Origin: Eledone cirrhosa
Lineage: Eukaryota
Length of the DNA: 64,000 nt
Assembly (NCBI GenBank): GCA_964016885.1
Contig: OZ024741.1
Span: forward strand, 75,392,001 to 75,456,000
Direction: 5' to 3'
The notes under the pieces were generated by a model. It did not search any database, was not told the origin of the DNA, and saw only the letters and a program-made list of their open reading frames with translations. How positions within the stretch are numbered: position 1 is the first letter of the stretch; each line of letters opens with the position of its first letter. The position numbers and the translations under genes were made by a program. Below, piece after piece: positions 1-64,000 of the stretch.

Positions 1-74
1 GAATGTGGTAAATTAGTTAGTTTGCATAAATGCCAGTGAATCACCTTTCCTATTATATTGTGCCTCCAACCTTT

Positions 75-925
75 ATTATTATTATTATTGTTGGTGTTGT
101 TGTTGTTGTTGTTGTTGCTGTTGATGTTGTTGTTGTTGTTGTTTTTATTGTTTTTCCTTTTCCTTCAGTATTGTTTCTGATATATGTTGAGTATCTTCCT
201 GACACCTAAGGCAAATAAATACACTGTATACATTGGTAAGCCAGTTAACAGATCACATTGATTATAATTTACAGCTTAAAAAAAAAATATATATATATAT
301 ACATACACATACATATATATATACACACACACACACATATACATATTTACATACACATATACACACACACACATATATATATATATACACACACACAAAC
401 ACATATATATATACATACACATATATACATACATATACATAAACATATATATATATATACACATACACATGTACACATACATATATACTCACACAAACAT
501 ATACATACATACACACATATACACATCCACACACATACACTCATATAGACACAAACATATACACATTTATATATATACATATATACACACACAAATACAA
601 ATAGATAACCATACACATATATACACATCCATATGCATATATACACATACATATGCATAAAAGATATCCATGCATGCACACACACGCATACACTATTATT
701 ATTGTTATTGTTCGTGTTATTATTATTATTGTTGTTGTTGTTGTTGTTATTATTATTATTATTCATAGCTTCAGTGCTCTTTTCATTCATTTATATGCAC
801 ATGTGCATATATATATACATATGTGTGTGTACCTTGTATATGTATGTATATATATATATATATTCCAACCCTTGCAAGCAGGGAAAAGCGATATAAAATG
901 ATGATGATGATGATGATGATATATA
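75..925. repeat. Compound microsatellite/low-complexity tract ((TTA)n,(TTG)n,(TA/CA)n,(GAT)n) including a short RTE 3' end at ~864-920
   Basis: Visible simple repeats; the overlapping ORFs are YIYI/HTHT artefacts; ccaacccttgcaagcagggaaaagcg-(GAT)n matches the RTE tails elsewhere in the window. Confidence 0.9.
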
Positions 926-1079
926 GTTACTAAACATTTATTTTACTTTTTATCTCTGATAAATTTTAATTATGTCTTTAGGCATCCATAAATTTTAACA
1001 TTTTCCCAACAATTTTTGAATGCTATTGTTTATATTTTTTGCTCTTCCTCTAAAATTCATGGGCATATAAGGTACATAT

Positions 1080-1213
1080 TGTTATGGCCCTTGTCATTCT
1101 GAGTTCAACTCCCACCGATGTTAACTTTGCCTTTCATCCTTATGGGGTCGATAAAATAAAGTACCAGTAATGCACTGGGTATTTGCTGGCCTTGTGACAA
1201 ATGTAAAAACAAT
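1080..1213 (+). mobile_element. 5'-truncated tRNA-derived SINE (family A)
   Basis: B-box gagttcaactc, central ctttgcctttcatcc...ggggtcgataaaataaagtaccag, 3' ggccttgtg...aaacaatt, as in the full copies. Confidence 0.85.
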
Positions 1214-1221
1214 TATTTGTA

Positions 1222-1276
1222 TTTAATTGATTCTGATGAGATTATTCCAACAGGAAACGGTCATAAATCAATTAAA
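1222..1276 (+). ncRNA. Degenerate minimal type I hammerhead ribozyme motif (PLE tail)
   Basis: Perfect 11-bp stem I (TTTAATTGATT/AATCAATTAAA) enclosing CTGATGA...GAAA-CGGTCA-TA; stem II poorly paired; module ends in (TA)n at ~1312. Confidence 0.6.
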
Positions 1277-1479
1277 CAATTTAATTATAAACCTTGTTCA
1301 TCTCTATTCTTTATATATATATATGCTCCGTGAGATTGTAACATTACTGTGATTGGAAATTTACCGATTGGATTAAGTTCTGAATTACTGTGGATATAAA
1401 ATCACTTTCAGCTTTAAAATGTTCTTTACTTTTATATGGCTGTATGATGAACTCATTTAAACTTGTTTATATATAACAT

Positions 1480-2945
1480 TATCATCCTCATCATCATTAT
1501 TCCTGTTAATGTCCATTTTCCACACTAGCATGGGTTAGACTAGTTGTCCTGTTGCAAGACAAGCCAGATTAGATGACTGTATCTTGCTCATACAGAACTT
1601 ATTTTGGCTTGGTTTCTACAGATGGTTGCTCTTCCTAATGCCCACCACATTTACAGTGTGTAATGGGTGCTTTTTGTCATGACACCTACACAACCACTTT
1701 TCAATGTGAAATGGACACTTTTTGTCATGGCACCGAAAAGAACACTTTGCAGTGTGGACTGAAGCTGTGGTCGAGAATGTGTGTGGGGATTGAAGAGGTA
1801 GATCTAGGGAAGGACACTTATCCGGTGTGAGGAGGGGGTAGGGACTTGAGTGAAGGGTGGGGTATTAGGACATGGTTTATGGAAGGAGGAGGGGAAGGTA
1901 GGGAAAGTGGTGCATACTAGATGTATGCTTCAACTTGTGCACATGGGAAGGCAGGTCTTCTGTATTACTGCATAATGCCAGAGATATCAATCCTGTGTCA
2001 TCGTCTTTGAGAAATGCAATTGTGCAGGTCAGCCTTTATCACTCCATCCCAAGTCTTCCTATGTCTTCCATATACCACCTTTTTATGCAGCTGTCATCCT
2101 TCATACACATCACATGTCCATACTAATGCAATCTCCTCTCCTGCACACTGCATCTTATTTCCAGTTGGTCACCTTTGCCCATATAGCAGTTGGTGATGAT
2201 GCAGCTATGCCAGTCATTGGGTATGGCACCATTTTATATTACTTGGTTTACAATTGGAGTGGTTATAATGTGTTCAACTATCCCAGATGCTTTCAGCATC
2301 TCAGCAACTATACCCAATGGCACCACTGCTTTGCCTGTTTTGTGTCCTCAATTGCCTTACTTTCTACACTGCAGCTGACTTGCATCACTGGTCCCTCTAT
2401 ATGGTCCACGTGGAGCAGGCTATCTCCCTCCCACACATTCTCCTCATTCATCAGTCTCCCATAATGTCACTTCCATCCTACCTTCTTTTCAGTTTCTTTT
2501 TGATGAGGACAAGTGCACCATTGTCATCCTGGATACGCTTCTCCCCTACAACATCACTATTTTCCCCGACACACTACCTCGCGATCCTTAACACCTCACA
2601 TCCTCACATCCTCACATCCTTGGTCTTCACATTGCATAACATGCATAAACTCTTTACTTTTTGCTTCCCTCCTTGCAAAGTATACTTGTCACCTCACCAC
2701 TCTCCTGGCCACTTGGTAAAGTTCTCTGCTACCTTCCTTTTGCCATTCTTTCTATGCTTGTCTCTTGACCTTAATTCTCTCATCCACCCTACTATTCCAC
2801 CACTAAGTCACTTTCTTACTCCATGCCCCTATGCTTCAGCTACCTACTTCAACTGTGGCCTTCAATATATTGTCTCGCAGGAACTCCCACTGCTGCTTTG
2901 TATTGTATGTCGTTATTTCTTCCTTATTGTCAAAAGTTTCAAGTA
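1480..2945 (-). mobile_element. Degenerate, internally deleted RTE LINE
   Basis: Reverse strand resembles the RTE linker/RT start (2170-2940), C-terminus and 3' UTR, ending in an (ATC)n tail at ~1480. Confidence 0.8.
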
Positions 2946-3602
2946 AGATATTCCTAAAGTTGTTACAGGCTCAGGGCTCCTTCATCTTCCATATCATTCT
3001 CCTCCAAGTAGCCCTATGTCTAGCCCTAATTAGCAAGTTGCTGACTACTAGGTTATGTTGGGTGGTGCATTCCTCACCAGGGAGGGACTTTGTGTTTACA
3101 ATCATCACTCTATCTCACTTTCTGGTGCTCATCTGATCTATATATCACCATTATCATCATTATTTAAGGTCTAATTTCCCTACTAGCAAGTGTTGGATAT
3201 GTCTATCAGAGCTACTGACCTCGCAGATGGGCTGGGGGGGGGGCTTCTGCGTGAGAAATATTGGTAGAAGATAGTCATTAATTGGTAGAGGTCATATGTT
3301 GGATTTGACAGTCAGTGACACAGATTTTCTTGTTTCACATGGAGAAATGCCGTGCCTAGTGGTGCCAACTGGTCTACATCATGTTTAAGTGAGCTGGTTA
3401 GTGACAACATTTGAGGATATGTATATATATGCTGGTACTGTTTCATATTACATGATCGACAGTCTAGCATGTGGTCCACTGTTGGGTGCTCATATGCACT
3501 GTCATAATCTTCTCTCCTGCATACTACATTTGATTCTGCTTATACTCAACTTTTCACTCAGTTCATTAGTGCTCTGTTCACATACTATACATGTACAATA
3601 AT

Positions 3603-3770
3603 TGTTTCTACTTTAGGCACAAGGCCAGCAATTTGAACGGGTGGTGAAAGTTGACCCCACTGCATCACCGTGCTTTATTTATCAACCCCGTAAGGATGAA
3701 AGGCAAAGCTAAACTTGGTGAGATTTTAACTCAAAATGTAAAGGGCCATAATTCTATGCTGCAAAGATGG
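3603..3770 (-). mobile_element. tRNA-derived SINE (family A), degenerate
   Basis: tgtttctactttaggcacaaggccagc...ccccgtaaggatgaaaggcaaag is the reverse complement of the family A 3' and central regions. Confidence 0.8.
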
Positions 3771-4724
3771 CAATAGCATTGAATGTATATAATTTTAAAA
3801 ATCCAAGATTGATATGCCATATATACTAGGATCGCTGGATATATGAATAGTTATATAAACTGGGAAATTTGGGTTTTGATAAATGAATTAAAGAAAACCT
3901 ATAGTTTATATTGATTACTGACATGTAGAAGTTATTAAAAACAAAAAGGATATTTACAGAAGAAAGCTCAAATCATTCAAAAGAGGGTAATAGCCCAGAA
4001 ATATCACGCCATAATATATTTTGTTTTGTTCCATTTACCTTTCGTATTTTCTACTGCATTGTACCAGCTTTTAAAAAACTTATCGGTCTTTTACTGATAT
4101 TCTAATATGTTATTTCTAGGGTATAATTAGTTGTGTTCAGACCTAGAGAGCAGATTGTCTTCACCAGGTTTTCAAATGTGGAATACAGCTGATTTCTTCC
4201 AGAGAAGTAGAGAGAGAGGGTGGAGTGGAGTGGAGTAGTAGAGAGGAAGTGAGAAAGAGATATAAAGGAAAAATTGACTCCCAGTGCTGGTACTTTTTTA
4301 TTGACTTCAAATGATAAAGTTGACCTCAGCAGATTTTGAAATCAGAGTGCCAGAACAAATACCACAATGCATTCTATTCAACATCTTAATGACTGCCAAT
4401 TCACCACCTCATCTCAAACACATAACTTTAAAAAAAATAAATCTATTTTCAGTTTGTCAATGAACAGTTTGTCAATGAACATCAGTTTTAATGCTGAATT
4501 AACAAATAAAATGGAATATATAGAATGTTGAAAACTTAATCTTTTCCAAAGGTAAATTACAGGATTAATGTGAAACATATATTCTTTCTATTTATTTACT
4601 AATTGAATCAAAATATTGTTGGTAAATTTGTAGCTCTATATTAGCTTTGATCAAAGAAGTTGTTAAAATATGATTTTTTTTTTTTCTTTGCTATTTTCTT
4701 CATATGTGTGCTTGCTTATATATA

Positions 4725-4955
4725 TCAGACAGTCCACGCTGTAATGTGGCCGTGTAGGCAACACGGTAAAAACCTCCCAGCCCCACACTGTAAATGTGGT
4801 TGGTGTTAGGAAGGGCATCCAACTGTAGAAAACCCGCCAGACAGTCCTATGCGAGCAAGACAACCACTCTTGCCTCAAGTGGGAAAACCCCCGTCCAAAC
4901 CCATGCAAGCGTGGAACACGGACGCTAAACCTGATGATGATGATGATGATGATGA

Positions 4956-4958
<3 letters not shown>
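4725..4958 (+). mobile_element. RTE LINE 3' UTR fragment with (GAT)n tail
   Basis: Near-identical to the 3' UTRs at 17530-17718 and 40325-40545. Confidence 0.9.
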
Positions 4959-4988
<30 letters not shown>

Positions 4989-4991
<3 letters not shown>

Positions 4992-5546
4992 TCATCATTT
5001 TGCGTCTGCTTTTACCTGCTTGCAAGGGTGGGACAGGTCCTATTCAGCACAGCATCTCTCCACTTGTCACGGTCCTTCGTCATCTCCTCTGCGAGCTTCA
5101 GCGATCTGAGGTCCGCTCTCACCACCTCCACCCATGTTTTTCGGTTTTCCTCTACTGCATCTTCCTTCTACTGGCATTTCTTGTCACTTCTTTACCCAGC
5201 GGTCATCCTACCTGTGCATCACATGTCCATACCATCGCAGTCTTCTCTCCCGCACACTATAACTTATCCCTCTTATACACAGTTTCTCTCTCAACTCATC
5301 CATGCTTGGTCGTTCACGTACATTGACATTACACATCGAACGGAGCAAGCTTGCTTCATTTCTCTCCAGCCGTCGCATATCCTTGCAGTTGCTGCCAATG
5401 TCTCACTACCATGCAGCATCGCGCATCTCACATAGGCATCATATAACCGGCCTTTCGTACACAGGGATAAACCCTTCTTTGTCAGCAGAGGAAGCAGCTC
5501 CCTAAACTTCTTCCAACCCCTCCTTATTCTAGGTACTATGGCCTCA
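4989..5546 (-). mobile_element. 5'-truncated RTE LINE (second subfamily)
   Basis: Reverse translation gives WKKFRELLPLL/MLHGSETL/ERNEASLLRSMC/RLRWYGHV; (ATC)n tail; (TA)n at both ends. Confidence 0.88.
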
Positions 5547-5980
5547 TATATATATATATATATATATACGTGTTTATATATGTGTGCATATGTGTGTCTG
5601 TGTGATTATATATGAGCATGTGTTTATGGTAATCTACATTATAAATGCACCCAGTATACTCTGTAACGTGGATAGTGATATAAAGGGCACCCAGCCATAA
5701 AAAACCTGCCAAAGAAAGTATTGGGAGGATTCTTCATGCACAACTTCCCTAGTGTTGGTACCGTGATAAAATGCACTAGGTAGAGCATGGGAACATATGT
5801 AATCAAAGTTCATGCTCTCTGAAGAAAACAATAGGGAGGGTTAACTGAAGGCAAGGAGTGGTGAGGGAAGAAAGGAAGCACAGTATACAAGTTAATAATT
5901 GCCTGTAAAACTGTTACGTTTAAACGGAAAAAATGAAACGAAATTTCATTTCTCACTCTTAGTACGGCTGTTACTTAAAT

Positions 5981-6541
5981 ATAAGTATGTATACGTACAT
6001 ACATATATGTATACAGACGTACAGTAGTATGTATATATATATACATACATGCACACATATATATATGTACGTATGGATTCACCGAACATTTATTATAATG
6101 CTCGGTGTGTTTGTAAACAAACATCCCGAATTAAACCGTACAGTGTCTAGCAGCCATCGTTGCTCATTTGTTCAACACTGACAAAGGAACGCTGTACTAG
6201 TTTCAAGCTTATTAGCTATCGTCAGCAACGTATACCTTGCTGCCAGATGGTTGAAAGTCTGAAAGTATATACTTTCCTTATTCATATTAACGGCTGAGCA
6301 GCCTAATTTGCATATCGAGTGAGTTATTGGCCGGGGTACCGAAAACGATAAACGTGTTTACAAACACACCGAGCATTATAATAAATCTTCGGTGAATCCA
6401 TACGTACATATATATATATGTGCATGCATGTATATATATATATACATACTACTGTACGTCTGTATACATATATGTATGTACATATATGTATACATATATG
6501 TACGTCTGTATTCATATATGTATGTACGTATACATACTTAT
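5981..6541. repeat. Long inverted repeat (arms ~5981-6118 and ~6356-6541) enclosing a hammerhead motif; fold-back PLE-tail module
   Basis: gtacgtatggattcaccgaa...tgtttgtaaac is the reverse complement of gtttacaaacacaccgag...gaatccatacgtac. Confidence 0.85.
6189..6231 (-). ncRNA. Minimal type I hammerhead ribozyme, apparently intact
   Basis: Minus strand ACGTTG-CTGACGA-T-AGCT-AATA-AGCT-T-GAAA-CTAG-TA-CAGCGT: stem I of 6 bp, CUGANGA and GAAA cores, stem II, palindromic stem III, GUA cleavage triplet. Confidence 0.8.
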
Positions 6542-7639
6542 GTTACATTTAGTTATCCTATAAATAATTTAAATTTTAAAAAAGCTATTAAAATATAATT
6601 TTCAAAGTAAAATCTTTGATCAACTTTACAGTAGGAGTGTTGAGGAAGTATATTCTCTACAAGAGGGTGATAGTTCAAAGTCTTTGGGGAAAATCTGTTT
6701 TAAACTATTGGAAACATTTGTCTTTCCAGTGAAGCTATATCAATCTTATTAAAACTTCTTGCAGTTATCTGTTTTTCTCCACTATTTTCTCATTGTAACA
6801 CATAATTAATTTAAACTGTATAATTCTAATATGAAATTTTAAAAAATGGTCTGTTTTCCAATTCAACATAGTAGTAAATCATTAGAAGGAAGTAAATACT
6901 AAAACACTATCCCAAATAATTGTTTCTACTTTTGGTACAAGGCCACGCAACTACCCAGTGTATTACTGGTACTTTATTTTATCGACCCCGTAAGGATGGA
7001 ATATTGCATTAATAAATTATTACCTGTAATTAATCGCTGAATCATAATTCCTTCAGAATTATATATATAAGCCATTGTTTTATAGATGGAATAAGTGATA
7101 GTTGGTTTATTTATCAAACTTTAATGAAGCTATATTTGTGGATTATATATATGTGTGTGTATGTTTTATTTTCTACTACAAAATTGGCATTTACAACAGG
7201 AATTTCATTATTTTAAACTAATTATGTTATATAATCAGCCTATCAACACATTTTAAGGTAGCTGTATTGGAAAGTAGTTATATAACATAATTGGCTGAAA
7301 ATAATGAAACACATAGTAAATGGTTATTTTGTGATAGAAAATAAAATATACTCTCAGATTGAGTTTTCTCCACAAATTTGGATATTCTAAACCCCTACTC
7401 TGCCTCCCCTCTCTCTCCACATACAAATATTCAGTACAATGTTATCTTATTTTCTACTAGCCTGCATTAACCAGCATTCATCCATCTTATATTGTCTGTG
7501 AGCTCAAGTTAACAATGGAGATTATAGCCTCACTATATGGATTTTACATTTTGATATAGAACCCCATCAACATTTACTTTTCTATTCATCCTCTTGTCAG
7601 TGAGAAGTAAGAAAAATTTAACATTGCAGCAAAAAATGT

Positions 7640-8015
7640 CATGAATGAAAGCCACAGGAAAGACAGTCACAGAAAGAGGAGTTACAAAAAAAAAAAGAAA
7701 AAAAAGAAACACAGAAAAAGCTGTGCTCCCTTAAATAAGTTACAAAATAAAAAAGAAATCACAGAAAAAAATTGCTGGAAAAAACATGATAATAAAAGGA
7801 ATTACAGAAAAAATTCATAGGAAAAAATCTAATTGAAACAATTCACAGGAAAAAATGTCACATAAAAAACAAGTCACAAAAAAAGGTACATTTTTTCCTA
7901 TCATATTTTTTTTGTGTTCTTTAAGAACACAAAATAAAAATATGACATGAAAAAATATCACAGAAAAATGTCATGGGGGAGTGGAAATGTCAAGAAAAAG
8001 TCACAAAGGAAGGAA
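7640..8015. repeat. Degenerate A-rich minisatellite (AAAAAGTCACAG-like units)
   Basis: Recurrent gtcacag/ttacag/tcacag separated by A-runs at roughly 17-22 bp spacing. Confidence 0.6.
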
Positions 8016-8557
8016 AACTTCAATATATAATTGATTTAATGTTTAATCTTTTGCTTCATTACTATAATTTGTTGCCTAAAACTTAATTTGTTTTTTTCAG
8101 ATATGTCTAATATTGTCATATATTGCCATTTAACCCTTTTGATGCAACCTACTCCAAACTGCCTCTCGTTTATTCAAATGGAATCACCTATTTTAAAAGA
8201 GTGCTATTTAAATAAATACCTTTCAAAAACCTTTTTTTATATAAGAATCATATGTTATGTTACTATATAAGTAATGAAATGAATAAGAATATTAGTAAAT
8301 CTCTCCAAATTCTTCATTAGTTGATTAAAATATAGTGTATTTCATTAGAAATACAGTCATGAAAAGGTTAATAAGTGACTTTAAAATATGTATTTAATCC
8401 CGTTAACCCTGGTCACCATCACCACCACACTTCATTTCCTTTCTATTAAAAAAAGGGGTCCTAAGTACAAAATATCATGAAATGTAAGGTAAAAGTACAA
8501 ACTGTAGTCTTGTGTTTGTCTTTCTTTACTCATGGTTTTGCTCCTTTATTTTTCCAC

Positions 8558-9290
8558 AATCATCATCATCATCATCATCATCGTTTAACACCTATCTTCC
8601 AAGCTAGCATGAGTTTAGACAAGAATTGTCCCACTTGAGGCAAGATTGGTCGTCTCGCTTGTATGGGACTATCTGGCAGGTTTTCTACGGCTAGATGCTC
8701 TTCCTAACACCAACCACGTTTACAGTGTGGACTGGGAGGTTTTTACCATGTTACCTACACGGCCACGTGGACTGTGTTTTTTTGTTGTGACACCTACACG
8801 ATTTCATTTATTTAGGACTGGATGTTGTGGTACCAACATAACTTTACAGAGAAAGGGGTGGTGTTGATGGGGGTAGGGTAGGGGAGTTGGGGGTAGGGTG
8901 GGGAGTTGAGGTAGTGGGAGGAGGGGTGTATATTTAATTAAGAGGTGCCTACTGACAAACACAAGACTACAGTTTGTACTTTTACCTTACATTTCATGAT
9001 ATTTTGTAGACAGGTTTTCTGTATTACTGTGTAGTGCCAAAGATCTTGGTCCAGTGACATTGTCTTAGAGAGGTGTAAGTGTGTAAGGTCGGAATTTATC
9101 AAATCGTCCCAGGTTTTTCTGGGTCTGCCTACTCCGTAACTTCCATCAATTTTGATCACTCTGAACTTTTTTATACAGCTGTTGTCTTTCATGTGCATCA
9201 CGTGACCATACCAACATAGTCTTCTCACGAGTAAACAGCATCTGATGCCTCTTATACCTAATTTCTCACTTAGTTCATTTATGCTTCATA
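8558..9290 (-). mobile_element. RTE LINE 3' fragment
   Basis: ORF 8938-9228 RRLCWYGHVMHMKDNSCIKK...GRPRKTW; 3' UTR and (ATC)n tail. Confidence 0.9.
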
Positions 9291-9294
9291 TAAA

Positions 9295-10380
9295 CTGAAA
9301 AATTCAAGGTACAGGTAGGAGTTCATCAGGGTTCAGTTCTCAGCCCAATTCTGTTCAGTTTCATTCTCCAGGCCATAACAGAGGAGTTTAAGTCTGGCTG
9401 TACATGGGAACTTCTTTATGCAGATGATCTGGTTCTCATAGCTTAATCCATAGAAGAACTAGAAAATAAGTTCCGACTGTGGAAACAGAATTTACAATCA
9501 AAAGGGATGAGAGTAAATTTAGCCAAAACTAAAGTGCTTGTGAGTAGGAAAGAAGATAGGACCCTGATTCCTTCAGGAAAATGGCCCTGCTCAATATAAA
9601 GAAAAGGAGTAGGCAGAAACTATATATGATGCAAATCTTGGGTACACATGAGGTGTTGTGGGATAGCAGTCAGACTAACAGGAAAGGAAGACTTTGTATA
9701 TACTAGATGCACAGGAGTAATCAATGGGAAGAATGTCAGTGATACAAGTTTTTTCCAATCATATGAAGGATCCATGGAAGTGGTTGATAACTTCTACTAC
9801 GTAGGTGATCTAATTAGCTGTGGAAGAGGGTGTTCCAGAAGCAAAGTAGCAAGAATAAGGATAGCATGGAAGAATTTAGAGAGCTACTCCCTCTGTTGTC
9901 AACAAAATTTTTCTCCCTATGAATGAAAGTGTGCTAAGTATGATGCTACATGATAGTGAAACATGGACAGTGACAGCAGAGGATATGCGTGGGCTGGAGA
10001 GAAATGATGCACCAGGCTTTGAAGGATGTGTAATGTAAATGCGAGAGAATGGCTGTGCTTGGATGAATTGATTTGTAGAAACTGGCTTTAAGAAGAATTA
10101 GAAGTGCTTTAAGAAGAATTAGAAGTGCTGTACAAGACTTATGATGTGTATGGATGAGGATCACAAAGTGAAGAAGTGCCAGGAAATCCCAGTAGAAGGA
10201 AGCCGCAGTCAAGATAGACCATGGATGATCTGGGCAGAGGTGGTGAGAGCTGATCTTGAATCGCTAAAACTCATAGAGGAGATAACTTTGGAATAAAATG
10301 AGTGTAGGGATATGCTGAAAAGGACCCATCCAACCCATACAAACATGGAAAAGATGGATATAAAAACAATGATGCTGATA
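9295..10380 (+). mobile_element. Degenerate RTE LINE (RT C-half to 3' end)
   Basis: VGVHQGSVLSP, WELLYADDL, SGKWPCS, RIRIAWK motifs with stops and frameshifts. Confidence 0.88.
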
Positions 10381-10384
10381 TATA

Positions 10385-10850
10385 TAAGGTTTCTCCCTAC
10401 GAATGAAAAGTCAGCTATATTATGCCTGTCTACAATGTGTAATGCTTAATGGTAGTAAAACTGTAGAGAAATGAAGAGAGCATGCTTCATTGAATTTGCA
10501 ATGTTAATGTGTGTCAACAACAAAGCATGGCTGAATTGAGAGAGAAACTGGGTATAAGAGGAATTAGATGCTGTGGACAGGAGAGAAGACTGCACTAGTA
10601 TGGGCATGTAATGCACATAGATGATGAGCAACGAATGAAGAAATTCCAAGAAATTCCAGTGGAAGAAAGTAATAGTAGAGGAACACCAAGGAAAACCTGG
10701 GTGGAAGTCATGAGAGCTGATCTCAAATTGTTGATGCTGATGGTAGAGATGACAAAGCATTGTGATGAGTGGAGAGATTCTGTTCTGAAAAGGACCTGTC
10801 CAACCTATGCAAACATGGAACAGCAGATGTAAAATAATGATGAAGATGAT
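10385..10850 (+). mobile_element. RTE LINE 3' fragment
   Basis: ORF 10611-10832 ...RGTPRKTWVEVMRADLK; (GAT)n-like tail. Confidence 0.85.
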
Positions 10851-10998
10851 AGTATATATATATTAATTTCTACTGAGTACTGTGGAAGTGAGGTAGTTTA
10901 TCTTTCATGCATTAGAAAGGTGATACAATAACCTGACAAAGAATACCAGCAATAACAACAAAATTTGTAACTATTAACTATTATTTCAATGTTGAATA

Positions 10999-11184
10999 GC
11001 GGCGGATTGGCAGTATCGGTAGAGGGCTGGATGTCATGCTTTGCAGCAAAGAGTTACAGCCCTTTATGGTCTGAGTTCAAATCTTTCCAAGGTTAACTTT
11101 GCCTTTCATCCTTACGAGGTCGATAAAATAAAGTACCAGTAATACACTGGGATAATTGCTGGCCTTGTGCCAAAAGTAGAAACA
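10999..11184 (+). mobile_element. Full-length tRNA-derived SINE (family A) with 19-bp TSD
   Basis: A-box tggcagtatcgg, B-box gagttcaaatc; TSD attatttcaatgttgaata at 10980-10998 and 11185-11203; central domain resembles Meta-SINEs (from memory). Confidence 0.93.
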
Positions 11185-11511
11185 ATTATTTCAATGTTGA
11201 ATAAACTATAATACTATTTTCATTTTTTGAATGAAAACAAACAGAGAGTTGATTCTTTTCAGAACAGAGTAGTAAGAAATTAAATTGGAATGTATTGGTA
11301 ACCAATTTAATGTCTAAATATCTAAATATTTCATTAATGAGTCATTAGTTATAATTATGTAAAGAATCATAATTCCTCAAGAATTCTAAATCTCCAATTA
11401 AATCTTATATCTATGATGTAATTCTGTAATTGGTTTATATTTTGATAATTGTGTTAGCAGTTTAATTTAGCTATTTGGCTGAATTAATTTTCACCTATTA
11501 ATTATTTTTAG

Positions 11512-11940
11512 ATAGCAAATTGGCAGAGTTGTTCGAGTGTCAGATTAAATGCCTTGGTATTTGTTCCAAATCTCTGTGCCCTGATTTCTAATCCAACTGA
11601 GGTCAACTTTGCCTTTCATCCTTTCATGGGCCGGTAAAAAATGTACTTCTCAAGTACTTGGGCCAATTCATTTTCTGTCACTTTATCATGTCAATAAAAT
11701 TATTCCTGGAGAATTTCATATATACACATGCACTAATGGTGAAAACAGATTTGTGGCATGTGCATGCAGCTTTCCATCAGTATTGAGTGTAGACCAAAGA
11801 AGCTCTTCCTTCATAGATGTTGAATTAGCTGAGCCATTAGAGTGTAGATATTTGTTCTGGCTCTCTGGGCTCTGAGTTCAAATTCAGCCATGGTCAACCT
11901 TGCCCTTTATCCTTTCTGGGCTGATAATTAAAGCAGCTAT
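11512..11940 (+). mobile_element. Two degenerate SINE copies (~11512-11660 and ~11817-11940)
   Basis: A-box-like tggcagagttg/tagctgagcc, B-box-like and ctttgcctttcatcc motifs. Confidence 0.7.
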
Positions 11941-12064
11941 CTAGGTACAATGATTTAGTGCAATTGTTAAAAACTCAGGTGGGATGCTTTGCAGTATCTC
12001 TTCCAATCTGTCATCTCTGAATTCAAGTTATACCACTTGTCACTGAAAAGTGGTGATGCTTCTG

Positions 12065-12410
12065 TCAGTTGTTACTACCAGCAGATTGCATATTCCTTTT
12101 CCCAGCATGATGGCCCCTCATGGAAAATAATTGGCTTCAAACACCAACAGATAGTATACCCATTCCCCAGCTGACCAACATCTCATGGGAAGTAATTGGG
12201 CTAAAACACTTGAAGACAATATACCCTTTCCTCAACAGGCTTGCCTCTCATGGGAAGTAATTGACCTAAAAGACCAACAGGGAGTATACCCCTTTTTCAG
12301 CAGGCCGGCCTCTCATGGGAATTAATTGCCCTAAATGAGCAACAAATATTAAAAACTTTTCCAGTTAGCTGGCCTCTCATGAAAAGTAATGAGCCCTAAA
12401 AAAATGATTG
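12065..12410. repeat. Tandem repeat, ~60-62-bp unit, ~5-6 degenerate copies
   Basis: Recurrent (gg)cctctcatgggaagtaattg...ctaaaa...ccaacag...tatacccc. Confidence 0.85.
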
Positions 12411-12716
12411 ACTAGGAATATTTTGTACACTGCTGTATTAGGACATACTTTGCACAGCCCATTAGAATGACATTGTTAAATTTTCATTATTCTATCAAGT
12501 TTATATGTGAATTGGTTGGCTGTTGTTATCTTCTCCTCTGCCTGAATTAGGAATCGATTCCAGTTTTGAATGGGTTGTGTTATTTTCAAGACAGCTTGCT
12601 GTTTGGTTGGTTAAGTGTGCTTACAGCATTGTTTGGTGGTTAATGGCCTATATTTTTAATGACTGATGGAATTTTTCTTGGTTTTTGGAGATATTTAGAC
12701 AGGCTTTACTTCTTAC

Positions 12717-12866
<150 letters not shown>

Positions 12867-12961
12867 AAAAAGAGAGAGAGGTGAGAGAGTGAAAGAAAGT
12901 CTAGCTGCAAGGGACTCAAAGGAAATCTGAAAGAAATTAAAGCTTGCACATATATAATATA

Positions 12962-13534
12962 CACATGCCATGTATAGGGGAGCAGTCAGCAAAGTTAGGA
13001 TTAGCAATGAGTATAGCGAGGAATTTAGCATACAGGTTGGTGTCCACCAGGGCTCTGTTCTTAGCCCTCTCCTGTTCATCATAGTCCTGCAGGCAATAAC
13101 GGAGGAGTTTAAGAACTCCTGTATGCAGATGACCTGGGATGAGGTGATAAAAGCCAACCTTACCCAATTACACCTCTCAAAGGCGATGACACACGACCGT
13201 GACCTCTGGCGTCACGCAGTAATACAGATTACCCGACCTCCCATGGGTACAAGCTGAAGCATATAGACAATATGCCCCCACACCCTCCCTCTGCAAAGTG
13301 GTCGTGGAGGTGCCACGGCAAAAAAGCACCCAGCCCCCACTGTAAAGTGGACGTGTAGGCGACACGGAAAAAAAGTACCCAGCACTCACTGTAAGTGCGG
13401 TTGGTGTTAGGAAGGGCATCCAGCTGTAGAAATCAAGCCCAAATCAGTTCCTGTATGAGCAACAGGACAACCCGTCTAACCCATGCTAGCATGGAAGAAC
13501 GGACGTAAAACGGTGATGATGATGATGATGATGA
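12962..13534 (+). mobile_element. Internally deleted RTE LINE
   Basis: ORF 12970-13257 fuses the RT segment (VGVHQGSVLSPLLF) directly to the C-terminal TWDEVIK; 3' UTR and (GAT)n tail. Confidence 0.9.
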
Positions 13535-13835
13535 CATCGCTAAAGACAGAGAGAATTGAGTCTGTTCAATAAAGTAGAAAAAACATTTGGATATATACAT
13601 ATATATTTTCATCTTCACACAGAACTACTCACATTTTGTGTAAATAAAACATTTATCAGTTCAGCAACATTAATTATAGGTTTGAATATTTGAATAAAAT
13701 GCATTCCAAAGCTATTGGTTTCAAACTATCGACAGTCGATCCACTTTCATCGAATCAAATCAAACCGTGGAAACAATGTTTCCATTGGTCTTTCCAACTC
13801 CTAATATTATCTATTAGTCGCAACTCCAGGCAGAA

Positions 13836-13956
13836 GGAGCAACATGAAATAAAGTGTCTTGCTCAAGGACATAACATATCACGTGGTTCGGGAATTGAAC
13901 TCACAACCTTATGATTGCGAATCCAATTCTCTAATCACTCAGCCACGTGCCTTCAC
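13836..13956 (-). mobile_element. tRNA-derived SINE (family B) head/core
   Basis: Minus strand gtgaaggcacgtggctgagtg...gagttcaattccc...gagcaagacactttatttc. Confidence 0.8.
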
Positions 13957-14282
13957 TTTCAAACTATGGGTATTGAAAATGGCAATGAAAATATGTAAGA
14001 AAAAATAATAAATGAGATAGAAATTTTTGTTCAATAAAACAATATTATCAGAATTAATAATTTGGCATATTTAAAAAGACTCATTAAATTTTCCGAAATC
14101 GAGCCAAGAAATAAGGATATTGAAAAATTATATATTATGGTTTATTTCCTTTAATATTTCAACACATATCAACTACTGAACTGTATCGTTTTACAAAAGC
14201 TTAACAAGGAGAAATGTGTTGACCTGTTATGTATGTCATGTTTCATGTTAGATTAGAATAAAATAAGTATAAATATACTGCC

Positions 14283-17200
14283 TATATATACATAAATTTC
14301 GATATGATGGATGGACTAAGGAATTTCTGGAGAGCCTGAAGAATCTGGACACTCGAAGATAATGCCAAAGATAACGACAAATTCACCTCATACTGCCGGA
14401 CGAAAGGGCAAGGCCCCCTCCTCTTTCTTGCAGCCGCGGATGGCCAACATAACCCCAACCCCATCCCCATCACCCCTCCCTGCGCCTCACCCACCAAACG
14501 CAATCCAAAACTTCAGAGTTGGTACCATAAATGTAGGCACCTTAAAAGGCCGCTCTAACGAGGTTGTAGAAATGCTTCAACGTAAGGTCGTTGATGTTTG
14601 CTGTATCCAAGAGATCAGGTGGAGGGGCGGGTCTGCTAAATTCATTGTGGGTAAAAAACGATGCTATAAACTTTTCTGGGTGGGAAATGACAATGGGCTG
14701 GGTGGGGTAGGAATCATGTTAGCAGAAAAATGGGTCGATAAGATAATAGACGTAAATAGAGTGAATGATAGAATAATTAAAATAAGACTTGTTCTAAATA
14801 GAACTACTGTGACAGTAATATCTGCGTACGCACCCCGATCCGGACTGCCTGGCGCTATAAAAGACAGATTCTATGAGACACTGATGCTCACTACCTCCCA
14901 AATAACCGACAGTGACTATATAATTATTGCTGTTGACCTAAATGGTCACATTGGACAACATTGTGACGGTTATAATGGAATCCACGGAGGCTATGGGTTT
15001 GGTACTAGGAATGAGGAAGGCTCCAGAATCCTGGAATTCTGTGATACAAATAACCTAACTATCTGTAACACTAACTTCAAAAAATGAGACAATCACTTGA
15101 GCACCTACAGATCAGGGGAACATACCAGCCAGGTAGATTATATCCTTACCAGAAGACGTGACAGAGTGTCTGTTGTAAACACTAAATCCCTTTCGACAGT
15201 AAGGAAGAGCATTTAGAGTCGTACAATATAGAGGAATAGTGGGAATTCCTGAAAGCAAACCTGTTGATGGCGGCAGACAAAGTCTGTGGCTGGAGCAGGC
15301 CTATAGGCAGGAGGGGAGTAACATGGTGGTGGAACAGTAAGGTGGAGGAGTCAATTAAGGCCAAAAAGCAGGCTTGGAAAGTATGGCGGGATGGGGGAAG
15401 TAGAGAAGACTATCAAGTGGCCAAGAGGAAAGCTAGGAGACAAGTGTACTTCGCAAGAAGGAAAGCAGAGGAAAGAAAGTTCAAGCATGTTCTACAACGC
15501 GAGGACCAAAAACGTGAGGTGTTCAGGATTGCTAGGCAATGTGTCAAGGAAAACCGTGATATTGTCGGGGAGAAGTGTGTAAACTTGCCATCACTGACGC
15601 TGATAAGAAGGTAGCTTGGAAGTGTCACTACGAAAGGCTACTAAATGAGGAGAATAAATGGGAGAAAGACAGTCTGCCCCACATCGACCCAATAGAGGGA
15701 CCAGCAGTGTTAGTCGAAGGTAGTATAATAAGTAAGGCAATCAAAGATATGAAGACGGGTAAGGCGGCTGGGCCTTCGGAAATAGTTGCTGAAATGCCGA
15801 AAGCTTCTGGAACCGTGGGACACACTATGGTCACCCGGATAGTAAACCAAGTCATACAGAATGGGGTTGTTCCGAAGGACTGGCGTAGCAGCATCATCAT
15901 TAACTGCTACAAGGGTAAAGGAGATGCCCTAGATCGGAGTAACTATAGAGGCATTAAATTAATCGACCAGGTCATGAAGGTCACAGAAAAAGTAATAGCG
16001 CAACTAATCAGAGAGAGAATTGATCTAGATGAAATGCAGTTCAGGTTTGTGTCAGGTAAAGTACCACAGACGCTCTTTTCATTGTACGACAACTGCAGGA
16101 GAAGTACCTAACTAAAAGTAAACCCCTATACTTAGCTTTTGTCGACTTGGAGAAAGCCTTCGACAGAGTCCCCCGTTCCATTATCTGGTGGGCTCTTAGA
16201 AAACTAGGTGTTGATGAATGGCTTGTGAGAGCTATACAAGCCATGTATAAAGAAACAGTCAGCAAGGTTAGAATTAACAACGAATATAGTGAAGTGTTTA
16301 GCGTAAAAGTTGGTGTTCATCAGGGCTCCGTTCTTAGCCCCCTACTATTTATTATTGCCCTTCAGGCTATAACAGTGGAGTTCAAGACTGGCTGCCCATG
16401 AGAACTCCTATACGCAGATGATCTAACGCTCATAGCTGAATCAATGGCCGAACTAGAGAAGAAACTCCAAACATGGAAGCACGGCCTAGAATCAAAAGGC
16501 CTTAAAATTAACCTGTCTAAGACTAAAGTTCTAGTTTGTAGGAAGGAAAATAGGGCACCGGTCCCATCCGGGAAGTGTCCATGCTCAGTGTGTAGGAATG
16601 GAGTAGGTAGAAACTCCATTTTATGTCCCAAAAGCAAAGAATGGGTGCATAAAAGATGTAGTGGGATCACAGGTAAGCTAACTAAGAACATAGATTTTAT
16701 ATGTGGCCGGTGCTCTGGTGCAATAAGTAGCAGCAAGTGCCCACAGAATACTAGCTCACTCCATTGCACAGATGGTTCTATACAAATAGTGGACAGCTTC
16801 CGTTACCTGGGTGACAAAATCAGCAGTGGGGGAGGGTGCTCTGAAAGTACAGTAGCTAGAGTCAGAACTGGATGGAAAAAGTTCAGAGAGCTTATACCAC
16901 TATTAGCCGCTAAAGGGTTCTCCCTAAAAATGTATGATGCCTGCATACGAACAGCAATGTTGCATGGCAGTGAGACCTGGGCATTGTGTGCAGAGGATAT
17001 ACGCAGACTGGAGAGGAACGAAGCTTGCATGCTCCGCTGGATGTGTAATAGTAATATACGTGAACGGCAAAGCATAAACGAACTAAGGGAAAAATTAGAA
17101 ATAAGAGGGATCAGATGTTTTTTACTCGAGAGAAGACTACGTTGGTATGGTCACGTGATGCGCATGAAAGACGACAGCTGTATAAAAAAGTGCAGGGCAA

Positions 17201-17718
17201 TAAAAATAGACGGTAGCCACGGAGTAGGCAGACCCAGAAAAACCTGGGATGACTTGATAAATTCCGACCTCACACACTTACACCTCTCCAAGACAATGTC
17301 ACTTGACCGAGACCTTTGGAGCTACACAGTAATAGAGAAGACCCACCTTACCTAAGTACAAAGTGAAACCTACTACAGTCAGTAGGCACCTCTAACTAAA
17401 TGCACCCCCGTCCCACTACCCCCACCCAATGCACACAACCCCTTTCAATGTAAAGTTATGTTGGTACCACAACATCCAGCCTGAAACAAATGAGGTCGTG
17501 TAGGTGTCACGACAAAAAAAAACACACAGTCCATGCTGTAATGTGGCCGTGTAAATGTAGCTGTAAATGTGGTTGGTGTTAGGAAGGACATCCAGCCGTA
17601 GAAAACCCGCCAGACGGTCCTATGTGAGCAAGACAACCACTCTTGCCTCAAGTGGGAAAACTCCCGTCCAAACCCATGCAAGCGTGGAATGTGGATATTA
17701 AACGATGATGATGATGAT
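14283..17718 (+). mobile_element. Near full-length RTE-clade LINE (APE endonuclease + RT + PHD finger), pseudogenised
   Basis: EN ORF 14362-15087 (GTINVGTL, CCIQEIRW, SAYAP, DLNGHIG); RT pieces 15264-16401 (NYRGIKL, FVDLEKAFD, QGSVLSP, YADD); 16444-17355 C-terminus; internal deletion near 15183; (GAT)n tail. Confidence 0.95.
14362..15087 (+). pseudogene. RTE apurinic-like endonuclease domain
   Basis: Exo/endo/phosphatase motifs in the ORF; premature TGA. Confidence 0.9.
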
Positions 17719-19299
17719 ACATATATATGTGTGTGTGTGGGTGGGGAGGGGTGAGTATACATGCACATACGTAAACTTGGAAAATTTTAGGTGTCATCAG
17801 GTTTAAAAATAACAAAGACATAATGTCTGTTATAATGGCACCCCTCACCCCGATGATTCTAAGGAATCAGTGATCAATATATATAGTATACATTGGAATT
17901 ATCTGACATTGGCATTATCAGTAAGAAAATTTTAGATAAAATCATCCCACAGATTAAACACAAGATATACCTTAAACAATGGGGAAATACGGGTGAAGTT
18001 ATTGAATGGTTGAAAGATATCAAGAATAACAAGGACAAAAAATGTATTCAATTTGATATCAATTCATACTACACCTCTATTTCCCCTATCCTATTAAATA
18101 AGGCACTAATCATGGCCATGAACAATAGCGACCTGACTAGAACCCAGATTGATGTCATCCTTGCGGCCCGTAAAACCATAATCACCTTTGAAGACCAATT
18201 ATGGACCCGCAAGGATACGCACAACAACTTCGACATAACCATGGGGTCTAGTGACTCGGCGCAGGTCACTGATTTGGTCGGCCTATACTTACTTAATGAA
18301 ATCCATAAGGACCTTCCATACCTCAACGGTGGTTTGTACCGCGACGATGCACTTCTACTTATAGAATATAAAAAATTCAATATAGAAAGAACTAGAAAAC
18401 TATTGCATAGGACATTCAAAAACTATAACCTTAGTATCACCATGGACAAAAACACTAAAAACGTTAACTTCCTAGACGCCACACTATACCTAGACTCAAA
18501 GATATATACACTTTTCCATAAGCCTAACGAAAAACTCATTTACGTAGATACCAAGTCTAACCACCCTAGATCAGTATTAAACTCTATCCCTAAGGGGGTA
18601 TCCAATATAATCTCTAATCTATCCTATGACGCAAACATATTTAGCAAAAACTCGCAATATTATAATCAAGCATGAGCTAGATCTGACCATAATATAGAGA
18701 TTGAGTTCCTACCTACGAAAACACATAGCTACAACATTATCTCGCACAATATGTTCATGAGGAAACCTAGTAATAAGAATAGCATCCACACACACACTAA
18801 AACGGAGGATGCCATCAAAAGTAACCCTTACCACAAAACTACCGTAGTACCTTAAGAGGAAACAACACACCAAACACTAAAAACAAAAATAGAAGAAGAA
18901 ATAATACATTTTTCAACCCTCCTTTCAACCTAAACGTCTCTACCAACATACCTAGGGCTTTCTTCTCACTACTAGATAAAAACTTCCCTCTAGAACACAA
19001 GTACCATAACCTTTTAAACAAAAACACTATTAAAATCTCCTACTCTACGACGCCTAACATAGCATACCACATAGCTAGTAGCAATAAAAGAAAAATTAGT
19101 TCTTGCTTCCAACAAACTAAATCGCAGCAGGGGGTAAACCCTCAAAATAACTCTGTAGCAAGTAACCCTAGTAACGGCAGTAATAGTAGTAATAGCACTA
19201 GTATAAGCAATAACACCGGGGACGACAACCCCCATATCCAAAATCCTATAGCTACCACCCGGACTTCTACACATTTTAACCAACAGACTAGCACCCAGA

Positions 19300-19733
19300 A
19301 TAATTGTAACTGTAGAGCAAATAGAACCTGCCCTTTAGATAAGAAATGCTTAATCAAGGATATCATATACTCATGCACCGTCACAACTAGCAACTCTTCA
19401 GAATCCTATGTAGGCTCCACGTCTAGCTGCTTCAAAACCAGGTATAATTCGCACATCCACTCATTCAAAAAACACAGTCTAGCCAACTCCACCTCACTAT
19501 CTAGCTACATACACTATCTAAAAACTAAAAATAAATCTTACACACTTAAATGGGAAGTGATAGGTAGCGCGACTTCGTACAAACCACCTAATAAATTTTG
19601 TAATCTCTGTCTACTAGAGACCCACACTATTATCTTCTCTAACCATAACCTACTTAACAAAAAATCTGAAGTGTTCGCGACTTGCCAGCACCGCTTCACA
19701 CATTCCTTCCAAAACTTTAAACCCTATATATAG
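19300..19733 (+). pseudogene. GIY-YIG endonuclease of PLE (open frame without start codon, absent from the ORF track)
   Basis: Manual translation NCNCRANRTCPLDKKCLIKDIIYSC...YVGST...FKTRYNSH...FCNLCLLE...LLNKKSE. Confidence 0.9.
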
Positions 19734-21156
19734 CAATGTCAGATTTGAACCAGGCACCACCTCTAGCATCGAACACTAAGGGCACACCCTATACCACCTC
19801 CCCACACTCATTGATCCAATATAACACTAATAGTGACATCCCTCTAGAACCTTTCACAGTAGGAATACCCCTTTGTACATCTACTTTCGGTGTGACTGCA
19901 TCCAGTTGCTTGAACTGCATTGCACCACTATTTAATTAATGTATAATTAAAACATTAAATTGATTGTATTGTTGGTGCTCTGTGGATGAAGTGCCATCGT
20001 TGGATAAATGAAAGACTAATTAATTTATTAACATTGATGAGCTATATAACCTGTGTGCTGGGTGCAGTGAATGAAATGCAAATGGCATATGAGTTGTACA
20101 TATATGCAGGAATTGAAGCTCGGATTAGTGACATGATAAGTGTGGATTGACCTCTGGTCTACCTTAGTGATAGTTAACTTTTGACATCCAATGTGACATG
20201 CACTGACCCAGAGCTCACCAGGGATTATTGTAGATAGAAGTGATTCTATAATAACCCTGCCAGGTTCTATGAGTAGACTACAATTACAATGATCATTGAT
20301 TTGGAAATCTGGCTCATCGTGTGAAATATTCAATGGTGGCACTCTATAATGGAGGATGATCACCCTAATATGAACACCATTAATACTTCTTGATAGACTA
20401 CATTATAGTTAAGACACTTTAATTTTTTAGAAACTGTATATAACCATACAAGATAGGGACTATTTTGAGACACCATTTAATATTTAGTCATAGAAATCAC
20501 TGAGTTACCTCCCCTCACGCATTAACTCCCCTTAGTCACACACACACTTCCGGAAAATAATTCGATGCTGATTCTCGCAACTTAACAACCTGCTATATTG
20601 AGCTAAAGACCAACAAACTACGATACTCTAACAGAATCGCCAAACGTCCAATATTGAATCGTCGTAGATTATGTGAGGGGGCATATAATCTGGATATTAT
20701 GCTCCCCGGACTGTGAAAATGGTGCTGTACATGGAATCCATATCATCGCTTTGCTACACATTGCCAATATTTAATATTTATAATATTTCTCCACGCACAT
20801 GCTTCTATAAAATTCGTATAAAGGATTCATTACCAGTTCAACCCCCTTAACACTCTTGTTCGCCCGTTTAAGTGCTTCTATTGCATGTAACACTCTGCCG
20901 CACTATACCATTATATAAACAAGACACACGTGTAACTATTGCACTCAATAACTGCTTATGACTATCCTATCGCATTAATTTCATGTTGTATTTTAATCTT
21001 AATTTTTGATTTTTCCTCTTTTGATATGAATGTAACCTTTAAATGTATACTGCCACACTAAACATTATAATGATTGTCGACCTACCAAGCAACAATGTTT
21101 GCATATATCTCTTGGGTTGAAAAGGAGGTCATATTTGTGATCATCCATTAATAAAT

Positions 21157-21203
21157 TGCTCCGAAGAATGCAAACCTCGGTTTGGAGGAAACAATTGTAA
21201 GCA
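21157..21203 (+). ncRNA. Degenerate hammerhead motif at PLE 3' end
   Basis: TGCT-CCGAAGA-atgCAAACCtcGGTTTGgag-GAAA-CAATTG-TA-AGCA; core has U>C change. Confidence 0.6.
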
Positions 21204-21250
21204 TATAAAGGATTTGATCAGAACTTTGATTCTTATAACTTATATATATA

Positions 21251-21646
21251 TAGTCAGGCTCGATCGATACAGATCAAACCTTGAGCTGATCAATCGCGAA
21301 ATGCGTGTCACACCACAATAAATGTAATGATAATTTGGATATCCAAACTGAACCTGAACCGATAAGGTCTAGTTTCTTGGGTACGTCAACATTTATAAAA
21401 CAAATTTTGTATTTTATCTGATGAGAGCGTACCAGAATTTTGGTACCCTTGAAATATATATAATAAAATAAATATGGTTTTATAAATATAGTTTCCATTT
21501 ATTAATATCATTGATATATATATATATATAATGTTGACGTACCCAAGAAACTAGACCTTATCAGTTCAGTTTGGATATCCAAATTATCATTACATTTATT
21601 GTGGTGTGAGACGCATTTCACGATTGATCAGCTCAAGGTTTGATCT
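21251..21646. repeat. PLE-tail module with ~120-bp inverted repeat (21271-21392 / 21530-21646) around a hammerhead and (TA)n
   Basis: agatcaaaccttgagctgatc...gggtacgtcaacatt versus aatgttgacgtaccc...gctcaaggtttgatct. Confidence 0.88.
21411..21469 (+). ncRNA. Minimal type I hammerhead ribozyme, apparently intact
   Basis: ATTTTAT-CTGATGA-GAGcGTACCAGaattTTGGTACcCTT-GAAA-TATATA-TA-ATAAAAT; predicted cut after 21462; AATAAA overlaps the 3' strand. Confidence 0.82.
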
Positions 21647-21660
21647 ATATATATATATAT

Positions 21661-21859
21661 ATAGGAAAAAGTATGACCCCGACGGCAGAGCTGAAGCCGT
21701 TTCGACGGCTATTTCTGGACTGAGTCCAGAAATAGCCATCGAAACGGCTTGAGCTCTGCCGTCGGGGTCATACTTTTTCCTATTTCCCACTCTACTACCC
21801 TAAGTATTGAGTACCCTGGTGCGTTATGGTCCATCTGGTTCCTTACCACAATTCCTTTG

Positions 21860-21862
<3 letters not shown>
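21661..21862 (+). mobile_element. Fold-back PLE-tail-like module: ~61-bp-arm hairpin (apex 21722) plus unique tail, between (TA)n tracts
   Basis: 21661-21721 is the reverse complement of 21723-21783 with ~2 mismatches; same family at 38561-38760 and 59645-59697. Confidence 0.8.
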
Positions 21863-21935
<73 letters not shown>

Positions 21936-22046
21936 AATTTATATCTAGTAACATATATATACATACAAATGCATATCGATGCTAGCAAATATATAGGTTT
22001 TGTCTTAATAACATTGTGGTTCAATGCATGGGGTTGCAGAACAATA

Positions 22047-22145
22047 ATATAAGAGACGTAAGATAAGAAAATTATAAAATTAACTTACTTACTAAAATAT
22101 ATTTTAGTAAGTAAGTTAATTTTATAATTTTCTTATCTTACGTCT

Positions 22146-22152
<7 letters not shown>
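22047..22152. repeat. Perfect 106-bp spacerless palindrome abutting (TA)n
   Basis: atataagagacgtaag...actaaaata|tattttagt...cttacgtctcttatat, centre 22099/22100. Confidence 0.95.
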
Positions 22153-22240
<88 letters not shown>

Positions 22241-22242
<2 letters not shown>

Positions 22243-22911
22243 TATATTATATTTTGAGAATAAACTCTCAGTCGTTTACAATAATCAAGCTCCAAGAAAA
22301 GGGGCATTTCCGAGCAGTTAAATACATTAAAATATATGATAAACTCGAAACGTGTTTGCATTGCAACAGACAAAGTTAGCTATTAATGAAATAAACTAAT
22401 TAAAGTGAATACAATTTGTCTGTCTCGATACAAGTCAATAAAGACAAGCTTATATTGGCAACGGCCATGATTCCTGGACAGATTTAAATTTCAAAATCCA
22501 AACCTGTTCCGTAGACGAATTTGAACCTCGAAACCTAAATCCGTTTCGCAACGGTGGTATGTGAATTGAAAAATAAAGAGAATCGAAATGGAATTGAAAT
22601 AAAAAGTGAAATACCCAAATCTGCTGTGCTTATCAACAGGAATCCAGTAAAATTAGTACATCTCACATCAAAAATTTTGCAGGTCTGACTACACGTGTGT
22701 AGACAGGCCAAACTAGCCGTCCCGCATTCCCGGTGCTAGAAATAACAGCCATTTATGCGGGATTAAAGATCAGCTCTACAGTTAAGGAGCAATATACTAT
22801 ATTATATTTTGAGAATAAACTCTCACTTGAATTAGTTTATTTCATTAATAGCTAACTTTGTCTGTTGCAATGCAAACACGTTTCGTGTTTATCATATATT
22901 TTAATGTATTA
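22241..22911. repeat. (TA)n-flanked module with internal direct repeat (22241-22270 / 22796-22825) and inverted repeat (22321-22407 / 22824-22910)
   Basis: actatattatattttgagaataaactctca occurs twice; aatacattaaaatatatgataaac...ataaactaatt is inverted at the right end. Confidence 0.8.
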
Positions 22912-23761
22912 TATATATATATATTAATATTTTGATTAATACATAAAATAATGAATCATATTTTCTGAAATATATATATATAACATTTTGTTTAATACTT
23001 AAAATAATTAATCATATTGTCTGACAAATATATATATTCATATGAACTTAAGAAAATTAACAAAGAAAGGACAAAACAAAATGAAAAACAACTTTTTAAG
23101 GAAAAAACCTTAAAAAATTATTTTTTTAAATAAATATATAAATGTAGGACACAGAACTCTATGAGCATCGACCGTTGAGATGGACTTGGGCAGTTTCAAC
23201 CCTTTCCAAAGGTACTGCTGGTCCATCACAGCATCTGACATAAGCCAAACACTATCCAGAGGAGTAAGAGATGAAAGACAAAACATTAATTTATAACTGT
23301 TAATTTTGTGTGATGTTAGGGAAAATGTCTGGTGCCTCTCATAGTACGTGAACACGAGAGAAAGTAAGAAAAAAAAGCAAGAAGGAGAGATTAAGGTATT
23401 GTGTTAGAAAATGTAAGCCTTTACACTAAATGGGGGAGAAGAGAAAAACATGTTCATTCTTGAAGGCCCTTCGTCACTTGAAATGTTTATAAACCGAAAC
23501 TATTTTTCCCATATGTTGAAATACAGAGAGAGAGAGAGACTGTGTGTGAAAAACAGATAGATATCAGCATAGTAATTAACTAGACAGCAAGAGACACTTT
23601 CTCACCAATACTCCAAGGTTGTTGCCAGCTATTGTTGCCAGCTTGCATGTTCATTACTCAAGACAGCATTTGGAAACTGAGAAGTTATATGTTCAGAAAC
23701 ATTGTTCACGAACCGATTTGTTCATGATTAGAGGCATTTCTGAATCAAGTTTCCACTATAT

Positions 23762-24282
23762 ATGATGGCTGCCCCCTCGTTATCAAGTATGGCCATTGCA
23801 CGATATGCCATTATTAATAATTATTAATTAATTCTATCGTTGGGCGGTGAATTGGCAGTATCGGTAGAGGCTCGGACATGCTTTCCAGCATAGTTACGTC
23901 CCTTTATGATCTGAGTTCAAATCCCGCCGAGGTTAACTTTGCCTTTCATCCATACGGGGTCGATAAAATAAAGTACCAGTAATGTACTGGTTATTTGCTG
24001 GCCTTGTGCCAAAAGTAGAAACAATTAATTAATTCTATCGTTCAATGCCTGTGCGTGAAGATATTTTTTAAAGTAAGGAAAGACTGTGCACTGAGCCAAT
24101 CCCACTCTCTGAGCGACAGTAGTTATAACCCGAAAAGAAGAAAAGATCAACATCATCGGTAACTATTGAGCCGCAGGTTTTATATCGGAGTTATCTCAGT
24201 TTCCTGAGTTGCCTTCTCCTAGAAGAATGTCCTGACAAAGGCTAGGGGTCCTTCACTCCCAGTGGTTTAACCGCGCGGTACA
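23762..24282 (-). mobile_element. Probable RTE-type LINE 5' UTR fragment, interrupted by a SINE
   Basis: Minus strand ccctagcctttgtcagg...ctaggagaaggcaactc resembles the conserved RTE 5' UTR motif (from memory). Confidence 0.5.
23842..24023 (+). mobile_element. Full-length tRNA-derived SINE (family A) with 19-bp TSD
   Basis: A/B boxes; TSD attaattaattctatcgtt at 23823-23841 and 24024-24042. Confidence 0.93.
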
Positions 24283-24374
24283 TATATATATACATATTTA
24301 CACAGCTTTGGATGGCCGTTGACTCTTATGAGTTTTTCCGCCCTATGTATATATATATATATCATATATCATTA

Positions 24375-24404
24375 TCTATAAAAGGCAGATTGTTGTTGTT
24401 GTTG

Positions 24405-24462
<58 letters not shown>

Positions 24463-25529
24463 ATGTTCCATGTTTATACATTTGCATAATTTCAAACCCA
24501 TTCGACTCAAAGTCTGTAAGAATGTTGTAAATGGTCTGACTTAGGTCACTAACTATTTATTTCATTCAAACTCACCCACAATTATGGAAATAATCGATAA
24601 AACTAAATACATGACGTTTTACTCCTCTAATAGAATCTGATTACTTCTCTCTACTCCCTTTAAAATTCGATAAAACTACATACATGCTTACAAACTTCCT
24701 TTAGGAACGCCGAAGAGAAAGAGAGAAGAGAGTGAGAGGGAGAGAGAGAGAACGTTTGTTTTTGAGTGTGGAACGGTCAAACATTTTTTTACTTCAATGA
24801 CAAAGAGAACTTATTACATTTCATACGAAACAACAATTATTCAAAAGCAACAGATAAATTTATTCAACACCAAAAAAAATAGCGATAAATCTTTTTTAAA
24901 ACCTCTCAACGAACGTGGAAGAAAGAAGTATCAGTTTATTTACTATACACAATAATATACTCTATGAGGTCACTAAACCTGCTAGAAACAGCAGCTAACA
25001 CTCCCCCATATCACACCCCTACCTACTATCTTAAATTTAGAAAACATATCCTCTATGAGGTCACTAAATCTGCTAGAAACAGCAGCTAACTCCCCCCCCC
25101 CCTATCACACCACTCCTTACTGTCTTAAATTTAGAAAACATATCCTCTATGAGGTCACTAAACCTACTAGAAACAGCAGCTAACTCTCCCCCATATCACA
25201 CCCCTCCCTACTGTCTTAAATTTAGAAAACACACATTAGACAACCATGCAGAACAACTCCATCGCAGCTCTGTTGTTCGGCTGGCCTCGTCTACGCGCGT
25301 GTTGCGCAAGTACTGTGAAACGATAAATTTCAACACTTCTTTGCACAGAGATAATATCCATAGGCGAAACTACAATTGTCACTGCTGGTGCAGCTCCTGC
25401 TTCGGCAGTCCAGGTCTGCAATTCATTCACCCAGTGCCTAGCAGACAAAAAAGTGCTGCCATAAAATGGGTGGTGCAACCTAACTTTGGTAACTTACTGA
25501 CCCCAAGCAACGCCGGGCTTTAATGCTAG
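24375..25529 (+). mobile_element. Non-autonomous Helitron with 5' microsatellite
   Basis: A|TC 5' end (tctataaaaggcag then (TTG)n(TG)n); 3' GC-rich hairpin ccccaagcaacgccggg followed by CTAG|T; no TSD. Confidence 0.7.
24960..25232. repeat. Three tandem ~90-bp units inside the Helitron
   Basis: ctctatgaggtcactaaacctgctagaaacagcagctaac...cttaaatttagaaaaca x3. Confidence 0.92.
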
Positions 25530-26253
25530 TATATACATAAAAGCAACTAAAATGGTTGGCATCAGGAAGACCATCATACTTTAAAACATTGTCTTAGAAC
25601 ATACTGCCCATCTCATACCAGCATGAAAAATTGGATGTAAAATATTACTGAGAATGATGATGATGATATGTATATAATGAGTGTTGTACTGAGATGTCAG
25701 TATTTGTGTGTCAAGCACTCATTAGTTGAATTTCTGTTAATTGGGAACCCATTAATCTATTTAGTTGTGCAGAGTGGTGTTGCATTTTTCACACCAGCAG
25801 TGACTTAAGAGACAAACAAAGAACATATATATCATTTATCATTATCAACACTTGCAGGAATGAATGCAGAGAAACATGTTGTGAAAAGTGATAAATGGCT
25901 GTTTTATGATTCTATTTTCACGAAAAGAAATATCGTTTTTAGATGTTGTCTAATAATAGTAACAGTAGACGCAGCAATAAATGCAGACAAGTAAATGACT
26001 GGATTGCAGCAGCAACATTAGAAGCAGCAGCAGAAAACTGCTGCTGTTACTGTTGCTGCATCAATATTCTGCAGTAACAGTAATGTAATTTTAGAAATAA
26101 CTTTGGCCTTAGATGGAGAATTGACAAAGCTGGTAGAGTATCAACGAGTATCAACGAGAATAAGAGCAGGAACAAATACAGCAAGATATTCTGAGTTTAA
26201 ATCAAATTGATTAATAAGGGATTAATAAATATAGTAATTAGGTCCATCTTTCT

Positions 26254-26300
26254 TCTCTCTCTCTCTCTCTCTCTCTCTCCCTCTCCCTCTCTCACTCTCC

Positions 26301-26357
<57 letters not shown>

Positions 26358-26430
26358 TCTTCCTCTCCCTCTCTATCTCTCCCTCTCTATCTCTCCCTCT
26401 CTATCTCTCCCTCTCACTCTCTCTCTCTCT
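26254..26430. repeat. (CT)n-rich microsatellite
   Basis: Direct. Confidence 0.95.
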
Positions 26431-26744
26431 ATAATGGAAAATATTAACTGTAGCCAGATCTGGGGAGGGAAGAGAAGTACCAGTCCATGGCAGTTGGTTG
26501 GGAGAATTGTTAAAAGTGTTGGACGAAATGCCTCAAAGCATTTTTTCTGTGTTCAAATTCTACCTATGGATTCAAATCCCACTGATAGCCAGGGATAATT
26601 ACCTGATCAAAAGACCATAAATGACTATGAAAGTTGCAATGAGTGGAAGAGATTGTGGCAGTTAGCTACTGCAGTTGAATGATTATAGGTATTGCAGCTG
26701 AGACCGTTACATATATATATTTTTGTATATATAGATATGATAAC

Positions 26745-27095
26745 CTCCCTTGTGTTGGCGATTTACACAATAAATGCATCCAGTACACTCTATAAAGTGG
26801 TTAATAAAAGGAAGGGTATCCAGCCAAAGAAAGCCTGCAAAACAAAGGATTGAGAAGACTCTTTAGCTGTGTCGAGGAGATGACAACCACCTTCATGCTG
26901 GTGTCATGATAAAATGCACATAGTAACATGTAAATAAATCTGGATTGTTGCCAGGTCATCTGAGCACTCAGTAGAAAGCATAAATTTGAGATGTAGGCTT
27001 CACCCACAGTAAGTACCAACCCAGTCTGCTGACAACTCATCCAATCCTTGCTAGCAGGGAAAGTGGATGTTAAACAATGATGAAGATGATGATGT
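26745..27095 (+). mobile_element. RTE/SINE-type 3' tail remnants
   Basis: ccagtacactc...ggaagggtatccagcc and catccaatccttgctagcagggaaag-(GAT)n. Confidence 0.6.
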
Positions 27096-27845
27096 CCAAT
27101 GCATACATTTTCCATTATCACTTTTGATAGCAAACTACCTGAAAATGACCTCATTCCATGATAAAAAAAAAAATTATTATTTTAAACTGCTTATATTATC
27201 TAAAACCTTTCATCATAATTTTATGACCCTTTGATAAGTTTTGTCCCCAAAATCACCTTAATAATGAGAAAATCTCTCCAAATTCATGATCATTTTAAAA
27301 ATTATTAAAAGTTATAGATGTTTTTCTGAAGGTTTGAAATGTTTATATTCATCTAAAAACCTTCTATCATAGTTTTATGTAAAAAAAAATAAACTTTATG
27401 TTCCAAACATTATCAAAATAATGAGTAAGTTATATTATTAAATCTTTCCAAATTCTTGATTATTTTTGAAATTATTTGAAAATCATATGCAGTGACTTTT
27501 AATTGATATATAGTCATGAAAGGCCTACTAGAATCTTTAATAGTGAAAAACTATCCTCTATTCAATATGCAGTTCAATTTGAGTACTTATTTCAATCTTT
27601 TATTCTATCAATCTCAATTATTGAAACAAAAGCAAGAACACAGGCATGGAAAACACACACACACATTAAATTTATACACATACATTATATTTAAAATGAT
27701 ATATTTATGCATTGTTGTAATGATTACTTTCAAGAAATTGTCCACCAATAGTGTCATCATTTTCCTGAGTAACGCTGTTATTACTACTAATATATATCAT
27801 ATTTACATATATTATACCTCCATATATACATCATATATAAATGTA

Positions 27846-27897
<52 letters not shown>

Positions 27898-27938
27898 CGA
27901 AACATAAGTCAATTGCATGAACTCATAATCTTTTATTT

Positions 27939-27994
27939 ACTGCTATATATATTTCGATGATAGCCATTGAATGGCTATGACCTCATCAGGCAGT
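27939..27994 (-). ncRNA. Minimal type I hammerhead ribozyme, apparently intact
   Basis: Minus strand ACTGC-CTGATGA-GGTcATAGCCATtcaATGGCTATcATC-GAAA-TATATA-TA-GCAGT then AATAAA; lies in a ~165-bp module (27893-28056) between (TA)n tracts. Confidence 0.82.
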
Positions 27995-28062
27995 TAGTCA
28001 GTTCTTAGATATGCCAGCTCTGTGTTTATGGTGTTGATGGTATCAGAGCCTTGCGATATAAT

Positions 28063-30457
28063 ATCATCATCATCATCATCATCAACGTTTAACGTCCGTG
28101 TTCCACGCTTGCATGGGTTTGGACGGGGGTAGTCCCACTTGAGGCAAGAGTGATTGTCTTGCTCGCATAGGACTGTCTGGCAGGTTTTCTACAGTTGGAT
28201 GCCCTTCCTAACACCAACCACATTTACAGTGTGGGTCTGGGAGATTTTTACCGTGTTGCCTACACGGCCACATTACAGCGTGGACTGTGTGTTTTTTTGT
28301 CGTGACACCTACACGATCTCATTTGTTTCGGCCTCGATGGCGCGGCACCAACATAACTTTACATAGAACGGGGTGGTGTGGATGGGGTGGGGGTGGTGGT
28401 GGTGGGACGGGGTGTATTTTGTTAGAGATGCCTACTGGCTGGAGTAGGTTTTACTATATATTTAGGTAAGGCGGGTCTTCTCTGTTACTGAGTACCGCCA
28501 AAGGTCTCGGTCCAGTGACATTGTCTTGGAGAGGTGTAAGAGTGTGATGTCGGAGTTTATCAGCTCGTCCCAGGTTTTTCTAGGTCTGCCTATTCCGTGA
28601 CTACCGTCTATCTTTATTGCCCTGCACTTTGTTATACAGCTATCGACTTTCATGCGCATCACGTGTCCATACCAACGTAGCCTTCTCTCGAGTAAACAAC
28701 ATCTGATCCCTCTTATCTCTAATTTTTTCCTTAGTTCGTTTATGCTTTGCTGTTCACGTATATTACTGTTACACATCCAGCGGAGCATGCAAGCTTCGTT
28801 CCTCTCTAGTCTGCGTATATCCTCTGCACACAATGCCCAGGTCTCACTGCCATGCAGCATTGCTGTTCGTATGCAGGCATCGTACAACCTGCCTTTCATT
28901 TTTAGGGAGAACCCTTTAGCGGCTAATAGTGGTATAAGCTCTCTGAACTTTTTCCAACCAGTTCTGACTCTAGCTACAGTACTTTCAGAGCACCCTCCCC
29001 CACTGCTGATTTTATCGCCCAGGTAACGGAAGCTGTCCACTATTTCTATAGAACCCTCTGCGCAATTGAAAGAGCTAGTATTTTGTGGGCACTTGCTGCT
29101 ACTTATTGCACCAGAGCACCGGCCACATGTAAAATCTATGTTCTTAGTTAGCTTACCTGTGATCCCACTACATCTTTTATGCACCCATACTTTGCATTTA
29201 GGACATAAAATGGAGTTTCTACCTACGCCTTTCCTACACACCGAGCACGACCATTTCCCAGAAGGGACCGCCGCCTTGTTTTCTTTCCTACAAACTAGTA
29301 CTTTGGTCTTAGCCAGGTTAATTTTAAGTCCTTTTGACTCTAGGCCGTGCTTCCATGTTTGGAATTTCTTCTCTAGCTCGGCCATTGATTCCGCTATGAG
29401 TGTCAGGTCGTCTGCGTATAGGAGTTCCCATGGGCAGCCTGTCTTGAACTCCTCTGTTATAGCCTGAAGGGCAATAATAAATAGTAGTGGGCTGAGAACA
29501 GAGCCCTGATGGACGCCAACTTTTACGCTAAACTCTTCACTATATTCGTTGTTAATTCTAACCTTGCTGACTGTTTCTTTATACATGGCTTGTATAGCCC
29601 TCACAAGCCATTCGTCAACGCCTAGTTTTCTAAGAGCCCACCAGATAATGGAGCGGGGGACTCTGTCGAAGGCTTTCTCCAAGTCGACAAAAGCTAAGTA
29701 GAGGGGTTTACCTTTAGCTAGGTACTTCTCCTGTAGTTGTCGTACTATGAAAAGAGCGTCTGTGGTACTTTTGCCTGACACAAACCCGAACTGCATTTCA
29801 TCTAGGTCAATTCTCTCTCTGATTAGTTGCGCTATTACTTTTTCCGTGACCTTCATGACCTGGTCGATTAATTTAATGCCTCTATAGTTACTCCTATCTA
29901 GGGCGTCTCCTTTACCCTTATAACAGTTAACGATGATGCTGCTATGCCAGTCCTTCGGAACAACCCCATTCTGTACGACTTGGTTAACTATGCGGGTGAC
30001 CATGGTGTGTCCCACCGTGCCAGATGCCTTCAGCATCTCAGCAACTATTTCCGAAGGCCCAGCCGCCTCCCGTCTTCATATCCTTGATTGCCTTACTTAT
30101 ACTCCCCTCGACTAACACTGCTGGTCCCTCTATTGGGTCGATATGGGGGAGACTGTCTTTCTCCCATTTATTCTCCTCATTTAGTAGCCTTTCATAGTGA
30201 CACTTCCAAGCTACCTTCTTATCAGCGTCGGTGATGGCAAGTGTGCCATCGTCGTTTAGTACACACTTCTCCCCGACAATATCACGGTTTTCCTTGACGC
30301 ATTGCCTAGCAATCCTGAACACCTCACGTTTTTGGTCATCGCGTTGTAGAACATGCTTGAACTTTCTTTCCTCAGCTTCCCTTCTTGCTAAGTACACTTG
30401 TCTCCTAGCTTCCCTCCTGGCCACTTGATAGTCTTCTCTACTTCCCCCATCCCGCCA
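28063..30457 (-). mobile_element. Young 5'-truncated RTE LINE
   Basis: ORFs 30038-30424 and 28462-30036 joined by one frameshift; 3' UTR and (ATC)n tail; 5' end abuts (TA)n. Confidence 0.96.
28462..30036 (-). CDS. RTE reverse transcriptase with C4HC3 (PHD-like) finger, 524-aa open frame of a truncated element
   Basis: NYRGIKL, QFGF, FVDLEKAFD, QGSVLSP, YADDL, CSVC..CPKC..HKRC..CGRC, FRYLG, RRLRWYGHV. Confidence 0.85.
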   Translation of the reverse strand: MLKASGTVGHTMVTRIVNQVVQNGVVPKDWHSSIIVNCYKGKGDALDRSNYRGIKLIDQVMKVTEKVIAQLIRERIDLDEMQFGFVSGKSTTDALFIVRQLQEKYLAKGKPLYLAFVDLEKAFDRVPRSIIWWALRKLGVDEWLVRAIQAMYKETVSKVRINNEYSEEFSVKVGVHQGSVLSPLLFIIALQAITEEFKTGCPWELLYADDLTLIAESMAELEKKFQTWKHGLESKGLKINLAKTKVLVCRKENKAAVPSGKWSCSVCRKGVGRNSILCPKCKVWVHKRCSGITGKLTKNIDFTCGRCSGAISSSKCPQNTSSFNCAEGSIEIVDSFRYLGDKISSGGGCSESTVARVRTGWKKFRELIPLLAAKGFSLKMKGRLYDACIRTAMLHGSETWALCAEDIRRLERNEACMLRWMCNSNIREQQSINELRKKLEIRGIRCCLLERRLRWYGHVMRMKVDSCITKCRAIKIDGSHGIGRPRKTWDELINSDITLLHLSKTMSLDRDLWRYSVTEKTRLT

Positions 30458-30526
30458 TATATATATATATATATGTGTGTATGTATATATATATATGTGT
30501 GTGTGTGTGTGTGAATATATATGTAA

Positions 30527-31115
30527 ATATGCCAGGTGGTGCTATTAAATTAGACAAGTACAATAACAACAAACATATAAACACACACTAGTGAACAAAG
30601 ATAGAATAAAAAAACAAAAAAAACAAAAACACATACACTCAAACACGAAAACAAATGCCAAACATTACAGACACATGCAAACACATGTGCAGAGACAGAG
30701 ATAAGAATAAATAAATAAATAAATAAAATTAAAATGATGTAGACATTACAATACAATAGGAGGAAACATAATAGTGCCACTGATGATGTTGCAGATGCAC
30801 AACGAAAGAACTTTGTTAGACTATATATATATATTTATATCTGTATTTTTAACCACTGGTCAATCAATGATAAACATTGATTGCCAAATAAATTAACTGT
30901 GGGGATATAAAAGATACAGAAGCGAAAACCAACCAAACAGTGAGTGTGTTCTGTTATTATTTCTGGCAATATTATTACAACAATATGGCCCTCCCCAAGT
31001 ATAACAATAAATATATATATATATATATATGCCGGATGGTGCTATTAAGTTAGAGAAGGCCTGGGCCAATACTGGCTGAAAGCTATCAGAGTTATATTAT
31101 ACTGCCTCACAAATA
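30527..31115. mobile_element. PLE-tail-like modules between (TA)n tracts with ~33-bp direct repeat (30527-30559 / 31027-31059)
   Basis: atatgcc(a/g)g(g/a)tggtgctattaa(a/g)ttaga occurs twice; 30948-31009 is the reverse-complement homolog of 45161-45220; contains a hammerhead remnant. Confidence 0.55.
30771..30824 (+). ncRNA. Degenerate hammerhead motif
   Basis: ATAGTgcca-CTGATGA-tGTTGcagatgcaCAAC-GAAA-gaactt-tg-ttagACTAT; correct spacing, damaged stem I and cleavage site. Confidence 0.45.
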
Positions 31116-31119
31116 TATA

Positions 31120-32212
31120 TATGTGAGGCAATTACTAGAAAAGTACCTAGCTAAAAGTAAACCGCTCTACCTGGCATTTGTCGATCTGGAAAAAGCCTTC
31201 AACAGAGTGCCCCATGCTATAATCTGGTGGGCTCTTAGAAAACTAGGAGTAGATGAATGGCTTGAGAAAGCTGTACAAGCCATGTATAAAGGAGCAGTTA
31301 GCAAAGTTAGGGCTAACAATGAGTATAGCGAGGAATTTAGCAAACAGGTCATGTCCACCAGGGTTCTGTTCTTAGCCCTCTCCTGTTTATTATAGTATTG
31401 CAGGCTATAGCAGACGAGTTTAAGACTGGATGCCCATGAGAACTTTTCAAAATGAAAGGCAGACTGTATCATGCATGCATACGAACAGCAATGTTACATA
31501 GTAGTGAGACCTGGGCACTGTGCGTAGAAGACTTGCATAGATTAGAAAGAAATGAAGCTTGCATGCTCCGATGGATGTGTAATAGTAATATATGTGAATG
31601 GCAAAGCATAAACAAACTGAGAGAGAGACTGAGCATAAGAGGAATCAAATGCCGTGTGCAGGAGAGGAGGATGCGTTGGTATGGACATGTGATGCGTATG
31701 AAGGATGACAGCTGCATAAAAAGGTGCAGAGCACTAAATGTTGATGGAAGCCATGGAATGGGGAGACCCCAAAAAGACCTGCGACAAGGTGATAAAAGTG
31801 GACCTTGCCCAATTACACCTCTCAATGGCAATGACACAGGACCATGACCTCTGGCGTGACGCAGTAATACAGAAGACCCGACTTCCCATGGGAACAAGCC
31901 GAAGCATATAGACAATATGCCCCTATCCCCTCCCACTGTAAAGTGGTCGTGGAGATGTCACGACAAAAAAAGCACTCAGACCACACTGCAAAGTGGACAT
32001 GTAGACGCCATGGAAAAAAAGCACCCAGCACTCAATGTAAATGAGGTTGGTGTTAGGAAGGGCATTCAGCTGTAGAAATCAAGCCAAAATCAGTTCCCGT
32101 ATGAGCAAGACAAGTTCAGCCAACCTAACATTGCCCATAACAGGACAACCTGTCTAACCAATGCTAGTGGAGAAGAATCGATGTAAAACGATGATGATGA
32201 TGATAATGATGA
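31120..32212 (+). mobile_element. Internally deleted RTE LINE
   Basis: ORFs 31123-31395 (RT) and 31452-31847 (C-terminus) joined at ~31447; 3' UTR and (GAT)n tail. Confidence 0.92.
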
Positions 32213-32540
32213 TATACACATATATATCAAAGTAAAAACGGAGTTAAAGGCTCACGTTAATCCCCAGTAATTTAATGAGCTCAAGGTATAATTACTGGGC
32301 TCTTCATAATATAATATATAGAGAAAAACACACAAAAGAGTATGTTTTGAATTACGAGAGCTAGAGAACCACTAGAGTGAAATGCATAAAGTCTACGAAA
32401 AGTGTGGAAAATGCATACTAATTGGAAAGGTAAATTAAAATGCACTAACCTACATTTAGATCTGTCTTAAACTCAATTATTAAAGGCGTAGCTAATAGAA
32501 TTAGTAATTTATCTTTAACCAAAATGCTCATTATTATAAT

Positions 32541-32727
32541 TGTTTCTACTTTAGGCACAAGGCCAGCAATTACCCAGTGCATTACTGGTACTTTATTTTA
32601 TCGACCCCGTAAGGATGAAAGGCAAAGTCAACCTTGGCGGGATTTGAACTCAGATCGTAAAGGGATGTAACTATGCTGGAAAGCATGGCGTCTGACCCTC
32701 TACCGATACTGCCAATCCACCGCCCTT
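32541..32727 (-). mobile_element. Full-length tRNA-derived SINE (family A) with 20-bp TSD, inserted in the PLE
   Basis: TSD aaaatgctcattattataat at 32521-32540 and 32728-32747. Confidence 0.93.
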
Positions 32728-34277
32728 AAAATGCTCATTATTATAATAGAAGCTTTATTACGTTCTGGCTATAAAAATAAAATTAAGTTTATACCTAAAA
32801 ACTCTTTTGCCAACTGTAACAAACAACCTAATATTACTTCACATAATATGGCTATGAAAAAAACCTACAAATATTCAAACTAATAAGGTTAATAATGTTA
32901 TTAATTGTAACAGTGGATTAAATAATATGCACCCTTCTACATTAAATAATATGCACCCTTCCCAGCACTAATAAAAAAACATCTTAAAGATAGAAAAATA
33001 TTGTGAATAAAAAACATAGTATATACACTAAACCTAACATCTGTAATACTAAACATAAAGTTGAAGGTAATAATCATAAGGATACACTTTATTAGTAACA
33101 AAAATAAAAAGAATAGAAGAAGGCTTAATTCATACTTTAATCCTCCCTTCAATTTAAATGTTTCTACTAATATACCTAGAGTATTCTTCTCTATTATTGA
33201 AAATAATTTCCCACTTGATCACAAATACCATAATTTAATTAATAAAAATACCATTAAAATCTCTAACATTGCTAATCACATTGTAATAACAAGAAAATTA
33301 GTAAATATTTTTCTTCTTATAACTTAAATAAAAATTCACAACCAGTTGATATGCTTAACAATATTGTACCTAATAATTTTAGTAATCACTCTCATAACAC
33401 ATTAATTTTTAGGACTTATAGGAATAATAATAGCATTTCTAGCACTCACATATCTAACTCTAATAACTCTTCACACCTTTACCCTCAAAACTGCTTAATC
33501 AATAGCTATAATTGTAATTGTAGGCCTAATAATGTTTGCCTTCTTTGCCTTGTTAAGAATATTATCTATTCCTGCACTGTCACAACTTCCACCAACTCCG
33601 GAACCTATATTGGTTCTACATCAAATAGTTTTAAGACGAGGTATATTTCCCATCTTCATACTTTCAAGAATGTTAAGCTTAAGCATGCAACCTCTTTATC
33701 TAGTTTCATATCATTTCTGAAGAGTAATAATACACCTTACACCCTGACCTGGAATGTGATTGCAAAAACTATTTCTTATAAACTTCTCAATAACTTTTGT
33801 AAACTTTGCCTTCTTGAGTTCCATACTATTATTTATTTTAAATTAAATTTATTAAATAGGAAATCTGAATTTTTTCCACTTGTCCTCATATTAATTTTTA
33901 CTATTTTATACCTAGTAACTAAGTTATACCAATGTAGATTTATACCTTATCTTTTTAGTAACATTAGTATCATTGCGGTCTTCTTACACCCCCCGTCTGA
34001 TCCCTTCGATTATGATTACAATTTATTATAACCACCGCTTCACATTTAGGTATCATAATATTTTATTATTTTATTATATTATTTTTAATAAGCCCCACTT
34101 ATATTTGTATTTAGTTTTACTAATATTATACTATATATTAACCATTGCCTCACTCTCTATTTTTTTAGCAATATATTTTCAATACTTATATAATTTTTTT
34201 TAATAATTAATTAACTAGTATAATTCTTTATCCTTTAATATCATTTAATATATTATGTATATAATTTTTTTAATAAT

Positions 34278-34457
34278 TGTTTCTACTTTAGACACAAGGC
34301 CAGCAATTACCCAGTGCATTACTGGTACTTTATTTTATCGACCCCGTAAGGATGAAAGGGAAAGTCAACCTTGGCGGGATTTGAACTCAGATCGTAAAGG
34401 GATGTAACTATGCTGGAAAGCATGGCGTCCGACCCTCTACTGATACTGCCAATCCAT
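34278..34457 (-). mobile_element. tRNA-derived SINE (family A) inserted in the PLE 3' region
   Basis: Nearly identical to 32541-32727. Confidence 0.92.
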
Positions 34458-35340
34458 AATACATAATAGATAGCATTGATAAATTATTTTATTTGTATTT
34501 TGTAAAAATATTATTTTTTAAATAATTCTTTAGTTTTATAATCATTAGCCCTAAATAATTTTTTTAAGTCATTATATCTTGACTTACTAAATATTTGTTT
34601 TTCCATTTAATAATTTGTAACCCTCTTATAAAATGTCTTATATGATTTACATCCCTTTTATTTTTTAATTTGCATCAACTGTCATTTAAGGATACATTTT
34701 CAAACTCTATGTTAAGATGGAGTTATTTATGCTTAAACATTTATGACGTTCTCCCCTCTATTCAAATATGTGGTGCTTTTTCCGATGATAACACTTACTC
34801 TATATTGGATTTTTACTTTCCTAATTTTATTTACTCAACATTAATTCCTTTGAATGGTTTCATTAATAATAACACTACAATCTATATTTGATCTTTATTT
34901 TGCAGAGAATTCAACCTTTGAATGGTTTGAAAAATAATAGTTTATTTTTAAAACTGAATTACGCAGTCAAACTTTTTATATCCATTATCAAAAATATCAT
35001 TTGGAGATATATTTTTATATTTTTAAATTTATATTTGAACTGCACACCTGTTCTTATTAACTTTATAAACTTTTGCTTTTGATATATGTTTATTTACTAA
35101 ATATGATATATGTCTTGCACTATACTTAAGCAGCATGTCTTTTAAAATTTTAATGCTTTTAGCTGTTCCTAATTTTATTTTGTTGCATTTATATGCTCAT
35201 ATTTTTCATATGCTTCTTCTACCTTTGCTATCTTTTCTTATATAAATGTTGATACTTATGTTTACTTTCCATATTATGTATCCTCCTAATGTTCTTATGA
35301 CAAACTTCTGATATTATGTCTGTGTTTTAACCTTTATTAT

Positions 35341-35389
35341 ATACTCTAATGATACCGGCCTTGTGTTAGGCTGAAACGATCATAAGTGT
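35341..35389 (+). ncRNA. Degenerate hammerhead motif at PLE 3' end
   Basis: ATACT-CTAATGA-taccGGCCTtgtgttAGGCT-GAAA-CGATCA-TA-AGTGT; core has G>A change. Confidence 0.55.
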
Positions 35390-35569
35390 TTAAATGTTTT
35401 AAACACTCATTGATTGTTATTTATAAAGTATTTCGTCTCTGTAATATACTTTTTATTTTAGATTAAGCTATTCTCATACTTGTAATTGGATGATATTTAA
35501 TATTACCCACATTATATATATATGTATATATATGTGTGTGTGTGTGTGTGTGTATACACTCTGTATCTA

Positions 35570-36240
35570 CTTGTACTCATGACAGTGTTCACCTGGGGTG
35601 CATTGAGCCAGCTCAATCGAAGGAATTCATATTGTCCCTCATCATGAACAAAGCCCATGTATGATGATTGGAGGTAAATGAATCAGTGAGGGCCAACCAA
35701 TTGTGATTTCAATGGCAGGTACCATACACATTTGGGCCCAGGGGGATTTCGACATCATTTTTCATAGTGTGCAGCCAAGTTTTCAGCTGTCCACAGTGTC
35801 GTTTGCACCATCCTTGAAGTGGTTGTAGATCAACTGCTTCACGGATGAATTCACCTGGTTGGTGCAGAAGTACATGGCCAAACCATCTCAGCCAATGTCT
35901 GCTAAGAACTTTCCTGATTGGTTTGATGCTGCAACATGAGCTGACCTCTGCATTCGAAAGGAAGTGGTGCAAGCAGACAAAGAAGGATGTGGTGAAGACA
36001 AATAATCAAATACTTCAAGCTTGTGTAGATCGGTTACTTTCATGGGCCATGACTCTCAGCCATAGAGGAGGATTGTGTGGACAAGGGCCTGGTAGATTCT
36101 GATCTCCTACCTAGACCACAACTGAGATCTCAGCTGACAGAAGGCAAGACAGGCATTGTCAATGCAAACATCGATATCCTCTTTTCCCTAGCCCAGAGCT
36201 GTGTCCACAGAGCCTAGGTATTTGAAGCGGTCGACCCCCC
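35570..36240 (-). mobile_element. Degenerate RTE-clade LINE 3' fragment (different family)
   Basis: ORF 35709-35972 RHWLRWFGHVL...GQLKTW; VDRFKYLGS at ~36215-36235. Confidence 0.8.
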
Positions 36241-36384
36241 ATTTGGCAAACACTCCCCCCTTTCCACCATCTTCTCACCTGTTGCTTTTCACACTGACCC
36301 TTCTACATCACCAATGTTGATTCACTCAAAGTAAAATAAGATCATGATTGCATGGGGTAGATGTTGAGCTTTGTAATCTATTAA

Positions 36385-36975
36385 GATGGTAGATCATCTA
36401 GGATGGGATAAACTCCATAGATAGAATAGTATTGAAAACGTTTAGAGAGCTACCCCCACTGTTGACTACAAAAGGTTTCTCCCTACCTACAAAAGGATGG
36501 ATGAATGATGCTTGTGTGTGAAGTGCAATGCTACATGGTAGTGAAACATGGGCCGTGACTGCAGAAGATATGCGTAGACTGGAGAGAAATGAAACAACCA
36601 TGCTTTAATGGATGTGCAATGTAAGTGTGAGAGAAATGCAGACCTTGGATGAGGTGAAGTAGAAGCTGGGTTTAAGAGGAATCTATGGTGGTGAGCAGAA
36701 GAGAAGATTATATTTGTATGGACATGTGATGCACATGGACGATGATTGCTGGTTTAAGAAGTGCCAGGAAATCACAGTAGAAGGAAGCCGCAGTAGAGGT
36801 AGACCAAGAAAGACATTGGTAGATGTTGTGAGAGCTGACCTTAAATTACTGAGACTCACTGAGGAGATGACAAAGGAACACGGTGAGTGGAGAGATGCCA
36901 TGCTGAGAAGGACCTGTCCAACCCATGCAAATGTGGAGAAATAAATGTAAAAATGATGATGAGGAGGAGGATGGT
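36385..36975 (+). mobile_element. RTE LINE 3' fragment
   Basis: FRELPPLLT, MLHGSETW, YGHVMHMDDD, GRPRKT. Confidence 0.88.
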
Positions 36976-37625
36976 ATATACTGTTGGTGATCTACATGAT
37001 AAATGTACCCAGTACATCCTGTAAAGTGGTTGGTGATAGGAAGAGCATCCAACCATAGATAGCTTGCCAAGCAAATCGGGTGAGAGGACTCTTCAGTTGT
37101 TTTAAAGATACGACAACTTATCATCTGCTGGTGCACTCAGTAGAACTTGAGACCATACGTAAGCGAGATACAGACCCCCAGCCTGTCTGGGTTGTCAATA
37201 GCCCTGCTTCAGTACTGACTATGAATACCCAGCCAACTCTTTATAGCAGAGAAAGCAGATGTTAAACTATAATGATGATGATACATATATAAAGTATGTA
37301 TATGAATGTATATAAATGCAAATGCGCATACATATGCATACACTCATACATGTAGTGTTGCAAACATTATTGTCAAAGAATGGCATCGCATCCTCTTCCA
37401 CTTTCATTGTTAGTCGTTTGCAATTAATTTTATCTAATATGTATGTCCCTGTGAATACACTCTCGCCCTCTCATTCTTTATCCTCAATCTTCACTCTATT
37501 TTGACTTTTCTAAGTCTATCATTCTCATATTCTATTGCATGTCATCTGCCTCTCTCTTTTTTTTTGTTTGTTTCTTTTTTGTGCTCTCATTATCTCTCCC
37601 CCCCCCCTCTCTCTCTCACTCTCTA

Positions 37626-37694
<69 letters not shown>

Positions 37695-38399
37695 CTCTCT
37701 CTTTTCAATGGAAAGGTAATTGCAAAACAAAGGGCAAGGTTTTTTTTATAATACAGAAAAATAAAAAGAATTTAATTTAATATAAATATTTCTGTGATCT
37801 GTCCAGTGAGATTGGGAACAATAGTTTTTGTATGTTTTCAGTTTCTAATTTCTGAGTACAACACACACTCCCACACATATGCACAGATATATACCATTTA
37901 CACATATGTACATAACATTTGTGCAAAATTTTCAAATTCACTGTTGTTTTTTTAAAAAGATAATGCTATGAATTCTCTTCACATCTTCTGTAACTATATA
38001 AAAGAACCTGGTATCTTATAATGAAGAATCCCATGTGATTTCAACACTATACTTATCAACTTTACAACCATTACGTCTCCTAGTTTCAGCATCCTTAATG
38101 ACATTTCTTCTCCCCTCTTCTCTGATTCATTAACGATTTAGTAATCATTTCTAACTTAAATTACATGTAGTTTCCAATGTAAATGATAGTAACACACATC
38201 TTATTGACTTCCCTTAAGGCATTGATTCATGCAACTGGCTATGTTGATGCTGTTTAATAATGCAATTACATACACAGAAACAAGTACGTGTGAAAAAGAT
38301 GTGCCTTGTTCACACATATTTATTCACGCAAACAAAATGATACATTCACATGCTCACATACACAAACATATAAATATATATATAGGCACATGTGTGGGG

Positions 38400-38457
<58 letters not shown>

Positions 38458-38560
38458 GTGTATTTTTGTATGTATATAAATATATACAGAGGGAGAAAAG
38501 AAATGTATGTATAAATATATATGTATATATTCATATACGCATATATATATATATATATAT

Positions 38561-38756
38561 ATAACGGAGGAAATGTGGTAAGGAACCAAGTGGACCATAA
38601 TGCACCAAAGTACTCAATACTTAGGGTAGTAGAGTGGGTAATAGGAACGAGTAGGACCCCGACGGCTGAGCTCAAGCCGTTTCTGGACGGAGTATAATTG
38701 AGTTCAGAATTAGCCGTCGAAACAGCTTGAGCTCAGCCGTCGGGGTCCTACTCGTT

Positions 38757-38760
<4 letters not shown>
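38561..38760 (-). mobile_element. Fold-back module of the 21661 family, between (TA)n tracts
   Basis: 38642-38682 inverted with ~38719-38760; tail homologous to 21784-21862. Confidence 0.8.
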
Positions 38761-38789
<29 letters not shown>

Positions 38790-38794
<5 letters not shown>

Positions 38795-40542
38795 TAATAG
38801 CGCAACTAATCAGAGAGAGAATTGATCTAGATGAAATGCAGTTCGGGTTTGTATCAGGCAAAGGTACCACAGACACTCTTTTCATTGTACGACAACTACA
38901 GGAGAAGTACCTAGCTGAAAGTAAACCCCTATACTTAGCTTTTGTCGACTTGGAGAAAGCCTTCGACAGAGTCCCCCGTTCCATTATCTGGTGGGCTCTT
39001 AGAAAACTAGGTGTTGAGTGTTGACGAATGGCTTGTGAGAGCTATACAAGCCATGTATAAAGAAACAGTCAGCAAGGTTAGAATTAACAACGAATATAGT
39101 GAAGAGTTTAGCGTAAAAGTTGGTGTTCATCAGGGCTCTGTTCTTAGCCCCCTACTATTTATTATTACCCTTCAGACTATAACAGGGGAGTTCAAGACCG
39201 GCTGCCCATGGGAACTCCTATACGCAGATGATCTAATGCTCATCAATGGCCGAGCTAGAGAAGAAATTCCAAACATGGAAGCACGGCCTAGAATCAGAAG
39301 GCCTTAAAATTAACCTCGCTAAGACTAAAGTTCTAGTTTGTAGGAAAGAAAATAAGGCGCCGGTGCCTTCCGGGAAATGGCCATGCTCAGTGTGTAGGAA
39401 AGGCGTAGGTAGAAACTCCATTTTATGTCCCAAATGCAAAGTATGGCTGCATAAAAGATGTAGTGGGATCACAGGTAAGCTAACTAAGAACATAGATTTT
39501 ACATGTGGCCGGTGCTCTGGTGCAATAAGTAGCAGCAAGTGCCCACAGAATACTAGCTCACTCCATTGCACAGATGGTTCTATAGAAATAGTGGACAGCT
39601 TCCGTTACCTGGGTGACAAAATCAGCAGTGGGGGAGGGTGCTCTGAAAGTACAGTAGCTAGAGTCAGAACTGGTTGGAAAAAGTTCAGAGAGCTTATACC
39701 ACTATTAGCCGCTAAAGGGTTCTTCCTAAAAATGTATGATGCCTGCATACGAACAGCAATGTTGCATGGCAGTGAGACCTGGGTATTGTGTGCAGAGGAT
39801 ATACGCAGACTAGAGAGGAACGAAGCTTGCATGCTCCCCTGAATGTGTAATAGTAATATATGTGAACGGCAAAGCATAAATGAACTAAGGGAAAAATTAG
39901 AAATAAGAGGGATCAGATGTAGTTTACTCGAGAGAAGGCTACGTTGGTATGGTCACGTGATGCGTATGAAAGACGACAGCTGTATAAAAAAGTGCAGGAC
40001 AATAAAGATAGATGGTAGCCATGGAGTAGGCAGACCCAGAAAAACCTGGGACGACCTCATAAATTCCGACCTCACACACTTACACCTCTCCAAGACAATG
40101 TCACTGGACCGAGATCTTTGGCGGTACTCAGTAATAGAGAAAACCCGCCTTACCTAAATACAAAGTAAACCTACTACAGTCAGTAGGCATCTAACAAAAT
40201 ACACCCCCGTCCCACCACCCCCACCCCATCCACACCGCCCCTTTCAATGTAAAGTTATGTTGGTGCCACAACATCCAGGCCGAAACAAATGAGATCGTGT
40301 AGGTGTCATGACAAAAAAAAGACACAGTCCACGCTGTAATGTGGCCGTGTAGGCAACACGGTAAAAACCTCCCAGTCCCACACTGTAAATGTGGTTGGTG
40401 TTAGGAAGGGCATCCAGCTGTAGAAAACCTGCCAGACAGTCCTATGCGAGCAAGACAACCACTCTTGCCTCAAGTGGGGAAACTCCCATCCAAACCCATG
40501 CAAGCGTGGAACATGGACGTTAAACGATGATGATGATGATGA

Positions 40543-40545
<3 letters not shown>
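38790..40545 (+). mobile_element. Young 5'-truncated RTE LINE with frameshifts
   Basis: ORFs 38836-40157 nearly identical to the 524-aa RT; (GAT)n tail; both ends in (TA)n. Confidence 0.95.
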
Positions 40546-40584
<39 letters not shown>

Positions 40585-40600
40585 TCATCATCATATGATG

Positions 40601-40670
<70 letters not shown>

Positions 40671-40672
40671 TA

Positions 40673-41005
40673 TGTGGTTAGAGCATTGGCCTTGCAATCG
40701 AAAGGTTGTGAGTTCAATTCTCAGACCGGGTGATGTGTTGTTTCCCTGAGCAAGACACTTTATTTCATATTGCTCCAGTTTACTCAGCTGTAGAAATGAG
40801 ATGATAGGGACTGGGGTCCATATCATTCCACTGCAAAGTGGTCGTGGAGGTGCCACGGCAAAAAAGCACCCAGCACTCACTGTAAATGAGGTTGGTGTTA
40901 GGGAGGGCATTTAGCTGTAGAAATCAAGCCAGAATCAGTTCCCGTCCCACCCTTGCAAGCAGGGAAAAGCAGACGTAAAATGCTGATGATGATGATGATG
41001 ATGAT
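40673..41005 (+). mobile_element. Composite SINE: tRNA head/core (family B) plus RTE-derived 3' tail
   Basis: B-box gagttcaattc, gagcaagacactttatttc, then cactgcaaagtggtcgtggagg...ggagggcat...(GAT)n shared with the RTE UTR at 13290-13534. Confidence 0.85.
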
Positions 41006-41454
41006 AATATGTGTGTGTGTGTATGTGTGTGTTATGACAAGTCAAACAATAGGAAGATGTATAGCTTCAAACAAAACCAAGGCACATATCTGCTATATTA
41101 GCACAAGAATGAACATCAATTAGAATGACATACACACACATACACATATATATGTATATATTTCTAATCAAGAGAGCAAGCTATTGGAACAAAGTGTAAT
41201 ATAAACAACACGAATATTGTGTTAGAAAATACAATATTTGTATGAAGACAAAATATAAGGCATAAACAAATACCTGAATGAAATGGAAGTTTTCCATCAA
41301 TGTTTGTTATCACAAAAATACATTGTATACCTATGTTTGCCTAAATAACAATTCCATTAGCAAACAGAATCATGCAAATATTGTTTCCTGTTTGGCTAAC
41401 TATAAAATCCATGCAATGATGGAAGGATACGTTGTCTATGCATTTTCTCAATAG

Positions 41455-42500
41455 TTTTAGCAAGACATGACCACAGCATCAGTAACAGCAGCTCAAAGTG
41501 TGCTCTTTCAGATCAACAATGAAAAGACAAAAGTGATGATTATTTGGAGCGAGATAGCAGTGACCAGTCAAATTGGAATAGTCAGACTCTTAAAGAAACA
41601 GTATCAAGTGTACTATTGGTGTTGACTAACCAAGTGGGTATCTATGTTAAACCTGCAAAGAAATTACAGCAAAATTCCCTTCAAATCACACCCTACCACT
41701 TTTATAGAGGATACATCATCAGATAATAGGGTCATGTGTTTTAAGTGTCTTTGCATAAAATAAAAAGACTGTATAGTTATGCATTATTTGTACTTTGCAA
41801 GTGTGTCAGTGTTCACTCAGGACGGGTTGAACCAGCTTCAACCAATGATTCTACAGCATTGTGAACAGAGGCCATCCATACATGGCAATCACAGACAATC
41901 TACATATACAGAACTTTGTATGTGCCTTGGCTGATAGAGGAGTTGGACCATACAAGCTTCAGGTGCTGAAAGACAACTGCAACTTTGCCAATTCTCTTCA
42001 ATTGCCATCTTTAGAAAGGACTCCATCTAGGTATGCAAAGATGTCAAACAGCTGGACTAGTTGCTGCTGTGCTTCTCGAATAAGTATCTCTTTTGTCTTT
42101 TCATTGCTAATCTGAAGATCAGCCATTGATCTGATGTTGCTATGACTAGCAGTTATATCCTGCATTACCATAGATGTGATACTAAAGAATCCCAGATCAT
42201 CAGTGAAGTTAAAGTCTATGAGGATGTTTGCTGGATCCCCCATGGACATCCTCGTGATTCATCACTAACAGAAATGGAAAGGGGCATAGTACACATCCTT
42301 GATGCACCACAAGAGTTCCTATAACAGAATGATTGCATGATGTTGAGGTAGCAAGTATGCACTCTGAACAGCTTGACAATCTTCCATAGAGATTCACTGT
42401 ACACACTGTCAGAGGCATTCTCAAAGTTGAGGAAGCAATGGGTACACACAGGCACAGACACATACCAAGCTTCTGCAGTTTCTATCAACCAAATTCCCCT
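41455..42500. mobile_element. Old RTE-type RT remnants (plus ~41455-41610; minus ~41990-42500)
   Basis: INNEKTKVM; minus strand FLNFENASDSV, VHQGCVLCPFPF, FTDDL, ISNEKTK. Confidence 0.7.
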
Positions 42501-43040
42501 CACATGGCTATAGTAGAAGACACTTATTCAAGATGCTACTACCTGGGAGTGAACCTGAAACCACATAGTTGCAAAGCAAGCTCCTTAATCACAAGATTTT
42601 GGTGCTCGTATTTATTTCTAATATGTATATATATATAGAGAGAGAGAGAGTGGACTAAATTGTACACAGGGTAAGAAGATGTTAAATGACAATATATATA
42701 TATATATATATATATTATCATTATCATCATTTAACATCCGTTTTCTCAGTATTTATATTTATATATGCACACAGAGCAGTCCAACCCATGGAAAATCATA
42801 TGATGATGATATTGAAGAGGACACATGCCCATATATACATAGACATATATATTTATAGATACATAAGTTATGGTTGTCAAGTCACTATAAGTTATGTATT
42901 TATAAATAATATATTTGTATGTATATAAGGGTATGTGACATATACCCTATATACATGCATTCACATATATATTTAGAGATACATAATTTATAAATTACAG
43001 CTATGTTAGTAGTGTTTGTTTTGATGTTATAATGTAATAA

Positions 43041-43175
43041 TTGTTTCTACGTTAGGCACAAGGCCAGCAATTAACCAGTGTATTACTGGTACTTTATTTT
43101 ATCGACCCCGTAAGGATGAAAGGCAAAGTTAACCTCGGCGGGATTTGAACTCAGAATGGCAAGGGCCATAACTCT
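43041..43175 (-). mobile_element. 5'-truncated SINE (family A)
   Basis: Family A central and 3' sequence. Confidence 0.88.
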
Positions 43176-43443
43176 AATAATGCACTACAGGATAACTCTA
43201 TTGATTTTAGGTATTGTATTAAATTAAGATTAATTTACACATGCAATGTTGACTGGAATCTATAGTTTTATTGTGTAGTTATTATCACACACAAACACAC
43301 ACACACATATATATATATATTCATTTTTTCCCGTTCTTTGCCAGGGAACGTTTCCACGAACCAAAGTATCGTCTCCCTGTCTTCATCCGGTTGCAACGTT
43401 TTTTTCAAAATATCCACTTCTGCGTTTACAGATTGACTTTGTT

Positions 43444-43494
43444 AGTTTCAGAAGATCCCGCTAAGGGTGAAAGCAGCGATTCTTTGCTTAAACT
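43444..43494 (+). ncRNA. Hammerhead-like motif with full stem III and one core substitution
   Basis: AGTTT-CAGAAGA-tCCCgctaaGGGt-GAAA-GCAGcgattctTTGC-TT-AAACT, then AATAAA and (TA)n; module 43325-43514. Confidence 0.55.
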
Positions 43495-43530
43495 TTAATC
43501 TGTTATTTAATAAATATATATATATATATA

Positions 43531-45145
43531 GCCTTCGACCGCCCCCTCCCCCACACTTATCCCCCACTAACACCACTAACACACCCCTCCTTTTCACCGC
43601 CCATCCCACAACTAACAATACTAACACCTCCACTCCACCCCTCATCCGACCACCCTTCCCCAACTAACATACTAACATCCCTCCTTTCTTCTCCTCCTCC
43701 CCCCCTCCTTATCACACGCACACACCCACCGGCACATATATACACGCGCTCACACTAAACACACACCCTACTACCACCACTAACCCTCACCCCACACCTC
43801 CATCCCACCACCCCGCAACTAACCTCACTAACACCCCCTGACCCCAAGCACACGAACACACGCACCCACTTACACCACCCACCCCACACGCAACTAACAT
43901 CACTAACACCCCCAACCCCACGCACACGTACCCACACACCCTCGAACACCACCAACTCTACACACCCTACCACCACTAACCCCCACTCACACCTGCATTC
44001 AACCCTTCCCCACCTCCCGTATACTAACACCCACTAACACCCCCTTCATCAAACTACACACACACCAGTACACCACACTCCCTCCATAGAACTACACACA
44101 CCCTTCTCTCCCCGCTCCACCCACACCCTCGCTCCACACTCACTCATCCCACTAACACCTCTACTAATACACACACACACACCCTCCTCACTCCCACTTT
44201 CACACCTACCCATCCTCGCCCCTTTACCATTCCACCGACTGCTGCTATGCCCACTGACCACCTCCCAGCACAAACAGACACACAGCACTCCCACCGCTTG
44301 ACCACTTCCTGTTGCGCGCGCACCCCACATCTCTCCTCTTCCGACCATCTCTTCATGGAATACTCGTATGTGGAACTTGACCACCACAGAATCCACTAAA
44401 CATCATAGGATTTTACCAACATTTCAACCATCCTCTTACGGAATCACCTATATAACTCACCCACACACACACCCCAAAAATGTTTTTCTCCCACACGCCA
44501 CCTACACCCACAACACGCTTAAACCCCCCACACACACGTGCTTTCCACCACATATTTACACCCTCAGCCTCCTGATTCCTCTCCCCCCCCCCCCACCCCT
44601 CTATCCACACACGCACAGACACTCCAACCTACAACCCCCGACACACACACACACACTTCTTCCTGAACATGCAACCCCGTTCTTCCCCCAACCCTTACTT
44701 TCACATACACACACACACACACGTACACCTACACACACACACCACCTTCAGCCCTCCCCGCTCGGACACCCCGTCTCCCTCTCCCCACTTCACCCTCCAC
44801 CGCCCCTACACACCCCACACCCTTCCACCACCTGTTTTACCCCTTTTTAATTTCAGTTTATTTTGATCATGCTTTTATATTTAATTTTATTTCATTCCTT
44901 GTATTTTGATCATGCTTTATTTTTACTTTTATTTTTAATTTCATTCGCACCGTTTCCTTTCGCTATATGTCTCTCCACCACTCCCCTACACACCCTTTGA
45001 ACTCTGTTCCCACACACTTCTCACCTGAGGAAGGGCTTATGCCCGAAACGTCGTTTCCCACCACCACCCCACTCTCCAGAGCGTGAAATTAATAAACATT
45101 CGTTGTACTGCCTCTCTGTTTTGTTCCTGTTCAAATTTTTCCATT
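43531..45145 (+). mobile_element. C/A-rich, G-poor element ending in hammerhead + AATAAA (probable PLE 3' region)
   Basis: (TA)n on both sides; recurrent CACTAAC motifs; hammerhead core 45025-45052; AATAAA 45091-45096. Confidence 0.55.
45021..45055 (+). ncRNA. Minimal hammerhead motif (PLE type)
   Basis: CTGAGGA-A-GGGC-TTAT-GCCC-GAAA-CG-TC; intact cores and stem II, weak stem I. Confidence 0.7.
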
Positions 45146-45255
45146 ATATATATATATATATATTGTTATACTTGGGGAGGGTCATATTTGTGTAATATTG
45201 CCAGAATTAATAACAGAATTCATATAAAAAACCTCACAAAACTAATTCATCACCG

Positions 45256-45311
<56 letters not shown>

Positions 45312-45542
45312 ATGTGTGTATATAAATAATATATATATATGTATATACAACATTTACGAATGCTTACAATCGCAATGACTTTGATCTCAAGCAATATTCA
45401 ACTCACCATAAATATAAATAGGCACAGGCTTGGCTGAGTGCTGAAAGAGTTTGCTTCATAACTACATAGTTTCAGGTTCAGTTCCATTGTGTAGCATATT
45501 GGGAAAATGTCTTTTATTATAGCACTAGCTTGACCAGTGTTT

Positions 45543-45886
45543 CATCATCATCATCATTATCATCATTTTACGTCCGCTTTTCCCTGCTTGCAAGGGTGGG
45601 ACGGGAACTGATTCTGGCTTGATTTCTACAGCTGGATGCCCTTCCTAACACCAACCTCATTTACAGTGAGTGCTGGGTGCTTTTTTGCTGTGGAACCTCC
45701 ATGACCACTTTGCAGTGGAATGATAGGGACCCCAGTAACTATCATCTCATTTCTACAGCTGAGTAAACTGGAGCAATGTGAAATAAAGTGTCTTCCTCAA
45801 GGAAACAACGCATCACCTGGTCTGAGAATTGAACTCACAACCTTCGATTGCAAGGCCAATGCTCTAACCACTAAGCTGTGTGCCTC
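45543..45886 (-). mobile_element. Composite SINE (same as 40673-41005), inverted
   Basis: High-identity reverse complement of 40673-41005. Confidence 0.88.
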
Positions 45887-46189
45887 AGTAAGAGAAATTT
45901 AGTAGATAGATAAAGCAGAAACCTGTGTGCATGTCTGTAACTTAGCATTTTCAGAAAAAGAGACCAATAATATAAGTATCAGACAGAAAAAAGTAAGGAC
46001 TGGGGTCGTAATAATTGACTACGTCCCTTATTTTATCATGGCTGCATATTAATGGTTGAAACCAGCAAATGAATAAGAGAATAAAAAGAAGTATTTTATA
46101 GTTGATTAAATCACCAAAACTCCTCCTCCAGCAATGGTATTCTTTCAAGCTACGTAAATAAGAATACAGAAAAAAAAAAAGAATATAGT

Positions 46190-48860
46190 GCATGCATTGG
46201 AGAAGGTAGCCAATATCAACTGCCTGTCCTCTACAGTGAGTGCCACAATATCTGCATAATCAGCAGACAGGCACTCCCTGAGAAGAGTGCCGAATGTTTT
46301 GGACCTGGTGTTAAAAGATCTTTGATTTGCCAGAGGTTCTAAACCACAAGTATACAACGATTTCAAAGTTTTGGAAGGCAGCACAGCAAAGTAGATGGAA
46401 AACAGAGTTGGTGCAGATATGTTGCCATGCTTGACACCATTTTCCACTGATATTGGTTCTGAAAGTGTCCCATTGAAGTACACTTTTTCTTTCATATATT
46501 GATGGAGCTTTTTTACTATTCCAACAAATTCAGGAGGGGATCCAGGTTTCTCCAATATGACCCACAATGCACTACGACTACGATTAACAGTATCAAAAGC
46601 TTTGATAAGGTTCACAAATACTTAGTACAGTGGCACTCACTGTTCAACACACTTCTCCATAAGCTGACAGGCTGAGAAAATCATGTCTATAGTACCCCGC
46701 TCAGCTCTAAATCTACACTGGGTCTCAGCGATAGCACCAGGGCAGTTCCATTTTATTACATGACTCAGCAAGACCTTGGATAAAACTTTTCCGACCGATT
46801 CAGACTTATATCACAATAATCATCGCATTCCAGCTTGGAACACTTACCCTAGTAAATTGACAGTAAAATTGCATATACCCAATCTTGTGGGACAGGCTCA
46901 TCATGCCATACAGATAAAACTAATCCATGAATGGTCATAGTAACACTGTCTCCTCCAAAACAGATCAGTTCAACAGGTATTCCATCCAAACCTGAAAATT
47001 TCCCTAAGTTTATCTCTTTGACAGTAGACCTTATCTCATCAATGGTTGAACCATTCATCATCTCTGTTACAGTATCCTTTTGTAGCAGTCCATTAATAAT
47101 TTCTTCATCAACTACAGTTGAGTTATCAAACAGATCTTTAAAGTGTTCAGTCCACCGACTCATGATTCCTATTAGATCTTTAATGGTACCACTTTTGAAG
47201 GTTGGGGACCAAAATCTTACCTGATTGTACTGTATAATGCCTTCAAGTCTCTGCAGTTATAAACATCTCAGATTTTTAAACTTTTCAGTTTGAAAACATC
47301 TATACATTTTGGTACTAGTACTCCTGCTGCCCTCACTTTTCTTCTAATCTGCACTTGCATCTTGCCACATACAAGTTTGTGGTCTACACCACATTTTGCA
47401 CCTCACATTACTCTTGCAAAGCAGATATCCAGAAGATCTCTCTTCCTGGTGATGATATAATTCATGAGGTGACCAAGTTTTGTTCTCAGGTGTATCCATG
47501 TTACCTTGTAGATCTCCTTTTGCTGAAAAAAAGTCTTGCACATGACCAGCTCAAACTCAGTGCATATTTGCAAAAGGAAAAGAAAATTGCCATGACATCC
47601 TAAAATACTCTAGATGTGGTCGTCCTTTCCCACATATGTATTGAAATCTCCAAAAAACAAGATCTTGTCCAAATGTGGAATCTATGTTATACATCCTTAT
47701 AAATCTTGGTAAAAGCCATGATTGATTCCTGGCTACTATCCAGTGTAGGGGCTTACATTGAAATGATAGCCATGAAAGAGGAACTCTCAGATACATAATT
47801 CGATCAGCAATGCCTTGTGGTTACTCCACCCACTTTGTAACCTCTGTCCAGAAAGCAAAATCTACTTCTCCATTCCTTTTTTTCACCATTTGATTTCCCT
47901 TTCCAAAAGAATGTATAGCCAGCACACCTCTGTGTTAAATGGTCTTCACCACTATGATGAATTTCAGAAAATGCAGCTATATCTATTAAACCTGCTCCAT
48001 TCTTTGCATTCTGCTTTTCTGGATGATTCCCTGTCAAGAAGTGTTCTAATATTCCATGTAGTAACATTCAATGTAATTCTATACTTTTGAAAATTCTTCT
48101 GAAAATTACTATTCTTCTTCTTGTTTTTCTTGCTAGTATGAACAGCCATCAGCCATAGGTAGCTGACCGGCTTGATGGTGGAACAAACAGTGTTTGGGCA
48201 CTTTTTTTAGACCTCTCCAAGATTTGGATGAGCAGTGTTCTCTGTTGAGAGGGTTGCTCAGTCACAAAAGACTCTACCCAGTCCAGTTCCTATTCTGAAA
48301 AGTGGCAATGATGTTAGATAAGCCTTAAACCACCTGTGAGTAGATTAGCAACTGTATACCTCCAATTTGTATATGTCACTGCTTCCTCATTGCCATGGAG
48401 ATCAAAGTAGCATGTGCTTATCTACACACTTACTGCTCTCTAAGTATCAACAGTCAGAATCCAATGACAAGCAGATGCAAGACGATTGGTAGCTGTATCA
48501 AGCACATGGTTTTCCAGATAAATAAGTAAGATAAAAGAATTATTCAAAAGTTTAAGAGATAAATTTTTTTTTAAATGAATAAAATAATAAAAATGTATCA
48601 TACACACACACGTGCAAACAATCCCACACACACTCACATATATTTATTTACACACCCACATAATATATACATATGTACATACTATTGGATGGCCATTCCT
48701 CTGCCCTTTGTCAGGTTTTGTTTTTATCTTGCAGGGTGTCCAAAATCACCTTTCTCACCAAGCAAACTTGGTGAGGCTGCTAGTTTAGTCACCAACGACC
48801 TGACCATGCGACAGGTTATGCTCGGTTACATGTAACTAGTGCCACCCAGGAGCTACCTGA
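46190..48860 (-). mobile_element. Degenerate RTE (BovB-like) LINE: 5' UTR, EN and RT
   Basis: TWNIRTLLD, IDIAAFSE, YTFFWKG (47800-48150); RWTEHF, GLDGIPVE, VPQDW (46850-47165); KAFDTVNR, GVKHG..APTLFSIYF (46200-46615); putative 5' UTR pieces up to 48860. Confidence 0.85.
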
Positions 48861-48865
48861 TCATA

Positions 48866-49009
<144 letters not shown>

Positions 49010-49069
49010 CATTCATGTCTGAGTGTAAGACCTCTATCTGCTCCATCAACAAGTGTCACAGTTGCTTGA

Positions 49070-49323
49070 ACAATAGAACTACCTGCTCATGAAATTAAAA
49101 TACAAATTGCTGAACATTCCACATAAACACATGCATGATTAACATGGTTCTCAGAAATCTTCAGCATGACACAGTGTTTGCAAGGCTGGCCCTTTGAATT
49201 ACATATACCACTTATTTTTTCCAGCTGAGTGGACTGAAGCAATGGGTAATAAAGTGTCTTGCTCAAGGACTCAATGCACCATCAGGAATTGAACACACTT
49301 TCACCATGAAGCCACTCACCTTC
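49070..49323 (-). mobile_element. SINE (family B) degenerate copy; related fragments at ~50930-51170 and ~55605-55720
   Basis: caaggctggccctttgaattac...ccagctgagtggactg...aaagtgtcttgctcaagg. Confidence 0.7.
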
Positions 49324-50168
49324 ATCTACATACATACACACTCACACATAAACACAAGCTCACACATACATATACACTCACACATAAACACACACTTACA
49401 CATACACATACACACAGTTTCTTATGTAATTTCTCTAAACCTACTTCCAATTCTTTTGTCCAAAGCTTGATGATGGGATCGTTCATCGGTTTTGATGCGG
49501 AGCATTCTCTCATTTGATCTAATGGACAACCAGCTCATAAAATTATGTGTAAGTGGTTCAGTATTCCACAGGTATATGTACACATATCACTTCTTCCTTT
49601 GTTTTTGAAAATTGTGATATTTCCTGTTGATTATTTCCATTATTTATTGCTGTTCAACATGTTTCCTCTGGAGGTACATCCTTCTCTCAACATCTTTTTT
49701 TATTTCTATTCACCCCCTCCTTTGATCTTCACTATTTTCTCTGTTCTACTCTCACTCTATTCCCAACCATCAGAAAATCAAACATTCTGACAAAAGTTTC
49801 TGCTGCTTGTAACGTCTGACTTTTCCGCTTCTTCACATTAAACCGATATATCCCACCTTTTGACCTGCTTATTATAATGAACTTTGAACAATCATAGGTT
49901 TGGCTAAATATAATTCTGAACTTTGAACCCCCTTTCCAATCACAGGTTCTGCTAAATATAACCAACCGATAATGCAAGCGTTGTTTCTAGAGAACATTTA
50001 ATATTCTCTATTTTCTCTAAGCTCTATCGATTGATAGGAAGTTTCCCGTAAAATCAATAAAATATCTTTAAGATATTTTTAACAGCTGTGCTGGATCAAC
50101 AAGAAAGAAAGTAGTAGTTTTATAAGAACCATCAAAGAGATTTCTGGTTTTACGTTGTTACTGTTTAG

Positions 50169-50275
<107 letters not shown>

Positions 50276-50766
50276 AGAAAATTATTGAACATATTTTAAA
50301 AGCTTATAAGTTTTTTAAAGAGATTTTTCCACTATTCTCAAAATGTTATATTTGGTTTTTTTTTAATATAAACAGATTTTAGACAAGTAGAAATCTTTTA
50401 TGCAGAACTAAACTGTGCTTAAGGAAAGAGGATAAGTATATTAGATGTAGAATATTTGTAATGTTTTAACAGCAAATTATTTTTTGTTATATTGTATTCC
50501 TTTTAGTCACATACATGTGCATGTGTACACAGATACACACTTTAGAACTGAAATTCACATATTATTGTAATAATTTATTTTATAGAATATCATATGCATA
50601 ATTACATTTAAATGCATTCATATATAGATACATACATACATATATATGTATGTATGTATCTGTGTCTGTGTGTGTGTGTGCATGTGTACCTATTATTATA
50701 GGCACATGGAGCTATGTAAAACTGGGAAATCCTGGTAACTTCCTAGAAAGCAGTAAGCAAACTGAC

Positions 50767-50844
50767 CTGCATTCTTCAAATCCAAACAATTAGCAATACT
50801 TTCAAGATTTGTAAGACTTTCCAAAGATTCTCTATTTGAATTTC
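50767..50844 (-). CDS. Candidate 78-bp internal exon (phase 1-1) of an unidentified host gene
   Basis: Acceptor tttatttcag|G, donor CAG|gtcagt; open frame NSNRESLESLTNLESIANCLDLKNA; no resemblance to the repeats in this window. Confidence 0.45.
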
Positions 50845-51409
50845 CTGAAATAAATGTATATGCACAGAACTACATGTCAACATATGACACTCACATACAT
50901 GCACACAAAACTACCTACTAGTTAAATTAACCAGCTGAGTATTCTATAAACTTATGTATTCTTAATGTGATTCTCAGCCAGAATAGCATAATGTGACAAG
51001 ACTAAACTTTTGAATTGCAAGTATGGCTTCTACACATTTGCTGTCTATATAATAGTTAAATTAATTGGTTGAGTATTCCACCAACACCTGCACTTTTAAT
51101 GCAATTCTCAGTTAGAATCAGTATGATACAATATGTGACACAGCTGGACTTTTGAATTGCAGGTAAAGTACAATCTATCCAATGGGCTTCCATGCAATTT
51201 CCCTCTACCCTATTTCACTGACAAGGCTTAGGTTGATCCAATACTATGCTAAAGTATCATATACAATATTCCACATTGTAGGATTAAACATGATTCAAAG
51301 CAAATTTCTTAATTACTCAATAATGTCTACTGTTATTAACATGCAACATGAGGAAGGTTTGGCTATTTCTAGCATATAACAGCACAGTTGTAGTCTGTTG
51401 AATTACAAC

Positions 51410-51692
51410 CAGAGGCGTAACTAGGGTATGGCAAGCATGGCACATGCCATGGGCATCACATGTACTAGGAGCACATTCTATTAAAGTCAAATAAGCCTCA
51501 TCGTAGGGTGAAAAAAGAAACTCCTTCAGATGTATGATCTGTTTCTGATTATCATGGGCAAGAACACTATGGTAGTTGGATCATTAAACCATTTATATAA
51601 ATTATTAGACCCATAGGTAAAAATACAGTGCTGGGCAGGGGTGCAATTTCACTGCTTGCCATAGGTATTAATTTTCCCTAGTTATGCCTCTG
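51410..51692. mobile_element. hAT-like MITE
   Basis: 17-bp TIRs CAGAGGCGTAACTAGGG / CCCTAGTTATGCCTCTG; imperfect 8-bp TSD attacaac / attgcaaa. Confidence 0.75.
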
Positions 51693-52152
51693 ATTGCAAA
51701 TTACAGTTGTGTCAGTGAAATCTATTCAAATATTTCATATATCAGTTGTCAGAAATGTTGTCCAGAGATAAACTTGACAATTTTTATCAAAGTGATATTG
51801 ACATATATCACATCATCATTACGATATCAGCTGTTCTAAGAATTGGGCAATAATAATTATATAATTACTTTTCAATCATATTTGTTCGACTATATAACAT
51901 TGCCTGACGTTTTCAATTAACATCATCATTATTTAATGTCTTTTTCTAGAAAGTTATTAATATATATGTGTGTGTGTGCATATATACATATATGTGTATA
52001 TAGTAATAGGAAATACGTTCCTTCACGCACAAGGCGCCAAGGTACGCATGTATTGTCCAACCAAATGCCAGTGTGGTTCAATGGCGGGTTAATAAATTAA
52101 CGAGCCAGAACAAATTATATATATGTGTGTGTGTGTGTGTATATATATATGT

Positions 52153-53600
52153 ATCATCACCACCATTTAACGTCCATTTTTCCATGCTAGCATGGGTTAA
52201 ATAAGTTGTTTACTATAAGATAGATCAGATCAGAATACTTTGTCTTGCTCATACAGAACTGTTTCTAGCTTGGTTTCTATGGCTGGATGTCTTTTCTAAC
52301 ATCAACCACATTTACAGTGTGGACTGATAGCTTTTTATTGTGACACCACACTGACCAGTATACAATGTGGATTGAGTGCTTTTTGTTGTGACACCAACAC
52401 AACCACTTTATAGTATAGGCAGGGCAATTTTTGCTTTTTGTAGTGTCACCAACATGAACACTCTACAGAGTAGACTGAGAGCTTTTTGTCATGTCACCAA
52501 CATGACCGCCTTACAGGGCAGGCTTTGTGCTCTTTGTCGTGTCACCAACCCGATCACTCTACAGGGCAGGGCAGGGACTTTCTATTATTCCACCGACATG
52601 ACCACTTTACAGGGAGGACTGAGTGTCTCCTAATGTGTCACCAGCATGGGCACCTTGCAGGGAGGTCTACGTGCTGTTTTGTCATGTCAACTTACAGGGA
52701 GGGCTGGGTGCTCTTTTGTCATGACACCAACATGAACACTTTACATGGTGGACTGAGAGCTTTTAACCATTTCTGCAGCAGTGTAGAAGAGAACGTTCAG
52801 CTTACCATGCTTGTATGCATAGGTTGGTCAAGAGAGGTGCATCAGATGTGGAACATGAGGTGTGTGCATATATGTAGAGTGGGGATTGGAGAGGTAGGTC
52901 TAGGGTGAGGGACGTAGCTGATGAAGGGTGGAGTGTTAACATGTGGGAAGTACATAGAAGTGGGAGGGAGAGAAGTGGCACATACTAGATACCACTAGAT
53001 GTTTGTTTCATCCTGTGCACATGGGAGTGTGGGTCTTCTGCAGTATAGCATAATGCCAGAGTTCTCGATCCTGTGTCATCGCCTTTGAGAGGTGCAATTG
53101 TGTGAGGTCAGCTTTTATCACCTCATCTTAAGCTTTCCTAGGTGTTCCTTTTCCATAGCTCCCATCTACGTTGAGCACCCTGTACCTTTTTATACAACTA
53201 TCATCCTTCATATGCTTCACATTTCCAAACCACCACTATCTCCTTTCCTTTACACTACATCTGATCCCTTTTATGCCTAGTTTCTGTCTCAGTTCATTTA
53301 CACGTTGCTTTTCAAGTGTATTACTATTACACATCCATTGGAGCATGCAAGCTTCATTTCTTTCCAATCTACACAGGTCCTCTGCACACAGTGCCCAGGT
53401 CTCACTACTGTGCAACATTGCTGCATGTATATATACATCATATAATCTGCCCTTCATTTTGAGCTAGCTGTGGTAGTAGCTCCCTGGATGTTATCTATCC
53501 TGTTCTCATTCTGGCTACTGTACTTTTGGAACACCCACCTCCACTGTGAATTTCATCACCCATGTAACAGAAGCTGTCAACTGCTTCTACGGAACCCTCT
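52153..53600 (-). mobile_element. Old RTE LINE 3' part with expanded tandem repeats in the 3' UTR
   Basis: ORF 53236-53457 MLHSSETW/ERNEACML; ~45-bp units (tttttgtcatgtcaccaacatgaccactttacag) at 52310-52765. Confidence 0.88.
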
Positions 53601-53604
53601 ATAT

Positions 53605-54735
53605 TTTAATAATTTTCAGGCAGGCATGGTAAAACAGACATTAAAGGATAATGATGATTATGTTAATTGTCTGCAAAGAAGTCATTGGACTTACTCAGAC
53701 AGGGTGACAGGGACTATACACAAACAAAGTACAATGATGGTCAACAGCTACAGGTAAGGACCATTGGGACTTTGTTATTTAGGAAGTGAAGAATGAGGTG
53801 AGCAAAAAAAAGTACACAAAAGCATTTCAACAATCCTAACAGTCAATGGACAAATTGGGATGAGGCATTGCAAAGGTCGCTTGCATGGAAAGGTGTGTGG
53901 CAGATGGCACCACTCAGAGTGAGCTTCATTATACAACCTGCTTCCATCAAAGACCAACTTTGTGAAATGGGGCAAAGAGGAAGATCCTAGTTGCTCTCTG
54001 TGTGAGGATAAACCACAAATGAAAAAGCATGTTCCAAGTTTGTTTAAAGTAGCTCTTGCTAATGGCAGATACACGTGGAGGCACAACAGAGTGCTAGAAG
54101 AGTTGACTCAGTCAATCTGGGACTAGATGCAACCTGAAACCACTGAAGCAGCCCTAACAGTCATAACAGAAGGGAATAGGATGAGGTGGAGTGGATCCAA
54201 AAAGATACCATGACATGAAGCTGTGCTCAGGCAGAACCTACTTGAAATAGAAGGGGATGGAGCAATATCTACTGATTGCCCAGACTGGCATAAGAATTAT
54301 CCTGAATTAATCAGCAAGAAAGACCAGATAGTGTCCTACAATCAGAAACAGGCACCAAAGTCACGCTGGTTAAGCCCTATGAAAGCTGTGTAGATGAAGA
54401 ACATGAGTACAAGAGGGGGATATATAAACATCACCAGAGAGGGGGAAGAGAAGAGTATCAATACATTATAAAGCTAGTGCATGAGGATTTATCACAGCTT
54501 CTATGAGCCAACTATTAGGTCAGCTTGGAATCAAAGGTTGGGAAAAACAGCAACAATCAACCATCTGCAGAGACAGCCGAGAAAGTTCAATGTGGCTATG
54601 GTCGAAGAGAAATGACAACTGGAACTAAGTTAGGATATATCAAATCGTTAACATTGATTGCAGTTTAAAGAGATGCAGTTTAAATAAGCCTTAGTCTTAG
54701 TGACTGAGTGATGTAATCCACAGAAATGAGAAACA
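53605..54735 (+). mobile_element. HERO-like non-LTR element 3' fragment (zinc knuckle + restriction-like endonuclease)
   Basis: Manual translation LPSKTNFVKWGKEEDPSCSLC...ALANGRYTWRHNRVLEEL, RPD.VL, terminal SSMWLWSKR. Confidence 0.75.
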
Positions 54736-55724
54736 AGATCACATGCTGGAGAAGAAAAAAATAGCAGCAGTATGCCTAAGAGTCTTGACCAAGGTGAGTA
54801 TGTCTATTTCCCTAAATGAACCAGAGTCCTGTCTTCTTTATTATTTACTAAAACTTGATGTGTTTACTCAGAAACCTTTTGATTCTAATTTCCAGTGTAG
54901 TAATTTCTTCCACAAATTCAACTATAAAAACAAAGTCATCATAGAGAATTTTCTAAGAACAAGTAGGTCTTAAACATTCAGCCATTTAAATATTGCTTCA
55001 AAAAAGACCCCATGATGTGTATACTTAAGTCTGTCAAGGGGCCCCACATAACTAACCATTACTTTAGCTGGGAAAATAGCCTTAAAATACTTGTGGTATA
55101 TCTACATGGTCACAACACAGTCGAATGCATAAATTATAAATTATATACGAATGCATAAATTATAAATAAATATTTTTAAATGACACAAATTTTACAAAGT
55201 AGAAAAAAAGCTAAGATTAACTTTAATTGATTAGTTTTCTACTAAATCAATTTTTGCAAAATAGAAATTAATTAAATTATCTTTTTTTTTTATAAATTTA
55301 GGTTATTAATATCTATAAAATATTCAGTGTACTATAAAATAATTTCCTCTAATTTCTCACTAATATATATCTATATGTGTTTAAATGATATAGGAATTAG
55401 GACAGGCACTCATATCGTAGTAACATATTCTGATATGCTGACTGCAAGGCATGTAATCATAAATATGCTTCATTGGTATTTAATAAGAAATTATCTATGT
55501 GATTAATAATATAGAACAAAATCAAACAAGCCAGAAACCCTACAAAAAATATATATGCAGATTTTGTTTATGATCAATGGAACATTACTTATAAGATTAA
55601 TATTCAATTGAATGAGTATCTTACAGACACTTGCACTCTTAATGTAATTCTCTGGGAGATTCAGCATGGCACAGTGTGTGACAAGGCTAACACCTTGAAT
55701 TGCAAGTACAACTCATCTTTGCTA

Positions 55725-57560
55725 ACTGATTTTCTAAGCACACTAAAAAATGACATCCACAACATAAAAACATCAGATAAGGCTCTGTTATTCTCTGACA
55801 AAACTAAAAATATATGCCAGGTAGACAAAAACACCTACAATCAATTACTCATAACTAACATCATCATTAGTTACAAGAAAGCCAAGCCAGATGCATACAA
55901 TAGCATCAACAAAGAGGCTAAACAAATAGCAGTCAAGTTAAATTTAGATGACAGAATAGAAACACTATCCAAGCGAGATACTTTTATTACCCTTAAAGAC
56001 CATAAGAACAACTTCACCTCCAGCCATGAATGTAGATTAATAAATCTGGCTAAAAGCGAAATAGGCATAATTAGCAAACACATTCTAATACCAACGTTAG
56101 GAAGGCCACTTGCTAAGAGCAATGAATGATATGTAATATTAAGAAAGTTAAATAACACCAGCCACAAGAAACATGGCAGCTTCATGCAATGGGATATAGT
56201 AGAATTCTACCTTTCAATTTCCAAAGACTTACTAGATAAAGCATTAGACATCGCTAACACCATCTTGCCTTTTAGACATCAAGGACTGCAAGATCATGCA
56301 TGCCAGAAGAACGCTGCTCTTCAGCAAGGACACTGAATGAGTAAAAAAGACCAACTCAAGTGGATCCTTCGATGTAAGCATAGGATCATTTGATGAAGTG
56401 GACCTATGTCATTTATTTGGCCAATCTATATATATTGAATACCTTAGCTGACCTATATTCATCCATGCACTTCAGACTATATGGAAAGGAAGCCCTGGCA
56501 ATAACTAGCAACACAAATGGGAATACACTAGATAGATTAAGAAAAGAGATTATATAAACTTTCAAATCTTTTAGTTTAAAAATAACTATAGACACTAGCC
56601 GACCACTGTCATCTTCCTAGAAATAAGGCCAGACATAAAAAATAACCAATACACATCCTATAGAAAACCAAACGATAAACAGTCCTACATAAACACAGGA
56701 TCCTAATGTAAAATATTAGCAAGAAAATCTTCAATCTCTTATCTTGCAAAGACATTTTTGACAAAGTGGCTGCAAAAGCAAGCAAATTCAAGGAGACAAT
56801 CAGCTATAACCCTAAACCTGGATCATGCCTCCCTTTTCACTGAATATCATGACCAACATTGGCAGAACATTCCTAGCTCTAGTAGACAAGCACTTCCTAA
56901 ATAATCACCCTTCCAAGAGGAACCATTCAACAGGTACAAATTTAAAGTCAGTTTTAGCTCAATGCTCAAATTTAAATCCATTATAACCAATAAGCCACCA
57001 CTACCCAACCTAGTTCGGAGGCTCATATAGTATCAGAAAAACATGCTCTCTTGAGGGGCATGCAAGACAAAGGCCATAGTTAATGTGGCAACAGGGAAAT
57101 CATCAAACCCGACTGCACCACCAATCTCAAGTGGTATATCGGTCTTACAGAACGACAGTTTAAAGAACGATACAACAACCATGTGCCATTATTCTGAGAT
57201 AAGAGAAAAAGAAGAAAAAGTACATGACTATGTTCTGTAGCCATGTATGGAGCTGAAATAGGACTCTACTGATTATAATATCAGCTAGAGAATAGCAGAA
57301 ATATGTAAACCCTATCTCAATGGTTCTAAGAGTACAGACAATACAACACCAAGAGATGGCTTATATGGAAAATTTCACTGGACCCAAACTCATGCCCCTA
57401 ACTCAAGGAATGAGACATGTAAGCCATTCCTACTTAGCACAAAATATATACTCCATTTTTTGGTCACCAAATATCCATACACCCACCAGCCACTTTGGAT
57501 AACATGACCGGACACCAAGCTAACCTTTCGAAAACTGAATAACAAAATGTTCCAGATCAA
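55725..57560 (+). mobile_element. Degenerate Penelope-like element (Naiad-like)
   Basis: FSDKTKN, FITLKDHK, CRLINLAKSEIGIISK, WDIVEFY, FDVSIGSFD; GIY-YIG WYIGLTERQFKERYNNH. Confidence 0.88.
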
Positions 57561-57615
57561 AAAAGACTGTCAGAAAGTTTTACCTCTCCTGCACCAATTA
57601 CCAAGAAAATATGTG

Positions 57616-57664
<49 letters not shown>

Positions 57665-57869
57665 TCAATACCATCATCTTGATTTAACGTCTTGTTTTTT
57701 TATGCTGAATTGTCCATGTTTTGAGGCATGTCTGGCCAGTTGGCTGTGCCATATATGTATATATAAATATATTAAAAATATTAAGTATACATTGAAACTG
57801 AAGTGGCAATAGGGCAGACACCAATCGACCCATCTGAGGCAGTCACAAATCAATCAATGGTGTGAAAAA

Positions 57870-58250
57870 TTAATAGATTTCTCAACCAGGAAATCAATAC
57901 AAAATACCTGATTCACAAAAGAGATAAGGATGCAAGCAAAACACCTAGATGTGGCAACAAATACAGACTCTGCAGAATTAACATCAAAGATGTCACCCAT
58001 GTCATAAGCAGCTGTCGAAAGATATCATCATGGTACTATCTATGTATTATGAGGCATAATGTAGTGACCAAAATACCATATTATGCAATCTGTAGAAAAT
58101 ATAGCCCCGAGAATAAACATATTAAAAGTCACAGTAATGTGGAAGACATATACATACATAATATGAAAGAGTACTTATGGAATGTTCCAGTCCAAACCCC
58201 TATAAAATGCAAGCATAACAGACCAGATTTAATGATAAGGGAGATACAAG
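57870..58250 (+). mobile_element. R4/Dong-like LINE C-terminal remnant
   Basis: QEINTKYL..RLC...THVISSC...MRHNVV...WNVPVQT..KHNRPDL. Confidence 0.75.
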
Positions 58251-58294
58251 TACATAAATATTATTAGTTTTATTGCTGGAAAAGTAAAAAGAGT

Positions 58295-58333
58295 ATCTCA
58301 ACATATCAGACATTAAGTCTTTCATCAGGAGGT
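58295..58333 (-). ncRNA. Degenerate minimal hammerhead motif
   Basis: Minus strand acCTC-CTGATGA-A-AGAC-ttaat-GTCT-GATA-tg-tt-GAG, followed by AATAAA; GAAA>GATA change. Confidence 0.5.
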
Positions 58334-58479
58334 TGAAAAATGGAAGAAAAAAGGAAAAAAAAGGTTTCATTTTAATGGGTGACCTGGGAGGTGTGGGATG
58401 GACGCACAAAGATTGCGTATCCCAAGAGACCCAAGAGGAAGCAAACCTTAATGGAGTAGCATCAAAAGAGATGAAGTGG

Positions 58480-58695
58480 TGTGATTTTGATAAAATAATC
58501 CTGGAGTTCTGTAACCAAGCTCTGGAGATAGGAGTTTCACTGGATCAGTGAAGGATCAGTAACATCATCCCAGTACCAAAGAAGTGAGATCTTTCTGACA
58601 CCAACAGCTACAAGGGGATTTCACTTGTGACTAAGACACTCAACAGGATGATTCTTAACACGGTCCAGCCTGAAATGGAGAAGGAGCTCAGGGAT
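58480..58695 (+). mobile_element. RTE-type RT N-terminal remnant
   Basis: IILEFCNQAL...NIIPVPKK.DLSDTNSYKGISL...LNRMILN. Confidence 0.7.
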
Positions 58696-58711
58696 ATGTG
58701 TATGTATATAT

Positions 58712-58983
58712 AGGCGATATCCACTGATGAAGTCACATACGCCGATTATGCATTGTTGCATAATATATGCAGACAGAAGGTGCAATGCACGCTACTGCTG
58801 CATTAAGTGTAGCCGAAACTCGAGTCCGAAAATCATTGTAGGCACCCGTTTTACGCGTGTTGTATTGAAGCAAATAGCTATGTGTATATTCTGGGAATGT
58901 ATCCTACATTACCTATTGAGTACGCTGAGATACAACCGGTCCTGGCATTGATAAATATGCTGGGTCCGTCAACTCCTTATTAT

Positions 58984-58985
<2 letters not shown>
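58712..58985 (+). mobile_element. (TA)n-flanked PLE-tail-like module with expanded hammerhead-like motif (58716-58834)
   Basis: CTGATGA at 58724, ~85-nt structured insert, then GAAA-CTCGAG-TC. Confidence 0.45.
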
Positions 58986-59021
<36 letters not shown>

Positions 59022-59132
59022 AGTTTAATATAGAAAGCCATTTCTGTATTAAACTTGATTTTACTCTCTACTAATGTATTGAGTACCTTACTAAATGTGT
59101 TTATTTCTGATTGAACCCAGGACTTATATATA

Positions 59133-59216
<84 letters not shown>

Positions 59217-59292
59217 CATATATATATATAAATTTCAATTTGAGTTTCATATATATATATATACATATATATATATATGTATATATATATAT

Positions 59293-59615
59293 GAAACACA
59301 AATTGAAATTTTGAAGACCAACACAATGCGTTATGAAGATTGTTAAAATTGCCAAGATAACAAAAGAATCTTCTTACCTTAGCAAATTTAACGATCTCAA
59401 ATATTTTCAAATTTAAAAACTCATCATCAAGGGGTGACCCTTGATAATGGGTTTTTAAATCCGAAAATATTTGAGATCTTTAAATTTTCTAAGGTAAGAT
59501 TCTTTTGTTATCTTGGCAATTTTAACAATCTTCATAGCGCATTGTGTTGGTCTTCAAAATTTCAATTTGTGTTTCCTATTAAACAATGCTTCAAGCAAGC
59601 TACAAAACTCTGTTA
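59293..59615 (+). mobile_element. Fold-back module: ~140-bp-arm hairpin (apex 59434-59437) plus tail, with a hammerhead remnant next to the apex
   Basis: 59293-59433 is the reverse complement of 59438-59575; arm consensus tTGATGA-t-GGGTTT-tt-AAATCC-GAAA-ATAT-TT. Confidence 0.8.
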
Positions 59616-60759
59616 TATATATGTATATATATATATTTAAGAGTGAGTCAGGACCCGATGGCTGAGCTCTTGCCATTTCAATAGCTAGTTCCAAACTGGA
59701 GAGAGAGAGGGAGAGAGAGAAGAGAGAAAGAGAGAGAGAAAAGATAAGTAAGGAATAAATCTAAATTTATTATATTCCAAGAGAGAATGGTAAGATAGTG
59801 TAACAATGTTTGTTTTCATTAGTTATCAAGTACCAATAAATGTCAGCATAATACTTTCTCTCACTCTCTCACCAAACCATAGTTATTTTAGTCATTCTAC
59901 TGACGTCATTTTGTCTCAAAGCACCGTCCTTCTAATGTCTCTGATATATCTTTCCATCTTATACATTCCCTCTTCATAATTCCTTTTATACTATGCGAAT
60001 TTGGGTTGATCAATTCAGTGTTAAGGAGCCCTTAGGGCAAGGTCATTCAAAGAACTTGTTGGATTCAACTAGCTTTATATTCAAGAAATCTTTCAAAGCA
60101 ACATTGTATTATTTTCATCTTTCTATTTTATAAAATAGATGTGTATGTTTAAGTCTATTTAGTGTTTTTTAATTTGGGCATAAGGCCATATATCTTTGTG
60201 AGAGTGTCTCCAGCATGTCTTTTTGGAGAGACAATAGAGTTTTCACAATTGGTCAGTTAGAATTTGGGCTGTAATGCCTGCTGTGGTGAAATAGTCCAAC
60301 CTGGAATGACATACTTCTTGGAAGTTTTGGCTTGTAAAAGTTGTATTTAGATGTGGTAGTGTTGATGTTTGTTTCTCTTGTCTTCACACTCTTTTTCTCT
60401 TTAACCCACTCTTTCACTCTTTTTTCTGTTCCTACTGTTCCACACTCTCTTTTCTCCTCCTACTTTTCCATTTTCCTCTGACCAATCCTCAGAATGCATA
60501 TCTTCACCCCATGTTTCCATGACATATCACCATTTGCTGCTTTCTGCTACCAATGATTCTCAACATGTTAAGTTGATGTCAGTTAATGTCATGTCTGCAG
60601 ACATCTTTATAACAGAGGAATAATCTTCCTATAGATCTAATGTTTCTATGAGATGTCTTTGGGGATTTGGGGTATTCACAATTTAATTGACCCCTTTACT
60701 TGACTAATATTTTATTTTATCCACCACAGTCGATTATAGTAAATTCATATGCAAAAAAA

Positions 60760-62392
60760 AAAAAAGCCAGGAGGGTGTGGAGAATATAGAATCTCAGGAT
60801 GTAGGAGATTCAAATAGAGATGAGAATATGGAAAATGATGGAATCTAACTGGAATAGGTGGAAGTGAATATTCAAGATAATGCAGGAGGTGACATTAACA
60901 TTGATGAACTGAAGGACATATCAGAAAAAGATAGACAGTTGATTGCTGATATATTGGAGATCTCTAAAGGGGGCAGTAACAAAAAAAAAAAAAAATAAAA
61001 ATAAAAAAAAAACCCTGTGTCAGCTAGAAGAAATAACTAAGAAAGTAAACAACATCTTTGACAAGGTGCCATCTAGAACCATCACAGAAACCAACAATCT
61101 CGTCAGCACTGCAAGTATCTCCATTGCTAAAGAGTTAGGTCAGAAACAGACTACAACAAAGCAGATTAAGGAACTATGGTGGAAAAGGAGAATTGAAGGG
61201 GACATCAAAATTCTTGGGAAAAATATCAATATTCTGGAAAGGGAAAAACGAGGTGAATTAAGAAAATGAGGAAAGATTGAACAACTTACAGGAAAGTACA
61301 ATATCAGGAGAAAGAAGATTGTGGTAATAGAAAAGCTGAAACAAAAGGTACTTGCCAAAGCTGCAAAGATTAAGAGATAGAAGTAATGGATCACACAGTA
61401 TAAACAAAATGTACGTTTCCAACAAAATCAGAAGATATTCTATCAGGAGATAAATGGTATGGTTAGGAATGATGATGTAATCCCTGATGCGGATGAAAGT
61501 AAAAAGTTTTGGAGTGATATCTGGATTGTAGGAAAAGAACACAAAAAGTGTGGAGTGGCTGACAATAATAATTGTTTCTAATTTTGGCACAAGGCCAGCT
61601 ATTACCCAGTGTATTACTGGTACTTTATTTTATCAACCCCGTAAGGATGTAAGGCAAAGTTAACCTCGGTGATTTGAACTCAGAATGGCAAGGGTCGTAA
61701 CTCAATGCGTCAAAGCGTGGCGCCCGACCCTCTACCGATACTGCCAATAATAATAATAATAATAATAAGTGGGGCAATACTTACACTGAGTAATGTGCAG
61801 GTTTTATGGTTCAAAAACAGATGGAAAATGGTACAAACATCACCCAGATGCAGTAACAGGAGGCGAGAATGCAACAATCCTGTGGGATTTCCCTGTGAAT
61901 ACTAACAGAACAATCAAGGCCAACAGACATGATATAATTGTGAAGGACCATAAAAAGAAAAAATGTTTCTTAATTGTCATCAGATCATAACATCTCTTCG
62001 AAAGTGTTCGGAAAGTTCAGTAAGTATAAAGATCTATCAATTGAAATTGAGAAAATGTGTCATCTTAAGGCTTGTACAATACCAGTGATAGTTGGTACAC
62101 TTTGAATGATAAAAAAAGGGTACTGAAAAATATTTGGGCCAGATAGCCATCGCTGCAAGAAATAGAGAAAATTGTGCTGACTGGTACTGCCCATGTACTA
62201 AGAAGGACATTATCAATTTAACAACTTTGCAAGGACATTTACTGTTGTTTGTGCCCTTGTGGCATTATTTGTGGGACAATTAATTGTAAAATGTGTGTGT
62301 TGTCAAATTTTGCCTCAGGTACCATGTTAACACTCAGCATGATTTGGAAAGAAGCAGAACTCAAAGGAAGTTTCAAATCATAATAATAATAG
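60760..62392 (+). mobile_element. R4/Dong-like LINE remnants (N-terminal part 60760-61560; endonuclease part 61770-62390), RT absent
   Basis: [33 protein letters not shown]; WYKHHP..ILWDFPVNTNRTIKANRHDII; (TAA)n tail. Confidence 0.8.
61572..61747 (-). mobile_element. tRNA-derived SINE (family A) in an (AAT)n tract
   Basis: Family A sequence. Confidence 0.9.
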
Positions 62393-63312
62393 TGATAGCA
62401 ATAAGTTAGTTAAATGTTTTAGAAATAAACATTAATGACATATTATATATATATATGTGTATGTATATATGCATGTACATATATATCTCAGGATTATGAA
62501 GTGAACTTCTTAGCCACTTGACCATGTCTTATTAATGGAAAGATATAATCATATGTAGATATTATCATCATCATCTACTTACATCTGCTCTTCCATGCTT
62601 TATATATATAAATGGAAAGAGGACAAGATATAGAGATACCTATTTGGCAAGAATTATGACTGTCTATATTTATTATATTCTATAAAACTGCATGAAAGAT
62701 CAAATGGTTTCCTTTTTCCGACTCGATCAATGAAAACTGTCAAGTGTGTTTGGATAAATACATTTAATTTTGTCAGTAACTTTTGCTCTGGAACTTAAAT
62801 ATTCATTCCTTTAGAAAAACATGGAAATATTATGTATCGTCTGCAATATCCATTTTTATATGCAAACTATAATGGATTCTGAGTCTCTAGCTATCAATAT
62901 GTTTTTATCGCAGCAGACTAATTTACATTGACATATGATCTGAAACAGCAATTCAGAATGTATATTGTGTGATCGATTTGTTTATCTCTGAGGTTGTGCT
63001 TTTAAAAGTTGAATATTAACAAAGAGTGAAAACATAGTTTAACCATTTTTTTGTTTTTCATGTTTCTTTGTCTTTGCAGTGTTTTTATTTGCCCTCCCAC
63101 CTCCTCGTATTGAATTCATAACACAATTCAATACACTTGCTAATAAATATTTAATGAATATTTTATCTTGCATGACTATAAAAGATTTGATTCATTTCCA
63201 GAAAAGATATATCCTTCTATATTATACAAATGCCCTTCTGTATCACTGGTACATTGCCACTATAAAAATCCATTGAACATTATGATTTATTACAGTTTCA
63301 TTATGTAGATTG

Positions 63313-63600
63313 TATGGCTTAGTGGTTAGGGTGTTTAGTTCACAATTGTAAAGTTGTGAATTGGTTGTCCCTGAGCAAGACACTTTATTTCATGTTGCTG
63401 TTGTCCACTCAGATGGAAAAATGAGTGGCAACAACACTAGTGCTAAGCTGTATTAACCTTCACCTTGATCAACATAGGTGACATGGAGAGAAGGAACTTG
63501 CATACATAGGTGACAACCGGTCTTCTACTAAACACCTTGCCCAGGGTTGCATCTTGGAGAGGAACTTTCCAGATAGAAACCCATGGTTAGTCACACTGAG
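63313..63600 (+). mobile_element. tRNA-derived SINE (family B), degenerate
   Basis: A-box tggcttagtggttag, gagcaagacactttatttc, ccactcag. Confidence 0.7.
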
Positions 63601-64000
63601 AGGGGCCTGTTAATTTGTATATTACTGAATCATGGTACTGTTCCCAATTTCTAGTTCACGTATCTTTGAAATATAGCATTCAAATCTTGTCTGTTATGAT
63701 ACCATTCAGTGCCAATGTATACTTTATTTCTTTCAGCCAAAGTAAATGTTCACCATATTTGCTTCTAAGCCTCCAGACATCCCTTATGTACAGATACTTC
63801 ATTCAACAAAATAATGGATCTTGTCAAATTCTGTATAAAATTTAAGAATTCTCTTGAGTGTGCCCGACTAGCTCTTCTCTCTTTCTATCTTTCTACTACC
63901 CTTATCTCTTTCTATTTTCTCCCTTCTGATTTTTCTATTTCCTCCTTTCATCTCTCTCTCCTTATATATTGATTTGCAAATACAAACGGGCCAATCATTC

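Follow-up and report, generated by a model that had tools for sequence, protein, structure and literature searches.

A long inverted repeat that encloses a hammerhead motif, in the 64,000-nucleotide stretch of the Eledone cirrhosa genome analysed here (the window), is very probably one dispersed insertion, inverted in the manner of a Penelope-like element (PLE), of a high-copy, non-coding hammerhead repeat, a non-LTR retrozyme. We assign the retrozyme to PLE mobilisation because its ends match the published PLE signature of an inverted copy plus a tail, and it was likely moved by the RT-endonuclease of such an element. Retrozymes are a known class; what is new here is the strict pairing of a long with a short insertion end and the match to a U6-like promoter. 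Neither the mobility nor the transcription of animal retrozymes is settled, and this family offers thousands of insertion junctions with a PLE signature. Published papers are cited below for the passages that bear on each point.

The insertion, its repeat family and the hammerhead

The inverted arms described in an earlier note on this DNA are present as described (6032-6119 and 6355-6442, 88 nt, 97% identity). That note had placed the start of the element at 5981; the element continues 60 nt further left, and the additional unpaired stretch is its diagnostic tail (Table 1). The TA-rich sequence running out of the arms, with extensions that reach about 5979 and 6544, belongs to the monomer and is not target DNA. 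Both arms do contain AATAAA, at 6380-6385 (plus strand) and 6094→6089 (minus strand), but it lies 110-170 nt inside the element ends, within a predicted hairpin, and we therefore rejected it as a terminal tail signal. The proposal of two back-to-back PLE tails was right in that an element 3′ end bounds the insertion on either side, each at one of two preferred start sites, as happens in PLE insertions. They are, however, ends of a non-autonomous 428-nt monomer and an inverted partial copy, not tails of coding PLEs, and the one real tail lies outside the coordinates that the proposal had covered.

Table 1 Features of the insertion (positions in the window; phases counted from the cleavage site)
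Feature	Position	Strand	Remarks
Whole insertion: full monomer plus inverted partial copy, both 3′ ends outward	5921..6541	.	
Complete monomer	5921..6354	-	434 nt, with 6 nt of terminal redundancy beyond the 428-nt unit
Inverted 5′-truncated arm	6355..6541	+	phase 76 to ~215; stops at the short (tail-less) site
Tail of ~56 nt between the short and long 3′ end sites	5921..5978	-	at one end only
TA-rich segment, monomer-internal, predicted long hairpin	5980..6070	-	
Possible 6-bp target-site duplication TGTTAC	5912..5917, second copy 6541-6546	+	read from sequence
Type I hammerhead motif	6189..6231	-	6-bp helix I; U·U + 4-bp helix II; palindromic ACUAGU helix III
Motif around the octamer, a match to the −78 element upstream of host U6, U6atac and RNase MRP genes	6302..6314	-	
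TATA-like box GTATATA	6266..6272	-	42 nt after the upstream element
T6 run, candidate Pol III terminator	5928..5933	-	putative function

Read from 6354 to 5921, the monomer is 98% identical to units of tandem arrays and runs from phase 269 to phase 274. The inverted arm includes a ~36-nt internal duplication of TA-rich sequence. The left copy of the possible target-site duplication sits 3 nt outside the left end of the insertion, and the flanks are AT-rich without (TA)n. We infer that the short and long 3′ end sites bounding the tail are reverse-transcription start sites; the window copy has its long end at 5921 and its short end at 6541, and so obeys the pairing rule described below.

The exact 31-nt hammerhead core has 10,046 matches across the 3.0-Gb genome, compared with 0 for a reversed-pattern control, and a relaxed core has 28,570 matches compared with 10. 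A DNA search with the window unit returned mostly copies that cover one arm and the spacer only, plus a tandem array; in the array, 25 cleavage-site motifs are spaced 425-431 nt apart. Subfamilies are 422-500 nt long, with divergence down to about 77%, and in the array and the 80 loci sampled below, units adjoin further units only and never an RT or GIY-YIG open reading frame (ORF). Predicted circular folds of monomers from three subfamilies are strong (z −7.6 to −11.2, 40 shuffles each), a strength owed in part to TA-rich palindromes. Judged by its short non-coding tandem monomer, single type I hammerhead and self-paired predicted fold, the family would be a non-LTR retrozyme. Whole inverted insertions are duplicated a few kb apart at two loci on the contig that we sampled for insertion ends.

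The minus-strand hammerhead had been called intact, with a GUA site. Its position and triplet are exactly as claimed, but two of its helices are weakened. Read from 6231 to 6189, it comprises the core CUGACGA...GAAA...UA, a helix I of ACGUUG and CAGCGU, and the GUA triplet at 6197-6195, with predicted cleavage between 6195 and 6194. Helix II is closed by a U·U mismatch instead of a canonical pair (10.1-11.1), with U present in 77 of 82 copies at each position, and helix III is a one-base-pair palindrome. No Rfam family reached its gathering score, and the hits at E≤10 were TA-rich miRNA noise that included no hammerhead. Taken alone, the motif is no more stable than shuffled sequence (z −0.1 to −0.6); the case for a hammerhead therefore rests on the family. 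The core is conserved in other copies, the point on which the earlier note had staked its reading: among copies picked by motifs outside the core, it is intact in 73 of 82 (after 5 of 87 had been set aside as truncated or too divergent) and in 52 of 62. Pair 3 of helix I is U-G in 64, G-U in 52, A-U in 31 and C-G in 3 of 156 copies, and is thus paired in 150. Variation between subfamilies falls at N7, loop II and helix I, and contigs from three public runs carry variants at these same places and none at conserved core positions. No covariation was seen in helix II, because it is nearly invariant. The covariation at helix I pair 3 places the hammerhead under constraint.

In the folding model, helix III forms a 6-bp self-duplex at −6.8 kcal/mol, and closing it within a monomer costs 5.4. 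In multimeric transcripts, the hammerhead is thus predicted to cleave chiefly in dimeric form. Such an arrangement, with self-paired helix III, is described in PMC4209133 and PMC7229834, and a U·U variant in the latter had weak activity as a monomer and stronger activity as a dimer. With its single hammerhead, the window insertion would by prediction be a poor cleaver, and by itself it could not give rise to a unit circle. A 2026 preprint (bioRxiv 10.64898/2026.07.22.740005) reports that 8 of 9 predicted Xenopus retrozyme dimers were uncleaved in vitro, and therefore the activity of a predicted hammerhead cannot be assumed. Three more hammerhead-like motifs, of other families, lie in the window at 1233 (+), 21418 (+) and 27989 (−), with helix I of 9, 8 and 5 bp, respectively; two of them have a palindromic TATATA helix III loop.

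A candidate U6-like promoter

The octamer noted earlier near 6306 is ATTTGCAT, at 6306-6313. The sense strand of the monomer reads TATGCAAATTAGG there, then GTATATA. Five host promoters (three distinct U6, MRP and the top-scoring U6atac) share TATG(C/G)(A/T)AAT(T/G)AG at −77 to −79 and GTATA(T/A)A at −31; other U6 and U6atac loci, which were not used, are without the element at that position, some being interrupted by an insertion and others pseudogene-like. With leave-one-out matrices, the window motif scores 15.6-18.8 bits, where the host genes reach 10.7-17.6. For four of six monomers, 0 of 500 shuffles matched the motif score, and for two monomers with a variant motif 1 and 22 of 500 did, the latter monomer scoring only 10.5 bits. 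The motif together with a TATA box was matched by 0 of 200 shuffles in all six. Motif position 10 carries G instead of A in roughly one copy in four, the 10.5-bit monomer among them. No match to the host distal element was seen in the monomer.

Because the host TATA-to-start distance is 30 nt, the predicted start site falls at ~6241, 47 nt before the cleavage site and just before an extended helix I. Next to the long end, phases 262-281 hold a cluster of T runs that includes a conserved T4 run at phases 278-281 (6345→6342 in the upstream redundancy of the window copy). The absence of T4 runs from the predicted transcript was rejected as evidence for Pol III, as 460 of 1000 shuffles were alike. 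From these sequence comparisons, we lean slightly towards each monomer carrying an upstream-type (type 3) Pol III promoter that would start at this site, with read-through into the following unit allowing a transcript to take its external promoter along.

A serious contender, which we put somewhat below an even chance and which concerns only the promoter part of our explanation, keeps the same element and mobilisation but takes the octamer and TATA match to be incidental or a Pol II signal, with read-through from arrays or host genes giving the transcripts. The spacing between upstream element and TATA box is 42 nt in the monomer versus 46-48 in all five host genes, and is thus 4-6 nt short of a PSE-TATA distance described as fixed (PMC6004067). 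In RNA, the motif is predicted to form one arm of a hairpin, a role that might account for its conservation, and one subfamily has a weaker motif. Moreover, the promoter of newt satellite 2 is of the snRNA type and served by Pol II (PMC2220036). Insertion 5′ ends show no sharp stop at the predicted start: those 26-57 nt upstream of the cleavage site number 13 of 84 and 12 of ~67, a mild excess in an interval chosen post hoc, and similar clumps occur elsewhere. An incidental match, however, sits poorly with a similarity that extends past the octamer on both sides, with a motif that lies on the sense strand with the TATA box in the right order, and with the absence of the −78 motif from three host U2 promoters and nine PLE loci. 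The pairing hairpin arm, furthermore, varies between subfamilies at two positions opposite invariant motif bases.

If a type 3 promoter is indeed present, it could be part of a broader history, which we advance tentatively and hold to be marginally short of an even chance. The repeat would have captured a host U6-type external Pol III promoter and kept it through PLE copying of read-through multimers or circles, at ~30,000 copies. Just as tentatively, with the PLE enzyme priming two target strands from two RNA sites, the family might be regarded as a 'type 3 promoter SINE' of Penelope. SINEs cannot normally propagate a gene-external Pol III promoter; the promoter here, if real, would give a retroelement a route to carry one. 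snRNA promoters are described as external and absent from SINEU (PMC4494074). The promoter comparison also gives a candidate U6-type consensus for the host, useful for small-RNA expression tools.

Several further observations concern these promoters and starts. In the 8-nt-deletion subfamily, whose predicted start is 39 nt before the cleavage site, several multi-unit copies (four loci) have a 5′ end 34-37 nt before that site. A (C/T)TCCCTT element near −260 to −285 is common to the host U6 promoters and similar in two U2 promoters, and host U2 has a different proximal motif. Some units of the U6 tandem array (three loci) have a SINE-like insertion at the TATA box, with the upstream element displaced by ~190 nt.

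Insertion ends and a likely link to Penelope-like elements

To characterise insertion ends, we took the first 100 exact-core matches on one contig and removed 6 overlapping ones, which gave 80 loci with 81 insertions. For the arm with the hammerhead, the 3′ end fell at phase 256-278 in 39 insertions, at 196-226 in 35 and elsewhere in 7, such that 74 of the 81 arms end within two intervals spanning 54 of 428 phases. The two sites, at phases ~274 (long) and ~216 (short), are ~56 nt apart and are mostly followed by (TA)n; no insertion end has a poly(A) tail. Fold predictions place the short end within a hairpin loop and the long end immediately past the next hairpin. The 5′ ends are scattered, with 0 of 87 and 2 of 70 at the cleavage site, the latter two belonging to one duplicated block. 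Thus, insertion ends are not set by the hammerhead. With no 5′ pile-up at the cleavage site, a cleaved linear monomer was rejected as the main template; cDNAs pass this site, and the templates would therefore be uncleaved multimers or circles.

An inverted arm adjoins 39 of the 81 insertions. Where both ends could be classified (13 of the 39 had an unclassified end), 25 of 26 inverted insertions paired a long with a short end, one had two long ends and none had two short ends. A larger, overlapping set, divergent subfamilies included, was recounted by motif without alignment and yielded 29 of 34 long-short pairs (p=2e-5), with anchors that miss some variants. This rule suggests that priming of the two target strands begins at different sites on the RNA. 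We propose that a PLE enzyme would nick both strands of an AT-rich target. On an RNA that is multimeric or circular, one nick would prime cDNA at the downstream site and the other at the upstream site. Joining of the two truncated cDNAs at their growing ends would then leave an inverted repeat of which one side alone has a tail.

These features resemble those of EN+ PLEs. Their insertions are described as having 5′ truncation, partial tandems, an inverted upstream copy, (TA)n targets and a 30-40-bp tail, often at one end only (PMC8557442). For Poseidon of Anolis, the PLE protein cuts and extends both strands of AT-rich DNA, and two internal RNA sites that bound the tail serve as starts, independently of hammerhead cleavage (PMC11167929). 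Our family shares the truncation, the partial tandems, the inverted upstream copy, the one-end tail, the AT-rich or (TA)n targets, the two internal start sites and ends that are not set by the hammerhead. It differs in having no ORF, a longer tail (~56 nt) and no sequence match to the PLE pLTRs examined, and its long/short pairing rule is quantified here.

It is improbable that the monomer is instead the detached pseudo-LTR (pLTR) of an autonomous PLE, its copies being 5′-truncated insertions of the coding element. Every insertion feature is indeed a PLE feature, and Xenopus retrozymes match PLE pLTRs in the 2026 preprint. However, copies longer than one unit run into another monomer and never into an ORF (80 loci and the 25-unit array). 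The host genome has many GIY-YIG loci (10,596 candidates), and in the 50 regions searched (30 + 20, of at least 150 listed) none had the monomer as a pLTR beside RT/GIY-YIG and none held a matching autonomous PLE. A negated pattern for related hammerheads gave 2 matches as possible partners, both unrelated.

A young RT+GIY-YIG PLE family in the host genome (five loci) has a hammerhead ~390 nt after its ORF, also with U·U and a palindromic helix III. It has TA targets, two 3′ ends ~50 nt apart that define a tail, and a tail-less inverted arm, and it has no sequence match to the monomer. RT frames of 844-1096 aa at three further host loci are candidate active PLEs. Within the window, two open frames at 17887-19730 (+), upstream of the hammerhead-like motif at 21418, are presumably PLE-like, judging by RT/GIY-YIG motifs; they gave no Pfam match and only E~0.1 against a PLE ORF. 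Open frames with RT and PHD-finger similarity at 28465-30075 (−) and 16402-17352 (+) are likely LINE fragments.

Inversions are common in non-LTR retrotransposition, and later rearrangement of an insertion, or twin priming of the L1 type at random internal positions, could in principle have produced the inverted structures. As to a shared RNA molecule behind both arms, divergence between arms has a median of 3.7%, compared with 9.8% between an arm and a typical copy, and in 9 of 49 pairs the arms were as close to each other as to the nearest outside copy, a control biased towards outside copies. Neither process accounts for long-short pairing in 25 of 26 insertions, nor for the lack of poly(A) tails, and we consider both very unlikely. 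A MITE or foldback DNA transposon with TIRs, or a self-cleaving hairpin moving as a whole inverted unit, as the earlier note had entertained, would fit the long inverted repeat and possible 6-bp duplication at this locus, but is already refuted, to within a negligible chance, by the variable junctions: the inner junction and arm lengths differ in every insertion. In addition, 42 of the 81 lack an inverted arm, one end differs systematically from the other and the arrays run head to tail.

Comparison with known systems

Non-LTR retrozymes of metazoans are described from coral, mussel and axolotl (PMC7229834) and from vertebrates (the 2026 preprint). Our family shares with these accounts an AT-rich, non-coding tandem monomer with one type I hammerhead, an occurrence as monomers, dimers and arrays, a self-paired fold and a co-occurrence with PLEs. 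Its monomers of 422-500 nt lie above the ~170-400 nt first described. The axolotl HHR_Amex1 has the same palindromic 1-bp helix III and HHR_Amex2 the same U·U at the base of helix II (PMC7229834), whereas both weakening features are joined in one ribozyme here. PLEs were named as candidate movers of retrozymes in 2020 (PMC7229834), and the 2026 preprint, in whose described sampling there are no molluscs, ties vertebrate retrozymes to PLEs. In the relevant passages of these two papers, the link is drawn from co-occurrence and pLTR homology and not from insertion-end signatures, whereas here it is drawn from the ends; the same passages mention no promoter, whereas a candidate is present here. 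Our literature search found no account of the window retrozyme family, no PLE end signatures in retrozymes and no type 3 promoter in a retrozyme, although supplements, subscription papers and repeat databases may hold one.

Newt satellite 2 and the schistosome repeat SM-alpha are hammerhead tandem repeats with a small-RNA-type promoter of their own. The promoter of the schistosome hammerhead repeat is tRNA-like and gene-internal. Whereas the newt promoter is of the Pol II type mentioned above and the schistosome repeats are transcribed by Pol III (PMC6765202), the candidate here would be of a different kind, an upstream element plus TATA box resembling those of the host U6, U6atac and MRP genes (type 3 Pol III). 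With MITEs and foldback elements, the family shares its short, non-coding form and, at the window locus, an inverted repeat. It differs from them in having no fixed termini or junction, and in its asymmetric ends, tandem arrays and retro-type truncation.

Follow-up and report, generated by a model that had tools for sequence, protein, structure and literature searches.

Penelope-like elements (PLEs) of the Hydra clade are defined, according to PMC8557442, by a CxCX5C linker, by CxxC and CxH motifs around conserved E and N residues and by the lack of a CCHH pair. Nearly all families of the clade insert in (TA)n, and Hydra-1_Obim is tabulated with this preference in that paper. It also describes the PLE unit as a pseudo-LTR beside which lies a 5'-truncated copy in inverted orientation and, optionally, a tail of 30-40 bp, and it names the origin of the tandem and inverted structures and of the microsatellite bias as an open question. 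In PMC11167929, the anole Poseidon protein was reported to cut and extend both strands at AT-rich DNA in vitro, and the tail was reported to be delimited by two internal sites where RT starts. Non-LTR (animal) retrozymes, as presented in bioRxiv 10.64898/2026.07.22.740005, were used as a further comparison system.

We analysed a stretch of 64,000 nt, which is called the window, and all positions are window positions. It contained a row of six repeat families (P, E, A, B, C and D) with (TA)n between them. The features were as follows.

17887-21240, plus strand: family P, a 5'-truncated, degenerate PLE that is Hydra-type by its motifs (translations, longer copies, motifs)
21157-21203, plus strand: hammerhead-like motif of P, core CCGAAGA, with a palindromic stem III (descriptor match, 0/300 shuffles as good)
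21241-21252: (TA)6, directly 3' of the P end
21253-21336, plus strand: family E fragment, cut at both ends, an older dispersed repeat (own-genome matches at 88-92%)
21340-21513, plus strand: family A, the tail-less 3' end of a PLE that is Hydra-type by its motifs (own-genome matches, longer copy with PLE motifs)
21410-21470, plus strand: predicted hammerhead of A, a minimal type I motif with its CTGATGA core at 21418 (descriptor, 0/300 shuffles as good)
21514-21530: (TA)8, between the family A end and the inverted duplication
21531-21645, minus strand: inverted copy of the nearby E|A junction, duplicated from about 21268-21392 (alignment)
21646-21663: (TA)9, between module A and module B
21664-21860, plus strand: family B fold-back (own-genome copies, parent ORF)
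21861-21932: (TA)36, between B and C
21933-22147, minus strand: family C fold-back (own-genome matches, contexts, hammerhead)
22148-22241: (TA)47, between C and D
22242-22909, minus strand: family D (own-genome matches, tandem and inverted architectures)
22910-22924: (TA)7, right border of the pile

A preliminary description of this DNA had claimed a nest of at least four unrelated modules (A to D) stacked between TA runs. The four modules and the intervening TA runs were all present, and the observation in the window was confirmed as a whole. Stacking was found, but nesting was not: the modules lay side by side between TA runs, no module lay between two halves of another one, and A alone abutted a cut E. 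The count of four modules stood, although the families that follow the PLE numbered five (E, A, B, C and D), with two of them in module A. The modules were also mutually unrelated in sequence, with no match between any of A, B, C and D at E<1e-3. However, they did not represent separate kinds of element, as they appeared to be Penelope-type ends made by one likely mechanism. We consider it highly probable that six TA-separated families are lined up here as 5'-truncated ends, that P, A and B are ends of Hydra-type PLEs and the rest likely non-coding passengers, and that the row likely arose by successive insertions into the same TA tract through what is likely the PLE mechanism.

Every module belonged to a dispersed high-copy family. 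Own-genome searches gave between 599 and 3036 candidates per family, which are first-look totals and not copy numbers, and the best 40 were scored. Identities were taken from these top-scoring loci and are thus biased upward. There were 3036 candidates for A (93-97%), 599 for B (top about 99%), 1766 for C (top about 100%), 2027 for D (89-98%), 2203 for E (88-92%) and 2353 for P (top about 94%). For C, all 40 scored loci, one of which was the window, were 100% identical over 105 bp. The spread from about 90% (E and P) to 100% (C) suggests that the families differ in age and time of arrival. To the right of the pile, the window also carried a 56-bp two-copy tandem repeat (22925-23037) and a 91-bp three-copy tandem repeat (24955-25231).

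The upstream element P had a stop-terminated RT frame (17887-18675), a GIY-YIG frame (18825-19733) and a long 3' UTR up to the tail-less 3' end at 21240. Other P copies ran unbroken from the EN to the identical end at 94-96%. The CxCX5C linker and the CxxC-E..N..CxH motifs were recognised in P. The tail-less end accounted for 15/29 P ends, and a tail end lay about 175 nt further on in 10/12 distinct sites. A candidate second end at reference position 605 was rejected as an internal (TA)4, the genuine tail end being further on. Pfam held no family for the P endonuclease and returned only a sub-threshold, unrelated match for the P RT. Just upstream of P, a degenerate LINE with an (ATG)n tail was found at 15240-17720 (RVT_1 match), which we take to be RTE-like. 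3' ends like that of this LINE formed a recurrent TA-edge group of 49 edges.

The parents of P, A and B had an RT together with a GIY-YIG endonuclease at the C terminus, with stops or frameshifts in the inspected copies. All three carried the CxCX5C linker and CxxC and CxH around a conserved E and N, lacked the CCHH cysteine pair and inserted in (TA)n. Because of these motifs, and by comparison by eye with Hydra-1_Obim, P, A and B were assigned to the Hydra clade as probable members. The RT identity between P and B was about 42%. DKT and RWR were found in the N-terminal part of B; in the P and A copies examined, neither DKT nor RWK was in frame with the element. The clade as described in PMC8557442 has the same RT with C-terminal GIY-YIG, a hammerhead near the 3' end and (TA)n insertion, as well as DKT, which was seen here in B. 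However, the families here were different from those described. B had RWR where the clade has RWK, the hammerhead cores of P and B were variant, and the 3' UTRs were about 0.8-1.5 kb.

Hammerheads near the 3' end of A, P and B are predicted ribozymes, identified with a descriptor that allowed one stem mismatch; a stricter stem rule missed A and P. The P core at 21161 was identical in 27/28 motif matches, and the A core was unchanged in 24/24. The B core was mostly TTGAAAA or TTGACAA (38/44), presumably the U3-A8 variant of the hammerhead. Rfam gave no match in the window at the gathering score and no hammerhead among 101 weak matches in six family loci. At L182:2047-2140 (minus strand), a sequence resembling a tRNA whose anticodon arm contains an insert was above the Rfam gathering score.

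Module A had been described as one fold-back with a hammerhead and a 120-bp inverted repeat. Both features were present, with arms at about 21267-21392 and 21525-21650 that differed by one 6-nt gap and by four mismatches, one of which lay at the TA edge. The repeat was thus real, but the module was not a single element. It was a chimera of E (21253-21336) and A (21340-21513), joined at a 14-nt palindrome (21334-21347). A longer A copy (L267) carried YRDD, CxCX5C and CxxC-E in the same sense as the A end. Several longer E copies had a hammerhead-like core upstream of the window fragment, and no full descriptor match was obtained for E. The right arm was 96% identical to the left arm, while other E copies reached at most 92%. 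Unlike PLE-type arms, the two arms converged rather than diverged, and they spanned the E|A junction. These features indicate that the 120-bp repeat is a local inverted duplication. It would likely have been produced when synthesis switched templates at self-complementary TA. Of 782 TA-bounded segments, 22 had an inverted copy of their whole length in the vicinity, and the 10 of these that were inspected were mostly fold-backs of other repeat families. L074:80-443 and L086:1897-2687 appeared to be TA-bounded local inverted duplications resembling the right arm of module A.

The hairpin with 61-bp arms and a tail claimed for module B was present (21661-21783, two internal mismatches between the arms). 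It was composed of an inverted tail-less arm (21664-21721), a direct arm (21723-21783) and a tail (21784-21860). The window copy was cut inside hammerhead stem II, and only the 3' half of the ribozyme was left. Longer B copies extended upstream into RT and GIY-YIG endonuclease frames. In one of these (L265), a pseudo-LTR with a tail lay ahead of the ORF, and the full hammerhead was held by a long B copy (descriptor, 0/300 shuffles as good). A second, older B-like fold-back with a tail, 84% identical to module B, was located at 38503-38779 in the window. True nesting was seen at L032:1323-2047, where a B fold-back, tailed at both ends, was centred in the inverted pair of another repeat, forming a 720-bp double palindrome. 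In addition, three near-identical B loci (L232-L234) lay within 0.3 Mb of C4, likely as a segmental duplication.

The perfect palindrome of module C was recovered at 22047-22152. The module did not start at 21990, as had been proposed, but at 21933, and family C copies ran through the stretch between these positions. It consisted of a direct arm with a tail (22099-21933) and an inverted tail-less arm (22100-22147). Family C was a non-coding tandem unit of about 520 bp with a predicted type I hammerhead (descriptor, 0/300 shuffles as good), whose CTGATGA core was found in 39/42 motif matches. This motif was upstream of the window truncation, which left the window copy without a complete ribozyme. 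The direct and inverted repeats claimed for module D corresponded to a 34-bp direct repeat and an 88-bp inverted repeat at 98%. Family D was one unit of about 555 bp together with the last 30 bp or so of the previous unit, which was the source of the 34-bp direct repeat, and an inverted tail-less arm from 22823 onward preceded the unit. Units of both C and D occurred as partial tandems.

For C, D and E, the search yielded no autonomous parent, nor did these families match P, A or B strongly. C and D are likely non-autonomous passengers, and for D it is the architecture that suggests the link to PLEs. Compared with non-LTR retrozymes as given in the preprint, C was alike in that its tandem units were non-coding and each had a type I hammerhead, a likeness of sequence. 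However, the C unit of about 520 bp carried a PLE tail and an inversion. D had the architecture, but strict and relaxed descriptors detected no hammerhead in it, and a very relaxed core gave one weak antisense match.

The ends of the fold-backs were then compared across deduplicated loci. Each of A, B, C and D ended at two fixed sites abutting TA. The two sites accounted for 28/41 and 10/41 ends in A, 41/85 and 40/85 in B, 16/42 and 22/42 in C, and 15/68 and 26/68 in D. A further 26 of the 68 D ends were the second site re-read through the terminal repeat of the reference. Back-to-back inverted pairs were found in 12/29 loci of A, 23/48 of B, 18/26 of C, 18/27 of D and 5/22 of P, which amounts to 71/130 loci for A-D and 76/152 with P included. 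In the window, B, C and D each had an inverted 5'-truncated copy at the 5' end. The truncation point varied widely in C and D. Tails were optional across the families and were about 77-175 nt long. This anatomy shared with the PLE unit in PMC8557442 the same two fixed 3' ends, the inverted arm at the 5' junction and the partial tandems. It differed from that unit in the length of the tails, which are 30-40 bp there, and in the convergent, opposite orientation of the module A repeat.

Inverted copies next to TA tracts might also be produced by the library or the assembly as fold-back artefacts. The C palindrome was indeed perfect, and arms that share alleles would be expected from an artefact as well. 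However, in dozens of loci the inverted arms stopped at outer sites that were fixed for the family, the one-sided tail was conserved, the arms of A, B and D carried mismatches, and such an architecture has been published for PLEs (PMC8557442). Since inverted copies ended at family-fixed sites across many loci and had mismatched arms, we regard an artefact as extremely improbable. Another explanation is insertion at TA by several MITEs or foldback DNA transposons that have TIRs and are unrelated to each other. The arms resembled TIRs, and the B turn points clustered at reference 438-447 in most of the 23 pairs, which also speaks for it. This cluster lay inside hammerhead stem II and was likely an RT stall site, and the turn junctions of B varied from copy to copy. 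The ends were asymmetric, with a tail on one side, rather than fixed TIRs at both ends. In addition, junction sequences differed between copies, and lengths varied through 5' truncation. A and B continued upstream into PLE ORFs, by which a DNA transposon origin was refuted for these two families. For the locus as a whole, we consider the transposon explanation very improbable.

The two arms of each fold-back agreed in their alleles. At family-variable sites, 101 arm alleles agreed and 3 differed, where about 40 differences were expected from independent templates; sites within one locus are not independent in this count. An origin of the two arms from different parent copies was not seen in this comparison. 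Since the alleles were shared 101:3, each fold-back was likely made from one template. A likely PLE mechanism is proposed from this anatomy and the in vitro work on the Poseidon PLE. The GIY-YIG endonuclease would nick both strands within (TA)n. RT would begin at one of the two fixed sites of the element RNA and halt early. The other side would be copied from the same template and end at the other fixed site, the second arm being made by snap-back on the newly made cDNA or else by a second priming on the same RNA, two alternatives that the data did not distinguish. In the product, the arms would meet at their 5' ends and their 3' ends would face outward into TA, with a one-sided tail as observed in B, C and D. 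Both flanks would remain TA, so the target would survive and later families could land beside earlier ones.

To place the pile in its genomic context, we sampled arbitrary DNA of the same genome (40 stretches of 10 kb, 400 kb in total), of which 4.4% was pure TA runs. It contained 27 fold-backs, and 14/27 touched TA compared with 16% for random intervals, while 0/27 touched CA. Recurrent family ends were located at 150/445 TA edges, 3/106 CA edges and 0/42 GA edges, where 150/445 is a lower bound for recognised family ends, not all of which are PLE. With ends recurrent in arbitrary DNA alone, the values were 108/445, 0/106 and 0/42. There were 84 end groups, in which tail and tail-less ends were counted separately and some were not PLE. 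B-like ends at 80% or more numbered 15 in this sample (L191-L230), with 1 for E and 0 for P, A, C and D. In the window, a further fold-back with 145-bp arms at 91% lay beside a long TA array (59289-59579).

Clusters of at least four different recurrent ends occurred 7 times in the 400 kb, and 3 of them had six, as in the window. Uniform shuffles gave a mean of 0.7 clusters, and shuffles among real TA edges gave a mean of 4.35 and a maximum of 10. Since 7 lay within the latter range, no extra attraction was needed: piles are common in this genome, and the clustering of TA explains them. The locus had also been called an insertion hotspot. This was correct for repeated landing in one TA tract with TA on both sides, but the site was not hotter than TA clustering predicts.

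It had further been proposed that each insertion preserves or expands TA and may be an engine of the TA abundance. In a self-amplifying hotspot of this kind, insertion would add TA, through duplication of the target or slippage of RT, and attract more insertions, and PLEs would drive the abundance of TA. The flanks of the youngest modules pointed in this direction. The longest TA tracts of the window flanked them, and at least 20 pure TA units lay beside 15/27 C ends and 14/32 D ends, where length-proportional splitting predicts 19% and a whole-run duplication model predicts 31%. However, a cubic preference for long tracts yields 45% without any addition of TA, and the B ends (41/184) fitted plain splitting. 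Family and non-family TA edges were nearly alike (median 10 vs 8.5 units, p=0.08), piles did not exceed the TA-edge shuffles, and 295/445 TA edges had no recognised family end. In L030 and L014, the one readable shared-flank pair and possibly orthologous, the TA-rich run was about 28 nt without the insert and 32 nt with it. Both net TA gain and a preference for long tracts followed by decay fit the C and D flanks, and we regard self-amplification as a possible but doubtful explanation.

Direct comparison of filled and empty sites was attempted with the flanks of those of 309 family segments that had room, tested against the collected loci, and no empty allele was found. The 13 pairs listed were mostly self-matches or pieces of one element, with L014/L030 and L116/L190 as suggestive shared-flank pairs. 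A search with a stretch of the right flank recovered an old repeat (72-85%) but not a second allele. A literature search by title returned no title on PLE-driven TA expansion. The fullest form of the proposal is that every insertion of a Hydra-type PLE or of one of its passengers adds TA and leaves two long tracts where there had been one, so that this guild breeds its own target and feeds the (TA)n load of the genome, with single-template fold-backs and tails 2-5 times the published length. We consider this form unlikely.

These results indicated that the locus is real and is explained by known PLE biology; the families are new, and their kind is known. The main consequence is for annotation: where short hairpins are flanked by TA in such genomes, they should be read as PLE stubs and not as MITEs, assembly errors or precursors of miRNAs. 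The genome provides a rich natural data set for the origin of the tandem and inverted structures of PLEs and of their microsatellite bias, a question to which the long tails and the finding of a likely single template are relevant. A gain of TA at each insertion, if true, would link retrotransposition to microsatellite abundance.
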